From Tolypothrix carrinoi HA7290-LM1 (GTDB lineage: Bacteria; Cyanobacteriota; Cyanobacteriia; Cyanobacteriales; Nostocaceae): a stretch of 64,000 bases of DNA. Both the position numbers and the translations under genes were made by a program. Shown piece by piece: positions 1-64,000 of this stretch. Within the stretch, counting starts at the first letter, position 1; every line of letters starts with the position of its first letter. A model generated the notes under the pieces. The model ran no database searches. It saw only the letters and a program-made list of their open reading frames with translations, and was not told where the DNA came from. The stretch covers positions 1 through 64,000 of the forward strand of contig JAHHIK010000031.1 in the NCBI GenBank assembly GCA_019358935.1, read 5' to 3'.

Positions 1-410
1 CGGCTATTACCGGAACTCCATAGACAATTCCAAAGTACTCTAGCCATTCTCGAAACCTGTACCATGCAGCGTCAGATATTGACTTGGCAAGACAGTGGTT
101 TTTAATCATGTTACGCACTTTTAGGTTCTCAATCGCTACCAAGTCGCGCTTACTGGATGACGCGCTGGGCTAATTTACAAACCCAATTCGTAAGTCTGCG
201 TGACACCTTAAGATGCGACGGCGCTCTATGTGCGGACGCAGGTTCCGCACCCGCTTTTCCTCTACCTAATTTATTTCTAGCTTTGGCTCTATTCTTTCCA
301 TGTTTTTGAGTTTTAGATAAACATCGCTGTAGTCGTTTAATCTTACGTTCATCTTTCCTCAAGAACCTAGGATTATCAACTTTTTCACCGAAGCTGTTCG
401 TGTAGAAATG
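1..410 (-). pseudogene. tnpB: tnpB 3' exon (about 42-nt palindromic insertion and a frameshift near 150; truncated by window edge)
   Basis: Reads HFYTNSFGEKVDNPRFLRKDERKIKRLQR...KARNKLGR[insert]HLKVSR...VIQ*, then in a shifted frame DLVAIENLKVRNMIKNHCLAKSISDAAWYRFREWLEY (RuvC-II region). It is in frame with exon 1 across the intron. Confidence 0.85.
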
Positions 411-3013
411 GTTAACCTAAGTATGGGAGTTGCCCCCCATACTCGGCTCCAAAACCGTGCTTGATATTTTCACATCACACGGCTCCTCAGTGTATGGCTA
501 GCGCATGCAGCTTGCGCCATCCCCTTTTTGCAGGAATTTTACTTTTGACTTTATTCACCCATTCGTCATATTCTTTTCCTTTTAAGGAATGGAGTTGGTC
601 GTGACAATGTAGGTGAAGTAATGCCATATTCTCATCTGAGTTGTTTCCACCTTTTCCTTTCGGGTTTAGATGGTGTTTTTCCAGATTATCTTCTGGCATG
701 AATTTGAGTCCGCAATACGCACAATCCCCTTTTTGCCTTTCAAATAACCTGGCTTTTTGAGGTTCGAGGACTTTATAATTGTCCCCGATGCGCGTACTCC
801 AATATGCCCAATCGCCGTCGTATGGAGAGCGGGTTCCCTCCACTTTTACCCATTTAACACTTGCTGGAAATTCTGGGTGTTTGAGTAAAACGAGGGGGTT
901 TTTTCCCGACCTGGATGTGCTGAAACTCCAGTTATCGCCTTTGACGTTTCTAAAGTATTTTCTGCTAATCCAGTTTCTATTCTTATTAGGATGACGACTT
1001 TTTGCCCATCTCCAGAGTTTGTTCCACATTAGGTTCTTGACTTTTCCGAATGTGACTTTGGAGTGCCAGGGAGATTGGTAGTTACACCATCCCCTGATGA
1101 TTGGATTTAACTTTGTTATCATGCCTGCAACGCAGTCACCTTTAAAGTGGTCAATCCAATTAACTAGCTCTTGGTAGTGGGCTTTTATCTTTTCTGGGCT
1201 TGGCTTGATGATGGTTTTAAAACCTAGTTTTTCCTTGGAGTTAGGGGATTTTCCTGAGTGGTGTTTACCAACTTTATATTGTCGGATATTGAACCCCAGG
1301 AAATTGAAGCCTGGTGACTCTTTTCCTAACTCATTGAGAGAATGAGCTAGTCGGGTTTTACTGGGTTTGAGTTCTAATCCGATGTCTTTTAGCCACAAAG
1401 CTATTATTTCCTGACATCTTTGAACGATGGATAGTTCTTCGCATAGAATCACGAAATCGTCTGCGTAGCGAATGAGTCTTGGGACTCCAATCTGGCGTTT
1501 GAAGGTTTTGAAACCTCCAATCCACCGACCTTTTTTATCGCTTGGGAATTCGTTTTCTATGCAGGCTTCCATTCCGTGTAAGGCTATGTTTGCCAACAAA
1601 GGAGATATAACTCCACCCTGTGGCGTTCCCTCTGATGTCGGGTCATATCCTTTCCGTCCTGCCCAAGAGCTAAAGTCTATAACTCCCGCCTTGAGCCACG
1701 CTTTAATTTGGCGTTTAAAGGCAGGAAAGGTATTTAATTTTTCCAGTAGCTTTGTGTGGCTAATCTTGTCGAAGCACTTCGCAATATCCGCATCAAGCAC
1801 GTATTTTGACTTTTTGTTGATACTGTTAAATATTGCAGCGACAGCATCGTGACATGACCTCCCTGGTCTAAAACCATAACTGTTTGGCTCAAAAACTGCC
1901 TCCCATTCTGGTTCTAGAGCTAGTTTTAGTAGCATTTGCTTCGCTCTATCCTGTATGGTTGGGATTCCTAGAGGTCGCATTTCCTTCTTACCCGGTTTGG
2001 GTATCCAAACTCGGCGTACAGGTTTTGCTTTCCCGTCTATTTTCAGGTTTTCTATTAGCTCAAACCGTTCCTTTGGGGATAGGGATTTTACCCCATCTAC
2101 TCCTGCGGTTTTCTTGCCCTTGTTTTCCTGTGTCACCCTTCTGGTGGCTAGTAGCTTTGCATACCAGGATTTAGCCATCATCTTCTGGAGCTTGCGGACA
2201 AGCTTTTTGTCCCCACTTTTTGAGGCGCGATAAATTCTATGAGTGAGCTTAAATACCCGTCGCTCAATCTTTTTCCAGTTTAGTTCACGCCAGTTTAACG
2301 TGACGTTTTCACAGACCAAGACTGGTGTATCGTCGGATAGCCATTCCAACCTCTCAAATTTATTCAATTCAAGGGCATTAGACATATATACTCTTACTTT
2401 AAGAACGTATCTTCCATACAGCAGGTGGACTTTCGGCTTATCCAATGTCCATTACAGACAGGCTTTTGCTTATTTCCACATCCCTGACAGGGGTGATTTC
2501 TTACGCGAGTCACTGCTCTGGGATTCGACTTATCCAAGAGAACCCTCCCCCGTCTTGACTCGTTCCTGTCTACCGTTGTTACTAACTTTAGGGTCTTCCA
2601 CTCCACCGGATTTTGGTTTGTGTCGATAGTCAATTGAATAGTTGCTATCTACCATTCTCTTGAGCATGTTTCGCTCCCTGCGTAACAGCCAGATTTCGCA
2701 GGTTCGTAGTAACGATGGTTTAACGGAAGTTCATTTTCATTACCCATAGTCAAATGCTCCCAGCGTCACCACTTTAGGCTTGTAGCTTATCTGGTTTTCC
2801 CCCAGCTTCGATTCTGGCGTATCCTATACTCTCCATAGTCGTGAGGGATGCTGTCACTCGGACACTGCGAGGGATGGACTTTCACCATCACGGATAGACA
2901 AGTTTTCTTGGTTTCAGGAGATTTCTAGGGTACTTCCTCCTTTCCCTATTGACGGTGGGTTACACCGTGAGGGGAGTTTTGGGACTAACCCTGGCTTCCC
3001 CAACGAGCCGCAC
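411..3013 (-). mobile_element. Group II intron (2603 nt) with internal RT ORF
   Basis: 5' end GTGCG at 3013. Domain V GAGCCGTGTGATGTGAAAATATCAAGCACGGTTTT lies at about 485-451, followed by a domain VI hairpin ending AAC at 411. Removal rejoins tnpB GLDVGLN|HFYTNS in frame. Confidence 0.93.
487..2385 (-). CDS. ltrA: Group II intron reverse transcriptase/maturase with C-terminal HNH endonuclease
   Basis: N-terminal WKKIERRVFKL..RIYRAS, TAGVDG, RPLGIPTIQDRA, GFRPGRS, GTPQGGVISPLLANI, YADD, maturase LNPIIRGWCNY, and CAYC...HH...GG...N..LLHLHCHDQLH. Start taken at the MSNALE ATG; the ORF is open to 2445. Confidence 0.95.
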   Translation of the reverse strand: MSNALELNKFERLEWLSDDTPVLVCENVTLNWRELNWKKIERRVFKLTHRIYRASKSGDKKLVRKLQKMMAKSWYAKLLATRRVTQENKGKKTAGVDGVKSLSPKERFELIENLKIDGKAKPVRRVWIPKPGKKEMRPLGIPTIQDRAKQMLLKLALEPEWEAVFEPNSYGFRPGRSCHDAVAAIFNSINKKSKYVLDADIAKCFDKISHTKLLEKLNTFPAFKRQIKAWLKAGVIDFSSWAGRKGYDPTSEGTPQGGVISPLLANIALHGMEACIENEFPSDKKGRWIGGFKTFKRQIGVPRLIRYADDFVILCEELSIVQRCQEIIALWLKDIGLELKPSKTRLAHSLNELGKESPGFNFLGFNIRQYKVGKHHSGKSPNSKEKLGFKTIIKPSPEKIKAHYQELVNWIDHFKGDCVAGMITKLNPIIRGWCNYQSPWHSKVTFGKVKNLMWNKLWRWAKSRHPNKNRNWISRKYFRNVKGDNWSFSTSRSGKNPLVLLKHPEFPASVKWVKVEGTRSPYDGDWAYWSTRIGDNYKVLEPQKARLFERQKGDCAYCGLKFMPEDNLEKHHLNPKGKGGNNSDENMALLHLHCHDQLHSLKGKEYDEWVNKVKSKIPAKRGWRKLHALAIH

Positions 3014-3596
3014 ATTTAAACCTACATCCAAGCCAATTTGTCTTTGAGTTAGTTCTTTATTCTCCTCTCGCTTGTGGTCAATCAAAAACTGCGCGTAATA
3101 GCCATCATGTCGCCTAACAACTCTGATTCGTTTAATTTGGTCAAGTTGGTAATAGTGCAGGTTTCTAGTTCCCCAAAGCTTAAATACACCAGCTTTAAAG
3201 CCATCTGTGAATTCTAGATAGCGCTTATCAACTGATAGCTTCCATCCAGAAACTTTATATTCCACCGACGCTCTAAGAAGCTGTTTCTTGAAATTGGGAA
3301 AACCAATATAACCCTTAACTTGAGAAGAGCAGTTACGGTAGAACCTCGATTGGGCCTGCCCAAGCCCTTTCGGCATGGGCTTGTCGTGCTTGAGAGTTTA
3401 GCAGCCGTGCCCAAGGAAACTCTGCGTTGTCGGCTAAAACTTTGCAGTATTTGTATGCGTCATTGCGACTTTTGACTAATCCATCTATCCAAGCCCGAAT
3501 AATAGAATTTCGCACAAAAAGACCAGTACGGATGGCGTTGTCTAGCCGCTCGTACTGGCTTTTGGTTCCTTCTAATTTGGACTCGTAGATAATCAT
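3014..3596 (-). pseudogene. tnpB: tnpB RNA-guided endonuclease, 5' exon (frameshift near 3350-3360)
   Basis: MIIYESKLEG...LNSQARQAHAERAW, then a frame change to SRFYRNC...GFPNFKK...SVEYKVSGWKLS...RVVRRHDGYYAQF...IGLDVGLN (RuvC-I motif), ending at the intron 5' GTGCG. Confidence 0.85.
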
Positions 3597-3679
3597 CTTA
3601 TCGTTATGACTTACGATAATATTGTAGCACAAGAAAGAAAAGTCGTCCTAGAAGGACGAGGCTTTTACCCATTTTTTCG

Positions 3680-6600
3680 GTAAAAATGCCAGTTTGAATG
3701 TTGGTGGCTCATTTCTGGCAAGTACAGCTAGTAGTCTGAAATTTGCTGATGGTTTTGAGTTTAGTGCAACTGCTCGACAAAGCACACCCTTGCTAACCAT
3801 CAGCGTTCCCATTGGTTTGCAATTTGGAGCGAATCCGGGAAGCATCCAAAATCAATCTGTTGCAACTAATAGTAACGGTGAAAGTGTTGGTCTTCAAGTC
3901 GAGCCAGGAAAAACCTTAGCCTTGGTGGGTGGTGAGGTGAGATTGGATGGTGGGTTGTTGCAAGCTGCAAATGGTCGAGTCGAGTTGGCAGGAGTAGCTG
4001 GTTCAGGAACGGTAAATCTTCAAGTTAATAATAACAATCTTTCCTTAAGTTTTCCTGTAGATATACCAAGAGCAGATGTATCCCTATTAAACGCTGCTAA
4101 AGTTGATGTGACTGGTAATGGTGCGGGTAGTGTAGGAATTACAGCCCGTTCCATTGATATTTTGGGAGGTAGCAAGATTTCTGCTGGATTAAACAAAGAA
4201 GCGGGAATTGCCTCTGTGCCAGGAAATATTACGCTCAATGCTACAGGGGTAGTAACAATCGATCAATTGAGCAGAATAACCAATATGAGTGCTCTTGGTA
4301 CTACGGCTAATGCGGGTAACATCAGTATTCAAGCAGGTGATATTTTCGTCGATAATCGGGCTACTGTTCCCGATGGAAATGAGATTTTTGCAGCACTAGA
4401 TACAAGTAGCAATGGACAGGGACGTGCCGGAAATGTATCACTCTCTGCTACTTTTGAAATTACTTTAATTGGGGAGAGTGCCAACATTCAGGATAAAGTG
4501 ATATCTACCTACGGCAGCCAAGGACTCGGAGGTGGAGATATATCACTCTCTGCTGCTGGCTCTATTTTATTATCCAATGCTTATCTGCTAGCTGGCGGTG
4601 GAAAAGCAAATGGGGGAAACATATCACTACTTGGTAACAATGTATCCATAACTGATAATAGCTCGTTAATAACCGGAACTGGTGGAGGAAATGCAGGAAA
4701 TATTACAATCAAATCGCCTGGTAATGTCTCTATCAAACGTAGCTTGGTTTCGACTAACGTTGGTAGCGATCTCAAAGTTAATGCTGGTGATATCAACATA
4801 AGCGGACGTTCTGTTTCTGTAACTGAGGGGGCAGAATTAACAGCTAGATTGTCTAGGGGTAGTGGAAAAGCCGGAAATATTTCGATTAACGCTGTTGATA
4901 AAGTGGAAATATCAGGCAACGATCCATTTCATAAGATGGGTGGCGATCCACTAAAAGCGACTTCGGGGGCGGTGATATCATGGTTAATGCCAAAGTCGTT
5001 GAGCTTTTTGATGGCGGACAAATTCTCACGACTGCTCGAAGTAGGGGTAATGCGGGTAACATCTTCCTTAAGGTACGTGACAATATCGTGTTATCAGGCA
5101 CTAACCCAAATTATGCCGACGATCCACCTAGATTTAACAGAAGAGTGGAAGCAGTTAGCGCTAGTAGTGGTTTATTTGCAAATACTGAAGCTGGAAGTTC
5201 AGGTAATGGTGGCACTATAGAAATTAACTCAACCATCCTTAGCATTAATAACAAAGCAAGTATTGGAATTAATAGTTCAGGTCAAGGTAGTGCTGGAGGA
5301 TTTTTAAACATAAATGCTGGTGATTCAATTACTCTTGCCAATGGCTTTATTACCAGTGGCTTGGGTAGTCAGGCAATCGGTCAGGGAGGTGAAATCAATC
5401 TGAATGCTGGTGAGCTCTCTCTCACCAATAACAGTCAAATTACTGCTCAAAGTGGGGGAACAGGTAATGCAGGCAACATTAATATTGATGCTTCAACTTT
5501 TGATGCAGTTAGTGGGGGCAAATTACTAACCACCACATCTGGTAGTGGAAATGCCGGAAATATTAGTGTTAATGTAGGCGATCGCTTTTCCCTATCCGTA
5601 CAGGTACTGGTTTACTTGCAAATACTGCTTTTGTCAGTTCCGGCAATGGCGGCAGTATAGAAATTAACTCAACCATCCTTAGCATTAATAATGGCGCAAG
5701 TATTGGAATTAATAGTTCAGGTCAAGGTAGTGCCGGAAGATTTTTAAACATAAATGCTGGTGATTCAATTACTCTTGCCAATGGCTTTATTACCAGTGGC
5801 TTGGGTAGTCAGGCAATCGGTCAGGGAGGTGAAATCAATCTGAATGCTGGTGAGCTCTCTCTCACTAATAACAGTCAAATTACTGCTCAAAGTGGGGGAA
5901 CAGGTAATGCAGGCAACATTAATATTGATGCTTCAACTTTTGATGCAGTTAGTGGGGGCAAACTACAAACCACCACATTTGGTAGTGGAAATGCCGGAAA
6001 TATTAATGTTAATGTAGGCGATCGCTTCTCCCTTTCTGGTACAGGTACTGGTTTATTTGCAAATACTGAAGCAGGAAGTTCAGGTAATGGTGGCAGTATT
6101 TTCATCGACCCCAGAACTGTGGTAATTGAAAATGGCGCAGGAGTGACTGTAGGCAGTCAAGGCACTGGAATTGGTGGTAACATTCAGATTCAAGCAGACA
6201 GTTTGAAGTTAGATAACGCAGCTTTTCTATCAGCAGAAACCGCTAGCACCCTTGGTGGTAACATTGAAATTCAAAATGAGGGCTTGCTGCTTTTACGCCG
6301 CAACAGTCAGATATCTACCAATGCAGGCAGAGGACAAGGTGGTGGAGACGGGGGTAATATCACCATCAATTCTCCCAATGGCTTCATCGTCGCCGTACCT
6401 AATGAAGATAGCGACATCAGCGCCAATGCTTTCACCGGTTCTGGAGGTAGAGTTAATATTACAGCAACTGGGATTTATGGCATTGAGTCTCGCCCACGCC
6501 CAACTGACTTAAGTGACATTACTGCTAGTTCTACTCTTGGGGTACAAGGCACTATAGAAATCAACACGCCCTATGTTGACCCCAGCAGGGGGTTATTGCA

Positions 6601-6940
6601 ACTGCCCGCAGGTGTAGTAAATACCCCAGCACTAATTGCCTCTAACTGTAGCGCATTTGACGAGGAAGGTGCTACCTTCCTCGTTACCGGACGCGGTGGT
6701 TTACCCCCCAGTCCTGACGATTTCCTTAGTAATGACGTTGTTTGGACTGATACTCGCCTGAGCGCGACTACAACACAAAATCCATCCCGGACACCTGCGG
6801 CTAAACTAAGCATACCAAAAGTGGAAATTGTACCTGCTACGGGTTGGGTGTTTAATGGTAAAGGGGAGGTAACGCTTATCTCTTCAGCGTCTGACGCTAC
6901 AGCTAGTGTGTCTGTTCCTACTTGCGCCAACAAAGAGTGA
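3680..6940 (+). pseudogene. Filamentous haemagglutinin-family (TPS-like) exoprotein, IS-interrupted and frameshifted (near 4960 and 5595)
   Basis: Three consecutive ORF pieces (3694-5220, 4980-5660, 5801-6940) carry GNAGNI beta-helix repeats and the conserved C-terminus (SDISANAFTGSGGRV...TGRGGLPPSPDD...PATGWVFNGKGEVTL). The N-terminus is cut off by the IS. Confidence 0.85.
5200..6080 (+). repeat. Near-identical tandem duplication (about 440-bp period) inside the haemagglutinin pseudogene
   Basis: AAATTAACTCAACCATCCTTAGCATTAATA occurs at 5221 and 5661, and the following sequence is nearly identical. Confidence 0.9.
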
Positions 6941-7404
6941 AAAGCGCAGAGTTCATTTATCGATTTTTGCTCGTAAGTCTAATAACAGCGGTCTTAACGA
7001 CAAATTAAATGTTGCTTGTAACTGTTTGAATGTTAAGAACGATCGCACTTATGTTGGTAACGACAACTTCTGCATTTATAATGAGAGCGCATGAAGTGCT
7101 TTGTAACTGGTGAGCCGATACTAACGACAGTTTGCTGTGTAATTACTTTGGCTCAATTTGATTGAGACACAACAAGCCTTAACTCAACTGGAAGCGGATG
7201 TAAGCGATCGCAAATCTATTTATTTCATTTTTAAAAGAAGCGCGATCGCTTCCAGCGGGGCGAAAGCCCATCGCACTTAAACCTATATCAAATTTCACGC
7301 GCAGTTATTAATATTCTTGGCAAAAATAAAAAAATCTGACATTCCTGTGGTTTACTCATTAAGAGTGTAATGAAGTAAACACCGCAATACTTGGAGGGAG
7401 TGCA

Positions 7405-10400
7405 ATGTCCGGCTTTGGAATTACTAGTTGGAGCGCTTTGTTAGGTATTGCGATTGTGTTATGTGGAAATTACGCTAATGCTCAAATTACACCAGATGGC
7501 ACTCTTCCCAATAATTCCAACATTAGTAAGATAGGCAACACCTTTAACATCACACAAGGAACGCAAGCTGGAAGTAACTTATTTCACAGTTTCCAACAAT
7601 TTTCTGTCCCTACTAGTGGCACTGCTTTCTTCAACAATGCTCTTGACATTCAAAACATTATTAGTCGGGTAACAGGTGGGTCAATCTCTAATATTGATGG
7701 TTTGATTCGTGCTAACGGTGCGGCTAACCTATTTTTAATCAACCCGTCGGGGATTGTTTTCGGACCTAATGCCCGTTTGAATGTTGGCGGTTCAATTCTA
7801 GCAAGTACAGCTAGTAGTTTCAACTTTGCTGATGGTACTACATTTAGTGCTACTGCGCCGAAATCAACACCTTTGCTGACTATTAGCGTTCCGATTGGTT
7901 TGCAATTTGGACAGAATCCGGCAAATATCCAACTGCAAGGATCTATATTACAAGGCGCACCTAATAAAACCTTAGGTCTTGTAGGCGGGAATTTAAGCTT
8001 AGATAATAGTATTTTACAAATTCCAGGCGGTCGAGTGGAGTTGGGCAGTGTCGGAAACAGCGGTACTGTTGGACTGAATGTTAATGGCAGTGACCTGAGT
8101 TTGAATTTTCCCAATGGAATAGGCAAGCAAGACGTATCTTTAAGTAATCGAACTAATGTCAATGTACTTGCAGGCGGAGGTGGTAGTATTGCCATCAATG
8201 CTCGCAATTTGAATATTTCTGGAGCCGGTACAGAAATACGAGCCGGTATAGCGTCAGAGTTGGGTTCACCCCAAAGCAAAGCAGGAAATATAGAAATTAA
8301 TGCAACAGAGGCGATAATTGACGATGGGAGTCTTGTATCCAATGCGATACAAGCTAATGCTGTAGGTCAGGGAAGCGACATCATCATCAAAACTGGGTCG
8401 CTCAAAGTCAGCAACGGTGCGAGGATTGAAACTAGTTCCTTTGGTCAGGGGAATGCAGGGAATCTTCTGATTGATGCTCAAGGGCAAGTTAGTTTCATTA
8501 ATCGAGCTTTAGGTTTCACCACTTTAGAAGCAACAGGTGTGGGCAATGGTGGTAATTTACAAATTCAGGCTGGGTCTGTATTAGTTACAAATAACTCCCG
8601 ATTAAGAGCTAGCACTTTGGGTCTAGGGAATTCAGGCAATGTGATTATTAATGCCCGTGATACTGCCGAGTTTACCGATGGAGCCTTTGTCTTTAGCCAA
8701 GTAGAAGCAGGAGGTATCGGTAATGGTGGTGAAACGAGTATAACCACAGGTTCTCTCTCAGTAACCAATGGTGCTATTTTGACTGCGAGTACTGTTGGCA
8801 AGGGGGATGCAGGTAGAATAAATATAGAAGCCCGCGATACGGCATCTTTTAATAGAGGTGGTGCAGCCTTTACGACTGTAGAAGCAGACGGGATCGGTAA
8901 TGGGAATGATCTGCGAATTAGGGCTAGGTCGCTTTCTGTTACCGATGGATCTTTTTTGACAGCAAATACCTTGGGTCGAGGAAATGCAGGCAATGTGATT
9001 ATTGAAGCAGGTGATGTCCTGTTTGATAGAGGGAGTGCCACAAGTAGCGTGGGATTACAGGGGTTTGGCGTAGGGGAAGGCAATGGTGGTACGATTAGCA
9101 TTTCCACCGGCTCACTGCAACTGGCTAATCAGGCTCAATTGCTTGTCAACAGCTATGGCAGAGAAGGAAATGCAGGTAATATTAACATAAATGCCCGTGA
9201 TACCGTCTCCTTATCTGACCAGAGTTTTATCTTCAGCCAGCTAGGAGGAGGAATACGAGGCGCTGCGGGTAACATCGACATTAGCACAGGCTCGCTTCAG
9301 GTTGCTAGCGGCTCGGTTATCAGTACTGACACTTTTGGAAATGGGAATGGCGGTAATATCACGATAAAAGCACGAGATGCTGTCTCCTTTTTGACTGAGG
9401 GAGGAGCTTACAGTCTTGTGCAATTAGGGGCAATTGGTAATGGTGGTGATATCAACATTAGTACCGGCTCATTAAATACTGCTGATGGGTCTTTTTTAGC
9501 AGCTAGCACCTTAGGAAGCGGAAATTCAGGCAATGTCAGGATTACAGCCACTGATTCTATTTCTTTAGAAGGAGTGAATCGAAATAAATTTCCTGGTGGG
9601 ATTTACAGCGAAGTCGCAATAGGAGAATCAGGTGAGGGGGGCAACATTGATATCAAGACGCGATCGCTCACAGTCAAAAATGGCGCTCGTTTAGCTACAG
9701 ATACCGATGGTAGAGGAGATGCAGGCAGTATAAATATTGATGCGACTGATTTTGTCACTTTTGATGGCATTGGTAGCAATCAGCTGATAAGTGGTGCATA
9801 CAGCCAAGTCTCTCCAAATGGAAGAGGCAATGCTAACAATATCAACATTACTACCAGAAATCTGTCCTTAAGTAATGGCGCTATATTAACTGCCGGTACT
9901 CGTGGACAAGGAAATGCAGCCACGATTAATATTAATGCCACTGACTCTGTAACGATTTCTGGGACTGCTTCCAGTAGAAGTAACACTCTTGTTGGTGAAA
10001 GTACAGCAATTCCCAGTGATATTAGTGGTGTGTTTGTTCAATCAGAAAGTACAGGAAGGGCAGGAGATATTATAGTTACCTCTCCAAAAATTAACTTGGA
10101 CAACCAAGGAAGGTTGATTGCAAAATCTGAATCAGGTAATGGTGGCAATATCAACTTACAAGTAGGAGACTTACTGCTGCTGCGTGGTGGCAGTCAAATC
10201 TCTACTAACGCAGGTACTGCACGACAAGGTGGAGACGGTGGTAATATCATTATTGATGCCCCCAATGGCTTTATCGTCGCCGTACCTAATGAAAATAGCG
10301 ACATCACCGCCAATGCTTTTACAGGTTCTGGAGGTAGAGTTAATATTACAGTAAGTGGAATTTATGGCATTGAGTCTCGTCCACGCCCAACTGACTTAAG

Positions 10401-10824
10401 TGACATTACTGCTAGTTCTGAACTTGGGGTACAAGGTACTATTGAAATCAACACGCCCAATGTTGACCCGAATCGAGGATTATTGCAACTGACCACAGGT
10501 TTGGTAAATACTCCAAGGCTGGTTGACTCTAGCTGTGCCGCTTTTGACAAGAATGGTAGCGAATTTATTGTCACCGGACGCGGTGGTTTACCTCTTAGCC
10601 CTGACGATTTTCTTAGCAGTGACGTTGTTTGGACAGATTCTCGCCTAAGTGCCGCTACTGCACAAAATCAATCTCGGACACCTGCGGCTAAACTAAGCAT
10701 ACCAAAAGCTGTGGAAATTGTCCCTGCTACAGGTTGGGTGTTTAATGGTAAAGGGGAAGTAACGCTTATTTCTTCTGCGTCTGTTGCTAATAGTTTGGTG
10801 TCTGTTCCTAGTTGCGCTAAATAG
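7405..10824 (+). CDS. Filamentous haemagglutinin N-terminal (TPS/haemagglutination activity) domain exoprotein, intact
   Basis: Signal peptide ending ANA|QITPDGTL, NLFHSFQQFSVP, NIISRVTGG, LFLINPSGIVFG, many GNAGNI repeats, conserved cyanobacterial C-terminus. GGAGGGAG RBS upstream. Confidence 0.92.
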   Translation: MSGFGITSWSALLGIAIVLCGNYANAQITPDGTLPNNSNISKIGNTFNITQGTQAGSNLFHSFQQFSVPTSGTAFFNNALDIQNIISRVTGGSISNIDGLIRANGAANLFLINPSGIVFGPNARLNVGGSILASTASSFNFADGTTFSATAPKSTPLLTISVPIGLQFGQNPANIQLQGSILQGAPNKTLGLVGGNLSLDNSILQIPGGRVELGSVGNSGTVGLNVNGSDLSLNFPNGIGKQDVSLSNRTNVNVLAGGGGSIAINARNLNISGAGTEIRAGIASELGSPQSKAGNIEINATEAIIDDGSLVSNAIQANAVGQGSDIIIKTGSLKVSNGARIETSSFGQGNAGNLLIDAQGQVSFINRALGFTTLEATGVGNGGNLQIQAGSVLVTNNSRLRASTLGLGNSGNVIINARDTAEFTDGAFVFSQVEAGGIGNGGETSITTGSLSVTNGAILTASTVGKGDAGRINIEARDTASFNRGGAAFTTVEADGIGNGNDLRIRARSLSVTDGSFLTANTLGRGNAGNVIIEAGDVLFDRGSATSSVGLQGFGVGEGNGGTISISTGSLQLANQAQLLVNSYGREGNAGNININARDTVSLSDQSFIFSQLGGGIRGAAGNIDISTGSLQVASGSVISTDTFGNGNGGNITIKARDAVSFLTEGGAYSLVQLGAIGNGGDINISTGSLNTADGSFLAASTLGSGNSGNVRITATDSISLEGVNRNKFPGGIYSEVAIGESGEGGNIDIKTRSLTVKNGARLATDTDGRGDAGSINIDATDFVTFDGIGSNQLISGAYSQVSPNGRGNANNINITTRNLSLSNGAILTAGTRGQGNAATININATDSVTISGTASSRSNTLVGESTAIPSDISGVFVQSESTGRAGDIIVTSPKINLDNQGRLIAKSESGNGGNINLQVGDLLLLRGGSQISTNAGTARQGGDGGNIIIDAPNGFIVAVPNENSDITANAFTGSGGRVNITVSGIYGIESRPRPTDLSDITASSELGVQGTIEINTPNVDPNRGLLQLTTGLVNTPRLVDSSCAAFDKNGSEFIVTGRGGLPLSPDDFLSSDVVWTDSRLSAATAQNQSRTPAAKLSIPKAVEIVPATGWVFNGKGEVTLISSASVANSLVSVPSCAK

Positions 10825-10985
10825 TGAAAAGCGTAGAGAAAATGTGGATTGCAGCTTTCGCTTTTCTCCTGATTTCATTTTTGCTATATATTCCGAATAC
10901 TAAAGCGATCGCCGAAGCTGTTAAATCCGCTTTGATAGATTATCGACCCACACAACTTAATTAAGCACAATCAGTACAAAACATA

Positions 10986-11540
10986 TTATGCTGAAAAGTT
11001 TCCTGTTACCTTAAAAACTTGTATCTGAAACGAATTAGCTACATTCCCCTTTCGATGTGACTGAATGCTAGAGGTTAATCCGTTACGAATAGCCCCAGTT
11101 AACTCGCTAAATTTTGCTCTTTTTGCGTCATTATTAGAAGTTGAGTTAATTTCCTTGCTATAACGAATTGGTACGAGTACAGCCCCAATTGTTGTAGGCT
11201 GGTTTTTGACACCATTTCGCTGAATTTGTATGTTGCTTGAATCCGATGTTGGAGGTTGTCGATCTACTCTCCATAATTTATCTTGGCTATTTCCAATCGT
11301 TCCTGTGCTTCCGGTATAATTACCGGCATCTACAACAGTTGTAGCAAACTTTGCAGTACCAACACTTGTAAATGCCGGACTAAAGTTTCCATTACCTTCA
11401 ACTTTAAGTGCAGCAAAAGCCGATGGAATGTTAAGTACGTTAAAACTAACAGCAATAAAAAGGATAATTAGTAAGCTGTTAAAAGTCTTAAGCTTGATTT
11501 TTATTGAACTAAATAACAACGAAAAAAAGTTTATTTTCAT
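10986..11540 (-). CDS. Hypothetical secreted protein (184 aa)
   Basis: ATG start with upstream AGGAAG, a hydrophobic stretch ending PSAFA|A, and no recognisable domain. Confidence 0.65.
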   Translation of the reverse strand: MKINFFSLLFSSIKIKLKTFNSLLIILFIAVSFNVLNIPSAFAALKVEGNGNFSPAFTSVGTAKFATTVVDAGNYTGSTGTIGNSQDKLWRVDRQPPTSDSSNIQIQRNGVKNQPTTIGAVLVPIRYSKEINSTSNNDAKRAKFSELTGAIRNGLTSSIQSHRKGNVANSFQIQVFKVTGNFSA

Positions 11541-11745
11541 TTATTCTTCCTTTGAGTACAATAAATAACTTCGTTATTGTAACAAAAGCAATTATCAAAA
11601 TCTCTCAAAAAAGAGTAATTTTAGAAAATATATATCTTGAGATAGATACCATAATTGGTAATTTTAAATAGCCAAGTAAATATATAGGTGTCAGTCATAT
11701 GAACTTATGCAATTTTTCAGCAAATCAGCGATAAAACTTTAAAAT

Positions 11746-11975
11746 CATTCTTTGCCAGTACAGCTAGTAGTCTCAAGTTCTCAGATGGTAGCGAGTTTAG
11801 CGCTATTAATCCTCAAGCACCATCGTTGCTAACAATTAATATTCGTCCGGGATTGCAATATGCAGTCAGTGAACCAAGTGTAAGTATTGCCAATGTGGGA
11901 AATTTAGCACTAAAGCCAGGACAAATCACACTATGCGGTAGCACTGTCACCAACACTGGTTCACTAACGACGTTG
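11746..11975 (+). pseudogene. Remnant of a third haemagglutinin-family gene
   Basis: Translates FFASTASSLKFSDGSEFSAINPQAPSLLTINIRPGLQY...GNLALKPGQITL, matching the segment after the TPS domain in the two upstream paralogues. Confidence 0.75.
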
Positions 11976-12071
11976 ACATCCAGATTTTTTTGTGCCCAGC
12001 GTGTTAGGAGCGATCGCTCCTAACTCCCGTACAGACGTTCCACACTCCCACGTCTCTACTGCGCTTGGCAA

Positions 12072-12677
12072 TTAAAGAGTAATTTTCTTACCTCTTTCGG
12101 TGAAGCGAACCTGTTTAATATTTAATTGAGCATTGCTTGTCAAACTTTTGCGAAGGCTACCAAATAAAGCAAACTGTTCGCAATGGGAAAGAGAAACTAA
12201 CTGCCGTTTGGAATCAGGAGATACTCGTAAATCTACGGTGGCTATACGATTTTTTACATTTACACGATAACCAGATAAATTAAAATCGCCTGTATCTTGT
12301 TGCTCTATGATTTTACCCACAATACCCGTTGCAGGTTCTGATGCTGGCACTGAAACTGTATTTGGAATCAGTTCTTGACATTCGCTGTCACTTGTGTATA
12401 GGGTAATATTAATAGTCTTGTCAGTAGCAGCTTGAGAAGTTGACAAAGCGGTATTTTCAGTAAAGGGTTCTGTAGAAAAAGGCTGCTCGACGCTCGATTT
12501 AGCTCGCAGTTGAGCCTGGGTTGGGATTTGGGATGAAAGACTGTTGGTTGGTGTTGTTGTGGCTGCTGTAGCGGTTTGGTCGAGATTCCGAGAAGCTTGG
12601 TTAGAATTACAACTGCTGATGCTGGCGGCGATCGCTACAACAATAAAAGGGATAATATACCTGTTATTTGTATTCAT
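12072..12677 (-). CDS. GerMN-like lipoprotein (sporulation/spore germination family)
   Basis: Lipobox-like AASISSC. C-terminal ATVDLRV...SLSHCEQFALFGSLRKSLT.N...IKQVRFTERG resembles cyanobacterial GerMN-like proteins. Confidence 0.7.
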   Translation of the reverse strand: MNTNNRYIIPFIVVAIAASISSCNSNQASRNLDQTATAATTTPTNSLSSQIPTQAQLRAKSSVEQPFSTEPFTENTALSTSQAATDKTINITLYTSDSECQELIPNTVSVPASEPATGIVGKIIEQQDTGDFNLSGYRVNVKNRIATVDLRVSPDSKRQLVSLSHCEQFALFGSLRKSLTSNAQLNIKQVRFTERGKKITL

Positions 12678-12879
12678 AATTTTGTCGCTGGATTGTTTTA
12701 TCAACTTCAGTGTGGCTAGTATAAAATCCGCAGAAATTATCGATAAATGGTATGAGTTAATTTTGGTTGTTTCAAGGCGATCGCGCACGTAACGACGACA
12801 ATGTTATTTTCACAGGCTAAATAGGGAAACATACATACTGAAGTCTACTTCAAACCCCTAGCTAGCAACCGATGAGATT

Positions 12880-15498
12880 ATGGCTTGCAATTCCATCACC
12901 GTAGATAAAAGTATTTATGAATCTCTTCAACAAGAATTGGTAGAACTGCGTCAGATAGTTTCTCAGTTGCAATCGCAAAAAGAAGTACCTGTATGTAAAA
13001 GCGAAGCCTGGTTTGCACGCTTGGCAGACAATGTACCAGGGGTAATTTACCAATTTCAGCTTTTCAGTGATGGTACTGTATCGTTTCCTTATGTTTCTTC
13101 TGGATGTCGAGAGCTTTATGAATTGGAACCTTCACAAGTGTACCAAAATCCACAATTGTTATTTGCAGTGGTTCATCCTGAAGACCTTCCTGGGTTACAG
13201 GAAACAATTGCCATCTCGACTCAAACCTTAGAAAACTGGGAATATGAGTGGCTAACTATCACACCTTCTGGGAAGCAAAAATGGTTGAAAGGAATTTCTA
13301 AACCAGAACCACAATCAGATGGCTCGATTCTTTGGGATGGCTGCATAATTGATGTTAGCGATCGCAAACAAGCAGAAATAGCGCTGCAACTCTTGAATGA
13401 AGAGTTAGAAGTTAAATTTCAGGAACGTACAGCAGCCTTACATGAGAAAACTTCAGAATTAGAGGCTATGCTTAATGCCTTTCCTGACTTATTCTTTCGA
13501 TTGGCTGCCGATAGCACTATTTTAGATTATAAAGCTAGCTCTCAAAATGCTGAATTGTATGTTCCAGCAGAGGTATTTTTAGGAAAGCGGATGGTGGAAG
13601 TTCTTCCTCCAGAAGTTGGAGAAAAGATGCAGCAAGCAATTGTCCAAGTTCAAGAAACTTCATCTTTAGTGAGTGTAGAGTATTCGCTATCAATGCCCAA
13701 CGGTGAAGAATACTACGAGGCGCGGCTCGTTCCCTTTACTAATGATAACATCATTGTGATTGTGAGAAATGTCAGCGAAGAGCAAACTGCATTACGCGAT
13801 CGCTCAAAAGCAGAAGCTCGACTGCAAGAGCAAGAGCAGTTTTTACGCAGTATATACGATGGAGTTGAATGCTCTATATTTGTCATCGACGTTTTAGAAA
13901 ATGGCGAATTTCGTTCTGGGGGTTGGAATTTAAACGCAGAAAAAGCAACGGGTAAGCGTAGTGCTGAAGTAGTTGGTAAAAGCTTAACAGAAATTTTTGG
14001 TGCGACTAAAGCCGCAGAAATACATCATAAATGTAACACTTGCCTCGTTGCAGGCGTTGCTATCTCTTTTGAAGAATGCCTCACATTACGCGGTGAAGAA
14101 AAGTGGTTACTAACTACATTCAATCCTCTCAAAGACAGCGAAGGGAGAATTTATCGTTTAATAGGAACAACTTTTTATATTACAGAGCGTAAAAAAGCAG
14201 AAGAAGCACTTAAAGCTAGCCAGCATTTCATTCAACGTATTACTGACTCGATTCCTAATACTATTTATATCTACGACTTAGAAGAACAGCGCAATATATA
14301 CGCGAATCATGAAATAGCTGAAATTCTCGGCTACTCAATTGAAGAAGTTCAAGAAATGGGAGCAGAATTTCTGACCAATACTCTTCATCCAGACGATTGG
14401 GAAAAAGTCATAACCTATCACCAAAAATTTCCTAGCGCTGTTGATGGCGAGATTTTTGAGATTGAGTATCGAATGAAAGATGCAAATGGAAAATGGCATT
14501 GGGTTTACAGTCGAGACACGTCTTTCAGCCGTAATGCTGACGGTAAAGTAAAACAACTTCTTGGTGTGGCAACTGATATCACCGTTCGTAAAGAAGCAGA
14601 AATTAAATTGCAACAACAGGCTGAGTATTTAGAAAACACTTTAAACCAATTACAACGCACCCAAGCTAAACTCATCCAAAGCGAGAAAATGTCTTCGTTG
14701 GGTAATATGGTTGCAGGTGTAGCTCATGAAATTAACAATCCGGTTAACTTTATTCATGCTAATCTGACTCCCGCTTGTGAATACTCCCAAGATTTGCTGC
14801 AACTAGTAGAACTTTATCAACAATACTACCCCAATTCACCAGAAGAAATTGAAGAAAAAATCGAAGACATTGACCTTGATTTTATCAAAGAAGATTTAAT
14901 GAAACTTCTTCAGTCGATGCGAGTCGGAACTCAGCGCATCCGTGAAATCGTTTTGTCACTGCGGAATTTTTCTCGTTTGGATGAGGCTGAATTTAAGCAA
15001 GTAAACATCCATGAGGGAATCGAAAGTACGCTGATGATTTTGCACAACCGTCTGAAAGCTAAACCAGAACATCCAGAAATCTCGGTTATTAAAGAGTATG
15101 GCAAACTTCCCGCAGTTGAGTGCTATCCCGGTCAACTAAATCAGGTATTTATGAATATCTTTGCCAATTCTATAGATGCTTTAGAAGAGTCATTTGTCAA
15201 GAACAAAGAACAAAAAATTAATCCACAGATTTGCATTAGTACTGAAGTCGTTAATAGCAATTGGATAGCAATCAGAATCGCAGATAATGGTCAAGGCATT
15301 CCACCAGAAATACTTTCAAAACTATTTGACCCTTTCTTTACTACGAAAGATGTAGGTAAAGGTACAGGATTAGGGCTATCTATAAGTTATCAAATTGTGG
15401 TAGATAAACATGGTGGTAAATTATCTTGTCACTCAATACTTGGACAAGGTGCAGAATTTGTAATTGAAATTCCTGTTATTCAGGTGAAAGGGAGTTAG
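12880..15498 (+). CDS. Multi-PAS sensor histidine kinase
   Basis: About four PAS/PAC repeats, H-box GVAHEINNP, N-box LNQVFMNIFANSIDA, and DNGQG and DPFFTTKDVGKGTGLGL G-boxes. Confidence 0.93.
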   Translation: MACNSITVDKSIYESLQQELVELRQIVSQLQSQKEVPVCKSEAWFARLADNVPGVIYQFQLFSDGTVSFPYVSSGCRELYELEPSQVYQNPQLLFAVVHPEDLPGLQETIAISTQTLENWEYEWLTITPSGKQKWLKGISKPEPQSDGSILWDGCIIDVSDRKQAEIALQLLNEELEVKFQERTAALHEKTSELEAMLNAFPDLFFRLAADSTILDYKASSQNAELYVPAEVFLGKRMVEVLPPEVGEKMQQAIVQVQETSSLVSVEYSLSMPNGEEYYEARLVPFTNDNIIVIVRNVSEEQTALRDRSKAEARLQEQEQFLRSIYDGVECSIFVIDVLENGEFRSGGWNLNAEKATGKRSAEVVGKSLTEIFGATKAAEIHHKCNTCLVAGVAISFEECLTLRGEEKWLLTTFNPLKDSEGRIYRLIGTTFYITERKKAEEALKASQHFIQRITDSIPNTIYIYDLEEQRNIYANHEIAEILGYSIEEVQEMGAEFLTNTLHPDDWEKVITYHQKFPSAVDGEIFEIEYRMKDANGKWHWVYSRDTSFSRNADGKVKQLLGVATDITVRKEAEIKLQQQAEYLENTLNQLQRTQAKLIQSEKMSSLGNMVAGVAHEINNPVNFIHANLTPACEYSQDLLQLVELYQQYYPNSPEEIEEKIEDIDLDFIKEDLMKLLQSMRVGTQRIREIVLSLRNFSRLDEAEFKQVNIHEGIESTLMILHNRLKAKPEHPEISVIKEYGKLPAVECYPGQLNQVFMNIFANSIDALEESFVKNKEQKINPQICISTEVVNSNWIAIRIADNGQGIPPEILSKLFDPFFTTKDVGKGTGLGLSISYQIVVDKHGGKLSCHSILGQGAEFVIEIPVIQVKGS

Positions 15499-15517
15499 GA
15501 GTTAGTAAAATTAAATT

Positions 15518-15696
15518 GTAGGGTGCGTTAGCCTTTCAGGTAACGCACCATCGACAATCTAAGGTGCGTTACGCTCTGCTAACACACCCTACACTCATTT
15601 TACATTTATTTATGAAAAACAAGATTCCCGACTTTTTAGAGAGAAGTCGGGAATCTGGGCAGCCCAATTTTCATGAACTATTTAGGATCGCTATAT
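15518..15696. repeat. REP-like GTAG double hairpin plus MITE-like palindrome between convergent genes
   Basis: GTAGGGTGCGTTA..TAACGCACC..GGTGCGTTA..TAACACACCCTAC, then AGATTCCCGACTT..AAGTCGGGAATCT and a terminal ATTTAGGATCGCTATA. Confidence 0.7.
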
Positions 15697-15700
15697 TAAA

Positions 15701-16279
15701 TTAATTCCAGACTATTTGCATATCTAGAACAAAGCCTGGTAAAACATCTTCTCCTGATAATGTTTTTGGAGATTCGAGTATTTCTACTGGTTGTCCTTGA
15801 CGATAAATTTCAACTTGACGTGCTTTGCGGTTAATTAGCCAGCCAAGCTTCACTTGGTTATCTATATATTCTTGCATTTTAGATTGTGTTTCTTGCAATC
15901 TATCAGTCGGTGACATTAACTCTAAAACGAAATCTGGGGCAATTGGCGGAAATTTTTCTTGCTGTGCTGGGGTAAGTGCATCCCATCTATCTTGTCGTAT
16001 CCAAGAAACATCGGGGGAACGATTTGCACCGTTGGGTAGTTTAAAGCAGGTGGAAGAATCAAAGCAGACTCCAAGTTTTGTTTGTCGATTCCAAAAAACA
16101 AAATCTGTCGCGATTTCAACATTACAGTTTCCTGTTTCTCCTCCGGTGGGTGACATTATAAGTAATTCTCCTTTGGCATTGCGTTCAAATTTGACATCAG
16201 GGTTTTTCCGACATAGTTCATAAAAGTCGTCGTCTGTGAGTGTAATGATGGAGTTGAAGTTTACAGTAATGTCTGTCAT
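15701..16279 (-). CDS. Uma2 family (PD-(D/E)XK) endonuclease
   Basis: FERNAKGELLIMSPTGG, FDSSTCFKLPNGANRSPDVSW, PDFVLELMSPTD, KMQEY...LGWLIN. Confidence 0.92.
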   Translation of the reverse strand: MTDITVNFNSIITLTDDDFYELCRKNPDVKFERNAKGELLIMSPTGGETGNCNVEIATDFVFWNRQTKLGVCFDSSTCFKLPNGANRSPDVSWIRQDRWDALTPAQQEKFPPIAPDFVLELMSPTDRLQETQSKMQEYIDNQVKLGWLINRKARQVEIYRQGQPVEILESPKTLSGEDVLPGFVLDMQIVWN

Positions 16280-16470
16280 GGTAATAAAGAATTTTGAAGG
16301 ACTTGTCTACAGCTTGAGGCTTTGAGTTCAAAGGTGCATCGAAGAGTGGATAATTAAGCGATCGCTTTTATGATTACAAACCCGATAATTCCATCTTCAT
16401 TATCATATTATATTTAAAAAGTCAATAAATAAGGCAAAGGCTAAAACATTAAATTTAGGAGGCAATATAG

Positions 16471-17337
16471 ATGATACGACCGCGCAAGAACTTTGCCCAG
16501 CATTGGCTGAAAAGTGAAAAGGCACTTCAGTCAATAGTAGAAGCAGCTGAATGTAACCAAAGCGATCGCGTTCTGGAAATTGGACCTGGTACCGGCATTC
16601 TCACTCGTCGTTTATTACCAAACGTCAAATCTTTAGTTGCAGTAGAAATTGACCGCGACTTGTGCAAATTATTAGTCAAGCAACTCGGTAAAAGTGATAA
16701 TTTCTTACTTTTGCAAGGAGATTTTCTCACTTTAGATTTACCATCTCATCTTGCAGGTTTTGAAGCTTTTCAAAACCCAAATAAAGTTGTAGCTAATATT
16801 CCTTACAACATCACCGGACCAATCATAGAAAAGCTACTTGGTACGATTGCCAAACCAAATCCTCAACCATTTGATTCAATAGTACTATTAGTACAAAAAG
16901 AAGTAGCAGAAAGATTATATGCTAAACCAGGCTCGAAAGCCTTTGGAGCATTAAGCGTGCGGGTACAATATTTAGCTGAGTGTAAGTTAATTTGTCCAGT
17001 ACCCGCAGCTGCATTTTCCCCACCCCCAAAAGTAGATTCAGCAGTTGTGCGGTTAGTCCCCTACCAAATAGAATTACCAGCAAATGACCCGCGACGATTG
17101 GAAACTTTGGTAAAGTTAGGATTTGGGGAAAAGCGCAAAATGTTAAGAAATAATTTGCAGTCGATTGTAGAACGCACCAGCCTGACACAATTACTAGAAA
17201 AATTAGAAATAAATCCTCAAGCTCGTGCTGAAGAACTTAGCGTCTCTCAATGGGTAGCACTGGCAAATCAGTTACAAGTTAAGAGTGAGGAGTTAGAAGT
17301 GAGGAGTGAGGAGTTAGGAGTGAGGAGTGAGGAGTGA
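16471..17337 (+). CDS. rsmA: 16S rRNA m6,2A1518/1519 dimethyltransferase
   Basis: RKNFAQHWL, VLEIGPGTG, VVANIPYNIT, QKEVAER, PPPKVDSAV. Confidence 0.96.
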   Translation: MIRPRKNFAQHWLKSEKALQSIVEAAECNQSDRVLEIGPGTGILTRRLLPNVKSLVAVEIDRDLCKLLVKQLGKSDNFLLLQGDFLTLDLPSHLAGFEAFQNPNKVVANIPYNITGPIIEKLLGTIAKPNPQPFDSIVLLVQKEVAERLYAKPGSKAFGALSVRVQYLAECKLICPVPAAAFSPPPKVDSAVVRLVPYQIELPANDPRRLETLVKLGFGEKRKMLRNNLQSIVERTSLTQLLEKLEINPQARAEELSVSQWVALANQLQVKSEELEVRSEELGVRSEE

Positions 17338-17518
17338 GGAGTGAGGAGTGAGGAGTGAGGAATTAAAAATCAAGATAAACTCCCCACTCCCAACTTGTAA
17401 CTTGCAACTTATAACTTGCAACTCCCAACTCCCAACTTATAACTTGCAACTCCTAACTCCCAACTTATAACTTGCAACTCCTAACTCCTAACTCCTAACT
17501 CCTAACTCCTAACTCTCA
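17281..17518. repeat. Short tandem heptamer arrays (GAGTGAG)n and (CTCCTAA)n/(CTTGCAA)n
   Basis: Directly visible; the first array overlaps the rsmA stop codon. Confidence 0.9.
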
Positions 17519-17520
17519 AC

Positions 17521-18462
17521 ATGCATTACACCTTAATTGCTCCAGCTAAAATCAACTTATACTTGGAAATCATAGGCGATCGCGCAGATAACTACCACGA
17601 GTTAGCTATGATACTCCAAAGTATCGACTTGGCAGACGAAATTGAGTTGCATTCCATCAGCACTGACACGATTCGCGTCCACTGCAACCATCCGCAAGTA
17701 CCGACAGACCGAAGTAATCTGGCATACCGAGCAGCCGAATTAATGGCAACGGAATTTCCTAACACCTTTGCTAAATATGGAGGTGTAGAAATTACCATCA
17801 CCAAGCGCATTCCTGTAGCTGCGGGTTTAGCTGGGGGTTCGACGAATGCAGCAGCGGTTTTGGTAGGAATAGATTTATTGTGGAAGTTGGGACTAACTCA
17901 GTCAGAATTAGAAGAACTGGGAGCTACTTTAGGTTCAGATGTACCATTCTGCGTTGCGGGTGGAACAGCGATCGCTACAGGTAGAGGTGAACAACTTTCT
18001 CCCCTGCCAAGTTTAAATAATATATATATAGTATTGGGTAAATTCAAAAGCTTAGAAGTTTCTACTCCTTGGGCTTATAAAAGCTATCGACAAGAGTATA
18101 GTGATTCTTACATTAGAGATAGCGATAATTTGGCAATTCGTGCGTCAGCAGTACATTCAGGAGAAATGGTAAAAGCTATTCTGCATCAAGATGTCAAAGA
18201 AATCGCCCAAAAACTGCATAATGATTTAGAAAAGGTAGTATTACCAGCTTATCCGCAAGTATTGCAGTTGCGAGAAACTTTTGCAAATGCCGGAGTTTTG
18301 GGTACAATGATGTCTGGTTCTGGACCAAGTGTGTTTGCGCTGTGTGAGTCTCAAGAACATGCAGAACAAGTTAAGCTGCAAGTCGGGAGTGCGACGAAGA
18401 ACGAAGATTTAGAATTGTTTGTAACTAAAGCGATCGCACATGGAATTCAAATTGCATCTTAA
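17521..18462 (+). CDS. ispE: 4-diphosphocytidyl-2-C-methyl-D-erythritol kinase
   Basis: APAKINLYL, KRIPVAAGLAGGSTNAAA, LGSDVPF, MMSGSGPSVF. Confidence 0.96.
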   Translation: MHYTLIAPAKINLYLEIIGDRADNYHELAMILQSIDLADEIELHSISTDTIRVHCNHPQVPTDRSNLAYRAAELMATEFPNTFAKYGGVEITITKRIPVAAGLAGGSTNAAAVLVGIDLLWKLGLTQSELEELGATLGSDVPFCVAGGTAIATGRGEQLSPLPSLNNIYIVLGKFKSLEVSTPWAYKSYRQEYSDSYIRDSDNLAIRASAVHSGEMVKAILHQDVKEIAQKLHNDLEKVVLPAYPQVLQLRETFANAGVLGTMMSGSGPSVFALCESQEHAEQVKLQVGSATKNEDLELFVTKAIAHGIQIAS

Positions 18463-18476
18463 CAGAACGTAGTCGT

Positions 18477-19259
18477 ATGAATTCTCCATTTCCAGGGATG
18501 AATCCTTATCTGGAAAATCCCGCATTTTGGTCAGAAGTACATCATCGGTTAATCGCAGTCATAGCTGACGAAATTGAGCCAAACATACCTTCTCAATATC
18601 GAGTTGCGATTGAGCAACGTACTTATTTAAGTGATGAAGAGGATTCTATATTAGTAGGCATCCCGGATGTGACTATTTTTTCTCAACAATCAAATCAGAA
18701 AGAGCATTCATCAACGACTACACAAGTATCTACCACAGATGGGGTAACGGTGACAATACCCATACCAGAAAATGTCACAGAAAGTTACTTAGAAATTCGA
18801 GAGATAGACACGGGATTTGTTGTGACAACAATTGAAATTCTCTCTCCTAAAAACAAACGAGCAGGTGAAGGAAGAAAAGCTTATGAACGAAAGCGAAAAC
18901 AAGTTTTAGCCAGTCTGACGCATTTAGTAGAAATTGATTTACTCAGAAATGGTCGGCAAATGTCTTTATTAGGAGAAGTGCCAGCAACAGATTATCGCAT
19001 AGTTGTTAGTCAAAGTGAAACTCGCCCTCAAGCTAAATTATACGGCTTTAGCGTTCGCGAAAAAATTCCTACTTTCGTGTTACCTTTGCAGTCAGGAGAT
19101 AGAAAAGTGATTTTAGATTTGCAACCTTTATTAAATAGAATATATACTCGTGCCAGATTTTATTTAACTATTGATTACAATCAAGAGCCAATACCACCAC
19201 TAAAAGCAGAGGATAAAGCATGGGCTGATACAATTATACGCGGACTAGGTAATGGGTAA
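18477..19259 (+). CDS. DUF4058 family protein
   Basis: MNSPFPGMNPYLE..FWSEVH, PDV, YLEIRE, IEILSPKNK, HLVEIDLLR. Confidence 0.85.
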   Translation: MNSPFPGMNPYLENPAFWSEVHHRLIAVIADEIEPNIPSQYRVAIEQRTYLSDEEDSILVGIPDVTIFSQQSNQKEHSSTTTQVSTTDGVTVTIPIPENVTESYLEIREIDTGFVVTTIEILSPKNKRAGEGRKAYERKRKQVLASLTHLVEIDLLRNGRQMSLLGEVPATDYRIVVSQSETRPQAKLYGFSVREKIPTFVLPLQSGDRKVILDLQPLLNRIYTRARFYLTIDYNQEPIPPLKAEDKAWADTIIRGLGNG

Positions 19260-19415
19260 TGGGTAATGGGTAATGGGTAATGGGGAATGGGGAATGGGGA
19301 ATGACCAATTACCTATTCCCAATTACCAATTCCCAACTACCAACTACCAACTACCAACTACCAATTACCAATTCGCTATTACCAATTACCAATTCCCAAT
19401 TACCAATTCCCAATT
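19247..19415. repeat. Inverted pair of STRR arrays (GGTAATG)n / (CAATTAC, CAATTCC)n
   Basis: Directly visible. Confidence 0.9.
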
Positions 19416-19417
19416 TT

Positions 19418-19732
19418 ATGAGTGACCCAAATTTAATTGAACAACCAGAGACACAAAAAAATACAGCGACTCCATTACGGTGTTTAATTGGATCGATAAT
19501 TTCTGGAGGACTTACGATCGCATCATACTCTTTATTAAATGCGATCGCTATCAGTTTCGCCACGAACCCCATCCATTCACAAAACCAATTAACTATCAGA
19601 ATTTCCTCCGCAGTGCGTACCCTAGTTATAGGTGTATTCACCTTAGGAACAGGGGTATTTGCGATCGTCGCTCTTGGTTTGTTCGCTTTAGGAATACAAT
19701 TACTGCTACAACAGTTTAAACAAAAAAGTTAA
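19418..19732 (+). CDS. Small membrane protein (DUF3082-like)
   Basis: MSDP...TPLRCLIGSIISGG...ISSAVRTLVIG with two hydrophobic helices. The upstream extension in the ORF track is STRR-derived. Confidence 0.75.
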   Translation: MSDPNLIEQPETQKNTATPLRCLIGSIISGGLTIASYSLLNAIAISFATNPIHSQNQLTIRISSAVRTLVIGVFTLGTGVFAIVALGLFALGIQLLLQQFKQKS

Positions 19733-20559
19733 ACTGAGCCGACATTTTGCAGTATAAATTGATGCTTTTTCCGCCAGGTTTGGGGAGGTATCTCGTTGTG
19801 TTGACGGAACTGACGGGAAAAGTGACATGCATTTTGGTAGCCGAGACTTGTAGCAATTTGCTCAATACTTTGGTCACTATTTTGAAGTAAATTACGTGCT
19901 TCTGCCATTCTGCGCTTCACAATCCAAGTATTTACGGTGTCTCCCGTTTTTTTTGCCACTCGATTAGTTAAGTAAGCGGAGGAATAACCAACTGCTTGAG
20001 CGACATCACACAAAGTAATTCCTTCTTGATAATGAGCTTCGATATAATCAAAAACTTCTTTGAGTTGAGGAATTGATGGAAAGCTGAACTCAAGAGGTTC
20101 TTCGGTTGAAGTCTTTGGTGTGGGTAACGAAGCTGACATTTGATGAGAATTGATCGCACACCAGTAGCGAATCTGAGTTTGCTTTTCTAATCGGGTAGCG
20201 ATCGCTCTGAGCAATTGCTCTACTGTACACGGTTTGGTAAGATAGTCATCTGCGCCCAATTCCATGCCTTTACGCATATCTTCTGTGGTGTTGCTGCCAG
20301 TCAGAAAAATGAAGGGAATAATCGCTGTTATCGGCTCTTGCCGCAGCGCAGCGAGAACCGCATAACCATCCATATCCGGCATCATAATATCACAAATTAT
20401 CAAGTCCGGTGAATGCTCTTGTGCTTGCTGGATGCCAGTAACACCGTTATGAGCAGCTATAGTATCAAAACCTTCAGCTTGCAGACTGTCTAAGAAGAGA
20501 TTGCGGGTGATTGCATTATCTTCAATTACGAGAATTTTTTTGGCTGATTGTTGCATCAT
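19729..20559 (-). CDS. Response regulator (receiver + AraC HTH), putative scytonemin regulator
   Basis: ILVIEDN, PDLIICDIMMP, DDYLTKP, and C-terminal AraC HTH (IATSLGYQNACHFSRQFRQ). Its position divergent from scyA matches the known scytonemin two-component pair. Confidence 0.9.
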   Translation of the reverse strand: MMQQSAKKILVIEDNAITRNLFLDSLQAEGFDTIAAHNGVTGIQQAQEHSPDLIICDIMMPDMDGYAVLAALRQEPITAIIPFIFLTGSNTTEDMRKGMELGADDYLTKPCTVEQLLRAIATRLEKQTQIRYWCAINSHQMSASLPTPKTSTEEPLEFSFPSIPQLKEVFDYIEAHYQEGITLCDVAQAVGYSSAYLTNRVAKKTGDTVNTWIVKRRMAEARNLLQNSDQSIEQIATSLGYQNACHFSRQFRQHNEIPPQTWRKKHQFILQNVGSV

Positions 20560-20652
20560 AATTAAATTACCAGAATTTTTAGTAGAAAATAAACACTCTT
20601 TCTTTATGCCGAGTACTTAATTAGTGCTGAATTTTCAGTTTGTAATAAAAAC

Positions 20653-22632
20653 TCAAGACTCAGCAATTCTATTGGGCAACACGACAGTAAATTTAGTGCC
20701 TGCACCCACATCACTTTCAACAGTAACTTGACCTCTATGTATTTCTACAAGAGTTTTGACAACCGATAAACCCAAACCAGTACCGGGGATACTATCGACA
20801 TTGCTACCGCGATAAAATGCTTCAAATATTTGTTGTCGATCTACTACGGGGATACCAATACCTGCATCTTTAACTTGAAAAATTACTTCTTCATCTTGAC
20901 AGCAAAGTTCAAAAGTAACGATGCCACCATCAGGAGAATACTTTATTGCATTTGATAACAAATTCGTTAAGATATGGTGCAGTAGTTTAGGATCTAAATA
21001 AGCAGTTGAACAGTCACCAGGGCTGATAAAATCAATTGATGTTTGCTTATCAGTTGCTAAGTGCATCTGTGCTGTAATATCACGACAAAACTGTTGTAAG
21101 TCAACTGGTCTAGGGTTACATTCTAACTTTGCAGCTTCTGCTTTACCAAACAACAAAACCTCATCTAACAGTTGGCTGATTTCATGGACAGCAGCTTGAA
21201 TTAAATCAAGATAAGAGCGGGTTTTCTCTTCATTCCATTGATGAAGATGGCGTTTGAGCAAGTCAGAAGAAAACGATACAATATTCAGCGGTGTGCGGAA
21301 TTGATGACACAGCATAGAAACAAAGCGTTCTCTCAGTTCGCTGAGTTTTTTTGCTTGTTCTAAAGCTTGCCGAACTTCTGATTCTGCGTGTTTGTAATCG
21401 GTGATATCAATCGCTGTCACGAATTCGACTGCTTTACCGGAAAAATCAAATAATCCATCCAAAACTTCGACAGTACAAGCTAGCCACCGCTGTGAGCCAC
21501 TTTTGGTGACAATCTGCATTTCTTGGTATTCACACGCAGCCGCACGATCTAGCTTATTGACTTGCCTCAGCTTTTTGCTTTTAATTAATCGGTTAAGGTT
21601 AAAGTTATTGAGCAGTTCTTTTTTAGTATAGCCTGTGAGTGCCTCCGCCGCCTGATTTACGTAGCAAAGCTTTGAGTTTTGAATTAGGAAAACACTAGCA
21701 TCGGTGTTTTCTGCCAAAGTGCGAAATCTCGATTCGTTCAGCTTCAGTGCTTGCTCAGTGCGTTTGAATTCTGTAACGTCCCAAATACTCCAGACTCTGC
21801 CGATAATTTTGTCATTAAGTCGCTGCGGTTCCGAGTAGTGTGCAAAGGTTCTCCCATCTTTCAATTCTAGCAGATCGTACCTTTCGCTCGCGCATTGAAT
21901 TTCCATTTCCCACACGCAATCGCGAAATAGCTGTCTATCTTTAACTTGGCTCTCAAAAAAGCCTTTAGCTCGTTTGCATTTTCTAGATATGGTTATCGAT
22001 TTGGGAAGTTGCCACATATCCGTGAATTTTTGATTGTAGCAAAGAATCTCCCCATCAAAATTTACCGCAAGTATGCCATTAGCAGTAGATTCGAGAGTCG
22101 AACGCAGTAAATTAACAGATGTTTTCAGTTCTTCTTCTTTTTGCTGATATTGGGCAGATACTTCTTGATGTAACTCAATGTTGGCATCTTTGGATTTATC
22201 AGCATACCGCTGCATACTGAACTCTACTATCTCCTGACTGCGATCGCTTGCGATTGCACAAGCAATTCCCTTACCTTGATGTTCTATGTAAGTGAGGGTA
22301 ATCCCCATCAAAAACATCTGCCCTTTCTTTGTGCGGTAACGCGATTTCAAACACAGCGAACCAAGTGATTTTAGCGATCGCCATTGTTGGGACCAAACTT
22401 CTGGCAAGAAATCTACATCGACATCCTGCAACTTCATCCTCAGTAATTCCTCACGGGAATACTCACTAATGCTACAGGTCGCATCGTTTACATAGAGAAA
22501 CTGTGAGTTCTCTTGTACGCAAAAAGCAGCATCTGCAACCTGATTTATCAGCAAGTGAGCCAATTGCAACTCTTGAGGCATTGAAGCCGATTTAGAGTTG
22601 GATGGAACTAACTTGTAATCGCCAAGATTCAT
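20653..22632 (-). CDS. PAS-domain sensor histidine kinase, putative scytonemin regulator
   Basis: PAS repeats, H-box MLCHQFRTPL, NLLSNAIKYS, DAGIG, GTGLGL; divergent from scyA. Confidence 0.9.
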   Translation of the reverse strand: MNLGDYKLVPSNSKSASMPQELQLAHLLINQVADAAFCVQENSQFLYVNDATCSISEYSREELLRMKLQDVDVDFLPEVWSQQWRSLKSLGSLCLKSRYRTKKGQMFLMGITLTYIEHQGKGIACAIASDRSQEIVEFSMQRYADKSKDANIELHQEVSAQYQQKEEELKTSVNLLRSTLESTANGILAVNFDGEILCYNQKFTDMWQLPKSITISRKCKRAKGFFESQVKDRQLFRDCVWEMEIQCASERYDLLELKDGRTFAHYSEPQRLNDKIIGRVWSIWDVTEFKRTEQALKLNESRFRTLAENTDASVFLIQNSKLCYVNQAAEALTGYTKKELLNNFNLNRLIKSKKLRQVNKLDRAAACEYQEMQIVTKSGSQRWLACTVEVLDGLFDFSGKAVEFVTAIDITDYKHAESEVRQALEQAKKLSELRERFVSMLCHQFRTPLNIVSFSSDLLKRHLHQWNEEKTRSYLDLIQAAVHEISQLLDEVLLFGKAEAAKLECNPRPVDLQQFCRDITAQMHLATDKQTSIDFISPGDCSTAYLDPKLLHHILTNLLSNAIKYSPDGGIVTFELCCQDEEVIFQVKDAGIGIPVVDRQQIFEAFYRGSNVDSIPGTGLGLSVVKTLVEIHRGQVTVESDVGAGTKFTVVLPNRIAES

Positions 22633-23618
22633 AGCCCTACTAAGCCTTTTCAATCCGTCTGCACCAATGTCATAAATGGGCTTGCAATCATGAATTGCTC
22701 AAAAATTTATACTTCGGTCTTAAAGGTATTAATTTCTTTAATCCCACTTATTAAATTATCAGAAAACTCATCTTCTTAATACAACTTTACTTAATCTTTA
22801 TAAAACCAAATTTACACCGAGAAAACAACAAATAAAAACGACGATAAACGGCTCGTTTAAACAATAGAAAGAGAAAATAAAACAATTTCTATTATTAACA
22901 CTGACCGTTACCTTTTTTTGCTTCAAAATGTCAAGAAATTCGTGAATTTACCCAAGTCCTGATGCCAATCCTGACTCATAAATTTAATTTATCTTAACTT
23001 CCTCCTTTATAAACTTTACTACAATACCACATATTTGCCACCCGTCATCAGAAATACATTATTAAGTAAGCAATATACGTAATTTTAATCATCCACCAAA
23101 AGGTAGACACTCTATGAAATATTAATGTGTTCAACAACACAAAAATCTGAGGTAAAAGTTATTTGCCCAAAACAGAGCTACAAAGAACAAATGATTTTTT
23201 GTTCACTTTGCCTCAAAAAAAATTGTAATTTTTAATACTTATATTTTAGTTATTCAAGGGGATTGCTATCTCATTCAACTATCGTAAGGAATAGATTTGT
23301 AAGCTATGCAGAATGAGCATTGCAGGTATTGCTAAACAGCAAAAGAAATGACAAGGCGATCAAAAGATTATTCATTGTAAATACTTCTAAATCTCCCGTA
23401 GGCTTGTTTCCAGAAGCACAGCAGAAAGGTTTAGTACTAACTATCTATATACTTTTGCGATATTTAAGTGTTCCTACTGTCAACCAAGCCAGGTCAAAAG
23501 TTACAAGAAAAACTCAGTTTTTCGTTTTCTGCATTCCCGAAAAAATGAGCGCCAGGGCAGGTTGAGTAAGCTACAGAGATTCTTATGCCAGCAATTTTCT
23601 AGAAATTACGTAAAAGCA

Positions 23619-25421
23619 ATGACTCAAAAATATACCGCATCTACAAGACAAATCACCGCAGAACCGTACAAGCTAGACGGTTATCTAGAATCAGGCAAAA
23701 ACTCCAAATCGCTGAGAGTTGCGGATGCGATCGCCGAAATGTTAGAGAACTTGGGAGTAGGCTGCGCCTATGGTGTCGCCGGGGGAGCGATGGCAAGCCT
23801 TTGGGGTGCGCTATCAAATAGTACCATGCAGGTGCTGAACTTTCGCCATGAAGCCGGAGCCGCCTTTGCTGCCACTGAAGCGTATTTTGCTACTGGTAGT
23901 CCGAGCGTAGTTTTCACCACCGCAGGACCGGGAATGACCAATGCCCTCACAGGCTTATTTGCGGCTCGTGGAGAAGGCGCAAAAGTGATTTTGTTATCAG
24001 CTTGCACCTCAGCAGCGAATCGCGGACGCTGGGGGATTCAGGAAACCAGCACCGACACATTGCCGAGTAGCGGCATATTCACTTCCGGAGCGCTGTTCAA
24101 CTATGCTGTCACGATAGAATCTGCGGATCAACTTCCGCAGATTTTTCGGAGAATTGCTCTTGGGTTAGCACAACCAGGCGGATTTGTGGCGCATTTGAGC
24201 ATTCCCACACGTCTACAGACAAGCTTAGTTGATGAAACAACGTTGCCCGATTTAGGAGTTGGTTCTTTATCGGTAGCGGCATCAGAAGAGGCGATCGCCA
24301 AATCTGTAGAATTACTATCCCAAGGACCCTTTGCCATCTGGGTTGGATTCGGTGCGCGAAATGCAGCCGAAGAAATCCGCCAGCTTGCAGAAAGAACAGG
24401 TGCAGCAGTTATGTGTTCACCTCGCGGTAAAGGCATCTTTCCTGAAGATCATCCGCAGTTTGTCGGAGTCACAGGTTTAGGTGGTCATGGTTCTGTCATG
24501 ACATACATGCAATCTGCAACTCCCTTACGCACTTTAGTCTTAGGAACACGCTTAGGTGAACCAACCTCGTTTTGGAGTCCGGTAATGGTTCCCCCAGGTG
24601 GCTTCGTGCATGTAGACATTGATCCACAAGTACCAGGAGTAGCTTACGCATCTGCCAAAACCTACCCCGTGCAGGCTGACATCAAAGCCTTTGTCCAAGC
24701 ACTGCTGAAGCACATGCCAGAGAATACCGCGTCTGCGATTTCCTTACCCAACCCCGAACAAGAATTAATTGAAGCGGGTGCCCCAGATACTCCAGTGCGA
24801 CCAGAAGTATTGATGGCAGCAATTCAAAAAGTCATCGTCGAAGGTAGCGATGCCGTAGTCATGGCAGAGTGCGGTAACTCGTTTACCTGGTCAACTCATT
24901 TCCTGAGATTTTCCGAAACTAATCGTTACCGAGTTAGCACCGGAGTTGGGGCAATGGGTCACGCCGCTACCGGAGTTGTCGGAGCCGCCCAAGCCCGGAA
25001 TGGTAAAGCCGTAGCGATTGTTGGCGATGGAGCAATGTTGATGAATAACGAAATCAGCACCGCCGTCAAATACCAAATTCCCGCAATCTGGATTGTGCTT
25101 AACGATGCACGTTACAACATGTGCCATCAAGGAATGAAAATGTTAGGACTCACAGGAGCAGATGCATCAATTCCCCCCACAGACTTTGTGATGATTGCTA
25201 GAGGAATGGGAGCAGAAGGAATCAGAGTCCTGAAAGAATCTGATGTAGAGGCAGCGTTAGAACAAGCGATCGCATCAGTTGTTCCCTTCGTTATCGATGT
25301 CATCATTGACCCGAATCGAGCCGCACCATCCAAAGGTCGCAATCAAAGTTTAGCCGCACAAGGAGTCAAAGCAACTCCTGCCAAAAATTCCGCAGTGCAA
25401 ATTTCATTTCCAAATATCTAA
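23619..25421 (+). CDS. scyA: Scytonemin biosynthesis ThDP-dependent acyloin synthase
   Basis: Acetolactate-synthase fold: [29 protein letters not shown]...NDARYNM. First gene of the cluster. Confidence 0.92.
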
Positions 25422-25424
25422 TAG

Positions 25425-25658
25425 CTAATGGGTAATGGGGAATGGGTAATGGGTAATGGGGAATGGGTAATGGGTAATGGGGAATGGGTAATGGGTAATG
25501 GGTAATGGGGAAAGGAAAAGAATTATTACCGATGCCCAATGCCCAATGCCCAATTCCCAATTCCCAATTCCCAATGCCCAATGCCCAATTCCCAATTCCC
25601 AATTCCCAATTCCCAATTCCCAATTCCCAATTCCCAATTACCTTTTTCCCAATTACCA
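25425..25658. repeat. Inverted STRR arrays (GGTAATG/GGGAATG)n and (CCCAATT/CCCAATG)n
   Basis: Directly visible between scyA and scyB. Confidence 0.9.
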
Positions 25659-25673
25659 AAAGTGGAGTGTAGG

Positions 25674-26741
25674 GTGAACCTTTTTGACACAGTACAAGAA
25701 ATGGGTCACGAGCAAGTATTATTTTGTCATGGCAAAGACCCAGATATCAAAGCAATAATTGCCATCCATGACACCAGCTTAGGACCCGCAATGGGGGCAA
25801 CCCGAATGTTGCCTTATCTCAACGAAGAAGCAGCTTTAAAAGATGCCCTTCGTTTAAGTCGTGGTATGACTTATAAAGCAGCTTGTGCCAACATTCCCGT
25901 TGGTGGAGGCAAAGCAGTTATTATTGCTGATCCCGCACATAAAACCGAAGAATTATTTAGAGCTTACGGACGTTTTGTAGACAGACTGCAAGGACGTTTT
26001 ATCACCGGGCAAGACGTGAATCTTACCCCAGAAAATGTCAGAACAATTAGTAAAGAAACTAATTATGTAGTCGGTGTAGAAGAAAAATCTGGCGGACCTG
26101 CTCCCATCACCGCAAAAGGTGTATTTTTAGGCATAGAAGCTGCGGTTAAGTTTCGTTTACAAAGCGAAAATTTAGAAGGGCTGAAAGTCGCGGTTCAAGG
26201 TTTGGGCAACGTCGGCAGAAATGTTTGCCAACTTTTGCACGAAAGCGGTGCAGAGCTTTTTGTCACTGATATCAGTCAAGAAAAAGCAGAAGAAGTAAAA
26301 CGCAGTTTAGGTGCAACTGTTGTCGCTCCAGAGGAAATTTACTCTCTGGATGTCGATGTATTTTCTCCTTGTGCATTAGGTGGAATTCTTAACAGTCAAA
26401 CGCTTCATAATATGCGTGCCTCGATTATTGCCGGTTGTGCCAATAATCAGCTAGCGCAAGAAGAAATCCACGGTCAGATGATTACAGAAAAAGGAATTCT
26501 TTATTGTCCTGATTACGTCATCAATGCCGGAGGACTTATCAACGTTTATAACGAAATGATTGGTTATAACGAAGAAAAAGCCTTTCAGCAATTGCACAAC
26601 ATTTACGACACACTACTTGAGATTTTCGCACGAGCAAAACAGCAAGAAATCACCACCAACGAAGCTTCCAAGCAGTTGGCAGAAGAACGAATCAGCAACG
26701 CGAGAAAAATTAAGAATAAGGAAATGCTTGTTAGTCGTTAG
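25674..26741 (+). CDS. scyB: Tryptophan dehydrogenase (Glu/Leu/Phe/Val dehydrogenase family)
   Basis: GTG start after [52 protein letters not shown]. Confidence 0.93.
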
Positions 26742-27030
26742 TTGAGAGTTGATAGTTGTTAGTTGAGAGTTGATAGTTGTTAGTTGAGAGTTGATAGTTG
26801 ATAGTTGATAGTTGATATTTGAGAGTTGTTATTTGTTAGTTGAGAGTTGTTATTTGTTAGTTGGAGTATTTAATTACTAACCACTAACTACTAACTACTA
26901 ACCACCAACCACCAACCACCAACCACCAACCACTAACCACCAACCACCAACCACTAACCACCAACTACTAACCACTAACCACTAACCACTAACCACCAAC
27001 CACTAACCACTAACCACTAACTACTAACAT
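26735..27030. repeat. Inverted STRR arrays (GTTGATA/GTTGAGA)n and (CCACTAA/CCACCAA)n
   Basis: Directly visible between scyB and scyC. Confidence 0.9.
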
Positions 27031-27046
27031 CTTAAAGGAGTGCCCA

Positions 27047-27997
27047 GTGGAAAAAAATACCTTTGCTACATCCGCTTATATTGCAACTTCACCAGAGAAT
27101 GCTTACGAGTACCTTTGCAGTCTAAAAAACTTAGACGAGTGGACACTTTATAGCCGGATGGCAGAGCAAATGGACGAAGATACCTGGCGCGGAAGTGCCT
27201 CAGGTTATCATAGAGACCTCTACTATCACGTTAAAAAATTACAGCACTCGCAGCTTCAAGGTATTGAGTGGCATTGCGGACTTGAGTATCAGAAATATTT
27301 TCAAGTTTATCCGGTTCTGCTTTTCCCTAGCGATTACATTGAGCCAGGAACAGATGAAAAGGGTGTGTATTTTCACTGGTTAAGTTTTGTCGATCCAAAG
27401 CGACAAACTCAGATGATTATGCAGGGAATTCATACTGTACATACTTCTGAATGTCGTTCGCTCAAAGCTAACTTGGAACGCAAAGCTGGTCTGACATCAG
27501 CTGAAAAAGGGCGTTACTTTATTGATACTGACACCATTTATGTTGATGCTCCCATAGAAGTAGGAGTCGCGTATTTGTCAGATTTGAGAAACATGAACGA
27601 CTGGGCACATTTAGTGCGAGCAGATGGCGAAATTTCTGCTTCATCGGGTGAGTATCGCGATGAATACGGTCATAAAGTAAAAGTTTCGCTGCGGGTAGAA
27701 CCTGTTAGCAAATGGTATTTGGTAGAGCATGAATTCTTTTATCCTGAGCAAGGATTTTATCAACGCTGTCCGAGCATGTTGATACCAGCTTCTTATGCTT
27801 TCGGCGATCCAGAAGCTCCTGGTTTCATTTTGCACCGAATCACATTTTGGAAACATGGTGAACAACTACCATTAGGCAAACTTCAAATTGAAGACTTTGG
27901 TGCTGAGAACATGAACATCAAACGTTTGACAGAAGCCAAAGCCGGCAATCTACAATCGTTTGACCGTGGTATGAGCTACGCACCGCAGAGTAAGTAG
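27047..27997 (+). CDS. scyC: Scytonemin biosynthesis cyclase/decarboxylase
   Basis: MEKNTFATSAYIATSPE...NLDEWTLYSRM; AAGGAG RBS; position after scyB. Confidence 0.9.
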   Translation: MEKNTFATSAYIATSPENAYEYLCSLKNLDEWTLYSRMAEQMDEDTWRGSASGYHRDLYYHVKKLQHSQLQGIEWHCGLEYQKYFQVYPVLLFPSDYIEPGTDEKGVYFHWLSFVDPKRQTQMIMQGIHTVHTSECRSLKANLERKAGLTSAEKGRYFIDTDTIYVDAPIEVGVAYLSDLRNMNDWAHLVRADGEISASSGEYRDEYGHKVKVSLRVEPVSKWYLVEHEFFYPEQGFYQRCPSMLIPASYAFGDPEAPGFILHRITFWKHGEQLPLGKLQIEDFGAENMNIKRLTEAKAGNLQSFDRGMSYAPQSK

Positions 27998-28132
27998 TTA
28001 GGAGACAGGAGACAAGGGGACAAGGAGACAAGGAGACAAGGGGGACAAGGGAGACAGGGGGACAAGGGGGAATTTTAACTCCTAACTCTCCACTCCCTAC
28101 TCCTGAATTATTAGATTGGAAAATTTTTATTT

Positions 28133-29314
28133 ATGCAACTGAAGGAACATACTATTACGTCGTTTGCAGTAATTGCCGACGGTCTTGATAATCCTAAAGG
28201 TCTGAGCTTTAGTCCCGACGGTAGTCTTTATATTGCTTTATCCGGAATTGGGGGAGATGGCAAGAGTGTTCCATCACCCAGCGGTCAAGGTAATTTATGT
28301 TATGGCACGAGTGGTGCGATCGCCAAAATTGAAAATGGCATCGTCAAACGTGTACTGACAGGATTACCTTCTGTCGCATTTGCCGATGGAACTGGGGCAG
28401 CCGGTCCTCACGATATAAAATTTGATGCTCAAGGCAAGGCTTATGTTCTGATTGGCTATGCTGCTAATCCAGCTTTACGCGATCGCGCATTAGGCAATAC
28501 TGACCTGGGTAAAATTATCACTGCCGACTTTAGTACAAATACTTGGACTAGTACTGCCGATCTAGCCAATTATGAACTTATCAACAAGTCTGAATCAAGT
28601 TCATGTGAAGTCGTCAGTAACCCCTTGTCTTTTTACATAGACGGAGATACTATTGTATTAGTTGATGCAGGGGCGAACAACGTCCTCAGTGGAAATATTG
28701 ATGGCAGCGGTCTGAAGGTAATTGCTGCAATTCCCAACCAGATATTAACTAATCCAATCTTCCCCGGTTCTAACTCGCAAAATTTTGACCGGGGACACGT
28801 ACCACCAGCTAGTGCTTATCGTCAGGCACCACCATCGGAGATAGCAATTCAATCAGTACCTACAGATATTGTTAAAGGTTCTGACGGTGCTTATTACGTC
28901 AGCGAATTTACTGGTTTTCCCTTTCCAGAAGGTCAAGCAAAAATATACAGAATTGATGCTGACGGACTAACAGTCTACGCAGATGGCTTTACCCAACTGA
29001 TTGACTTAGCTTTTGATACTGAAGGCAACTTGTATGCATTGCAGCATATGAATGCCTCAGGTTGGAAAGGAAAACCAGAAGGATCTCTGATCAAAATAGC
29101 GACCGATGGTACTCGCACGACTTTAGTCAGTGGTAATGGATTAGAGTCACCCGCAGCCTTCACCATTGGTCCAGATAACGCCTTTTATGTCATCAACCGA
29201 GGCGGTCGTCCAGGACAAGGACAAGTAATCAGAATTGAGAATACATCCGTGCCTGAACCCGCTTCTGCTTTAGGCAAGGGCAAAGCGTTGGTGGATATCT
29301 TGACCAACAGCTAA
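28133..29314 (+). CDS. scyD: ScyD/ScyE-family beta-propeller protein (no evident signal peptide, degenerate PEP-CTERM)
   Basis: Paralogue of the next gene (GLDNPKG, GAAGPHD, QSVPT, GFTQL); ends VPEPASALGKGK... Confidence 0.85.
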   Translation: MQLKEHTITSFAVIADGLDNPKGLSFSPDGSLYIALSGIGGDGKSVPSPSGQGNLCYGTSGAIAKIENGIVKRVLTGLPSVAFADGTGAAGPHDIKFDAQGKAYVLIGYAANPALRDRALGNTDLGKIITADFSTNTWTSTADLANYELINKSESSSCEVVSNPLSFYIDGDTIVLVDAGANNVLSGNIDGSGLKVIAAIPNQILTNPIFPGSNSQNFDRGHVPPASAYRQAPPSEIAIQSVPTDIVKGSDGAYYVSEFTGFPFPEGQAKIYRIDADGLTVYADGFTQLIDLAFDTEGNLYALQHMNASGWKGKPEGSLIKIATDGTRTTLVSGNGLESPAAFTIGPDNAFYVINRGGRPGQGQVIRIENTSVPEPASALGKGKALVDILTNS

Positions 29315-29450
29315 AAAGTTTCACTTTCAAGCGATCGCCTCTCCATAAAGAGGGGCTATCTCAGGGAATGCTTGATTTCCCCCAGTAACTGGGAATCGTT
29401 GTCTAAATAACTATCAAACTTTCCACAACTAACAACTCTCACTTTTGTTT

Positions 29451-30821
29451 ATGAAACTCAAGTCATTTGCCCTTACACTTTTAACCGCTAGTATTGCCAC
29501 TGTCGCTGTAAACCAAGCAGCACAAGCCGCATCGTTTTCGGTAGTTACCGACTATCTTGATAACCCCCGGAATATGGACTTCGATAAGGACGGCAATATT
29601 TATCTGACACTGAGCGGTCGTGGAGGCGACGGAAACGACGGAAGATGTATTGCATCACCTAGCGCCCAATATATTCCTTTATGTGCTGCTGAGAATGGTG
29701 GCGTTATCAAAATTGCTAAGGACGGTACAAAAACAAATGTACTTTCAAATCTCACCTCTCTGGCATTAGTACCCTCTGGCGAACAAGCTGCTGGTCCTGC
29801 GGACTTCAAATTTGATGACAAAGGCAACGCTTATCTTTTGACCGGTCTTGCTGGCGATCCAAACAAACGCGAAGACCCATTGAAATCTCCTTCACTCGGA
29901 AAATTATACAAAGTAGACTTAGGCACCGGTTCACTGACAAGTATTGCCGATTTTGCTGACTATGAAGCAAAATATAATCCCGATGGCACTGATTTAATTA
30001 ACAACCCCTATGCCTTCGCAATTAAGGGTGATACTGCTTACGTCGTTGATGGCGGTGGAAATACTGTATATTCTGTCGGACTTGATGGCAGCGGTATTAA
30101 AAACGTAGTTGCGGCTCCTCAGAAACTAATAGATCCAAATAAACTAGAATTCCCAACTCTTCCTGAAGGGACAGTAGACCCAACAGGAGGCGCAGAACTA
30201 CCTCCTGGTTATACACAAGCTCCCAACGGTCTTCCGGTATCGAACCAATCAATACCGACAGGTATCGTAGTTGCTCCAGATGGCACTTTAACACTCAGCG
30301 AATACACTTACTTTCCTTATCCAGAAAAAGAAGCACGTATCCTGTCAGTTAACCCTGATGATTTGTCAATCAAAACCATCTATGATGGCTTTACGCAGTT
30401 GACTGGTGTAGCATACGACCCTGAGGGCAATTTGTATGCGTTGCAACACATAAATCAGTCAGAATGGAAGGCAATTCAACAGGGTGGTGTGATCACTGGT
30501 GATATTGGCGGTTCTATCATCAAAATAGCCAAAGATGGTACTCGCGAAACTATCTGGAGTGGTAATGGACTAGAGGCGGCTTCAGGATTATTTTACAATG
30601 ATGGCGCTTTATATACCTCAAACCGTACCAGACTCGTAGCAGGGGAACGAGGAGGACAACTCGTCAAGATTGATCTAAAAGCTACGAAGAAAGTACCCGA
30701 ACCAAGTGCTGGTGCAGGTCTATTAGCTGTTGCTACTTTAAGTGCAACCGCTGCAATGGGCAAACGCAAACGCCAACAAAAAGTCTCAGAAGAGTTGCTA
30801 ACTAAGGTAGAAATTCTCTAA
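29451..30821 (+). CDS. scyE: ScyD/ScyE-family protein with signal peptide and PEP-CTERM
   Basis: MKLKSFALTLL...AQA|A signal; C-terminal VPEPSAGAGLLAVATL...KRKRQQK. Confidence 0.88.
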   Translation: MKLKSFALTLLTASIATVAVNQAAQAASFSVVTDYLDNPRNMDFDKDGNIYLTLSGRGGDGNDGRCIASPSAQYIPLCAAENGGVIKIAKDGTKTNVLSNLTSLALVPSGEQAAGPADFKFDDKGNAYLLTGLAGDPNKREDPLKSPSLGKLYKVDLGTGSLTSIADFADYEAKYNPDGTDLINNPYAFAIKGDTAYVVDGGGNTVYSVGLDGSGIKNVVAAPQKLIDPNKLEFPTLPEGTVDPTGGAELPPGYTQAPNGLPVSNQSIPTGIVVAPDGTLTLSEYTYFPYPEKEARILSVNPDDLSIKTIYDGFTQLTGVAYDPEGNLYALQHINQSEWKAIQQGGVITGDIGGSIIKIAKDGTRETIWSGNGLEAASGLFYNDGALYTSNRTRLVAGERGGQLVKIDLKATKKVPEPSAGAGLLAVATLSATAAMGKRKRQQKVSEELLTKVEIL

Positions 30822-30965
30822 TTCCTCATTTCCTGGCTGTGCCAAGGAATGCTCAAGAAATAAGCTGCTGTATTAAAAAGCAGCAGCTCGAATTCAACGT
30901 TCTCAGGCTAAACCTGAAAACAAAAACTCAGACAAGAGTATACCTCATACAACAGAGATTTCACT

Positions 30966-32153
30966 ATGGGATTAGTCAAAAATTTATCATTTGCCTTAGT
31001 CGGTGCGGGATTTGCAGTTGTAGCAACAGCTACTCAAGCTTTCTCCTTAAGCTTGAAATACGACAGTTCTATTGGTGAACCTGGTTTCGGTCCTGGGAAA
31101 CTCTTTGTTCCCCAAGGCGTAATTAAGGATGACGCAACCGGGAACGTCCTCGTAAGTAACGGTCGTGGTGTTAACCCAGACGGCAGTTTTAACCCAGATC
31201 TCGGTAACAAAGTCGAAATATTCAGCTCTCAGGGTAACTATCTTGGGTCAATTGGCAGTGGTAGGCAGGGAGCAGGAGAGGGGTTCGACGAGCCAGGAGA
31301 CCTAAAAATCAGCCCTGTGAATGGAAACTTGTATGTGGCTGATGTCTTCAACAGCGAAATCGATGTATTTGATCCCCAAGGTAACTATCTTAAATCCTTC
31401 GGCAAATTTGGCGGTCCTGTAGAAGGTAGGATATTCTTTGGACCTGGCGGTCTGTCATTTGATAAGAGTGGCAATTTGTATGTGACTGATTTTAGCGAGG
31501 ACACCATTAAGGTATATACCGGAGATGGTGAGCTAACCAAAACCATTGGTAGCTCTGGTACCGGACTCGGACAGTTTCAAGGACCCGCAGGTCTAAGCGT
31601 ATCCCCAAACACTGGGAATATTTACGTAAACGACCAGTACAACTACCGCGTTCAGGCTTTCGATCCTCAAGGTAACGCTCTGTATACCTTTGGCTCTCGT
31701 GGCTCGGAACTTGGGCAGTTAAGAGAGGGAATCGGCTTAGAAGTGGACGAATACGAGAATCTCTATGTAGCTGATTCTCAAAACAACCGCGTCCAGGTAT
31801 TCGATAAAAACGGTAAGTTCCTGACTGCCTTTGGTGAACCAGTTGCCAACCCAGGACCACCCGCCCCAGGAGAGCTACCCTTTGCCACCGATCCCGCTGA
31901 CCTCGCACCAGGCAAGTTTAACTGGACTGCTGGCGCACACTACGACGATGGCAAGCTGTATGTCGGTGATTTCTTCACTGGTCGCATCCAGGTGTTAAGA
32001 GTAGAAGGTCAAAGCAAAAAAGTGCCTGAACCTAGCACAGCATTAGCTCTAGGCTTGTTGGGAATTGGTGCTACTGTTGTCAAATTGAAGAAAGATAAGC
32101 GCCAAAGAACAATCATCAGTTTAGAGAAGCAACTGCAAAAGACTACAGTTTAG
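30966..32153 (+). CDS. scyF: NHL-repeat PEP-CTERM protein
   Basis: Signal peptide, NHL repeats (LYVADSQNNRVQVFD), VPEPSTALALGLLGIG...KKDKR. Confidence 0.9.
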   Translation: MGLVKNLSFALVGAGFAVVATATQAFSLSLKYDSSIGEPGFGPGKLFVPQGVIKDDATGNVLVSNGRGVNPDGSFNPDLGNKVEIFSSQGNYLGSIGSGRQGAGEGFDEPGDLKISPVNGNLYVADVFNSEIDVFDPQGNYLKSFGKFGGPVEGRIFFGPGGLSFDKSGNLYVTDFSEDTIKVYTGDGELTKTIGSSGTGLGQFQGPAGLSVSPNTGNIYVNDQYNYRVQAFDPQGNALYTFGSRGSELGQLREGIGLEVDEYENLYVADSQNNRVQVFDKNGKFLTAFGEPVANPGPPAPGELPFATDPADLAPGKFNWTAGAHYDDGKLYVGDFFTGRIQVLRVEGQSKKVPEPSTALALGLLGIGATVVKLKKDKRQRTIISLEKQLQKTTV

Positions 32154-32162
32154 CCTCGTACC

Positions 32163-32277
32163 CTCGTTACCAGGTTCAACCTGGTAACGCAGTCAAAGGA
32201 GGGCTGCTGCCTCCCGATACATATCCGTGAGGCAGCAGCCCACATGATTGCATTTTCTGTCAGAGACTCTTAACGAG
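32163..32277. repeat. Palindromic dispersed repeat
   Basis: CGTTACCAGGTTCAACCTGGTAACG and GGGCTGCTGCCTC..GAGGCAGCAGCCC hairpins bounded by CTCGTTA/TAACGAG. Confidence 0.65.
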
Positions 32278-32319
32278 AAAATAGGGAACGAGAATACCTC
32301 TAAAATTGTTATAAATGTT

Positions 32320-33024
32320 ATGACTGCTGTTATTAATTTAAACCTAACGAGTGTTAGTGAGTTATTATATCGCTGGGTTGCACGGCAAATAAAAGCGGAA
32401 AGTCTCGTCTGGCTAGATGAAAAAAGAAAGCAGATAAATAGTGGGGCTAATGTACGAGTGTTCTTTACTGCTTTCAGCGCTGTGCCTCGTTATACAGGTA
32501 AAAATGACCTGGAGTTAACACAAGATGACTTAAAAGCAGCCTCGGCAATAGTAACAGGTTGGGTTCCCGCTAAGTGGAGTGTGGATCAAGCCGCTCGTAC
32601 TTTATTGCTGCTGTCTTTGCCCGATGATGATGCAGAGAAATATCTGCACACCTTGGAGCAAGTTTTCACCACTGCGGATGTGGGGGAATTAATTGCACTT
32701 TATCAAGCCTTACCGCTTCTACCTTACCCAGAAAAACTTCGTCACCGCGCTGCTGAAGGAGTTCGCAGCAATATGACAGCAGTTTTTAATGCTGTTGCTT
32801 TAACAAATCCTTATCCGGCACAGTATTTTGACAATCTGGCTTGGAATCAGATGGTGCTGAAAGCTTTTTTTGTCAACAGCCCTGTCAGTTTAATTCAGGG
32901 GCTTAACCAGCGTGCAAATCCAGAACTAGCAAGAATGTTAATTGATTACGCCAATGAACGTCAAGCTGCTGGGCGATCGGTTTCTCCGGAGATTTGGCAA
33001 TTGGTGAATTTGGTTAAGGGGTAG
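32320..33024 (+). CDS. eboA: EboA family protein
   Basis: WSVDQAARTLLL, ELIALYQALP, EGVRSNM..VFNAVA..NPYP, WNQMVLKA. Confidence 0.88.
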   Translation: MTAVINLNLTSVSELLYRWVARQIKAESLVWLDEKRKQINSGANVRVFFTAFSAVPRYTGKNDLELTQDDLKAASAIVTGWVPAKWSVDQAARTLLLLSLPDDDAEKYLHTLEQVFTTADVGELIALYQALPLLPYPEKLRHRAAEGVRSNMTAVFNAVALTNPYPAQYFDNLAWNQMVLKAFFVNSPVSLIQGLNQRANPELARMLIDYANERQAAGRSVSPEIWQLVNLVKG

Positions 33025-33158
33025 TGGGGCATGGGGCATGGGGCATGGGGCATGGGGCATGGGGCATGGAAAGCATCTTTTATTACCAATGCCCATTGCC
33101 CATTGCCCAATGCCCAACAACCAACAACTAACAAATAACAAATAACAACTAACAATTA
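33025..33158. repeat. Inverted STRR arrays (GGGGCAT)n / (TGCCCAT/TGCCCAA)n
   Basis: Directly visible. Confidence 0.85.
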
Positions 33159-33160
33159 AT

Positions 33161-34069
33161 ATGATGTTTATCGATCCTCACATTCACATGACTGCCCGCA
33201 CAACTTATGATTACCTGATGATGCGGGAATCGGGTATTGTGGCTGTAATTGAGCCGGCTTTTTGGTTGGGACAACCCCGGACTAATGTTGGCTCGTTCCA
33301 AGATTACTTTAGCAGCTTGGTGGGATGGGAGCGCTTCCGGGCGGCTCAGTTCGGTATCCGCCATTATTGCACGATTGGTTTGAATTCTAAAGAAGCTAAT
33401 AACGAAGCTTTGGCAGAGCAAGTGATGGAATTGTTACCTCTGTTTGCTTGCAAAGAGGGTGTAGTCGCTATTGGTGAAATTGGCTACGATGACATGACTC
33501 GTGCCGAAGATAAATACTTCCGCCTACAGTTAGAGCTGGCGAAAGAACTTGACATGGTAGTGTTAATTCATACACCGCATCGCAACAAAAAGGCTGGCAC
33601 CAGTCGTAGCATGGATGTATGTATTGAACATGGGTTAGATGCATCAAAAGTGATTGTCGATCATAACAATGAAGAGACGGTTGAAGAAGTTTTGGATCGG
33701 GGCTTTTGGGCAGGTTTCACAATTTACCCGAACACCAAAATGGGCAATGCTCGCATGGTGGAGATTGTACGCCAATATGGAAGCGATCGCATCATTGTAG
33801 ACAGCAGCGCTGACTGGGGAATTAGCGATCCGCTAGCTGTACCCAAAACCGCTCAACTGATGATAGACAGAGGAATAAGAGAATCTGATGTCAAAGCAGT
33901 CTGTTATGAAAACGCACTCGCAGCTTACAGCCAAAGCGGTCAAATGCAAGACTCAGACTGGCTGTCTCCCTCACCCATCGACCAACGACAGTTATTTAAC
34001 GGTAATTCCGTTTTGCGCGGACAACAACCAGTTGTCGAGTCTATGCGTGAATATGCATTGATTGAGTGA
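33161..34069 (+). CDS. eboB: TatD-family hydrolase
   Basis: IDPHIHM, AIGEIGYD, IHTPH, VDHNNE, VDSSADWG. Confidence 0.9.
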   Translation: MMFIDPHIHMTARTTYDYLMMRESGIVAVIEPAFWLGQPRTNVGSFQDYFSSLVGWERFRAAQFGIRHYCTIGLNSKEANNEALAEQVMELLPLFACKEGVVAIGEIGYDDMTRAEDKYFRLQLELAKELDMVVLIHTPHRNKKAGTSRSMDVCIEHGLDASKVIVDHNNEETVEEVLDRGFWAGFTIYPNTKMGNARMVEIVRQYGSDRIIVDSSADWGISDPLAVPKTAQLMIDRGIRESDVKAVCYENALAAYSQSGQMQDSDWLSPSPIDQRQLFNGNSVLRGQQPVVESMREYALIE

Positions 34070-34240
34070 TGTTGGTTGTTGGATGTTAGTTGATAGTTGT
34101 TGGTTGTTATTTGTTGGTTGTTATTTGTTGGTTGTAAACCACTACCCACGCTCCCACTACCCACGCTCCCACTATCCACTAACTACTAACCACTACCCAA
34201 TAACCACTATCAATTATCAACTATCAACTAACCACTCCCC
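34070..34240. repeat. STRR arrays (TTGTTGG)n and C/A-rich heptamers
   Basis: Directly visible. Confidence 0.8.
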
Positions 34241-35134
34241 ATGAACACCGCTACTTTCAGTCGAAATTCTCTCTGGGCATATCTTCAATTATTGCGCCCT
34301 GCTAATATTGTTACTGCTTGGGCAGATGTTTTAGCCGGCTTCGCAGCTTCGGGATACGTTGGCGATTTAACACCATTGGCGTGGTTGCTGCTGGCTACTA
34401 CGGGTTTGTACGGTGGCGGAATTGTCTTTAATGATGTGTTTGATGCCCAACTAGATGCGGTAGAGCGACCGGAACGACCGATTCCTAGTGGTAGAGCATC
34501 GGTTTGGGGCGCAACTATCTTGGGAAGTACTTTTTTGAGCGTTGGTGTAATCGCAGCTTTGCAAGTTTCTTGGAAGAGTGCAACTGTGGCTGCGATCGTT
34601 GCTTCGGCAGCTTTACTTTATGATGCTGTGGGGAAGCACAACGCTGTTTTGGGTCCGATTAACATGGGTGTTTGTCGGGGTGGAAACTTATTGTTAGGTG
34701 TGAGTGTGGCACCGGCAATGGTCGGAGAATATTGGTATTTGGCTTTGATTGCGATCGCTTACATCGCCGGTATCACCACCCTCAGTCGAGATGAAGTTAA
34801 AGTCAGCAACAGTACAACTAGAGTCACAGCGCTATCACTGATTGTTATAGTCCTAATCGGACTTTTGGCACTAGGGCTATTAAAGAATTATAAAGTTTTG
34901 ACCGCATTACCTTTTATCGTTCTTTTTGCTACGCGAGTACTACTGCCTTTTATCAAAGCTGTACGCCAGCCAACCCCAGAACAGATAAGAATCGCAGTCA
35001 AAGCCGGGGTGTTGTCACTAATAGTCTTAGATGCTACATTAGCAGCGGGTTTCGCTAGTTTGAGTTACGGATTATTAGTTTTAAGTTTGTTACCGATTTC
35101 AATGGCGCTAGCACGAATCTTTGCGGTAACTTAA
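34241..35134 (+). CDS. eboC: UbiA-family prenyltransferase
   Basis: LLRPANIVTAWADVLAG, NDVFDAQLDAVERPERPIPSG, multiple TM helices. Confidence 0.9.
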   Translation: MNTATFSRNSLWAYLQLLRPANIVTAWADVLAGFAASGYVGDLTPLAWLLLATTGLYGGGIVFNDVFDAQLDAVERPERPIPSGRASVWGATILGSTFLSVGVIAALQVSWKSATVAAIVASAALLYDAVGKHNAVLGPINMGVCRGGNLLLGVSVAPAMVGEYWYLALIAIAYIAGITTLSRDEVKVSNSTTRVTALSLIVIVLIGLLALGLLKNYKVLTALPFIVLFATRVLLPFIKAVRQPTPEQIRIAVKAGVLSLIVLDATLAAGFASLSYGLLVLSLLPISMALARIFAVT

Positions 35135-35304
35135 AGTATATAAGTGGCAATAATAACTAAAAATATATAAAGAAATAGAGCTGACACTTATACGGTGAAT
35201 CTAGGAAAATAACTAGATAGCTCTTAGGAGCGATTCTCAAACAAAAAAATAAAAATATACTTTCTCTAATCCCTAGTCCTTAGCCTTTATTTTCAAGACA
35301 GCTC

Positions 35305-36594
35305 ATGCACATTCTGATTTATTCCTACAACTATCATCCCGAGCCAATTGGAATTGCTCCTTTAATGACTGAACTGGCAGAAGGACTAGTGAAACGAGGT
35401 CATTCGGTTCGGGTAATCACAGGTATGCCCAACTATCCTCAGCGCGAAATTTACGATGGTTATCGGGGTAAATGGTATGTGACTGAAGAAAAAAATGGTG
35501 TCACTATCCAACGTAGCTATCTGCGAATTAAGTCTAAACCCAACCTTGTAGATCGGCTGCTACTAGAATTAAGCTTTGTCTTTACAAGCATTCCCCAAGC
35601 TTTAAACGGGTGGCGACCCGATGTAATTCTTTTGACAGTCCCGCCGCTGATGGTGTCCTTGCCGGCAGCTTTGCTAGGTTGTTTGTATGACTGCCCGGTG
35701 GTACTGAATGTACAAGATATTTTACCAGAAGCCGCCATACGTGTTGGGCTGATCAGAAACAAATGGATGATCCGAGCCTTGGAAACACTAGAGAAATTTG
35801 CTTACCGCACAGCACACAGCATCAGTGTTATTGCTGACGGGTTTGTGGAAAATTTAGTGAAAAAGGGAGTTTCGCCAAGTAAAATTAGGTGTATTCCTAA
35901 TTGGGTAGATGTAAACTTTATCCGTCCTTTACCAAAGAAAAACAACGCTTGGAAAAAAGCTCATAAACTAGATGATAAATTTGTAGTTCTTTACTCAGGC
36001 AACATTGCGCTGACACAAGGTTTAGAGACAGTAGTAGAAGCAGCAGCTCGCTTGCGTCACATAAAGAAAATTGTTTTTGCGATCGCTGGCGAATCACAGG
36101 CTTTAGAAAGATTGGAGAAATATTGCCAAACTTGTGGCGCAGATAACGTAGTACTGCTGCCCTTACAGCCAAGAGAACAACTACCGTCCATGTTAGCCGG
36201 AGCGGATATCGGCTTGATTGTGCAAAAGAGCAATGTGATTTCCTTTAACATGCCTTCCAAAATACCATTATTGTTAGCAAGCGGTCGGGCAATTATTGGT
36301 TCAGTTCCTGCCAGCGGTACCGCAGCCAAAGCAATCCGTAAAAGTGGCGGTGGTATAGTCGTGAAACCAGAATCACCAGAAGCACTGGCAGCAGCGGTTA
36401 TGGATTTATATAACAATCCGCTGAAAACAGAAATGCTAGGTAAGACAGGAAGAGAATTTGCCGTAGAGCGCTATTCTTTTGAGCAAGCACTCGATCAGTA
36501 CGAGCAGTTATTTGTAGATGCGATCGCCAACCCAGCATTAGATTTAGATATTTTGCCAAAATTCACTTCTAGCGAATCACCTATAGATATTTGA
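35305..36594 (+). CDS. GT4 (WcaI-like) glycosyltransferase
   Basis: YNYHPEPIGIAP, TGMPNYP, NVQDILP, YSGNI..TQGL, MPSK. Confidence 0.9.
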   Translation: MHILIYSYNYHPEPIGIAPLMTELAEGLVKRGHSVRVITGMPNYPQREIYDGYRGKWYVTEEKNGVTIQRSYLRIKSKPNLVDRLLLELSFVFTSIPQALNGWRPDVILLTVPPLMVSLPAALLGCLYDCPVVLNVQDILPEAAIRVGLIRNKWMIRALETLEKFAYRTAHSISVIADGFVENLVKKGVSPSKIRCIPNWVDVNFIRPLPKKNNAWKKAHKLDDKFVVLYSGNIALTQGLETVVEAAARLRHIKKIVFAIAGESQALERLEKYCQTCGADNVVLLPLQPREQLPSMLAGADIGLIVQKSNVISFNMPSKIPLLLASGRAIIGSVPASGTAAKAIRKSGGGIVVKPESPEALAAAVMDLYNNPLKTEMLGKTGREFAVERYSFEQALDQYEQLFVDAIANPALDLDILPKFTSSESPIDI

Positions 36595-36708
36595 TATCGC
36601 GCAACGCTGTTAAGAATTAGCAAGCATATCAATTCTAAATAAAAGTTTATTTAATGAAGTTGGAACGGCGACTGCTGGCGCTTGGAACTTCGTAAATTTG
36701 GATTATCT

Positions 36709-37806
36709 ATGATTCCAGACAAGCTCAAACAAACCGATCAAAATATAATCGAGCTATTACGCGATCGCCTATCGCTGCAAGCAACATCAGAATTGCCTTC
36801 ACCAGAAGAACAACTTGCTTATATAGCTCCTCAACTTGCTCAAGCCGGCATTCCCGAATGTGTTTGGGCAAGTATAATCAACAGTCATGCTATTACCACT
36901 GAATCATCCAAAGTCAACAATGTCAAGCCAATGCAAATTACCATCATTGGTGGACTTGGCAGAATGGGAAGATTTTTTACACAGCAACTTCTAGCGGCTG
37001 GACACAACGTAAGCATTCTGGAAAATGATGATTGGGAATATGCAGATCAACTCTTAAATCAAGTAGACTTAGTATTAATCAGCGTTCCGATTGAGCGAAC
37101 CGTAGATGTTATCAAACGTGCCGCAAAATACCTAACGCCAACAACAGCAATATGTGACATCACCAGCATCAAAACTCAGCCAGTAGCAGCAATGCTGGCA
37201 CACCATCCAGGACCAGTAATCGGATTACATCCGATGTTTGGTCCCAACATCAAATCATTCAGCAAGCAAAAAGTCGTAGTGTGTCCAGGTCGAGAAAATC
37301 ATATCTTTCAATGGTTTTTAGACTTAATTAAAAGCCAAGGTGGAGAGCTAATTGTTTGCACACCAGAAGAACATGACCAAATGATGGTCATTATTCAAGC
37401 CACGCAACACTTCTCTAGATTTAGCCTTGGCGTTTTCTTAGCACAAGAAAGAATAGACATAGAACGCAGTTTATCAATGTCTAGTCCCAGCTATAGACAA
37501 GAGATTGATATCGTTAAACGTCTATTTGCTCAAAATCCAAATTTGTGCATAGACATCATGCTTGCCACAGAAGAAAGATGTCAAGAAATTCGCTTTTTAG
37601 CAGAAACTTACAGCCGTTTAGCAACCCTAGTAGAAAAACGAGATAGAGCCGGATTAATCCAAGAATTTGAAACCGCTCAAACATTTTTCACAGAGGATAA
37701 AAAAACTCATTTAAAGGGAGCATCACAATTTGGCAAAAATATCCCACAGGCTGTAAGCCGCTGGCTCTACGAACAAAGCCTGCCTACGCAGGCTACAAAA
37801 ATCTAA
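36709..37806 (+). CDS. tyrA: Prephenate dehydrogenase with N-terminal chorismate-mutase-like remnant; C-terminus replaced by MITE sequence
   Basis: IIGGLGRMG, DITSIK, GLHPMFGP, EHDQMM..IQA..HF. Confidence 0.9.
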   Translation: MIPDKLKQTDQNIIELLRDRLSLQATSELPSPEEQLAYIAPQLAQAGIPECVWASIINSHAITTESSKVNNVKPMQITIIGGLGRMGRFFTQQLLAAGHNVSILENDDWEYADQLLNQVDLVLISVPIERTVDVIKRAAKYLTPTTAICDITSIKTQPVAAMLAHHPGPVIGLHPMFGPNIKSFSKQKVVVCPGRENHIFQWFLDLIKSQGGELIVCTPEEHDQMMVIIQATQHFSRFSLGVFLAQERIDIERSLSMSSPSYRQEIDIVKRLFAQNPNLCIDIMLATEERCQEIRFLAETYSRLATLVEKRDRAGLIQEFETAQTFFTEDKKTHLKGASQFGKNIPQAVSRWLYEQSLPTQATKI

Positions 37807-37878
37807 GCCTGCGTAGGCAGGCTTTGTCTGTGTAGCCGCACCTTTCTAAGGTGTCGGTGCTTTGAATGGAATACACCC
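37716..37878. mobile_element. 163-bp MITE-like insertion with 8-bp target-site duplication CATTTAAA
   Basis: CATTTAAA at 37708-37715 and 37879-37886; ends GGGAGCATC.../...AATACACCC; internal palindrome AAAGCCTGCCTACGCAGGCT..AGCCTGCGTAGGCAGGCTTT. Confidence 0.8.
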
Positions 37879-38126
37879 CATTTAAAAGCCTTACCCACAA
37901 TCCTCAATCAGCGCCAGAAAAAAGATTTAGAACCACAAATAAACCTACAGCAATTGTAAGTTTTTTCTCACTTATAGGCGCAGAGGCGCAAAGAAAGACG
38001 TTAAAATCAAGACTTGTGTAAGAAGCCATCATAACTCTCTTTTTCTCTTATCTTTGCGCCCTTCGCGCCTTTGCGGTTCGTTTCAATTAATTATTTCCCC
38101 ACCTCAGCATTCAAATAACAAAAACC

Positions 38127-38771
38127 ATGCTGATCGACATCTTTCACGATACCGTTTGTCCCTGGTGCAGAATCGGCAAAAAACATCTTTTCGATGCACT
38201 TGACCAAATCCAACAACCAGTCAATATTCGCTGGCACCCCTTCCTACTTGATAACACCGTTCCTGCAAGCGGTTACGAATTTCGCAGCTTTATGCGAACT
38301 AGAAAAAACATTGGAGAAACAGAACTCCAGCAGATGTTTGACTATGCACAAAAAGCAGGTGAAGCAGCTGGAGTCAAGCTAGATATTAACAAAATTTCTC
38401 TAGCAGTCAACACGACACTTTCCCACCAACTAATTGCTATAGCACCAGAAAACATTAAAAATGATATCGTAGAAGCAATTTACAAAGCTTACTTTGAAGA
38501 CAATTTAAATCTCGGAGACATCGAAGTTATTATTGCTATAGGTACGGCACACCAACTAAATCCTACAGAATTACGAAGACAATTAACTGATGATGCCGCA
38601 GTCGATAAAATTCTGGCTGAATCAATATTTGCTCGGTTAAATAACATCACCAGCGTGCCGTTTTTTATTATCAACAACCAAGTCAAAATTGACGGTTCTC
38701 ACTCAAGAGAAGTATTTGTTCAAGTTTTAAATCGTGCAACACTTTTAGAAACATCATCAAAAATATGGTAG
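38127..38771 (+). CDS. dsbA: DsbA/FrnE-family thiol oxidoreductase
   Basis: DIFHDTVCPWCRIG (CPWC), ITSVPFFIIN. Confidence 0.88.
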   Translation: MLIDIFHDTVCPWCRIGKKHLFDALDQIQQPVNIRWHPFLLDNTVPASGYEFRSFMRTRKNIGETELQQMFDYAQKAGEAAGVKLDINKISLAVNTTLSHQLIAIAPENIKNDIVEAIYKAYFEDNLNLGDIEVIIAIGTAHQLNPTELRRQLTDDAAVDKILAESIFARLNNITSVPFFIINNQVKIDGSHSREVFVQVLNRATLLETSSKIW

Positions 38772-40027
38772 CTAGTATCCCGGAAAGAACTACATTAAAT
38801 TTGCAACCGATTCAGCAACATGTTTCGGTTAGCTTCGACTATAAAGTTTACTTTACCAATGAAGTATTTAAGTTGAAAAATCACATGCTGGCGCAATTAA
38901 TTGCCGGCGATGGTGAGCTAAAACCAAAGAAAATAGTAATAGTAGTAGATGCAGGCTTATTAGAGTTTCGGCGTAGCTTGCTCAGGCAAATAGCACTGTA
39001 TACCAAGTATCATGCCGATATCTTAACCCTCGCTGGCGATCCGATAAAAGTTCCCGGTGGAGAAGCTGCCAAAAACAATCCCAAGTTAGTCAAGCAAATT
39101 CACAAATTGATTGATTCATCAGGTATATGTCGCCACTCCTACCTGATAGCAATTGGTGGTGGTGCGGTGTTAGACTTGGCTGGATTTGCTGCTGCAACTG
39201 CACATAGAGGAGTTAGGCTTATCCGTATTCCTACCACAGTGTTGGGACAAAATGATTCTGGTGTCGGGGTGAAAAACGGAATAAATGCCTTTGGGAAAAA
39301 GAACTTTCTCGGCACATTCGCTCCGCCTTACGCAGTAGTCAATGATTTATCATTCTTGAGTACATTAAGCGATCGCGATTGGCGTTCTGGTATTGCTGAA
39401 GCTGTGAAAGTCGCCCTAATTAAGGATGCTGACTTCTTTGAATTCATCCGCACTAATAGCGAAGCACTACGCCGCCGAGACATGGACGCGATGCAACAGT
39501 TGATTTACCGATGCGCTCAGTTACATTTACAACATATCGCCACCAGCGGCGATCCCTTTGAAATGGGTTCATCTCGTCCGTTAGATTTCGGACATTGGGC
39601 AGCGCACAAACTAGAACAACTGACAAATTATAACTTGCGTCATGGAGAAGCGGTTGCGATCGGTATTGCTTTAGATACAACTTATTCCTATTTGTTAGGA
39701 AAGATTTCCCGCTTAGAATGGCAGTGCATTTTAAATACACTGGTTACATTAGGCTTTGTCTTGTACGTTCCCGAACTAACAGAAAAACTATCACAACCAG
39801 AACATTCGCGCAGTTTATTTCGTGGGTTGCAAGAATTTCGCGAACACTTGGGTGGAGAATTAACTTTAACACTGCTGCAACGAATTGGTCAAGGAATTGA
39901 AGTTCATCAAGCTGATTTATCTTTGTACAAACAAGCTATTTCCCTATTGCAAGAGTTTGTAGAAGATAGACAGAGAAAAAGCGTTTCCTCGTTCCTCAGT
40001 TCATCTGTATCTGAAAGTTTAACTTAA
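38765..40027 (+). CDS. aroB: 3-dehydroquinate synthase-like sugar-phosphate cyclase (aroB-like/EboD)
   Basis: GGEAAKN, IGGGAVLDLAGF, PTTVLGQNDSGVGVKN, LDFGHWAAH, HGEAV. Confidence 0.88.
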   Translation: MVASIPERTTLNLQPIQQHVSVSFDYKVYFTNEVFKLKNHMLAQLIAGDGELKPKKIVIVVDAGLLEFRRSLLRQIALYTKYHADILTLAGDPIKVPGGEAAKNNPKLVKQIHKLIDSSGICRHSYLIAIGGGAVLDLAGFAAATAHRGVRLIRIPTTVLGQNDSGVGVKNGINAFGKKNFLGTFAPPYAVVNDLSFLSTLSDRDWRSGIAEAVKVALIKDADFFEFIRTNSEALRRRDMDAMQQLIYRCAQLHLQHIATSGDPFEMGSSRPLDFGHWAAHKLEQLTNYNLRHGEAVAIGIALDTTYSYLLGKISRLEWQCILNTLVTLGFVLYVPELTEKLSQPEHSRSLFRGLQEFREHLGGELTLTLLQRIGQGIEVHQADLSLYKQAISLLQEFVEDRQRKSVSSFLSSSVSESLT

Positions 40028-40078
40028 CCCGTAGTAACGACTTAAGTCGTTTCCGGAAGCGTGAAACGTTCACACAAC

Positions 40079-41311
40079 ATGAAAATACAAAACAACATTC
40101 ACTTAACCTATTGCACTAACATTCACCCAGGTGAACAATGGACTAAAGTATTTAGTAACTTACAGCAATACGTTTTAGAACTCAAAGCAAAAATAGCACC
40201 AAGAAAACCGTTTGGTATTGGCTTGCGTTTAGCAGCAATAGCAGCCAAAGAACTATTACAAGGAAACACCTTAAAAGAGTTTAAATCATGGTTAGCCGAA
40301 CATGATTTATACGTGTTTACTTTAAATGGATTTCCTTATGGTGGATTTCATCAGCAAGTAGTAAAAGACCAAGTTTATGCACCAGATTGGTCTAAACAAG
40401 AACGGTTAGACTACACATTACAACTAACCAATATTCTCGCCGAATTGTTACCTGCCGAAATCGAAGGTAGCATTTCTACACTACCGTTATCTTACAAACC
40501 TTGGTTTAAAGGAAATCAAATTTCTCAAACATCCGTCATCAACAGCGCTAGTTTGCACATAGCTTTATTGGTAGCGGAAATGGTACGCATCCGCGCTGAT
40601 ACTGGAAAGCTGCTGCATTTAAATTTAGAACCAGAACCAGATGGATTAATTGAAAATGCTGCTGAGGTAATTGATTATTTCCAAAAGCATTTATTACCTC
40701 TTGGTGGTGCTTATTTAGCACAACAATTGGAGATACCCCAAGAAGCAGCCGAAGCGCTTTTATTAGAGCATGTGCGTGTATGTTACGATACCTGCCATTT
40801 TGCGATCGCCTTTGAAAATCCAGTTTCCGTCTTCAAGCAATTTCAAGCTGTAGGAATTCAAATTGGCAAAATTCAGATTAGTGCAGCGTTGCAGGTAGAT
40901 GTGCCAGAAGATGCCGAACAACGCCGCCAAGTGAAACAAAGGTTGCTTCCTTTTGCAGAATCTACGTATTTGCACCAAGTAGTTACCAGCGAATTTAATC
41001 AATATTCCGACTTGGAAAACGCCTTACCAGATTTAGAAAATACCACCGCATCTCAATGGCGAATTCACTTTCATGTGCCAATTTTTATTCACGATTATAA
41101 ACTTTTGCAATCGACGCAAGACGACATTACTACTGTCTTGGAACTGCTGCAAAATAATCAGGTTTGTAATCATCTAGAAATTGAAACTTATACTTGGGAT
41201 GTATTACCTGGTGAAATGAAGCTAGATTTATCAGCATCGATTCAGCGTGAGTATGAGTGGGTTTTAAATAAGATGTTGCAGCCTTCTCAACTAGCGTCAA
41301 AATCAGTTTAA
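40079..41311 (+). CDS. eboE: EboE xylose-isomerase-like TIM barrel protein
   Basis: HLTYCTNIHPGE, TLNGFPYGGFH, LEPEPD, CYDTCH, WRIHFHVP, HLEIETYTW. Confidence 0.9.
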   Translation: MKIQNNIHLTYCTNIHPGEQWTKVFSNLQQYVLELKAKIAPRKPFGIGLRLAAIAAKELLQGNTLKEFKSWLAEHDLYVFTLNGFPYGGFHQQVVKDQVYAPDWSKQERLDYTLQLTNILAELLPAEIEGSISTLPLSYKPWFKGNQISQTSVINSASLHIALLVAEMVRIRADTGKLLHLNLEPEPDGLIENAAEVIDYFQKHLLPLGGAYLAQQLEIPQEAAEALLLEHVRVCYDTCHFAIAFENPVSVFKQFQAVGIQIGKIQISAALQVDVPEDAEQRRQVKQRLLPFAESTYLHQVVTSEFNQYSDLENALPDLENTTASQWRIHFHVPIFIHDYKLLQSTQDDITTVLELLQNNQVCNHLEIETYTWDVLPGEMKLDLSASIQREYEWVLNKMLQPSQLASKSV

Positions 41312-41523
41312 AATTTCAACAGATATCTTTGATTAGTTGCATTACCCGCCAGAGATTAAAATCTCTGGCTAATAGCTAAAGTCATCTAAAGATGACTAAA
41401 AGTCTACAATACATAAACTTCTTACTTTTCTTCTTTGCGCCTCTCTCTTGAAAAGGTCTGATCGGAGGAAACCTCCGCTCAGACTTTTCGCTGCTTCCTT
41501 TGCGTGAGACAAAATCTTATAAT

Positions 41524-42924
41524 ATGCAAAAAACAGTTGTTCTTAACGTAGTCGGATTGACACCCAGCTTATTATGTGAGTATACGCCGTTTTTATCGCG
41601 TTGGGCGGCTAGTGGTAAAATCGCTTCGGTAGAATCGGTGTTACCTGCTGTCACTTGTTCGGCACAGGCTACTTATCTTACAGGTAAATTACCGAACGAA
41701 CACGGAATTGTCGCCAATGGTTGGTATTTTCGCGATGAGTGTGAAGTTAAGTTCTGGCGACAGTCTAACAAATTAATTCAGGCTCCGAAAGTGTGGGATA
41801 TGGCAAAAGCGCTAAATCCTGACTTTACCTGCGCGAATTTGTTTTGGTGGTACAATATGTACTCCTCGGTAGATTACGCAGTTACTCCTCGACCGATGTA
41901 TCCTGCTGATGGTAGGAAAATTCCGGATATTTACACTCAACCGACAAAATGGCGATCGCAACTGCAAATTGATTTAGGACAGTTTCCTTTATTCAATTTC
42001 TGGGGTCCCAACACATCGATTAAGTCTACTCAATGGATTGCTAATTCAGCAAAGTGGTCTGAAGAAGACTCTAACCCAACGCTGACACTAATTTATTTAC
42101 CGCATCTCGATTACTGCTTGCAAAAATTTGGAACTGACATCAACAAGATAGCCAAGGATTTACAAGAAATTGATGCAGTTTGTGCCGATTTGATTGAGTT
42201 TTATGAAAATCGCGGCGCTCAAGTCATCGTTTTGTCAGAATATGGAATTACTGATGTATCTCAACCCGTCCACTTGAATCGAATTCTGCGAGAAAAAGGC
42301 TTGCTAGCAGTGCGGGAAGAATTAGGACGAGAATTGTTAGATCCAGGTGCAAGTAAAGCATTTGCGGTTGCAGATCATCAAATTGCTCATGTTTACGTTA
42401 ACGATCCGTTTTATATTCCCAAAGTGCGATCGCTTTTAGAAGAAACACCAGGAGTAGCTTACGTTTTAGATGATAGCCAAAAGCAAGCTTACAATTTAGA
42501 TCATCTCAGATCCGGAGAATTGGTAGCGATCGCCAATCCAAATTCATGGTTTACTTATTATTATTGGCTTGACGATAATCGCGCTCCCGATTTCGCGAGA
42601 ACCGTAGACATCCATCGCAAACCCGGTTACGACCCTGTAGAATTGTTTGTTGACCCGCAAATTAAGCTTCCCAAACTGAAAATCGCTGCAAAATTGCTGA
42701 AAAAACAACTTGGGTTTCGCTATTTGATGGATGTCATTCCCTTAGATGCTTCATTGGTAAAAGGTTCTCACGGTTGTATTCCCACCAATCCAGAGAATGG
42801 TCCATTATTTATTACCAAACAAAGTCACCTGCTTTCTTCATCAATACAAGCGATCGATGTTTGTCAGTTAATCCTCAATCATTTAACTGTCGGGACACCC
42901 TCGTTGCAAGTGTCACAGAAATAA
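41524..42924 (+). CDS. eboF: Alkaline phosphatase/nucleotide pyrophosphatase family protein
   Basis: VVLNVVGLT, PAVTCSAQ, YLPHLDY, SEYG, DIHRKPGYDP, KGSHG. Confidence 0.9.
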   Translation: MQKTVVLNVVGLTPSLLCEYTPFLSRWAASGKIASVESVLPAVTCSAQATYLTGKLPNEHGIVANGWYFRDECEVKFWRQSNKLIQAPKVWDMAKALNPDFTCANLFWWYNMYSSVDYAVTPRPMYPADGRKIPDIYTQPTKWRSQLQIDLGQFPLFNFWGPNTSIKSTQWIANSAKWSEEDSNPTLTLIYLPHLDYCLQKFGTDINKIAKDLQEIDAVCADLIEFYENRGAQVIVLSEYGITDVSQPVHLNRILREKGLLAVREELGRELLDPGASKAFAVADHQIAHVYVNDPFYIPKVRSLLEETPGVAYVLDDSQKQAYNLDHLRSGELVAIANPNSWFTYYYWLDDNRAPDFARTVDIHRKPGYDPVELFVDPQIKLPKLKIAAKLLKKQLGFRYLMDVIPLDASLVKGSHGCIPTNPENGPLFITKQSHLLSSSIQAIDVCQLILNHLTVGTPSLQVSQK

Positions 42925-43035
42925 TATAATCAGGAATGAGAATATCTGACATCGTGTCGTCAGTAGCGGTAATTCATGAATTACCGCTACTGTAATAATG
43001 TGCCTTTCAATTATTTTTGCGCTCATTCCTAATAA

Positions 43036-43421
43036 TTACCAAATCACATCAACAGCGTACTGAGTAATCTGACTGTCTACAGTCACAATTGGCATTTTTT
43101 CCACTTGGCTCTGAGCGATAATTATCCGTCAAAAGGGTCGCGATGTAAATCTGGTAAATTTGTTACTTGTAAAGCATGAACCATTTGAATCGGTAAACCC
43201 TCAAATCGATTTATTGTCAACCGACTTGGGATATAGATTTCTGGCGGTTCAGGTAAATTTAGCTTTCCCAAGCGTACCTTAATGACGATTTCCCACGCAC
43301 TCGCAGCACTCAAGAACAGCACATTAGTAGGGTCAGCAATTATACTGCTAACGGTGGATGAAAGTTGGGAATTATCTGTAACCCACCAAATGAATGCATA
43401 AATATCAAGTATTGCTCTCAT
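43036..43421 (-). pseudogene. vapC: PIN-domain VapC toxin, frameshifted near 43127
   Basis: ILDIYAFIWW..SAASAWEI..HRDPFD. Restoring one C (GAC CGG) gives DRIIIAQSQVEKMPIVTVDSQITQYAVDVIW*. Confidence 0.85.
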
Positions 43422-43668
43422 TCTCAATGTCTAATAGGCTGAGAAAATCGTTTAAAACATCCTCTGGTAAGGGTTCGTTAAAGTCGGGGGCAATGACCAC
43501 CTTACCACGGTCTAATTCTGGAATCCGGGGTAATGGTGGGTTATTTAGGGGTACAATGCGGGCAACGGGATTACCAGCTTGGGAAAGAATAACTTCTTCT
43601 CCTGCCAAAACTCGACCAAGCAATTCTGCAAAGTCAGTCAAGTTGGCAGGAAGTTCTACATTATACAT
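43405..43668 (-). CDS. Phd/YefM-like antitoxin
   Basis: LLGRVLAGEEVILSQAGNPVARIVP...DFNEPLPEDVL; overlaps the toxin start. Confidence 0.82.
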   Translation of the reverse strand: MYNVELPANLTDFAELLGRVLAGEEVILSQAGNPVARIVPLNNPPLPRIPELDRGKVVIAPDFNEPLPEDVLNDFLSLLDIENESNT

Positions 43669-44216
43669 TAGATGTCTCCGGAAAAGATTTATATACGTAG
43701 GGTGCGTTACGGATTTCAACAATCACGCACCCTACAATACTTAAATATAAACTAAAATCTATGCACCTCATTCTCTGTGTTCTGGGCGCCTAGTAAGGTT
43801 CGTTTATCAATAAATGCAGATAGAATTGCTACATGCGGAAAAAACATTTTTTGTCAAGTATATATATTCTAGATTTAGGTGCATTTGCCTACCCCTAGAC
43901 GCAGTATTTTCACGAATATTTCTCACCCTAGCTTCACTGATATTCTAACCAGAGGAAGAGGTAATATATTTAAAATTACTCCTCAGTAATTATATTAATA
44001 AAGTAGTATAAAAAGCAAAAGAATTGATACTTCTAGCGAAAAATCCTTCATGTATCGATTGCTTAATATTGAGTACGCTTGACTAAGAAGAAATAGCAAA
44101 ACTTCAGTAATTACAACAAACTCGGCGACAAGTTAAATTACATTTTCATTACCATTGTCATTTGTCCCAAGTTCCCAAAAGACAAATGACTAATAAATAT
44201 TCTAGAGGAATTGCTC

Positions 44217-46418
44217 ATGATTGTTGATTCGCACTCTTATACAACACTTGGCGGTGTGCGTGTCTCTCGCTCCATGACAGAAGTCAATATAGACACAGCA
44301 CTTGAAGATATTTTATTTTATCTAAATTCTCAGCGTGGAGGCTTGCTGACTAGCAGCTACGAATATCCAGGAAGATACAAAAGATGGGCGATTGGATTTG
44401 TCAATCCCCCCTTAGAACTAACTACAAGAGAGAATAGTTTTACTTTAAAGGCATTAAGCGATCGCGGCAACGTTCTCTTACCATTACTGTTAGAGCGTTT
44501 ATCGCAGTCGAAGCAACTTCAAGAAGTAATTTCAAATAAAGATAATATTACTGGGACTGTCAAGAAAACACAACAATTATTTGCCGAAGAAGAGCGCAGT
44601 AAACAAGCTTCAGCATTTACAGTTGTCCGAGAAATTCTACATACCTTCTCAAGTAAAGAAGACGAACATTTAGGACTTTATGGTGCATTTGGTTACGACT
44701 TAGTTTTTCAATTTGAGCCAATTCCCCAGTGCTTAGAACGTCCTGAAGACCAGCGAGATTTAGTATTATATCTGCCTGATGAATTAGTCGTAGTTGACTA
44801 CTATCTACAAAGCGCATTTCGTCTTCAATATGAATTTGAAACAGCGCATGGCAGCACAAATAATCTTCCTCGCACAGGTGAATCGATAGATTATCGCGGC
44901 AAACGTCTTCAACCAGCGCAAGCTGCCGACCATAAAATAGGCGACTATGCCAAGCAAGTTGAAGTAGCACTCGATTACTTCCGTAGAGGCGATTTATTTG
45001 AAGTAGTTCCCAGTCAAAACTTTTTTGAATCTTGCGAACAATCACCCAGCAAACTGTTTGAAACCTTAAAGAAAATCAATCCCAGTCCCTACGGATTTGT
45101 ATTTAATTTAGGTGGAGAATATCTCATCGGTGCATCCCCAGAAATGTTTGTCCGCGTTGAAGGTAGGCGCGTAGAAACCTGCCCGATTAGTGGTACTATT
45201 AGCCGGGGACAAGATGCCATTGACGATGCCGATCAAATTCTTTTGTTACTCAACTCCCACAAAGATGAGTCTGAGTTAACAATGTGTACCGACGTAGATC
45301 GCAACGACAAATCGCGAATTTGTGAACCAGGTTCAGTTAGAGTAATTGGGCGTCGGCAAATTGAATTATACAGCCACCTGATTCATACAGTCGATCACGT
45401 TGAAGGCACATTACGAGAAGAATTTGATGCCTTAGATGCATTTCTTTCCCATACATGGGCAGTTACAGTTACCGGCGCACCCAAACGCGCTGCCATGCAA
45501 TTTCTCGAACAGCATGAACGTAGCGCTAGACGTTGGTATGGTGGTGCAGTTGGCTATCTCAGCTTTAATGGTGATTTGAATACCGGCTTGATTTTGCGAA
45601 CAATTCGTTTAAAAGATTCAATCGCTGAAGTGCGAGTTGGTGCAACAGTTCTTTACGACTCGATACCACAAGCCGAAGAACAAGAGACAATTACCAAAGG
45701 TGCTGTTTTATTTGAAACAATTCGCCGCGCTAAAGAAACAGACGAGAAAATCGAGGAATGCAGCAATAAAAACTTGAGTAAATGCATTCCCGATGCTGAA
45801 CCAGGTAAGCATATCTTACTAATTGACCACGAAGACTCATTTGTTCACACACTAGCCAACTACATCCGACAAACCGGCGCAAGCGTCACCACACTACGTC
45901 ATGGCTTTGATGAATCGCTTTTTGATACAATACGTCCTGACTTAGTTGTTTTCTCTCCCGGTCCTGGTAGACCAAGCGAATTTAAAGTTCCGGAAATGGT
46001 CGCCGCTTGCGTCCGTCGCAAAATTCCCATTTTTGGAGTTTGTCTGGGGCTGCAAGGCATTGTAGAAGCTTTTGGTGGAGAATTAGGAGTTCTCAACTAT
46101 CCCCAACATGGTAAATCCTCGCGGGTTTTTGTCACAGATACAGATTCGGTGATGTTCCAAGACTTGCCGGAATCCTTCGCCGTGGGTAGATATCATTCAC
46201 TATTTGCCCTACCATTACAAATGCCGGCACAATTGAAAGTGACAGCGATTTCCGAAGACAACGTAATTATGGGAATTGAACATCAAACACTTGCGATCGC
46301 TGCGGTTCAGTTTCACCCAGAGTCAATCATGACTTTGAACGGCGAAATCGGTTTAGCCATCATCAAAAACGTCGTCCGTAAATACACGCAAACGAAAGAG
46401 TCGGTAGTTATTAGTTAA
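44217..46418 (+). CDS. trpE: Anthranilate synthase, fused components I and II (TrpE-TrpG)
   Basis: SSYEYPGRY, GASPEMF, TGAPK; C-terminal GATase IDHEDSF, SPGPG, GVCLG, QFHPES. Confidence 0.95.
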   Translation: MIVDSHSYTTLGGVRVSRSMTEVNIDTALEDILFYLNSQRGGLLTSSYEYPGRYKRWAIGFVNPPLELTTRENSFTLKALSDRGNVLLPLLLERLSQSKQLQEVISNKDNITGTVKKTQQLFAEEERSKQASAFTVVREILHTFSSKEDEHLGLYGAFGYDLVFQFEPIPQCLERPEDQRDLVLYLPDELVVVDYYLQSAFRLQYEFETAHGSTNNLPRTGESIDYRGKRLQPAQAADHKIGDYAKQVEVALDYFRRGDLFEVVPSQNFFESCEQSPSKLFETLKKINPSPYGFVFNLGGEYLIGASPEMFVRVEGRRVETCPISGTISRGQDAIDDADQILLLLNSHKDESELTMCTDVDRNDKSRICEPGSVRVIGRRQIELYSHLIHTVDHVEGTLREEFDALDAFLSHTWAVTVTGAPKRAAMQFLEQHERSARRWYGGAVGYLSFNGDLNTGLILRTIRLKDSIAEVRVGATVLYDSIPQAEEQETITKGAVLFETIRRAKETDEKIEECSNKNLSKCIPDAEPGKHILLIDHEDSFVHTLANYIRQTGASVTTLRHGFDESLFDTIRPDLVVFSPGPGRPSEFKVPEMVAACVRRKIPIFGVCLGLQGIVEAFGGELGVLNYPQHGKSSRVFVTDTDSVMFQDLPESFAVGRYHSLFALPLQMPAQLKVTAISEDNVIMGIEHQTLAIAAVQFHPESIMTLNGEIGLAIIKNVVRKYTQTKESVVIS

Positions 46419-46419
46419 A

Positions 46420-46596
46420 TGGGCATGGGGCATGGGGCATGGGGCATTGGGCATTGGGCATTGGGCATTGGGCATTGGGAATAGATAATAGAAAGAAATT
46501 GTCCCCCAAGTCGTCCCCCTTGTCCCTAAGTCGTCCTCCTTGTCCTCCTTGTCTCCTTGTCCCCCACTCCCCCCCCCTCCCCCACTCCCCCTCCCC
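46420..46596. repeat. STRR arrays (GGGCATT)n and CTTGTCCCC-type repeats
   Basis: Directly visible. Confidence 0.85.
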
Positions 46597-47418
46597 ATGA
46601 ACCAAGCCCCTCCCCGTCACATTCTCGAAGAAATTGTCTTGCAAAAAAGGCAAGAAGTTGTCCAAATGCAGCAAGAAATGCCTTTGGCAGTTGTGCAAAA
46701 TCAGTTAAATGATGCGCCAAAGGTGCGAAATTTCCTCGGCGCTTTACAGCAAAGTCCTTATAGACCAAGCTTAATAGCTGAGGTAAAAAAAGCATCGCCG
46801 AGTCGTGGTATTATTCGAGCAGACTTTGACCCGATCGCGATCGCCAAATCTTACGAACGCGGTGGTGCAGCTTGTATCTCTGTCCTCACAGATGAAAAGT
46901 TCTTTCAAGGCAGTTTCGACAATCTGCGTCGCATCCGTCCAGAGGTAGAATTGCCGCTACTGTGCAAAGAATTCATCATTGACCCCTACCAAATTTATAC
47001 AGCAAGAGCGGCGGGCGCAGATGCTGTATTATTAATTGCAGCCATCCTCACAGATGAAGAACTCCAAGACTTTTCGCGACTAATTCACCAATTGGAAATG
47101 ACTGCGCTGGTAGAAGTTCACACCTTAGCCGAACTGAATCGCGTACTCAAGCTGGACGGTATACGCTTGGTAGGAATTAACAACCGCAATTTAGAAAATT
47201 TTACGGTTGATTTAGCAACTACACAGCAACTTTTAGCGCAACGGCAACAAGAATTGCTTTCCTTGGATATTACCGTTGTCAGCGAATCGGGATTATTTAC
47301 ACCCGCTGATTTATCCTTAGTGGCTGAAGCTGGTGTGCGTTCAGTTTTGGTGGGAGAATCTTTAGTGAAACAAAGCGACGTAGAACAAGCTACCCGTAAT
47401 TTGTTTCCGAAGGAATAA
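46597..47418 (+). CDS. trpC: Indole-3-glycerol phosphate synthase
   Basis: [42 protein letters not shown]. Confidence 0.95.
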
Positions 47419-47423
47419 GAAAA

Positions 47424-48383
47424 ATGAAAGCGATGGTGATAACAAACTTCGGAAGTCCAGAAGTCTTTGCCGAACAAGAAGTTGATAAACCGACACTAAG
47501 TAAAAATGAAGTACTAGTTAAGGTTTATGCAACCTCAGTTAACCCCGCAGATTGCGGGATACGTCAAGGAATGTTTGGACCTAGAGTCAAATTACCTGCA
47601 ATTTTAGGTTATGACGTTTCCGGTGTTGTTGAAGCGATCGCTCTTGATGTCAAAGACTATCAGGTAGGTGACGAAGTTTATTATGCCATCGATCTTTTAG
47701 CAGGTAACGGTGCTAATGCAGAGTATCATGTTGCTAATGAAGCAATAATTGCCAAAAAGCCGACAAATATATCTCATTTAGAAGCCGCTAGCGTACCTGT
47801 TGCAGGAGGTACAGCTTGGGCTGCACTCATCACCAAAGCAAATATCAAAATCGGCGAAACCGTGCTGATTCATGGTGGTGCTGGAGGTGTTGGTACATTT
47901 GCAATCCAAATTGCCAAAGCAGCCGGCGCTTACGTTTACACAACCTGCGGTGGTTACGACATAGACTTTGTAAAATCCATCGGTGCAGATAAAGCAATAG
48001 ATTACCGCCGAGAAAACTTTGTTGACATCATTATGAAAGAAACTGGTGGTCAAGGCGTTGACGTTACTTTATCTACAGTCAGCGGTGAACTTTTAGCTCA
48101 AAGTTTGATGGTGATAAAAACAGATGGTCGCGCAGTCACCGTCACAGGTGTACAAGGAGACCTCAACGCTGCTATCTTCAAAAATATTACAATCCACTTC
48201 GTACATCTAGATCGCACCCGTCCCAAACTTGAAGCCTTGAAAACTTTAATTGAACAAAGTCAAATCAAACCAGTTGTTGGGATGACTTTTCCCCTAAATC
48301 AAGTAGCACAAGCCCATAAAAAACTTGAGCAGGGTGGCGAAGGTGTGCGCGGCAAAATTGTTGTACAAGTTGCTAATTGCTGA
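47424..48383 (+). CDS. MDR-family (zeta-crystallin/quinone-oxidoreductase-like) NAD(P)H oxidoreductase
   Basis: [36 protein letters not shown]. Canonical catalytic-Zn Cys/His ligands are not evident. Confidence 0.88.
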
Positions 48384-48496
48384 TTGCTAATTGGGCATTG
48401 GGCATTGGGCATTGGGCATTGGGCATCGGGCTTTTCCCCATTACCTATTACCCATTACCCATTCCCCATTCCCCATTCCCCACTCCCCATTTCCAT

Positions 48497-49324
48497 ATGA
48501 CTTCTATTTCTCATCACTTTCAAACTTTAAGAAATCGCCAACAGTGTGCTTTAATTCCTTTTATTACAGCTGGCGATCCTAACTTAGAAACTACTGCCGA
48601 AGCTTTACGCATCTTAGATCGCAATGGTGCAGACTTTATAGAATTGGGTGTTCCTTACTCCGATCCTTTGGCAGATGGTCCGGTGATTCAGGCAGCAGCA
48701 ACTCGCGCTTTGCAACGAGGAACAAAATTAGAGCAAGTGTTAGATATGTTGCAAGCTGTGATTCCCAGCTTGAGAGCGCCGATAATTTTATTTACTTACT
48801 ACAATCCGATTTTGTACCGGGGTATCAAGTCATTTTTAGCAGAAATTGCTAATGTAGGGGTACGCGGTTTGGTGGTGCCAGATTTACCTTTAGAAGAAGC
48901 AGAAGAATTAATTCAAACTGCTGCTAGTTTTGGAATTGAGGTAATATTGCTTGTAGCGCCTACCAGTTCTGAAGATAGAATTGAAGCGATCGCTCGTCAA
49001 TCTCAAGGATTTATCTACCTCGTCAGTGTAACAGGCGTTACCGGAATGCGCTCTCAAATCCAACTCCGCGTCAAGGATTTGATTACAGAATTGCGAAGCG
49101 TCACCGATAAACCGATTGGCGTTGGCTTTGGTATTTCTGCACCCGAACAAGCACATCAAGTCATGGAATGGGGCGCAGATGCCGTAATTGTCGGTAGTGC
49201 CTTCGTCAAAAAATTAGCAGCGGGTAGTCCCAGCGAAGGACTGCAAGCTGTAGAAAAACTTTGTCAAGAACTCAAAGCAGCGATTACCCCCACCGCATCC
49301 TTGCAAAAAGTAGGTTCGGTTTAA
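48497..49324 (+). CDS. trpA: Tryptophan synthase alpha subunit
   Basis: [37 protein letters not shown]. Confidence 0.96.
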
Positions 49325-49400
49325 ATTATACCAGGGCATCGTAGAGACGTTCCGCCGGAACGTCTTTACTCCCCCATTCGCCATTAAAGGATTTTAACCA

Positions 49401-50645
49401 GTGGTAAGCATTCAAGATATCAACAGTATCAAACAAGCTGAGACAGCGCGACCAGACTCGTTAGGCAGATTTGGCAAGTTCGGCGGTAAGTACGTCCCTG
49501 AAACCTTAATGCCCGCATTAAGCGAGTTGGAAACCGCATACGAGCAATATCGCCACGATGCTAGCTTCCAAGACGAGTTGCAAGGTTTACTCAAAGACTA
49601 CGTGGGAAGACCTAGCCCATTATATTTTGCCGAACGCCTGACCAAGCACTACGCCCGACCTGATGGCACAGGAGCGCAAATTTATTTAAAACGCGAAGAT
49701 TTAAATCATACAGGCGCTCACAAAATTAATAACGCTTTAGCGCAGGTGTTATTGGCAAAGCGCATGGGTAAAAAGCGGATTATCGCTGAAACCGGTGCAG
49801 GTCAGCATGGAGTTGCTACGGCAACCGTGTGTGCGCGTTTTGGTTTTGAATGCGTGGTTTACATGGGTGTCCAAGATATGCAACGCCAAGCCCTGAACGT
49901 ATTTCGGATGCGTTTGATGGGTGCGGAAGTACGTCCGGTGGAAGCTGGTACGGGAACTTTGAAAGATGCTACCTCAGAGGCAATTCGCGATTGGGTGACG
50001 AATGTAGAAACCACTCATTACATCTTGGGTTCCGTTGCTGGTCCCCATCCCTACCCGATGTTAGTGCGTGACTTTCATGCCGTAATTGGTACAGAAACTC
50101 GCGCTCAATGTCAAGAGAAATGGGGCGGTTTGCCAGATATTCTTTTGGCTTGTGTTGGTGGTGGTTCTAATGCGATCGGCTTGTTCCACGAGTTTGTAAA
50201 TGAAGCATCTATCCGCCTGATTGGAGTTGAGGCAGCCGGTGAAGGTGTCGATACAGAAAAACATGCAGCCACCTTGACAAAAGGACGAGTAGGTGTATTG
50301 CACGGTGCGATGAGCTATCTACTGCAAGATGAAGATGGTCAGGTAATCGAAGCGCATTCGATTAGTGCCGGGTTAGATTATCCCGGTGTGGGTCCTGAGC
50401 ACAGTTATCTAAAAGAAATTGGTCGCGCCGAATATTACAGCGTGACTGATAAGCAAGCTTTAGAAGCATTGCAGAGACTTTCGCAGCTAGAAGGAATTAT
50501 TCCCGCTTTAGAAACCGCTCATGCGATCGCCTATTTAGAAACCCTTTGTCAACAGCTTGATGGTAATCCCCGAATCATCATCAACTGTTCAGGTCGTGGT
50601 GACAAAGACGTGCAAACAGTCGCGAAAGCGCTCAGTGTTGAGTAG
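49401..50645 (+). CDS. trpB: Tryptophan synthase beta subunit
   Basis: [43 protein letters not shown]. Confidence 0.97.
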
Positions 50646-50799
50646 TTAGGAGTTAAGAGTTAGGAGTTAAGAGTTAGTGGTTATTGGTTATTGGTTAGTG
50701 GTTAAAGAGTCCTTTTTAACAACCATCAACTATCCACTATCCACTATCCACTATCCACGCTCCAACCATCAACGCTCTAACCATCAACCAACAACCAAT

Positions 50800-52107
50800 A
50801 TGATAGCCACAACCCAAGCCCCACCTGAAAACATTCCCGCCACTCCCGATCAAAATTGGTCTGATTTCTTAAAGCAATTACTCGACAAGCGATCGCTCAC
50901 AGTTTCTCAATCTGCGGACTTGATGCAGGGTTGGCTGACAGATGCTATTCCCCCCGTCCTAACCGGAGCGATTTTAGCCGCAATTCAGGCAAAAGGCGTA
51001 TCCACAGAAGAATTGGTTGGTATGGCTGGTGTCTTGCAATCCCAGTCGATAGGAGGACAAGGAGGACAAGGAGGACAAGGGGGACAAGGGGGACAAGGAG
51101 GACAAGGGGGACAGGGGGGACAAGGGGGACAAGGAGGACAAGGAGGAATTTCTCCCTTGTCTTCCCCCTCTCCCTTGTCTTCCCCCACTCCCTTGTCTTC
51201 CCCCTCTCCCTTGTCTTCCCCCACTCCCTTGTCTCCCCCCTCTCCCTTGTCTCCCTTGTCTCCCCCCTCTCCCCATTCCCCACTCCCCACTCCCCTAATT
51301 GACACCTGTGGAACTGGTGGAGATGGAGCTTCAACTTTCAACATATCAACTGCTGTCGCCTTTGTAGCTGCTGCTGCTGGGGTAAAAGTTGCCAAACATG
51401 GCAATCGTTCAGCATCCAGCAAAACCGGTTCTGCTGATGTGTTGGAAGCTTTGGGTATAAATCTTAATGCCAGTCCGGAAAAAGTGGAGTCCGCAGTTGA
51501 TGCAGTTGGGATGACCTTTTTGTTTGCCCCAGGATGGCATCCAGCATTGAAAGCAGTTGCCGCTTTGCGAAAAACTTTGAAAGTGCGGACTATCTTTAAT
51601 TTGCTTGGACCTTTGGTAAATCCAATGCGACCGACAGGGCAAATTATTGGAGTGAGCGATCCACTTTTGTTAGAAACGATCGCTCAGGCATTATCGCAAC
51701 TCGGATGTCGTCGAGCGATCGCTCTCCACGGCAGAGAAAAGTTAGATGAAGCAGGTTTGGCAGACATCACTTACTTAGCTGTACTTCAAGAGCAAAAAGT
51801 CCGCTGCATCACACTCAATCCCCTAGAATTGGGTTTAAGTCATGCTCCCACTGAAGCATTGTGCGGTGGAGATGTCCAAGAGAATGCAGAAATCTTAAGA
51901 AATGTTTTGCAGGGGAAAGGCACTCAAGCGCAGCAAAATGTAGTTGCTTTAAATACCGCTCTAGCCCTACAAGTTGGCGAAGTTTTTGATAGCAACTCTA
52001 CATATATTTTGGAAAATTGTGTCCAAGGCATTGCTCTTGCCAAAGAAGTACTGCAAAGCGGTGCTGCTTGGACGAAATTAGAACAATTGGCTGAATTTTT
52101 ACGCTAA
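50800..52107 (+). CDS. trpD: Anthranilate phosphoribosyltransferase with an in-frame repeat insertion of about 80 aa
   Basis: [39 protein letters not shown]. Confidence 0.93.
51052..51295. repeat. In-frame inverted 9-mer array (GGRGGACAA)n then (CCCTTGTCT)-type, inside trpD
   Basis: Encodes about ten GGQ units followed by SPLSSP repeats. Confidence 0.9.
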
Positions 52108-52147
52108 TAACTATTAGCAACTTAGTGAAAGAATCGGAGAAAAAGAA

Positions 52148-53212
52148 ATGATTGTCATCTTAAAAAACGGTACACCTCAAGAAGAAATTACTCGAATCAG
52201 TCAAGAAATCAGTGAAACATGGGGAGTCAAAGTAGAAAAAAGCGTCGGCAAGCACAAAGTTGTTTTAGCGATGATTGGCGATACTCCTAGCATCAATCCC
52301 TTGCAAATCAAGGGGTATAGCCCTTGGATTGAGGAAGTATTGCGAGTACAGCAACCGTTCAAACGGGTGAGTCGCGAATTCCGATATGGAGAAGCTAGCG
52401 AAGTTGTTGTACCGACACCAAATGGTAACGTCTACTTCGGTGAAAATCATCCGATTGTCGTGGTAGCTGGACCGTGTTCTGTTGAGAATGAACAGATGAT
52501 TGTGGAGACAGCAAAGCGGGTGAAAGCAGCGGGAGCCAAGTTCATCCGTGGTGGAGCATACAAACCTCGCACCTCACCTTATGCATTCCAAGGACATGGT
52601 GAGACTGCCTTGGGCTTGTTAGCAGCTGCCCGTGAAGCTACAGGTTTAGGCATCATCACAGAAGTGATGGATACTGCCGACTTAGAAGCAGTGGGAAGCG
52701 TAGCTGACGTGATCCAAGTGGGAGCGCGGAATATGCACAACTTCTCGTTGTTGAAAAAAGTAGGCGCTCAAGATAAGCCAGTATTGTTGAAGCGTGGAAT
52801 GTCCGCCACAATTGATGAGTGGTTGATGGCAGCAGAATATATCCTAGCTGGAGGAAATCCGAATGTAATTCTTTGTGAGCGGGGAATTAGAACCTTTGAT
52901 GGTAAATATGCTCGCAATACCTTAGATTTGTCGGTGCTTCCAGTATTGCGATCGCTTACCCATCTACCAATCATGATTGACCCCAGTCACGGTACAGGTA
53001 GGTCTGAGTACGTTACACCGATGGCAAAAGCAGCGATCGCCGCCGGTACAGATGCTTTAATGATTGAAGTTCACCCAAATCCGGCAAAAGCCCTATCTGA
53101 TGGACCTCAATCTCTCACTCCCGATAAATTTGACATCTTGGCTCAAGAAATGGCAGTAATAGGCAAAGTAGTTGGACGCTGGTCTGAGCGTGCCTTGGTA
53201 GGTTCTATTTAA
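52148..53212 (+). CDS. aroF: DAHP synthase (class I-beta)
   Basis: AGPCSVE, GGAYKPRTSPY, QVGARNM, LKRG, LCERGIR, IDPSH, IEVHP. Annotated aroG in scytonemin clusters. Confidence 0.92.
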   Translation: MIVILKNGTPQEEITRISQEISETWGVKVEKSVGKHKVVLAMIGDTPSINPLQIKGYSPWIEEVLRVQQPFKRVSREFRYGEASEVVVPTPNGNVYFGENHPIVVVAGPCSVENEQMIVETAKRVKAAGAKFIRGGAYKPRTSPYAFQGHGETALGLLAAAREATGLGIITEVMDTADLEAVGSVADVIQVGARNMHNFSLLKKVGAQDKPVLLKRGMSATIDEWLMAAEYILAGGNPNVILCERGIRTFDGKYARNTLDLSVLPVLRSLTHLPIMIDPSHGTGRSEYVTPMAKAAIAAGTDALMIEVHPNPAKALSDGPQSLTPDKFDILAQEMAVIGKVVGRWSERALVGSI

Positions 53213-53681
53213 TTCTTCGATTTCCGATTGAAAGAATTGTAGATTGTTGGGTGCGTTGGCGCAATTCGTAACGCACCCAATTTGATGTTTTATCTTTTTA
53301 AAAAATTATTTCTAACTTTATTTCTGTTAGCTCATTATTGCAGAAAATCCTTTTTGTACTTTTATTAAAAAATAAATATTTTTTATTTAAATAAACAATA
53401 ACTAAAAATTAGACAAACTTATCAAAAGATTTCTCATTGTTAATTTCAGTCAAAAAAATTACTATATTTTATAAAAGTGACATTAATTACAAGTTGTTTT
53501 TGGTCAATAAAAATGTAAACGCTCTGTAATTAAGCCCAACAAGCTAAAGAAAATAATAGCTGTTAACTAGATTAAGCAGTAAAAAAATCATAAAAAAGCT
53601 ACGAAGCAAACTTAATTTTGCATTTTTGATGTCGCTTGATTAAGCAAAATTTTTGTCCTAAAACCAGAAGGATTATATCTA

Positions 53682-54434
53682 ATGGCAGATTCTAATGTAA
53701 ATTCTTTGACCAGCAATCCCCTTGATGGTGGTAGCTCAACGGGTGGCAATATCATTGGTAGCAATTCCAATACTTTTGATGATGGCATCTCATATCAAGG
53801 TAGCAGCAGTTCATCGGATCTTGGGCAATCACCCTTCGGTCGTTTAAGTGAAGTTACTGATTTAAACACCATATTTAATGGTGTCGGTAGTGGAGGTGAA
53901 AACCCGTTTGCTAACAACCCAGTAGGTGCCCAGGTACTGTTTGGTGGTGACAATCAGGGGGGATCGCCTTTTAGTAACTTGAGGTCGAACATTGACAAGC
54001 TAGTTAGTAGCAGCACCAATAACAGCAACCCGACAGGTGGTAGCGGTAGCACTAATGCCTTTGCAAATGGTGGCATTTCCGCTCAGTCTGTTGATGATGG
54101 CACCACAAGTGTTGGTGGTAGCAATATTCCGTCATTCACTGGTGGTGACACAAACGCAACCGGGTTTGAGATGAGGGTTATGATTGATAACCTGGTTAAC
54201 TCAAAGCTCAGTGAAAATGGTATTAATGTAGGTGTAGGTGGTGCTATCCCCATCGAAGGTGGCGGCATCGGTACCGGTCCTGAAGGTGGCAATCTGAGCG
54301 ATCCGTTTGCACCTGGAGGCAGCAACCCATTTGGCATCCCATTTGATGAGATATTAAGTGAGTTTGGCATCCCATCTGATGAAACATTAGGTAAGTTTGG
54401 CATCCCATCTGATGGCAGCTTTAGTGAAGGTTGA
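53682..54434 (+). CDS. Hypothetical acidic Gly/Ser/Asn-rich low-complexity protein with NPF motifs and three FGIPxD repeats
   Basis: 250-aa ORF with AGAAGGA RBS; 33-bp tandem repeat at about 54330-54425. Confidence 0.75.
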   Translation: MADSNVNSLTSNPLDGGSSTGGNIIGSNSNTFDDGISYQGSSSSSDLGQSPFGRLSEVTDLNTIFNGVGSGGENPFANNPVGAQVLFGGDNQGGSPFSNLRSNIDKLVSSSTNNSNPTGGSGSTNAFANGGISAQSVDDGTTSVGGSNIPSFTGGDTNATGFEMRVMIDNLVNSKLSENGINVGVGGAIPIEGGGIGTGPEGGNLSDPFAPGGSNPFGIPFDEILSEFGIPSDETLGKFGIPSDGSFSEG

Positions 54435-54942
54435 ATACCGTCATTCGATAGCGGCAATCTGTTAGCTTAGTACGGTCATTGCACAAGTTAAAGCGCGAAT
54501 TTAAGTTAGACATTGTAGCAATCTGGGTTCCTCTGCCTTTTTATTTAAACCTTCAATTCGCGACAATTTTACGCAAAGCAGTACTAAGTAGCAACAAACA
54601 TTCTTGTGTTTTTTAAATTATGCCGCTACTTAAAAGTAAAGACCTAGATTGTTAAGCTCGTTACGACTAAAAGATGATGACAGTAATGAAACTGTCATGA
54701 AAATTATTGTGCAGACAAATTTATTCCAAACAAACGTAAAATACTCTCCTGGTTCGTAGTGAGCCAGCGCGGTCTTGGGGGTCTCCCCCATGAGCGACTT
54801 CAGAACCCGGAGGGTGAGCGGTTTACCGCTCGTATATTCAGCCCTTACTACAAAAACCTAACAAAACTTAGGAATCCGACTTCAACTTATCTTTGATATG
54901 CAAAATTTGCTTCTATTAAAACCTGAGTGAGGAGAATTATTT

Positions 54943-56826
54943 ATGGCAACTTACACTGACAATTCCATTAATGAGCTTAATCAATCAGTGACTGGTGATA
55001 GCTTGTCAACTGGTATTAGCAATCCCTTGGCTGTTAATGACAATCTCTTGACTGGCAGCTTGAGTACCTCTTTTTCTGGTAGTAGCAGTCTGTCTGAAAT
55101 TGAAGACAGCAGTAACTCAAGCTTCCAAAATATTGGTGGTAGTAGCAATTCCACAACAGCTATTAAAAGCAACCCTTTTGCTATTGTTGGCAACGTAGTT
55201 GTTGGTAATGGTCAATGGATAACCAGTAATGAAACTACACCAGAGGATGTCTCCTCAGCGCTAACGTTTGCTGTTGACCAATTGCTTGACTCGGTTATTG
55301 TCAAACTGCGTGACAGATTGCCCTTGAGTGATGCTGGCAATGGTTTGAGTGATAGCAATCCGTTTGCTAATGGAAACAACCCTTTTGGTGATGGAAATCA
55401 GCCTTCGGCACCAGGTTTGGATTTATCGAATGTCAGTGGTGAAAACCCGGTTGCAGGTGGCGAGAATCCGTTTGCAAGTGGCGAAAATCTGGTTGTAAGT
55501 GGTGAGAATCCGTTTGCAAGTGGTGAGAATCTGGTTGCAGGTGGTGAGAATCTGGTTGCAGGTGGTGAGAATCTGGTTGCAAGTGGCGAAAATCTGGTTG
55601 CAAGTGGCGAAAATCTGGTTGCAGGTGGTGAGAATCTGGTTGCAGGTGGTGAAAACCCGTTTGCAAGTGGTGAAAATCTAGTTGCAGGTGGTGAGAATCT
55701 GGTTGCAAGTGGTGAGAATCCGTTTGCAAGTGGTGAGAATCCATTTGCAAGTGGTGAGAATCCGTTTGCAAGTGGTGAGAATCCGTTTGCAAGTGGTGAG
55801 AATCCTCAGCAACCATCCTTCGATATCTCAAAATTCATCTTCGGTAACGACGACAAGTTAACATTCTTAACTGGTGATGGCAGTGTGCCTGAGTTATCAT
55901 CCTCGGAGATATTGAAGACTGTCCAAGATAATATCTTAAACGTAACTGAAATTCTCAAATCTGGAAATCTGTTTGCAGAAGGTAACAATACACCTTTGCA
56001 AACACCGTCAGATTTGTTGAAGCTGTTCAGGAATGACATGTTCAGCTTTAACAGCGGTGTCAACGCTGTCAACGAACTTGCTAGTGGTGACAGCTCGTAT
56101 ACTGATGGTAGCAACCCGTTCCTCAGCTTATTTAGTGGTGGCAGTCAAGATAAGGAAATACCGTTTGATATTTTGAATGTCGCTCTGGAAGGAATCTTAC
56201 CCTTCAATGGCAAAGATAACGTATTTTCTACCCCAGAAGGCGAACTACCCATTGGTTATGGCAATCACGACTTCGGGATTGATAACGCAACCATCGGTAA
56301 TGCCAACTGGGATTACGGCAACGCCAACGCAACCATCGGTAATGGCAATTGGCTTTGGGATTCCAGCACTGACAACGCAACCATCGGTAATGGCAACTGG
56401 AATTTAGATGCCTCTCATGACAATACAACCATTGGTAATGGTAACTGGTATTGGAATTCAACTAGTGACAATACAACCTTAGGTAATGGCAATTGGAGTT
56501 TTGGAAATAACAACACAACTCTTGGCAATGGTAACTTTGACTTTGGCAGTAACAATACAGTAATTGGTAGTGGCAACAAAGTCTTCACCAGTAACAGCAT
56601 AGTCATTGGTAATGGTAACTGGTCTTTAGTTATTGACAAATCAAGTGCTGGTGCTAGCGACTTTCTGACTCAGCTAAATACGTGGGTGTCTGTAATGGGA
56701 GTTAAAGATGCTACTGATAACCTGATTGGTTCCGTCATCGGTAAGTTGGGTGAAGCTTTTGAGCCGCTAACAGGCGATCTTAGTGCATCAGGTACTGACA
56801 CATATAACCGATTATTTTTATCTTAA
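54943..56826 (+). CDS. Hypothetical repeat protein: heptad (S/G)GEN(P/L)(F/V)A array plus C-terminal NxTIGNGNW beta-solenoid-like repeats
   Basis: 627-aa ORF with GAGGAG RBS; two distinct repeat domains visible. Confidence 0.82.
   Translation: MATYTDNSINELNQSVTGDSLSTGISNPLAVNDNLLTGSLSTSFSGSSSLSEIEDSSNSSFQNIGGSSNSTTAIKSNPFAIVGNVVVGNGQWITSNETTPEDVSSALTFAVDQLLDSVIVKLRDRLPLSDAGNGLSDSNPFANGNNPFGDGNQPSAPGLDLSNVSGENPVAGGENPFASGENLVVSGENPFASGENLVAGGENLVAGGENLVASGENLVASGENLVAGGENLVAGGENPFASGENLVAGGENLVASGENPFASGENPFASGENPFASGENPFASGENPQQPSFDISKFIFGNDDKLTFLTGDGSVPELSSSEILKTVQDNILNVTEILKSGNLFAEGNNTPLQTPSDLLKLFRNDMFSFNSGVNAVNELASGDSSYTDGSNPFLSLFSGGSQDKEIPFDILNVALEGILPFNGKDNVFSTPEGELPIGYGNHDFGIDNATIGNANWDYGNANATIGNGNWLWDSSTDNATIGNGNWNLDASHDNTTIGNGNWYWNSTSDNTTLGNGNWSFGNNNTTLGNGNFDFGSNNTVIGSGNKVFTSNSIVIGNGNWSLVIDKSSAGASDFLTQLNTWVSVMGVKDATDNLIGSVIGKLGEAFEPLTGDLSASGTDTYNRLFLS
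55435..55806 (+). repeat. 21-bp coding tandem repeat, about 18 units
   Basis: Units such as GCAAGTGGTGAGAATCCGTTT and GCAGGTGGTGAGAATCTGGTT. Confidence 0.93.
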
Positions 56827-56875
56827 GCTTTTGTACTAACGCTGTTTAATCGTTAGCGATCGCAATACTACCCTA

Positions 56876-56909
56876 AAAACCCGGTTTCTTCTGCGAAACC
56901 GGGTTTTTT
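56876..56909 (+). terminator. Hairpin with A/T tails, putative intrinsic terminator
   Basis: AAAAACCCGGTTTC-TTCTGC-GAAACCGGGTTTTTT about 50 bp after the stop codon. Confidence 0.6.
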
Positions 56910-57132
56910 GCAATAGAATCAATCGGATACTATTGGCAGATATTGCGATCGCCTGATTATATATTCTCACAGGAGGGGCGATACCTTCTGGAGCGAGACG
57001 CTCCTTCGCGTTCGGTGGGCTACAAAAAACGCACTACACCTAAATTATCAGCGATCGCTGTTCGCGTTAGCCTTAAGTAATGAGAAAATTATCTTAAATT
57101 AGAATAGTAGTGATTACAGGAATAACCATACA

Positions 57133-57408
57133 ATGAAGATTAGAGGAATCAAACGTGGTCAAACTATTGAATTATTAGAGCAAATTCACAGTATTCCTGA
57201 TGGAGCAGAAATAATCGTTAATCTAGAACTTCCTCCTACTGAACCTGTGGAGGCAAAACTACATTTAACAGATGAAGAAAGACTAGCAAAATTGAATCAA
57301 TTATTTGGAGTTTGGCAAGACCAACCAGAGTTAATAGACATCTTTGCTGAAATTGACCAGCAGCGTCATACTTACCAAGGAAGGGTGATAGACTCAATAG
57401 ATGAATAG
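57133..57408 (+). CDS. Putative antitoxin of adjacent VapC
   Basis: 91-aa ORF 11 bp upstream of the PIN toxin (MKIRGIKRGQTIELLE...LFGVWQD). Confidence 0.72.
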   Translation: MKIRGIKRGQTIELLEQIHSIPDGAEIIVNLELPPTEPVEAKLHLTDEERLAKLNQLFGVWQDQPELIDIFAEIDQQRHTYQGRVIDSIDE

Positions 57409-57419
57409 GAAAAACACTA

Positions 57420-57812
57420 ATGTATCTCCTAGATACTAACATTTGCATTGCACTGCTTAACGGCAATCCCAAACTAGTACCTATATTTAATCGCTATTTT
57501 AGCCAATGCTATCTCTCTACAATAGTAGTTTCAGAACTTTACAAAGGTGTTTACTGTTCTAAACAAGTTGAAAAAAATTTAGAAACACTAGCACAACTAA
57601 CTGAACTATTACCCATTGAGCCATTTGATATAGATGCTGCCAGAGAATTTGGTAAAATCCAAGGTGAATTGAGGCAAATTGGTAGACCAACAGGAGAAGT
57701 AGATGCACTAATTGCTGCCGTTGTCCGTTCTCGTAAAGATATTTTGGTTACGAACAATATCAAAGATTTTGAAAATATACCTAATTTGCAATTAGAGAAC
57801 TGGTTAGAGTAG
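57420..57812 (+). CDS. vapC: PIN-domain VapC toxin
   Basis: YLLDTNICI, SELYKG, DALIAA, LVTNNIKDF, LENW. Confidence 0.92.
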   Translation: MYLLDTNICIALLNGNPKLVPIFNRYFSQCYLSTIVVSELYKGVYCSKQVEKNLETLAQLTELLPIEPFDIDAAREFGKIQGELRQIGRPTGEVDALIAAVVRSRKDILVTNNIKDFENIPNLQLENWLE

Positions 57813-57933
57813 TAAAAAGGCTGTATGAGTATTTCTGCAAGTGAGCGATCGCTCTTATTTATACACTACCAGGAAAAACGATGTCACTACACCTAAATTA
57901 TGAGCGATCGCTTGATTATATATTCTCACAAAA

Positions 57934-58042
57934 GGGGCATTGGGCATCGGGCATCGGGCATCGGGCATCGGGCATGGAAATCTGAAACTTCTTTTTCTTC
58001 CCCTTTCCCATTGCCCATTGCCCATTGCCCAATTCCCAATTG
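57934..58042. repeat. Inverted STRR arrays (GGGCATC)n / (TGCCCAT)n
   Basis: Directly visible. Confidence 0.8.
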
Positions 58043-61000
58043 CTATTGGCAGATATTACGATCGCCTGTATTAATGGGGTTAGTCGTCAGATAATCGTGC
58101 AAGCGATCGCATCCACGCTTTAATAATTGCGACAAATTCAATGTTTGCAGTTCTATCCCCGTCAACTGCCAAATTTTTACTGTTTTATCTTGACTTGCCG
58201 AAACAATCATCTTACCATCTAAACTAAAATTAACACTTCTGACATCACCAGTGTGTCCTTGGAAACTTCTCAGCAACATACCGCTGTGTACACTCCAGAG
58301 TTTGATGGTGTCGTCATCACTAGCTGAAGCAATCATTTGACCGTCAGGAGAAAAACTCAAATTATTAACCGCATCAGTATGTCCGGTTAAGTTTTGCAAC
58401 AAGCTACCGTCACGACTCCAGAGTTTGACTGTACCATCCTGACTGCCAGAAGCTATTATGTTACCATCCGGGCTGAAAGTTAAAGCCCAAACACTAGCAT
58501 TATGTCCATTAAGAGTTTTCAACAAACGACCGTCGCGACTCCAAAGTTTGATAAAATTGTCAGCACTGGTTGATGCTAACAACTTACCATCTGGGCTAAA
58601 TTCAACATTAGTCACCCAACCGTTATGCCCCTTGAGAGTATTTAGCAAGCGACCGTCAATACTCCAGAGTTTAACAGTTTTGTCAGTACTGGCAGAAGCG
58701 AGGATTTTCGCATCAGGACTGAAGCTCATATTAATTATCCAATCAGTATGTCCCTTCAAGATGCGAAGCAAAGAGCCATCACGTTTCCGCAGTTGAATAG
58801 TATTATCAGCACTCGCTGTCGCAACCGTGTTTTCGTCTGGGGTAAAGCTAATGCTGGTAATATCGTTAATCGGGGAAGAGATAGATTTTAGCAGCTTGCC
58901 CTCTAAACTCCAGAATTTCATCGTTTTATCGTTGCTGACCGAGAAAACGGTATTACCATTCGGATTAAACCAAGCGCTATTCACACTATCGAGATGTCCA
59001 AAAAGAGTTTTTGGCGCATTGATATCAAGGTTCCAAAGTCTTATGGTATAATCATCGCTAGCGGAAGCAAGTAGTTGACCGTCTGAACTAAAACTAACGC
59101 TACTGACTACATGGTTATGTCCCTGTAAAGTCCCCAACAATTGACCATCCAAGCTCCAAAGTTTGATAGTTTTATCAGTACTCGCCGAAGCGATGATTTT
59201 ACCGTTAGGTGAAAAACTAACGCTTTTAACATCGCTGTTATGTCCAGTTAGCGTATTAAGTAAGCGACCGTCACGACTCCACAGTTTTACGGTATTATCA
59301 GCACTAGCGGAAGCAATTGTTTGTCCATCTTTTGACCAAGCGACACTCAAAACCTCATCGGTATGTCCGCTCAGAGTTTTCAGCAAGCGACCATCCAAAC
59401 TCCACAGTTTAATTGTGCGATCGTCGCTACCAGAAGCGATAATATCACCTTGAGGTGAAAAAGTAACGCTATCTACACCTTGGCTGTGTCCGGTGAGAGT
59501 CTTCAGTAAATTGCCGTCAACACTCCAAACTTTGATAGTATCATCATCGCTAGCGGAAACAATCATTTGACCGTCAGGGGAGAAAGCAACGCTATTAACT
59601 CCATCATTATGTCCGGAAAGTGTTTTCAGCAACTTGCCATCCCGACTCCAAAGTTTGATAGTTGCATCAGTACCTGCCGAAGCAATAATTTGACCATCAG
59701 GAGAGAAACTCACACTATTGACTCCATCGCTATGTCCGCGTAAAGTGTGAAGTAACTTGCCATCACGCTTCCAAAGTTTGATAGTTGTATCAGTACTTGC
59801 TGAAGCTAGCATTTGTCCATCGGGAGAGAAACTGACACTACTCACCCAAGAATTATGTCCTATCAAACGGTTGCGTTCTTGAGTTTGATCGATCGCCTGT
59901 TGTAAAGTAGTTGCAGTTGCAGTTTTAATCTGTTTTGTAATCTCAGGATACATCACCTGACTGAAAAACATCATCCTCTGTAACTCTTGCCCTGCCTTAA
60001 CACTAGTTGATAGTGCTTCTAGTTGTTTATGCGAGAAAAGAAAGTTTTCTGACAAAGAATTTAAAGCTTGTATTTCTCGCAACTGCGCTTTTTGACTTTG
60101 CTGATAAGCTAAACCTGCAAAAGAGAAAGCAGCTATTCCCAAGATACTGATAACAGTTACAGCTTTTTGCGCTTGTTTGAGTCTGCGTTTTTCTTGCAGT
60201 TGTTGTCGTTGTCTTTCTTCCAGACAAGCAGCAATAAATCGTTGAACATCAAAAGATAGTTCCTCAGTGTAATTGATATAAATATCTTCCGCTTCAGCCA
60301 AACGCACACCCTGTAACAAAAAATCAGCTTGTTCACCCCCATGTTTCCATAGCTGTGCAGCTTGCTCAATTTGACGTTGCGATCGCAATCTACCACGATT
60401 TTCCTCCAACCACCATCGCAAAGTAGACCAATAGCGAATCAGCACCTCATGAGCAACTTCTATCGTCACAGAAGAGGAGGGGGGGAGGGGGGATGGGGGA
60501 GAGGGGGGAGAGGGGGGGGACAAGGGAGAGGGGGAGGACAAGGGAGAAATTTTTCTCAGGAGTGCCCCTTGTCCCCCTTGTCCCCCTTGTCCCCCTTGTC
60601 CCCCTTGTCCCCCTTGTCCCCCCTTCCCCCCTTCCCCCCCTCTCCCTCCCTCTTCCAAATTCACCACTACCAGCTTTGCAGCAGTTAACGCTGCCAGTGT
60701 CTTTTCTACCAATGGTGCCGGATATTTTTTGACAATTAACTCTGATTTATACACCCGTCGGCGAGTATCTTCCGTACCTTCACCTAACTGCGTCAGCGAG
60801 AGAAAAATCCAACGAGCGCATTCTTGAGCTTCAGCGTCTAAACTGTCGTAAACAGCTTGCGCTTTACTTTCCAGCGCTCCTTTAATTCCACCCAAGTGCT
60901 GCTGATAAGCTTGTAAAGTTAACTTACCTGCAACTCGATGTTCCCACAACTGCTCTAAAACGAATTCTAAAAGCGGTAAATCTCCGGGTGAGCGGTGTAA

Positions 61001-63298
61001 CTCTCGCAACAGCACTTCAACTAACACTGGCTCAACTGTTAAACCGACTTGTTCGGCAGGGTTAATTATAACGTGGCGATATTCCTCCTCACTTAAACAA
61101 GGCGGTACGAGAATGCTAGACTGCTGCAAAAGCTGCGCTAATTTCGGTATTTCCAAACAAGGTGCGATAAAATCTGCCCGCAGAGTGATGACTATTTTAA
61201 GCTTACCTTCGCTTAATTCCAACGCCTGCAAGATAAGTTCTAAAAAGCGCTGTCTGTCAGCAGCTTGGGCAAGGGTGAATAATTCCTCAAACTGGTCTAT
61301 AACTAAAATAATGGTTGGTTCTGGTCGGTTACTTAGCCAGTGAGCGAATCCTTGTCCCCCTTGATACAACATTTTCTCTAGTTGTATTTGCTGGTAAGCT
61401 TTTTCTTTCTCAGTACCGCTATCTACCAAGCGTCGCGATAAAGCTAAGAGCGGATTTGCACCAGGACGAAAGCTTTTAATCCACCATTCTTCGCTACCAG
61501 GTAATTGTTTACCGCACCGCAGTTGAGCGATTAATCCCGCTTGCACAACCGAAGATTTACCGCTACCAGAGGCACCAACTACGGCAAGAAATGACTTACT
61601 TGCCAAGTGATGCAGAAGTTGCTGCGTCAAAGGTTCTCTGCCGTAGAAATACTGAGCATCTTCCGGAGTAAAAGCTCTTAATCCTCGGTAAGGGCAAAGT
61701 CCTAAATCAATTCCTTCCGTTAACTTGATATCTCTTATACCAGTTATAGCAGGTATTATTTCGATAACGCCTTGAATCCCGGATACCCAAATGTGCAATG
61801 GTAATGTATTTGAACAAGATAGTTGCAATTGAGTAATCCAACTAGCTACGGATAAACTATTTTGCTGTTGGGCAGCTTTCAGGGTATCGTGGAGAACTTG
61901 GACGAATTGTTCGGGATTGTATGACGGGGAAGCAGCAGCAATGATACACTGTCCTTGTTCGGAACTTAGCTGCAAGTCTTCTAGCCAATCTTGTAATGAG
62001 ACTTGTTGCGTTTGGTCACAAAGACAATCTAAGATGATAATTTGTTGAGTGTAAGGCGATCGCCTGAGTTGTTGTCTTAACCAAGAGCGACTCAATTGAA
62101 TATCCGACCCCACTACCAACACAGCTTCCCCCGCTTCAGTTTCCTTTATTCTTCCACGCAGATATAATAAAACTGTTGCGTCATGTTCTAAATTTTGAGA
62201 ATCTTGCTTTTTCTGCAAGCAATTCTGCATCGCTTCTTGAATATATGAAGCAGTTATTTTATCAGCTTGTGGCAAATACTTTAACTCAAAGCCACCAACA
62301 CCGCGCAATAATTTACAAAAATCGAGAGTCGTCTTATTAGTCGTCAGTCCCTCAACAATCAGCGCTTGTCGCAAAGAGGAAGATTCTACAACTCCTGATT
62401 TTAAGCCAAGAACAATTTCCCCAACTCCTTCAACAATCCGCTTCGGAGTTTGCAAAGGATATTCTGAATAAAGTCTAGTTTCTCCCCTACCTCTTTTTTG
62501 CTGATTAATCAGTCGCAGTTGTTGATTAGTTTGCTCAATGTATTGCTGCGTCTGATGATAAATATATCGATAAAGACCGTCCGCTTCAATCAAACCGCGT
62601 CCATCAGCAGCTTCACCTCGCAACCCCCGCATTAAATAATAAGTAAAGACTCCGTGTCCTAATTCCGGAAATTCCCAAGATTGCTGATCTGTGTCACAAG
62701 AAAGCAACGCATAAAATCCTTTGCTCTTTTTCGCTTTTTGCCGCAACAAGTCTACCATTTGCGGTGTCAGGTTTTCGCGGTTTGGTATTTCTCCTTTTGC
62801 TCCCTTGAGTGACATACTACCGCTATGACAAGCATCCAACAATACCAACTGAGTCTGCGCTCCACTATGTCCCAATAAATGTAATAATTCCTGTAATCCT
62901 AAACCTGTATTCAGTAAATTATCGATTTGCGTATCTGCCAGACACAAAACTACCTGCCCAGAGTTTGACTCTAGCATCCCGTGTCCAGAAAAATAAAATA
63001 AAATCGTGTCTTGTGGTTGAGCCGTAGCAGCAATTTGTTTTAAAGTAGTACGAATATTTGTTAGTGTCGGCAACTGTGATGAAAAATCGTGGTGAGTCCA
63101 CACCTCAGTCTGCGGAAAAGCTTGAGTTGCATCAGCTAAAGCTTCTGCTAAACCCTGACAATCAACCGCTGAATAGCGCAAAGACGGCAATCGTTCATCT
63201 TGGTATTGGTTTACACCTACTAACACCAACCAAAGTTTTGCGTGTCCGGTTTCTAAAGCATAAGTTGAGCGACTAGTAGCAACGCCTAATGGAGACAT
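58043..63298 (-). CDS. Caspase-family (C14) peptidase - STAND NTPase - TM - WD40 repeat protein
   Basis: FYFSGHG and LLDACHSG catalytic dyad; CPYRGLRAF...YFYGRE; Walker A GASGSGKS; Walker [18 protein letters not shown]; one hydrophobic helix; about 14 WD40 repeats. Confidence 0.93.
60475..60655. repeat. In-frame inverted GGGGACAAG/CTTGTCCCC array inside the caspase-WD40 gene
   Basis: Encodes GGRGGEGGK(GGQ)n...[17 protein letters not shown]. Confidence 0.88.
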
Positions 63299-63829
63299 TT
63301 TTTTAAATTACGATATAGGTAATAGCAACCAATCTCGAAAATATACGGTAAAATTTTATGTTTATATAAATACTGATTATTTAATAAGAGTCAAGTTTTT
63401 CTAGGTTGGCTGCTACGAGTTTATGCATTCTTGTTGAAGGATATATCCGGAAAAGTTTACAAATCTATATACTTAAGTAGAGAAAAATTAAGGTTTTATG
63501 AAAAAATCCGCTAAATCAGGCTATGAGTAAACGTATTATGATAGAATTTGGTACACGTAATTAGTTATAAAATAGGCGTTGCATATTAACGGACAGGATA
63601 CGTACCCCACAAAACTTTTAGTATTGTTGTGAGGTGTGCCGGAAAACCCGCCCTATTTTACATTTATTAATGTCCTTAAGCAAATTGATATTTTTATAGG
63701 AATGAGCGCTTTTCCTAAAGTCTTGTAGGGGACTCTTCATGAAGGGTCTCCTACGTAAATTCAAGCTTTGACGACATGAGTGCGTAAGTCCTATTTTAAT
63801 TACCAACACCCTTAGTTTTGAGATATCCT

Positions 63830-63985
63830 CTAAAAATCGGTACGTGCTTTCAGGAAGTTGTAAACAGCAAGAGCAATTGCCAGAAGTAACAGTGCATGAA
63901 TTAGACTGCCTGCAATATGAAATGCTAATCCCAATGCCCAAAAGACGACAAGTATAACTACAATGCCCCAAAGTAAACCAAGCAT
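63830..63985 (-). CDS. Small two-helix membrane protein (lmo0937/DUF5670-like), 51 aa, absent from the ORF track
   Basis: Manual translation: MLGLLWGIVVILVVFWALGLAFHIAGSLIHALLLLAIALAVYNFLKARTDF*. Confidence 0.8.
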   Translation of the reverse strand: MLGLLWGIVVILVVFWALGLAFHIAGSLIHALLLLAIALAVYNFLKARTDF

Positions 63986-64000
63986 AATTTTTACTATTAA

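Follow-up and report, generated by a model that had tools for sequence, protein, structure and literature searches.

A group II intron of IIB type splits a tnpB gene in the genome of Tolypothrix carrinoi HA7290-LM1, in frame and just after the catalytic aspartate of the RuvC-I motif, and the split gene belongs in turn to a tnpB-only IS200/IS605 element. The window analyzed here is the whole stretch of 64,000 nt at the start of contig C31 of this genome (G000; 7.96 Mb in 184 contigs). We consider it likely that the intron, which encodes a reverse transcriptase (RT), entered by retrohoming through its three exon-binding sites (EBS1, EBS2, and EBS3), with tnpB serving as a landing pad. The window copy itself, judged from its reading frames, gates no TnpB activity.

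The intron spans 2603 nt on the minus strand (411..3013), from a 5' GTGCG at 3013 to a 3' AAC (...GTTAAC) at 411, both read from the sequence, and its bulged A lies 8 nt upstream of the 3' end. Joining the exons at 3014/410 gives QIGLDVGLN followed by HFYTNSFGEKV in a single frame, so the host frame is restored locally; these are the ends, and this is the in-frame split between GLDVGLN and HFYTNS, that the initial annotation had described. Domains V and VI (411..487, minus strand) match Rfam RF00029 at 48.3 bits against a cut-off, the gathering score, of 40, and the ends of the GUGYG/AY form, the AGC triad of domain V, and the bulged A of domain VI are all present. A single open reading frame (ORF; 487..2385, minus strand) encodes a protein of 632 amino acids from an ATG at 2385, or of 652 amino acids from the alternative start that the ORF finder chose, a TTG at 2445. 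RT, maturase, and HNH domains all lie within this ORF (Pfam RVT_N, RVT_1, GIIM, and HNH), the YADD motif of the RT is visible in the translation, and the frame is intact, in agreement with the intact RT-maturase-HNH ORF noted earlier. Introns of subgroup IIB carry EBS1, EBS2, and EBS3. The present intron, with three predicted exon-binding sites, fits this subgroup, as does the position of its bulged A. The single-strand fold of domain I within the intron is unremarkable (z -1.5) and was used solely for the local hairpin considered below.

To locate the exon-binding sites, 127 intron/exon pairs were reduced to 120 by removal of duplicates and aligned over their first 520 nt; each column of the window intron was then scored for how well the other 119 introns pair there with their respective exons. 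For exon positions -6 to -1 this unbiased scan peaks at ATTCAA (AUUCAA, 2634..2639, minus strand; intron nt 375), with a mean of 4.85 of 6 pairs over the 119 relatives against a maximum of 3.21 across five exon shuffles. The same hexamer had been proposed as EBS1, within a stem at 2625-2649, and the RNA fold contains the 2625-2649 hairpin; the predicted EBS1 forms five of six pairs with the intron-binding site IBS1, TTAAAT, the exception being one C-A mismatch. The scan of positions -13 to -8 adds EBS2, peaking at ACTACG (ACUACG, 2705..2710, minus strand; intron nt 304) with a mean of 4.76 against at most 3.34 in the shuffles; its score with IBS2 is 4.5 of 6 (four Watson-Crick pairs and one wobble). 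A second EBS2 candidate, at intron nt 228-233, is likewise complementary to this exon, yet its scan value of 3.4 is about the shuffle ceiling, and nt 304 is preferred. The putative EBS3 is a G at 2601 (minus strand; intron nt 413) that pairs with C, the first base of the 3' exon; in the +1 scan this column pairs in 81 of 100 relatives, where 30.6 are expected. IBS2 (TGTAGG, 3026-3021) and IBS1 (3019-3014), together 3014..3026 on the minus strand, encode D-V-G-L-N of the RuvC-I motif. The totals at the window site (EBS1 5/6, EBS2 4.5/6, EBS3 1/1) are equaled or exceeded at 919 of 15.9 million genomic positions; tnpB-like DNA holds five of these, where about 2.6 would be expected. EBS pairing alone is thus not selective for tnpB, and any real preference would have to come from upstream protein contacts or from selection after insertion.

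The tnpB gene that receives the intron is decayed, as had been noted. Its 5' exon (3014..3596, minus strand, ATG at 3596) has a frameshift near 3345-3357 in an alignment to the intact paralogue on contig C22 (76% nucleotide identity). Its middle exon, about codons 195-334 (1..410, minus strand), contains a 42-nt insert (218-259) and is frameshifted near 146-151 before it runs off the contig. The RuvC motifs of tnpB are recognizable in the element, with this copy frameshifted; the fragment matches OrfB_IS605 at E 1.2e-6, just under the curated cut-off. The insert is in frame, forms a 7-bp hairpin, and has a short flanking repeat. A sister copy of tnpB lacks it, and a search of the source genome with a 42-nt query overlapping it (204-245) yielded no further copy. 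An assembly of sequencing run X1 matches 417-4500 and 166-385 without differences, which makes it unlikely that the 3345-3357 frameshift and the 42-nt insert are assembler errors, with the qualification that X1 possibly holds the same reads as the source assembly and would then be no independent confirmation; runs X2, X3, and X5 gave merely short or divergent pieces matching the locus. The X1 assembly also contains the sister tnpB, in which the RuvC-I site is empty and the 42-nt insert is missing, and in which one IBS2 base differs, breaking one EBS2 pair (read by hand).

The left end of the element, with a subterminal hairpin at 3659-3643, lies at 3643..3679 (minus strand) and is common to copies on C22, C34, and C86; the DNA fold of 3630-3690 has a z of -4.9. 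The target motif TTAC (3680..3683, minus strand) precedes the left end here as it does in those three copies. Insertion 3' of a motif of 4-5 nt without duplication, subterminal hairpins (z -4.9 and -3.5), and a right end at TCAA on contig C65 all place the element in the IS200/IS605 family. The initial annotation had drawn an IS605-type element out to 3690: the IS200/IS605-type end stands, the boundary moves to 3679, after TTAC, and no tnpA belongs to the element, the interval from the left end to tnpB being free of ORFs. Of the seven matches to the TnpA profile Y1_Tnp in the genome, none is on C31 or C65. This is a tnpB-only IS200/IS605 element, outside the strict IS605 group, whose members have their own tnpA. 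No sigma-70 promoter was found by a scan of 3500-3760. Short non-coding elements at C34:44600-45200 and C86:35600-36200 share this TTAC left end, have a right end of the IS605 type, and contain no intact tnpB.

The element interrupts a TPS-domain (filamentous haemagglutinin-like) gene, whose 3' part resumes at G-K-N-A-S-L-N and runs in several frames through 3680..6940 on the plus strand. The window begins at a contig end, where this outer layer is not visible in full; its proposal in the initial annotation is borne out by C65, by relatives, and by a bridging contig. The 5' half of the gene is at the end of C65, where it abuts the right end (TCAA) of the IS; two of 25 TPS-domain tblastn matches are partial, and these two are the N-half on C65 and the C-half on C31. 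Both halves map to one intact gene in the same-genus genomes G284, G401, and G403, with the same gap. Compared with G284, the host gene lacks 94 nt beside the left end of the IS. The lost segment lies between the GTAA of the expected insertion site and a point downstream at which a GTAA-like sequence is present in relatives; its loss could represent an adjacent deletion driven by TnpA, with two TTAC motifs as its borders. Elsewhere in this region, window positions 5030-6000 hold an internal near-duplication of about 500 nt in the haemagglutinin-like gene, with several frameshifts, and a complete haemagglutinin-like paralogue follows at 7405-10824.

A 2887-nt contig of the X1 assembly, at twice single-copy depth, overlaps window positions 1-140 with one of its ends and the end of C65 with the other, in consistent orientation. 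The end of C65 is the 3' end of a group II intron fused to ENAALNIL, at the RuvC-III position, so that the tnpB of the window very likely holds two introns, one at RuvC-I and one at RuvC-III; the second would be about 2.7 kb long. The bridge is a two-copy sequence whose other exit is C93, and the pairing of C31 with C65 rather than with C93 relies on the synteny of the host gene. The RuvC-III type of intron (inserted between DRD and ENAA) is seen at C65:48405-48507 (L170) and C93:1-103 (L171), and is common to two IS copies. The two copies share a block, the RuvC-III intron with about 200 nt of upstream exon, that was collapsed as one sequence, and are about 13-17% different outside it, which looks more like homing with co-conversion, or gene conversion, than co-transposition.

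These layers suggest an order of events. The IS, mobilized in trans by a TnpA encoded elsewhere in the genome, would have landed after TTAC in the haemagglutinin-like gene, and the 94 nt beside its left end would then have been lost. One intron would have entered tnpB at RuvC-III and the window intron at RuvC-I, the latter probably by ordinary retrohoming guided by the predicted EBS1, EBS2, and EBS3, and the gene would have gained its frameshifts. To such an intron tnpB may offer a landing pad that is dispensable, transcribed, and present in many copies; cyanobacterial introns of this group appear to have been retargeted frequently and to have ended repeatedly in IS200/IS605 DNA.

The initial annotation had pointed to IS genes as frequent intron targets, and in this genome introns occupy tnpB heavily. 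Of 23 intron 3' ends found with Rfam, 11 have a tnpB 3' exon, while tnpB-like DNA makes up 0.57% of the sequence. Counted as distinct domain V/VI sequences, six of 17 have such an exon, at reference codons 194, about 235, 249, 281, 326, and 354. Beyond the source genome, 160 related loci were considered: 80 were the best among 271 in genomes, and 80 the best among 232 in metagenomes. Of the 160, 142 have at least 100 nt of flank. In this sample of best-scoring loci, 29 of the 142, or 22 of 92 clusters at 90% protein identity, lie inside tnpB, counting the doubtful L017 and L003, which has a 3' flank only. Conserved tnpB columns hold no excess of insertions (p 0.37 for 17 distinct positions in an alignment of 31 rows, which measures protein, not DNA, conservation).

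One intron end is present in five copies in the source genome (C27 start, C123 end, C146 end, C151 start, and C6 end); four of the five are at tnpB codon 281, just past the ENL..NL of RuvC-II, in hosts that are 52-58% alike, and one is in non-tnpB DNA. A frameshifted tnpB at C84:116-2739 (L172) also has two introns, the first between KYEDI and SNARR at codon 249 and the second starting after STKTC at codon 326; this second intron probably continues on C66:48169-48246 (SSCGH). By eye, nine further related introns appear to be in the terminal hairpins of IS200/IS605 ends (L058, L068, L072, L111, L112, L131, L136, L138, and L152), and one clade of such introns is near the window intron in the FastTree tree only. 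At C180:8554-8630 an intron 3' end is followed by an HNH/IscB-like exon (KWNRKCSYC...EHIHPK).

The window intron is a single copy in the source genome. No close relative was found at E<=1e-100 in 400 genomes of the phylum, none of its domains I-III at E<=1e-30 in 300 genomes of the family, and no match covering 80% of it among 72,556 plasmids; its own target range therefore rests on one site. A junction pattern of RuvC-I codons followed by the intron start, which requires a Gly codon and would miss a site of the L009 type, has no true case in 400 other genomes; the only match outside the window in the 401 genomes, L163, is ordinary coding sequence with no intron. The same tnpB bond is used by three of the 142 flanked loci, all in Scytonema NIES-4073 (L007-L009). 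The three introns are 100% identical and follow GVDLGLK, GLDLGLE, and GLDLVLE in tnpB hosts that are 50-75% alike, which implies separate homing events. The Scytonema intron is 63% alike to the window intron at the nucleotide level and has an EBS1 of its own, TTCTAG. Monophyly of the window and Scytonema introns is rejected (p-AU 4.85e-6; membership of the group had been fixed by insertion site ahead of any tree, but the FastTree result was already known when the test was run), and the shared bond is most simply explained by convergence, with at least two separate intron lineages having reached it.

In the protein tree (38 hand-chosen rows of 161; the full set was analyzed by FastTree), the window intron falls in a clade of seven rows (support 100/98) with L001, L002, L003, L084, and two introns inside RT genes. 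Of its nearest kin, L001 (L001:2352-4936) is at tnpB codon 201, seven codons downstream of the site used by the window intron, L003 is at about tnpB codon 21, and L002 has no flanks. L001 and L002, two of the three closest kin at about 67% protein identity, come from records titled Vulcanimicrobiota and Methanobacterium, which reflects either horizontal transfer or a binning error. The near kin L010, L085, and L086 are twintrons, each in the RT gene belonging to a second group II intron, between (P/H)(N/H)SYGF and RPGR.

Against this background the initial proposal that the intron specializes in the RuvC-I motif of tnpB holds in part. In its strict form, the intron RNA and protein would recognize the G-x-D-x-G-L-x codons and hop among divergent tnpB genes. 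The three predicted EBS do match codons of the motif, Scytonema NIES-4073 shows that such a specialist exists at the identical bond, and one has been published at another tnpB site (PMC4810608, Fig. S9, in the part of that paper covered here). The trait does not extend to the lineage of the window intron, whose nearest kin are at other tnpB codons or in RT genes, and conserved columns are not favored. Intron-free tnpB copies, for which the initial annotation had suggested a search, are found in the genome: 35 other tnpB-like matches span the RuvC-I region, all of them empty, and this, with the single intron copy and the lack of a true junction match in 400 other genomes, speaks against a strict specialist. 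In the 33 whose motif could be read, EBS1+EBS2 scores reach at most 8.5 of 12, against 9.5 at the occupied site. We put strict specialization at somewhat below even; for this one intron it is compatible with retrohoming into tnpB as a landing pad. Alternatively, a single ectopic retrotransposition event could have placed the intron in a near-cognate site, its true home being another gene with TTGAAT and tnpB being merely tolerant. The EBS1 mismatch, the 919 positions that pair as well or better, three near kin in the RT genes of other introns, and L084, in a flank with no assigned gene, would suit such an event; however, L001 and L003, the two of the closest three kin with flanks, are both in tnpB, an independent lineage occupies the identical bond, and tnpB, about 0.6% of the genome, hosts about half of the intron ends. 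We regard an ectopic event as improbable.

A further reading makes tnpB an actively targeted niche, in which separate lineages evolve through EBS and protein changes onto a few bonds near RuvC catalytic residues (RuvC-I here and in Scytonema, a post-RuvC-II bond, and RuvC-III), stack two to a gene, and are copied from one IS paralogue to another along with the exon DNA upstream, with repair of TnpB cuts or single-stranded IS intermediates as possible aids. This is unlikely, if a little less so than an ectopic event; were it true, intact intron-bearing elements would have splicing-gated TnpB. Least credible, and in our estimate very improbable, is a functional composite of the IStron kind, where TnpB would be switched on by splicing and the intron would travel with the IS. 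Local restoration of the frame by the predicted splicing and the sharing of the RuvC-III intron by two IS copies would agree with it. The composite is already contradicted for the window copy: with tnpB frameshifted both upstream and downstream of the intron, splicing-gated TnpB is impossible here, so the proposed dependence of TnpB expression on splicing fails, and the proposed hitchhiking on IS605 elements finds no support in an intron that is single-copy. In addition, the IS extends beyond the intron on both sides, so the host gene would stay unrepaired after splicing, and the divergence of the two RuvC-III-bearing IS copies outside their shared segment also counts against joint spread. Retrohoming into tnpB as a landing pad remains the preferred explanation.

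Targeting of tnpB by introns in cyanobacteria is already published, in the portions of the literature covered here. RT-HNH group II introns insert into IS605 transposons, and an RT-maturase-HNH intron is present in the tnpB of IS605-1_CC and IS605B-1_CC of Coleofasciculus chthonoplastes PCC 7420 (Kapitonov, Makarova, and Koonin, 2016; PMC4810608, Fig. S9). Like the window intron it is an RT-GIIM-HNH intron of about 2.5 kb in the orientation of tnpB, and it is described as site-specific in divergent cyanobacterial tnpB genes; unlike the window intron it is inserted between EQQ and NC/SL at amino acids 50/51, the same motif as at locus L005, and not at RuvC-I. The text of that paper covered here contains no EBS analysis, convergent site, or doubly invaded tnpB. 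Family F4 introns of Thermosynechococcus elongatus use a conserved site in ISEL1, of the IS200 family (Mohr, Ghanem, and Lambowitz, 2010; PMC2882425), and resemble the present case in their cyanobacterial host, IS200-family target, retargeting by divergence of specificity, and twintrons; they differ in that many lack an ORF and that the passages covered do not place their site in tnpB. Group II introns of classes CL1 and CL2, among others, have been described as "hiding" in mobile elements, where they co-localize with transposases as well as with other introns (Waldern et al., 2020; PMC7306698), in a neighborhood survey whose covered portion leaves tnpB positions unspecified. IStrons likewise join an intron and IS605/tnpB in one element, but these are group I introns whose ends coincide with those of the IS, so that the whole element splices out (PMC4227781; 10.1101/2023.11.20.567912, as far as covered). 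The window element is not an IStron: no group I intron bounds the IS, the intron inside tnpB is of group II and encodes its own RT, and the host gene stays broken. The parts covered of PMC4853749, PMC7923331, and PMC13565253 contain nothing on introns inside tnpB, and neither the RuvC-I site, nor two-lineage convergence, nor double invasion of tnpB came up in searches of open-licence papers.

What the present locus adds is the apparent convergence of two lineages on the bond beside the RuvC-I aspartate and tnpB genes with two introns (the window locus and C84/C66). Together these form a set of natural cases on which targeting of tnpB by introns could be told apart from mere survival there, a distinction that bears on the proposal, in the covered part of PMC4810608, that the entry of an intron HNH into a TnpB-like gene gave rise to IscB/Cas9. 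Such introns also break tnpB annotation and assemblies; in the source genome most intron copies are at contig ends.
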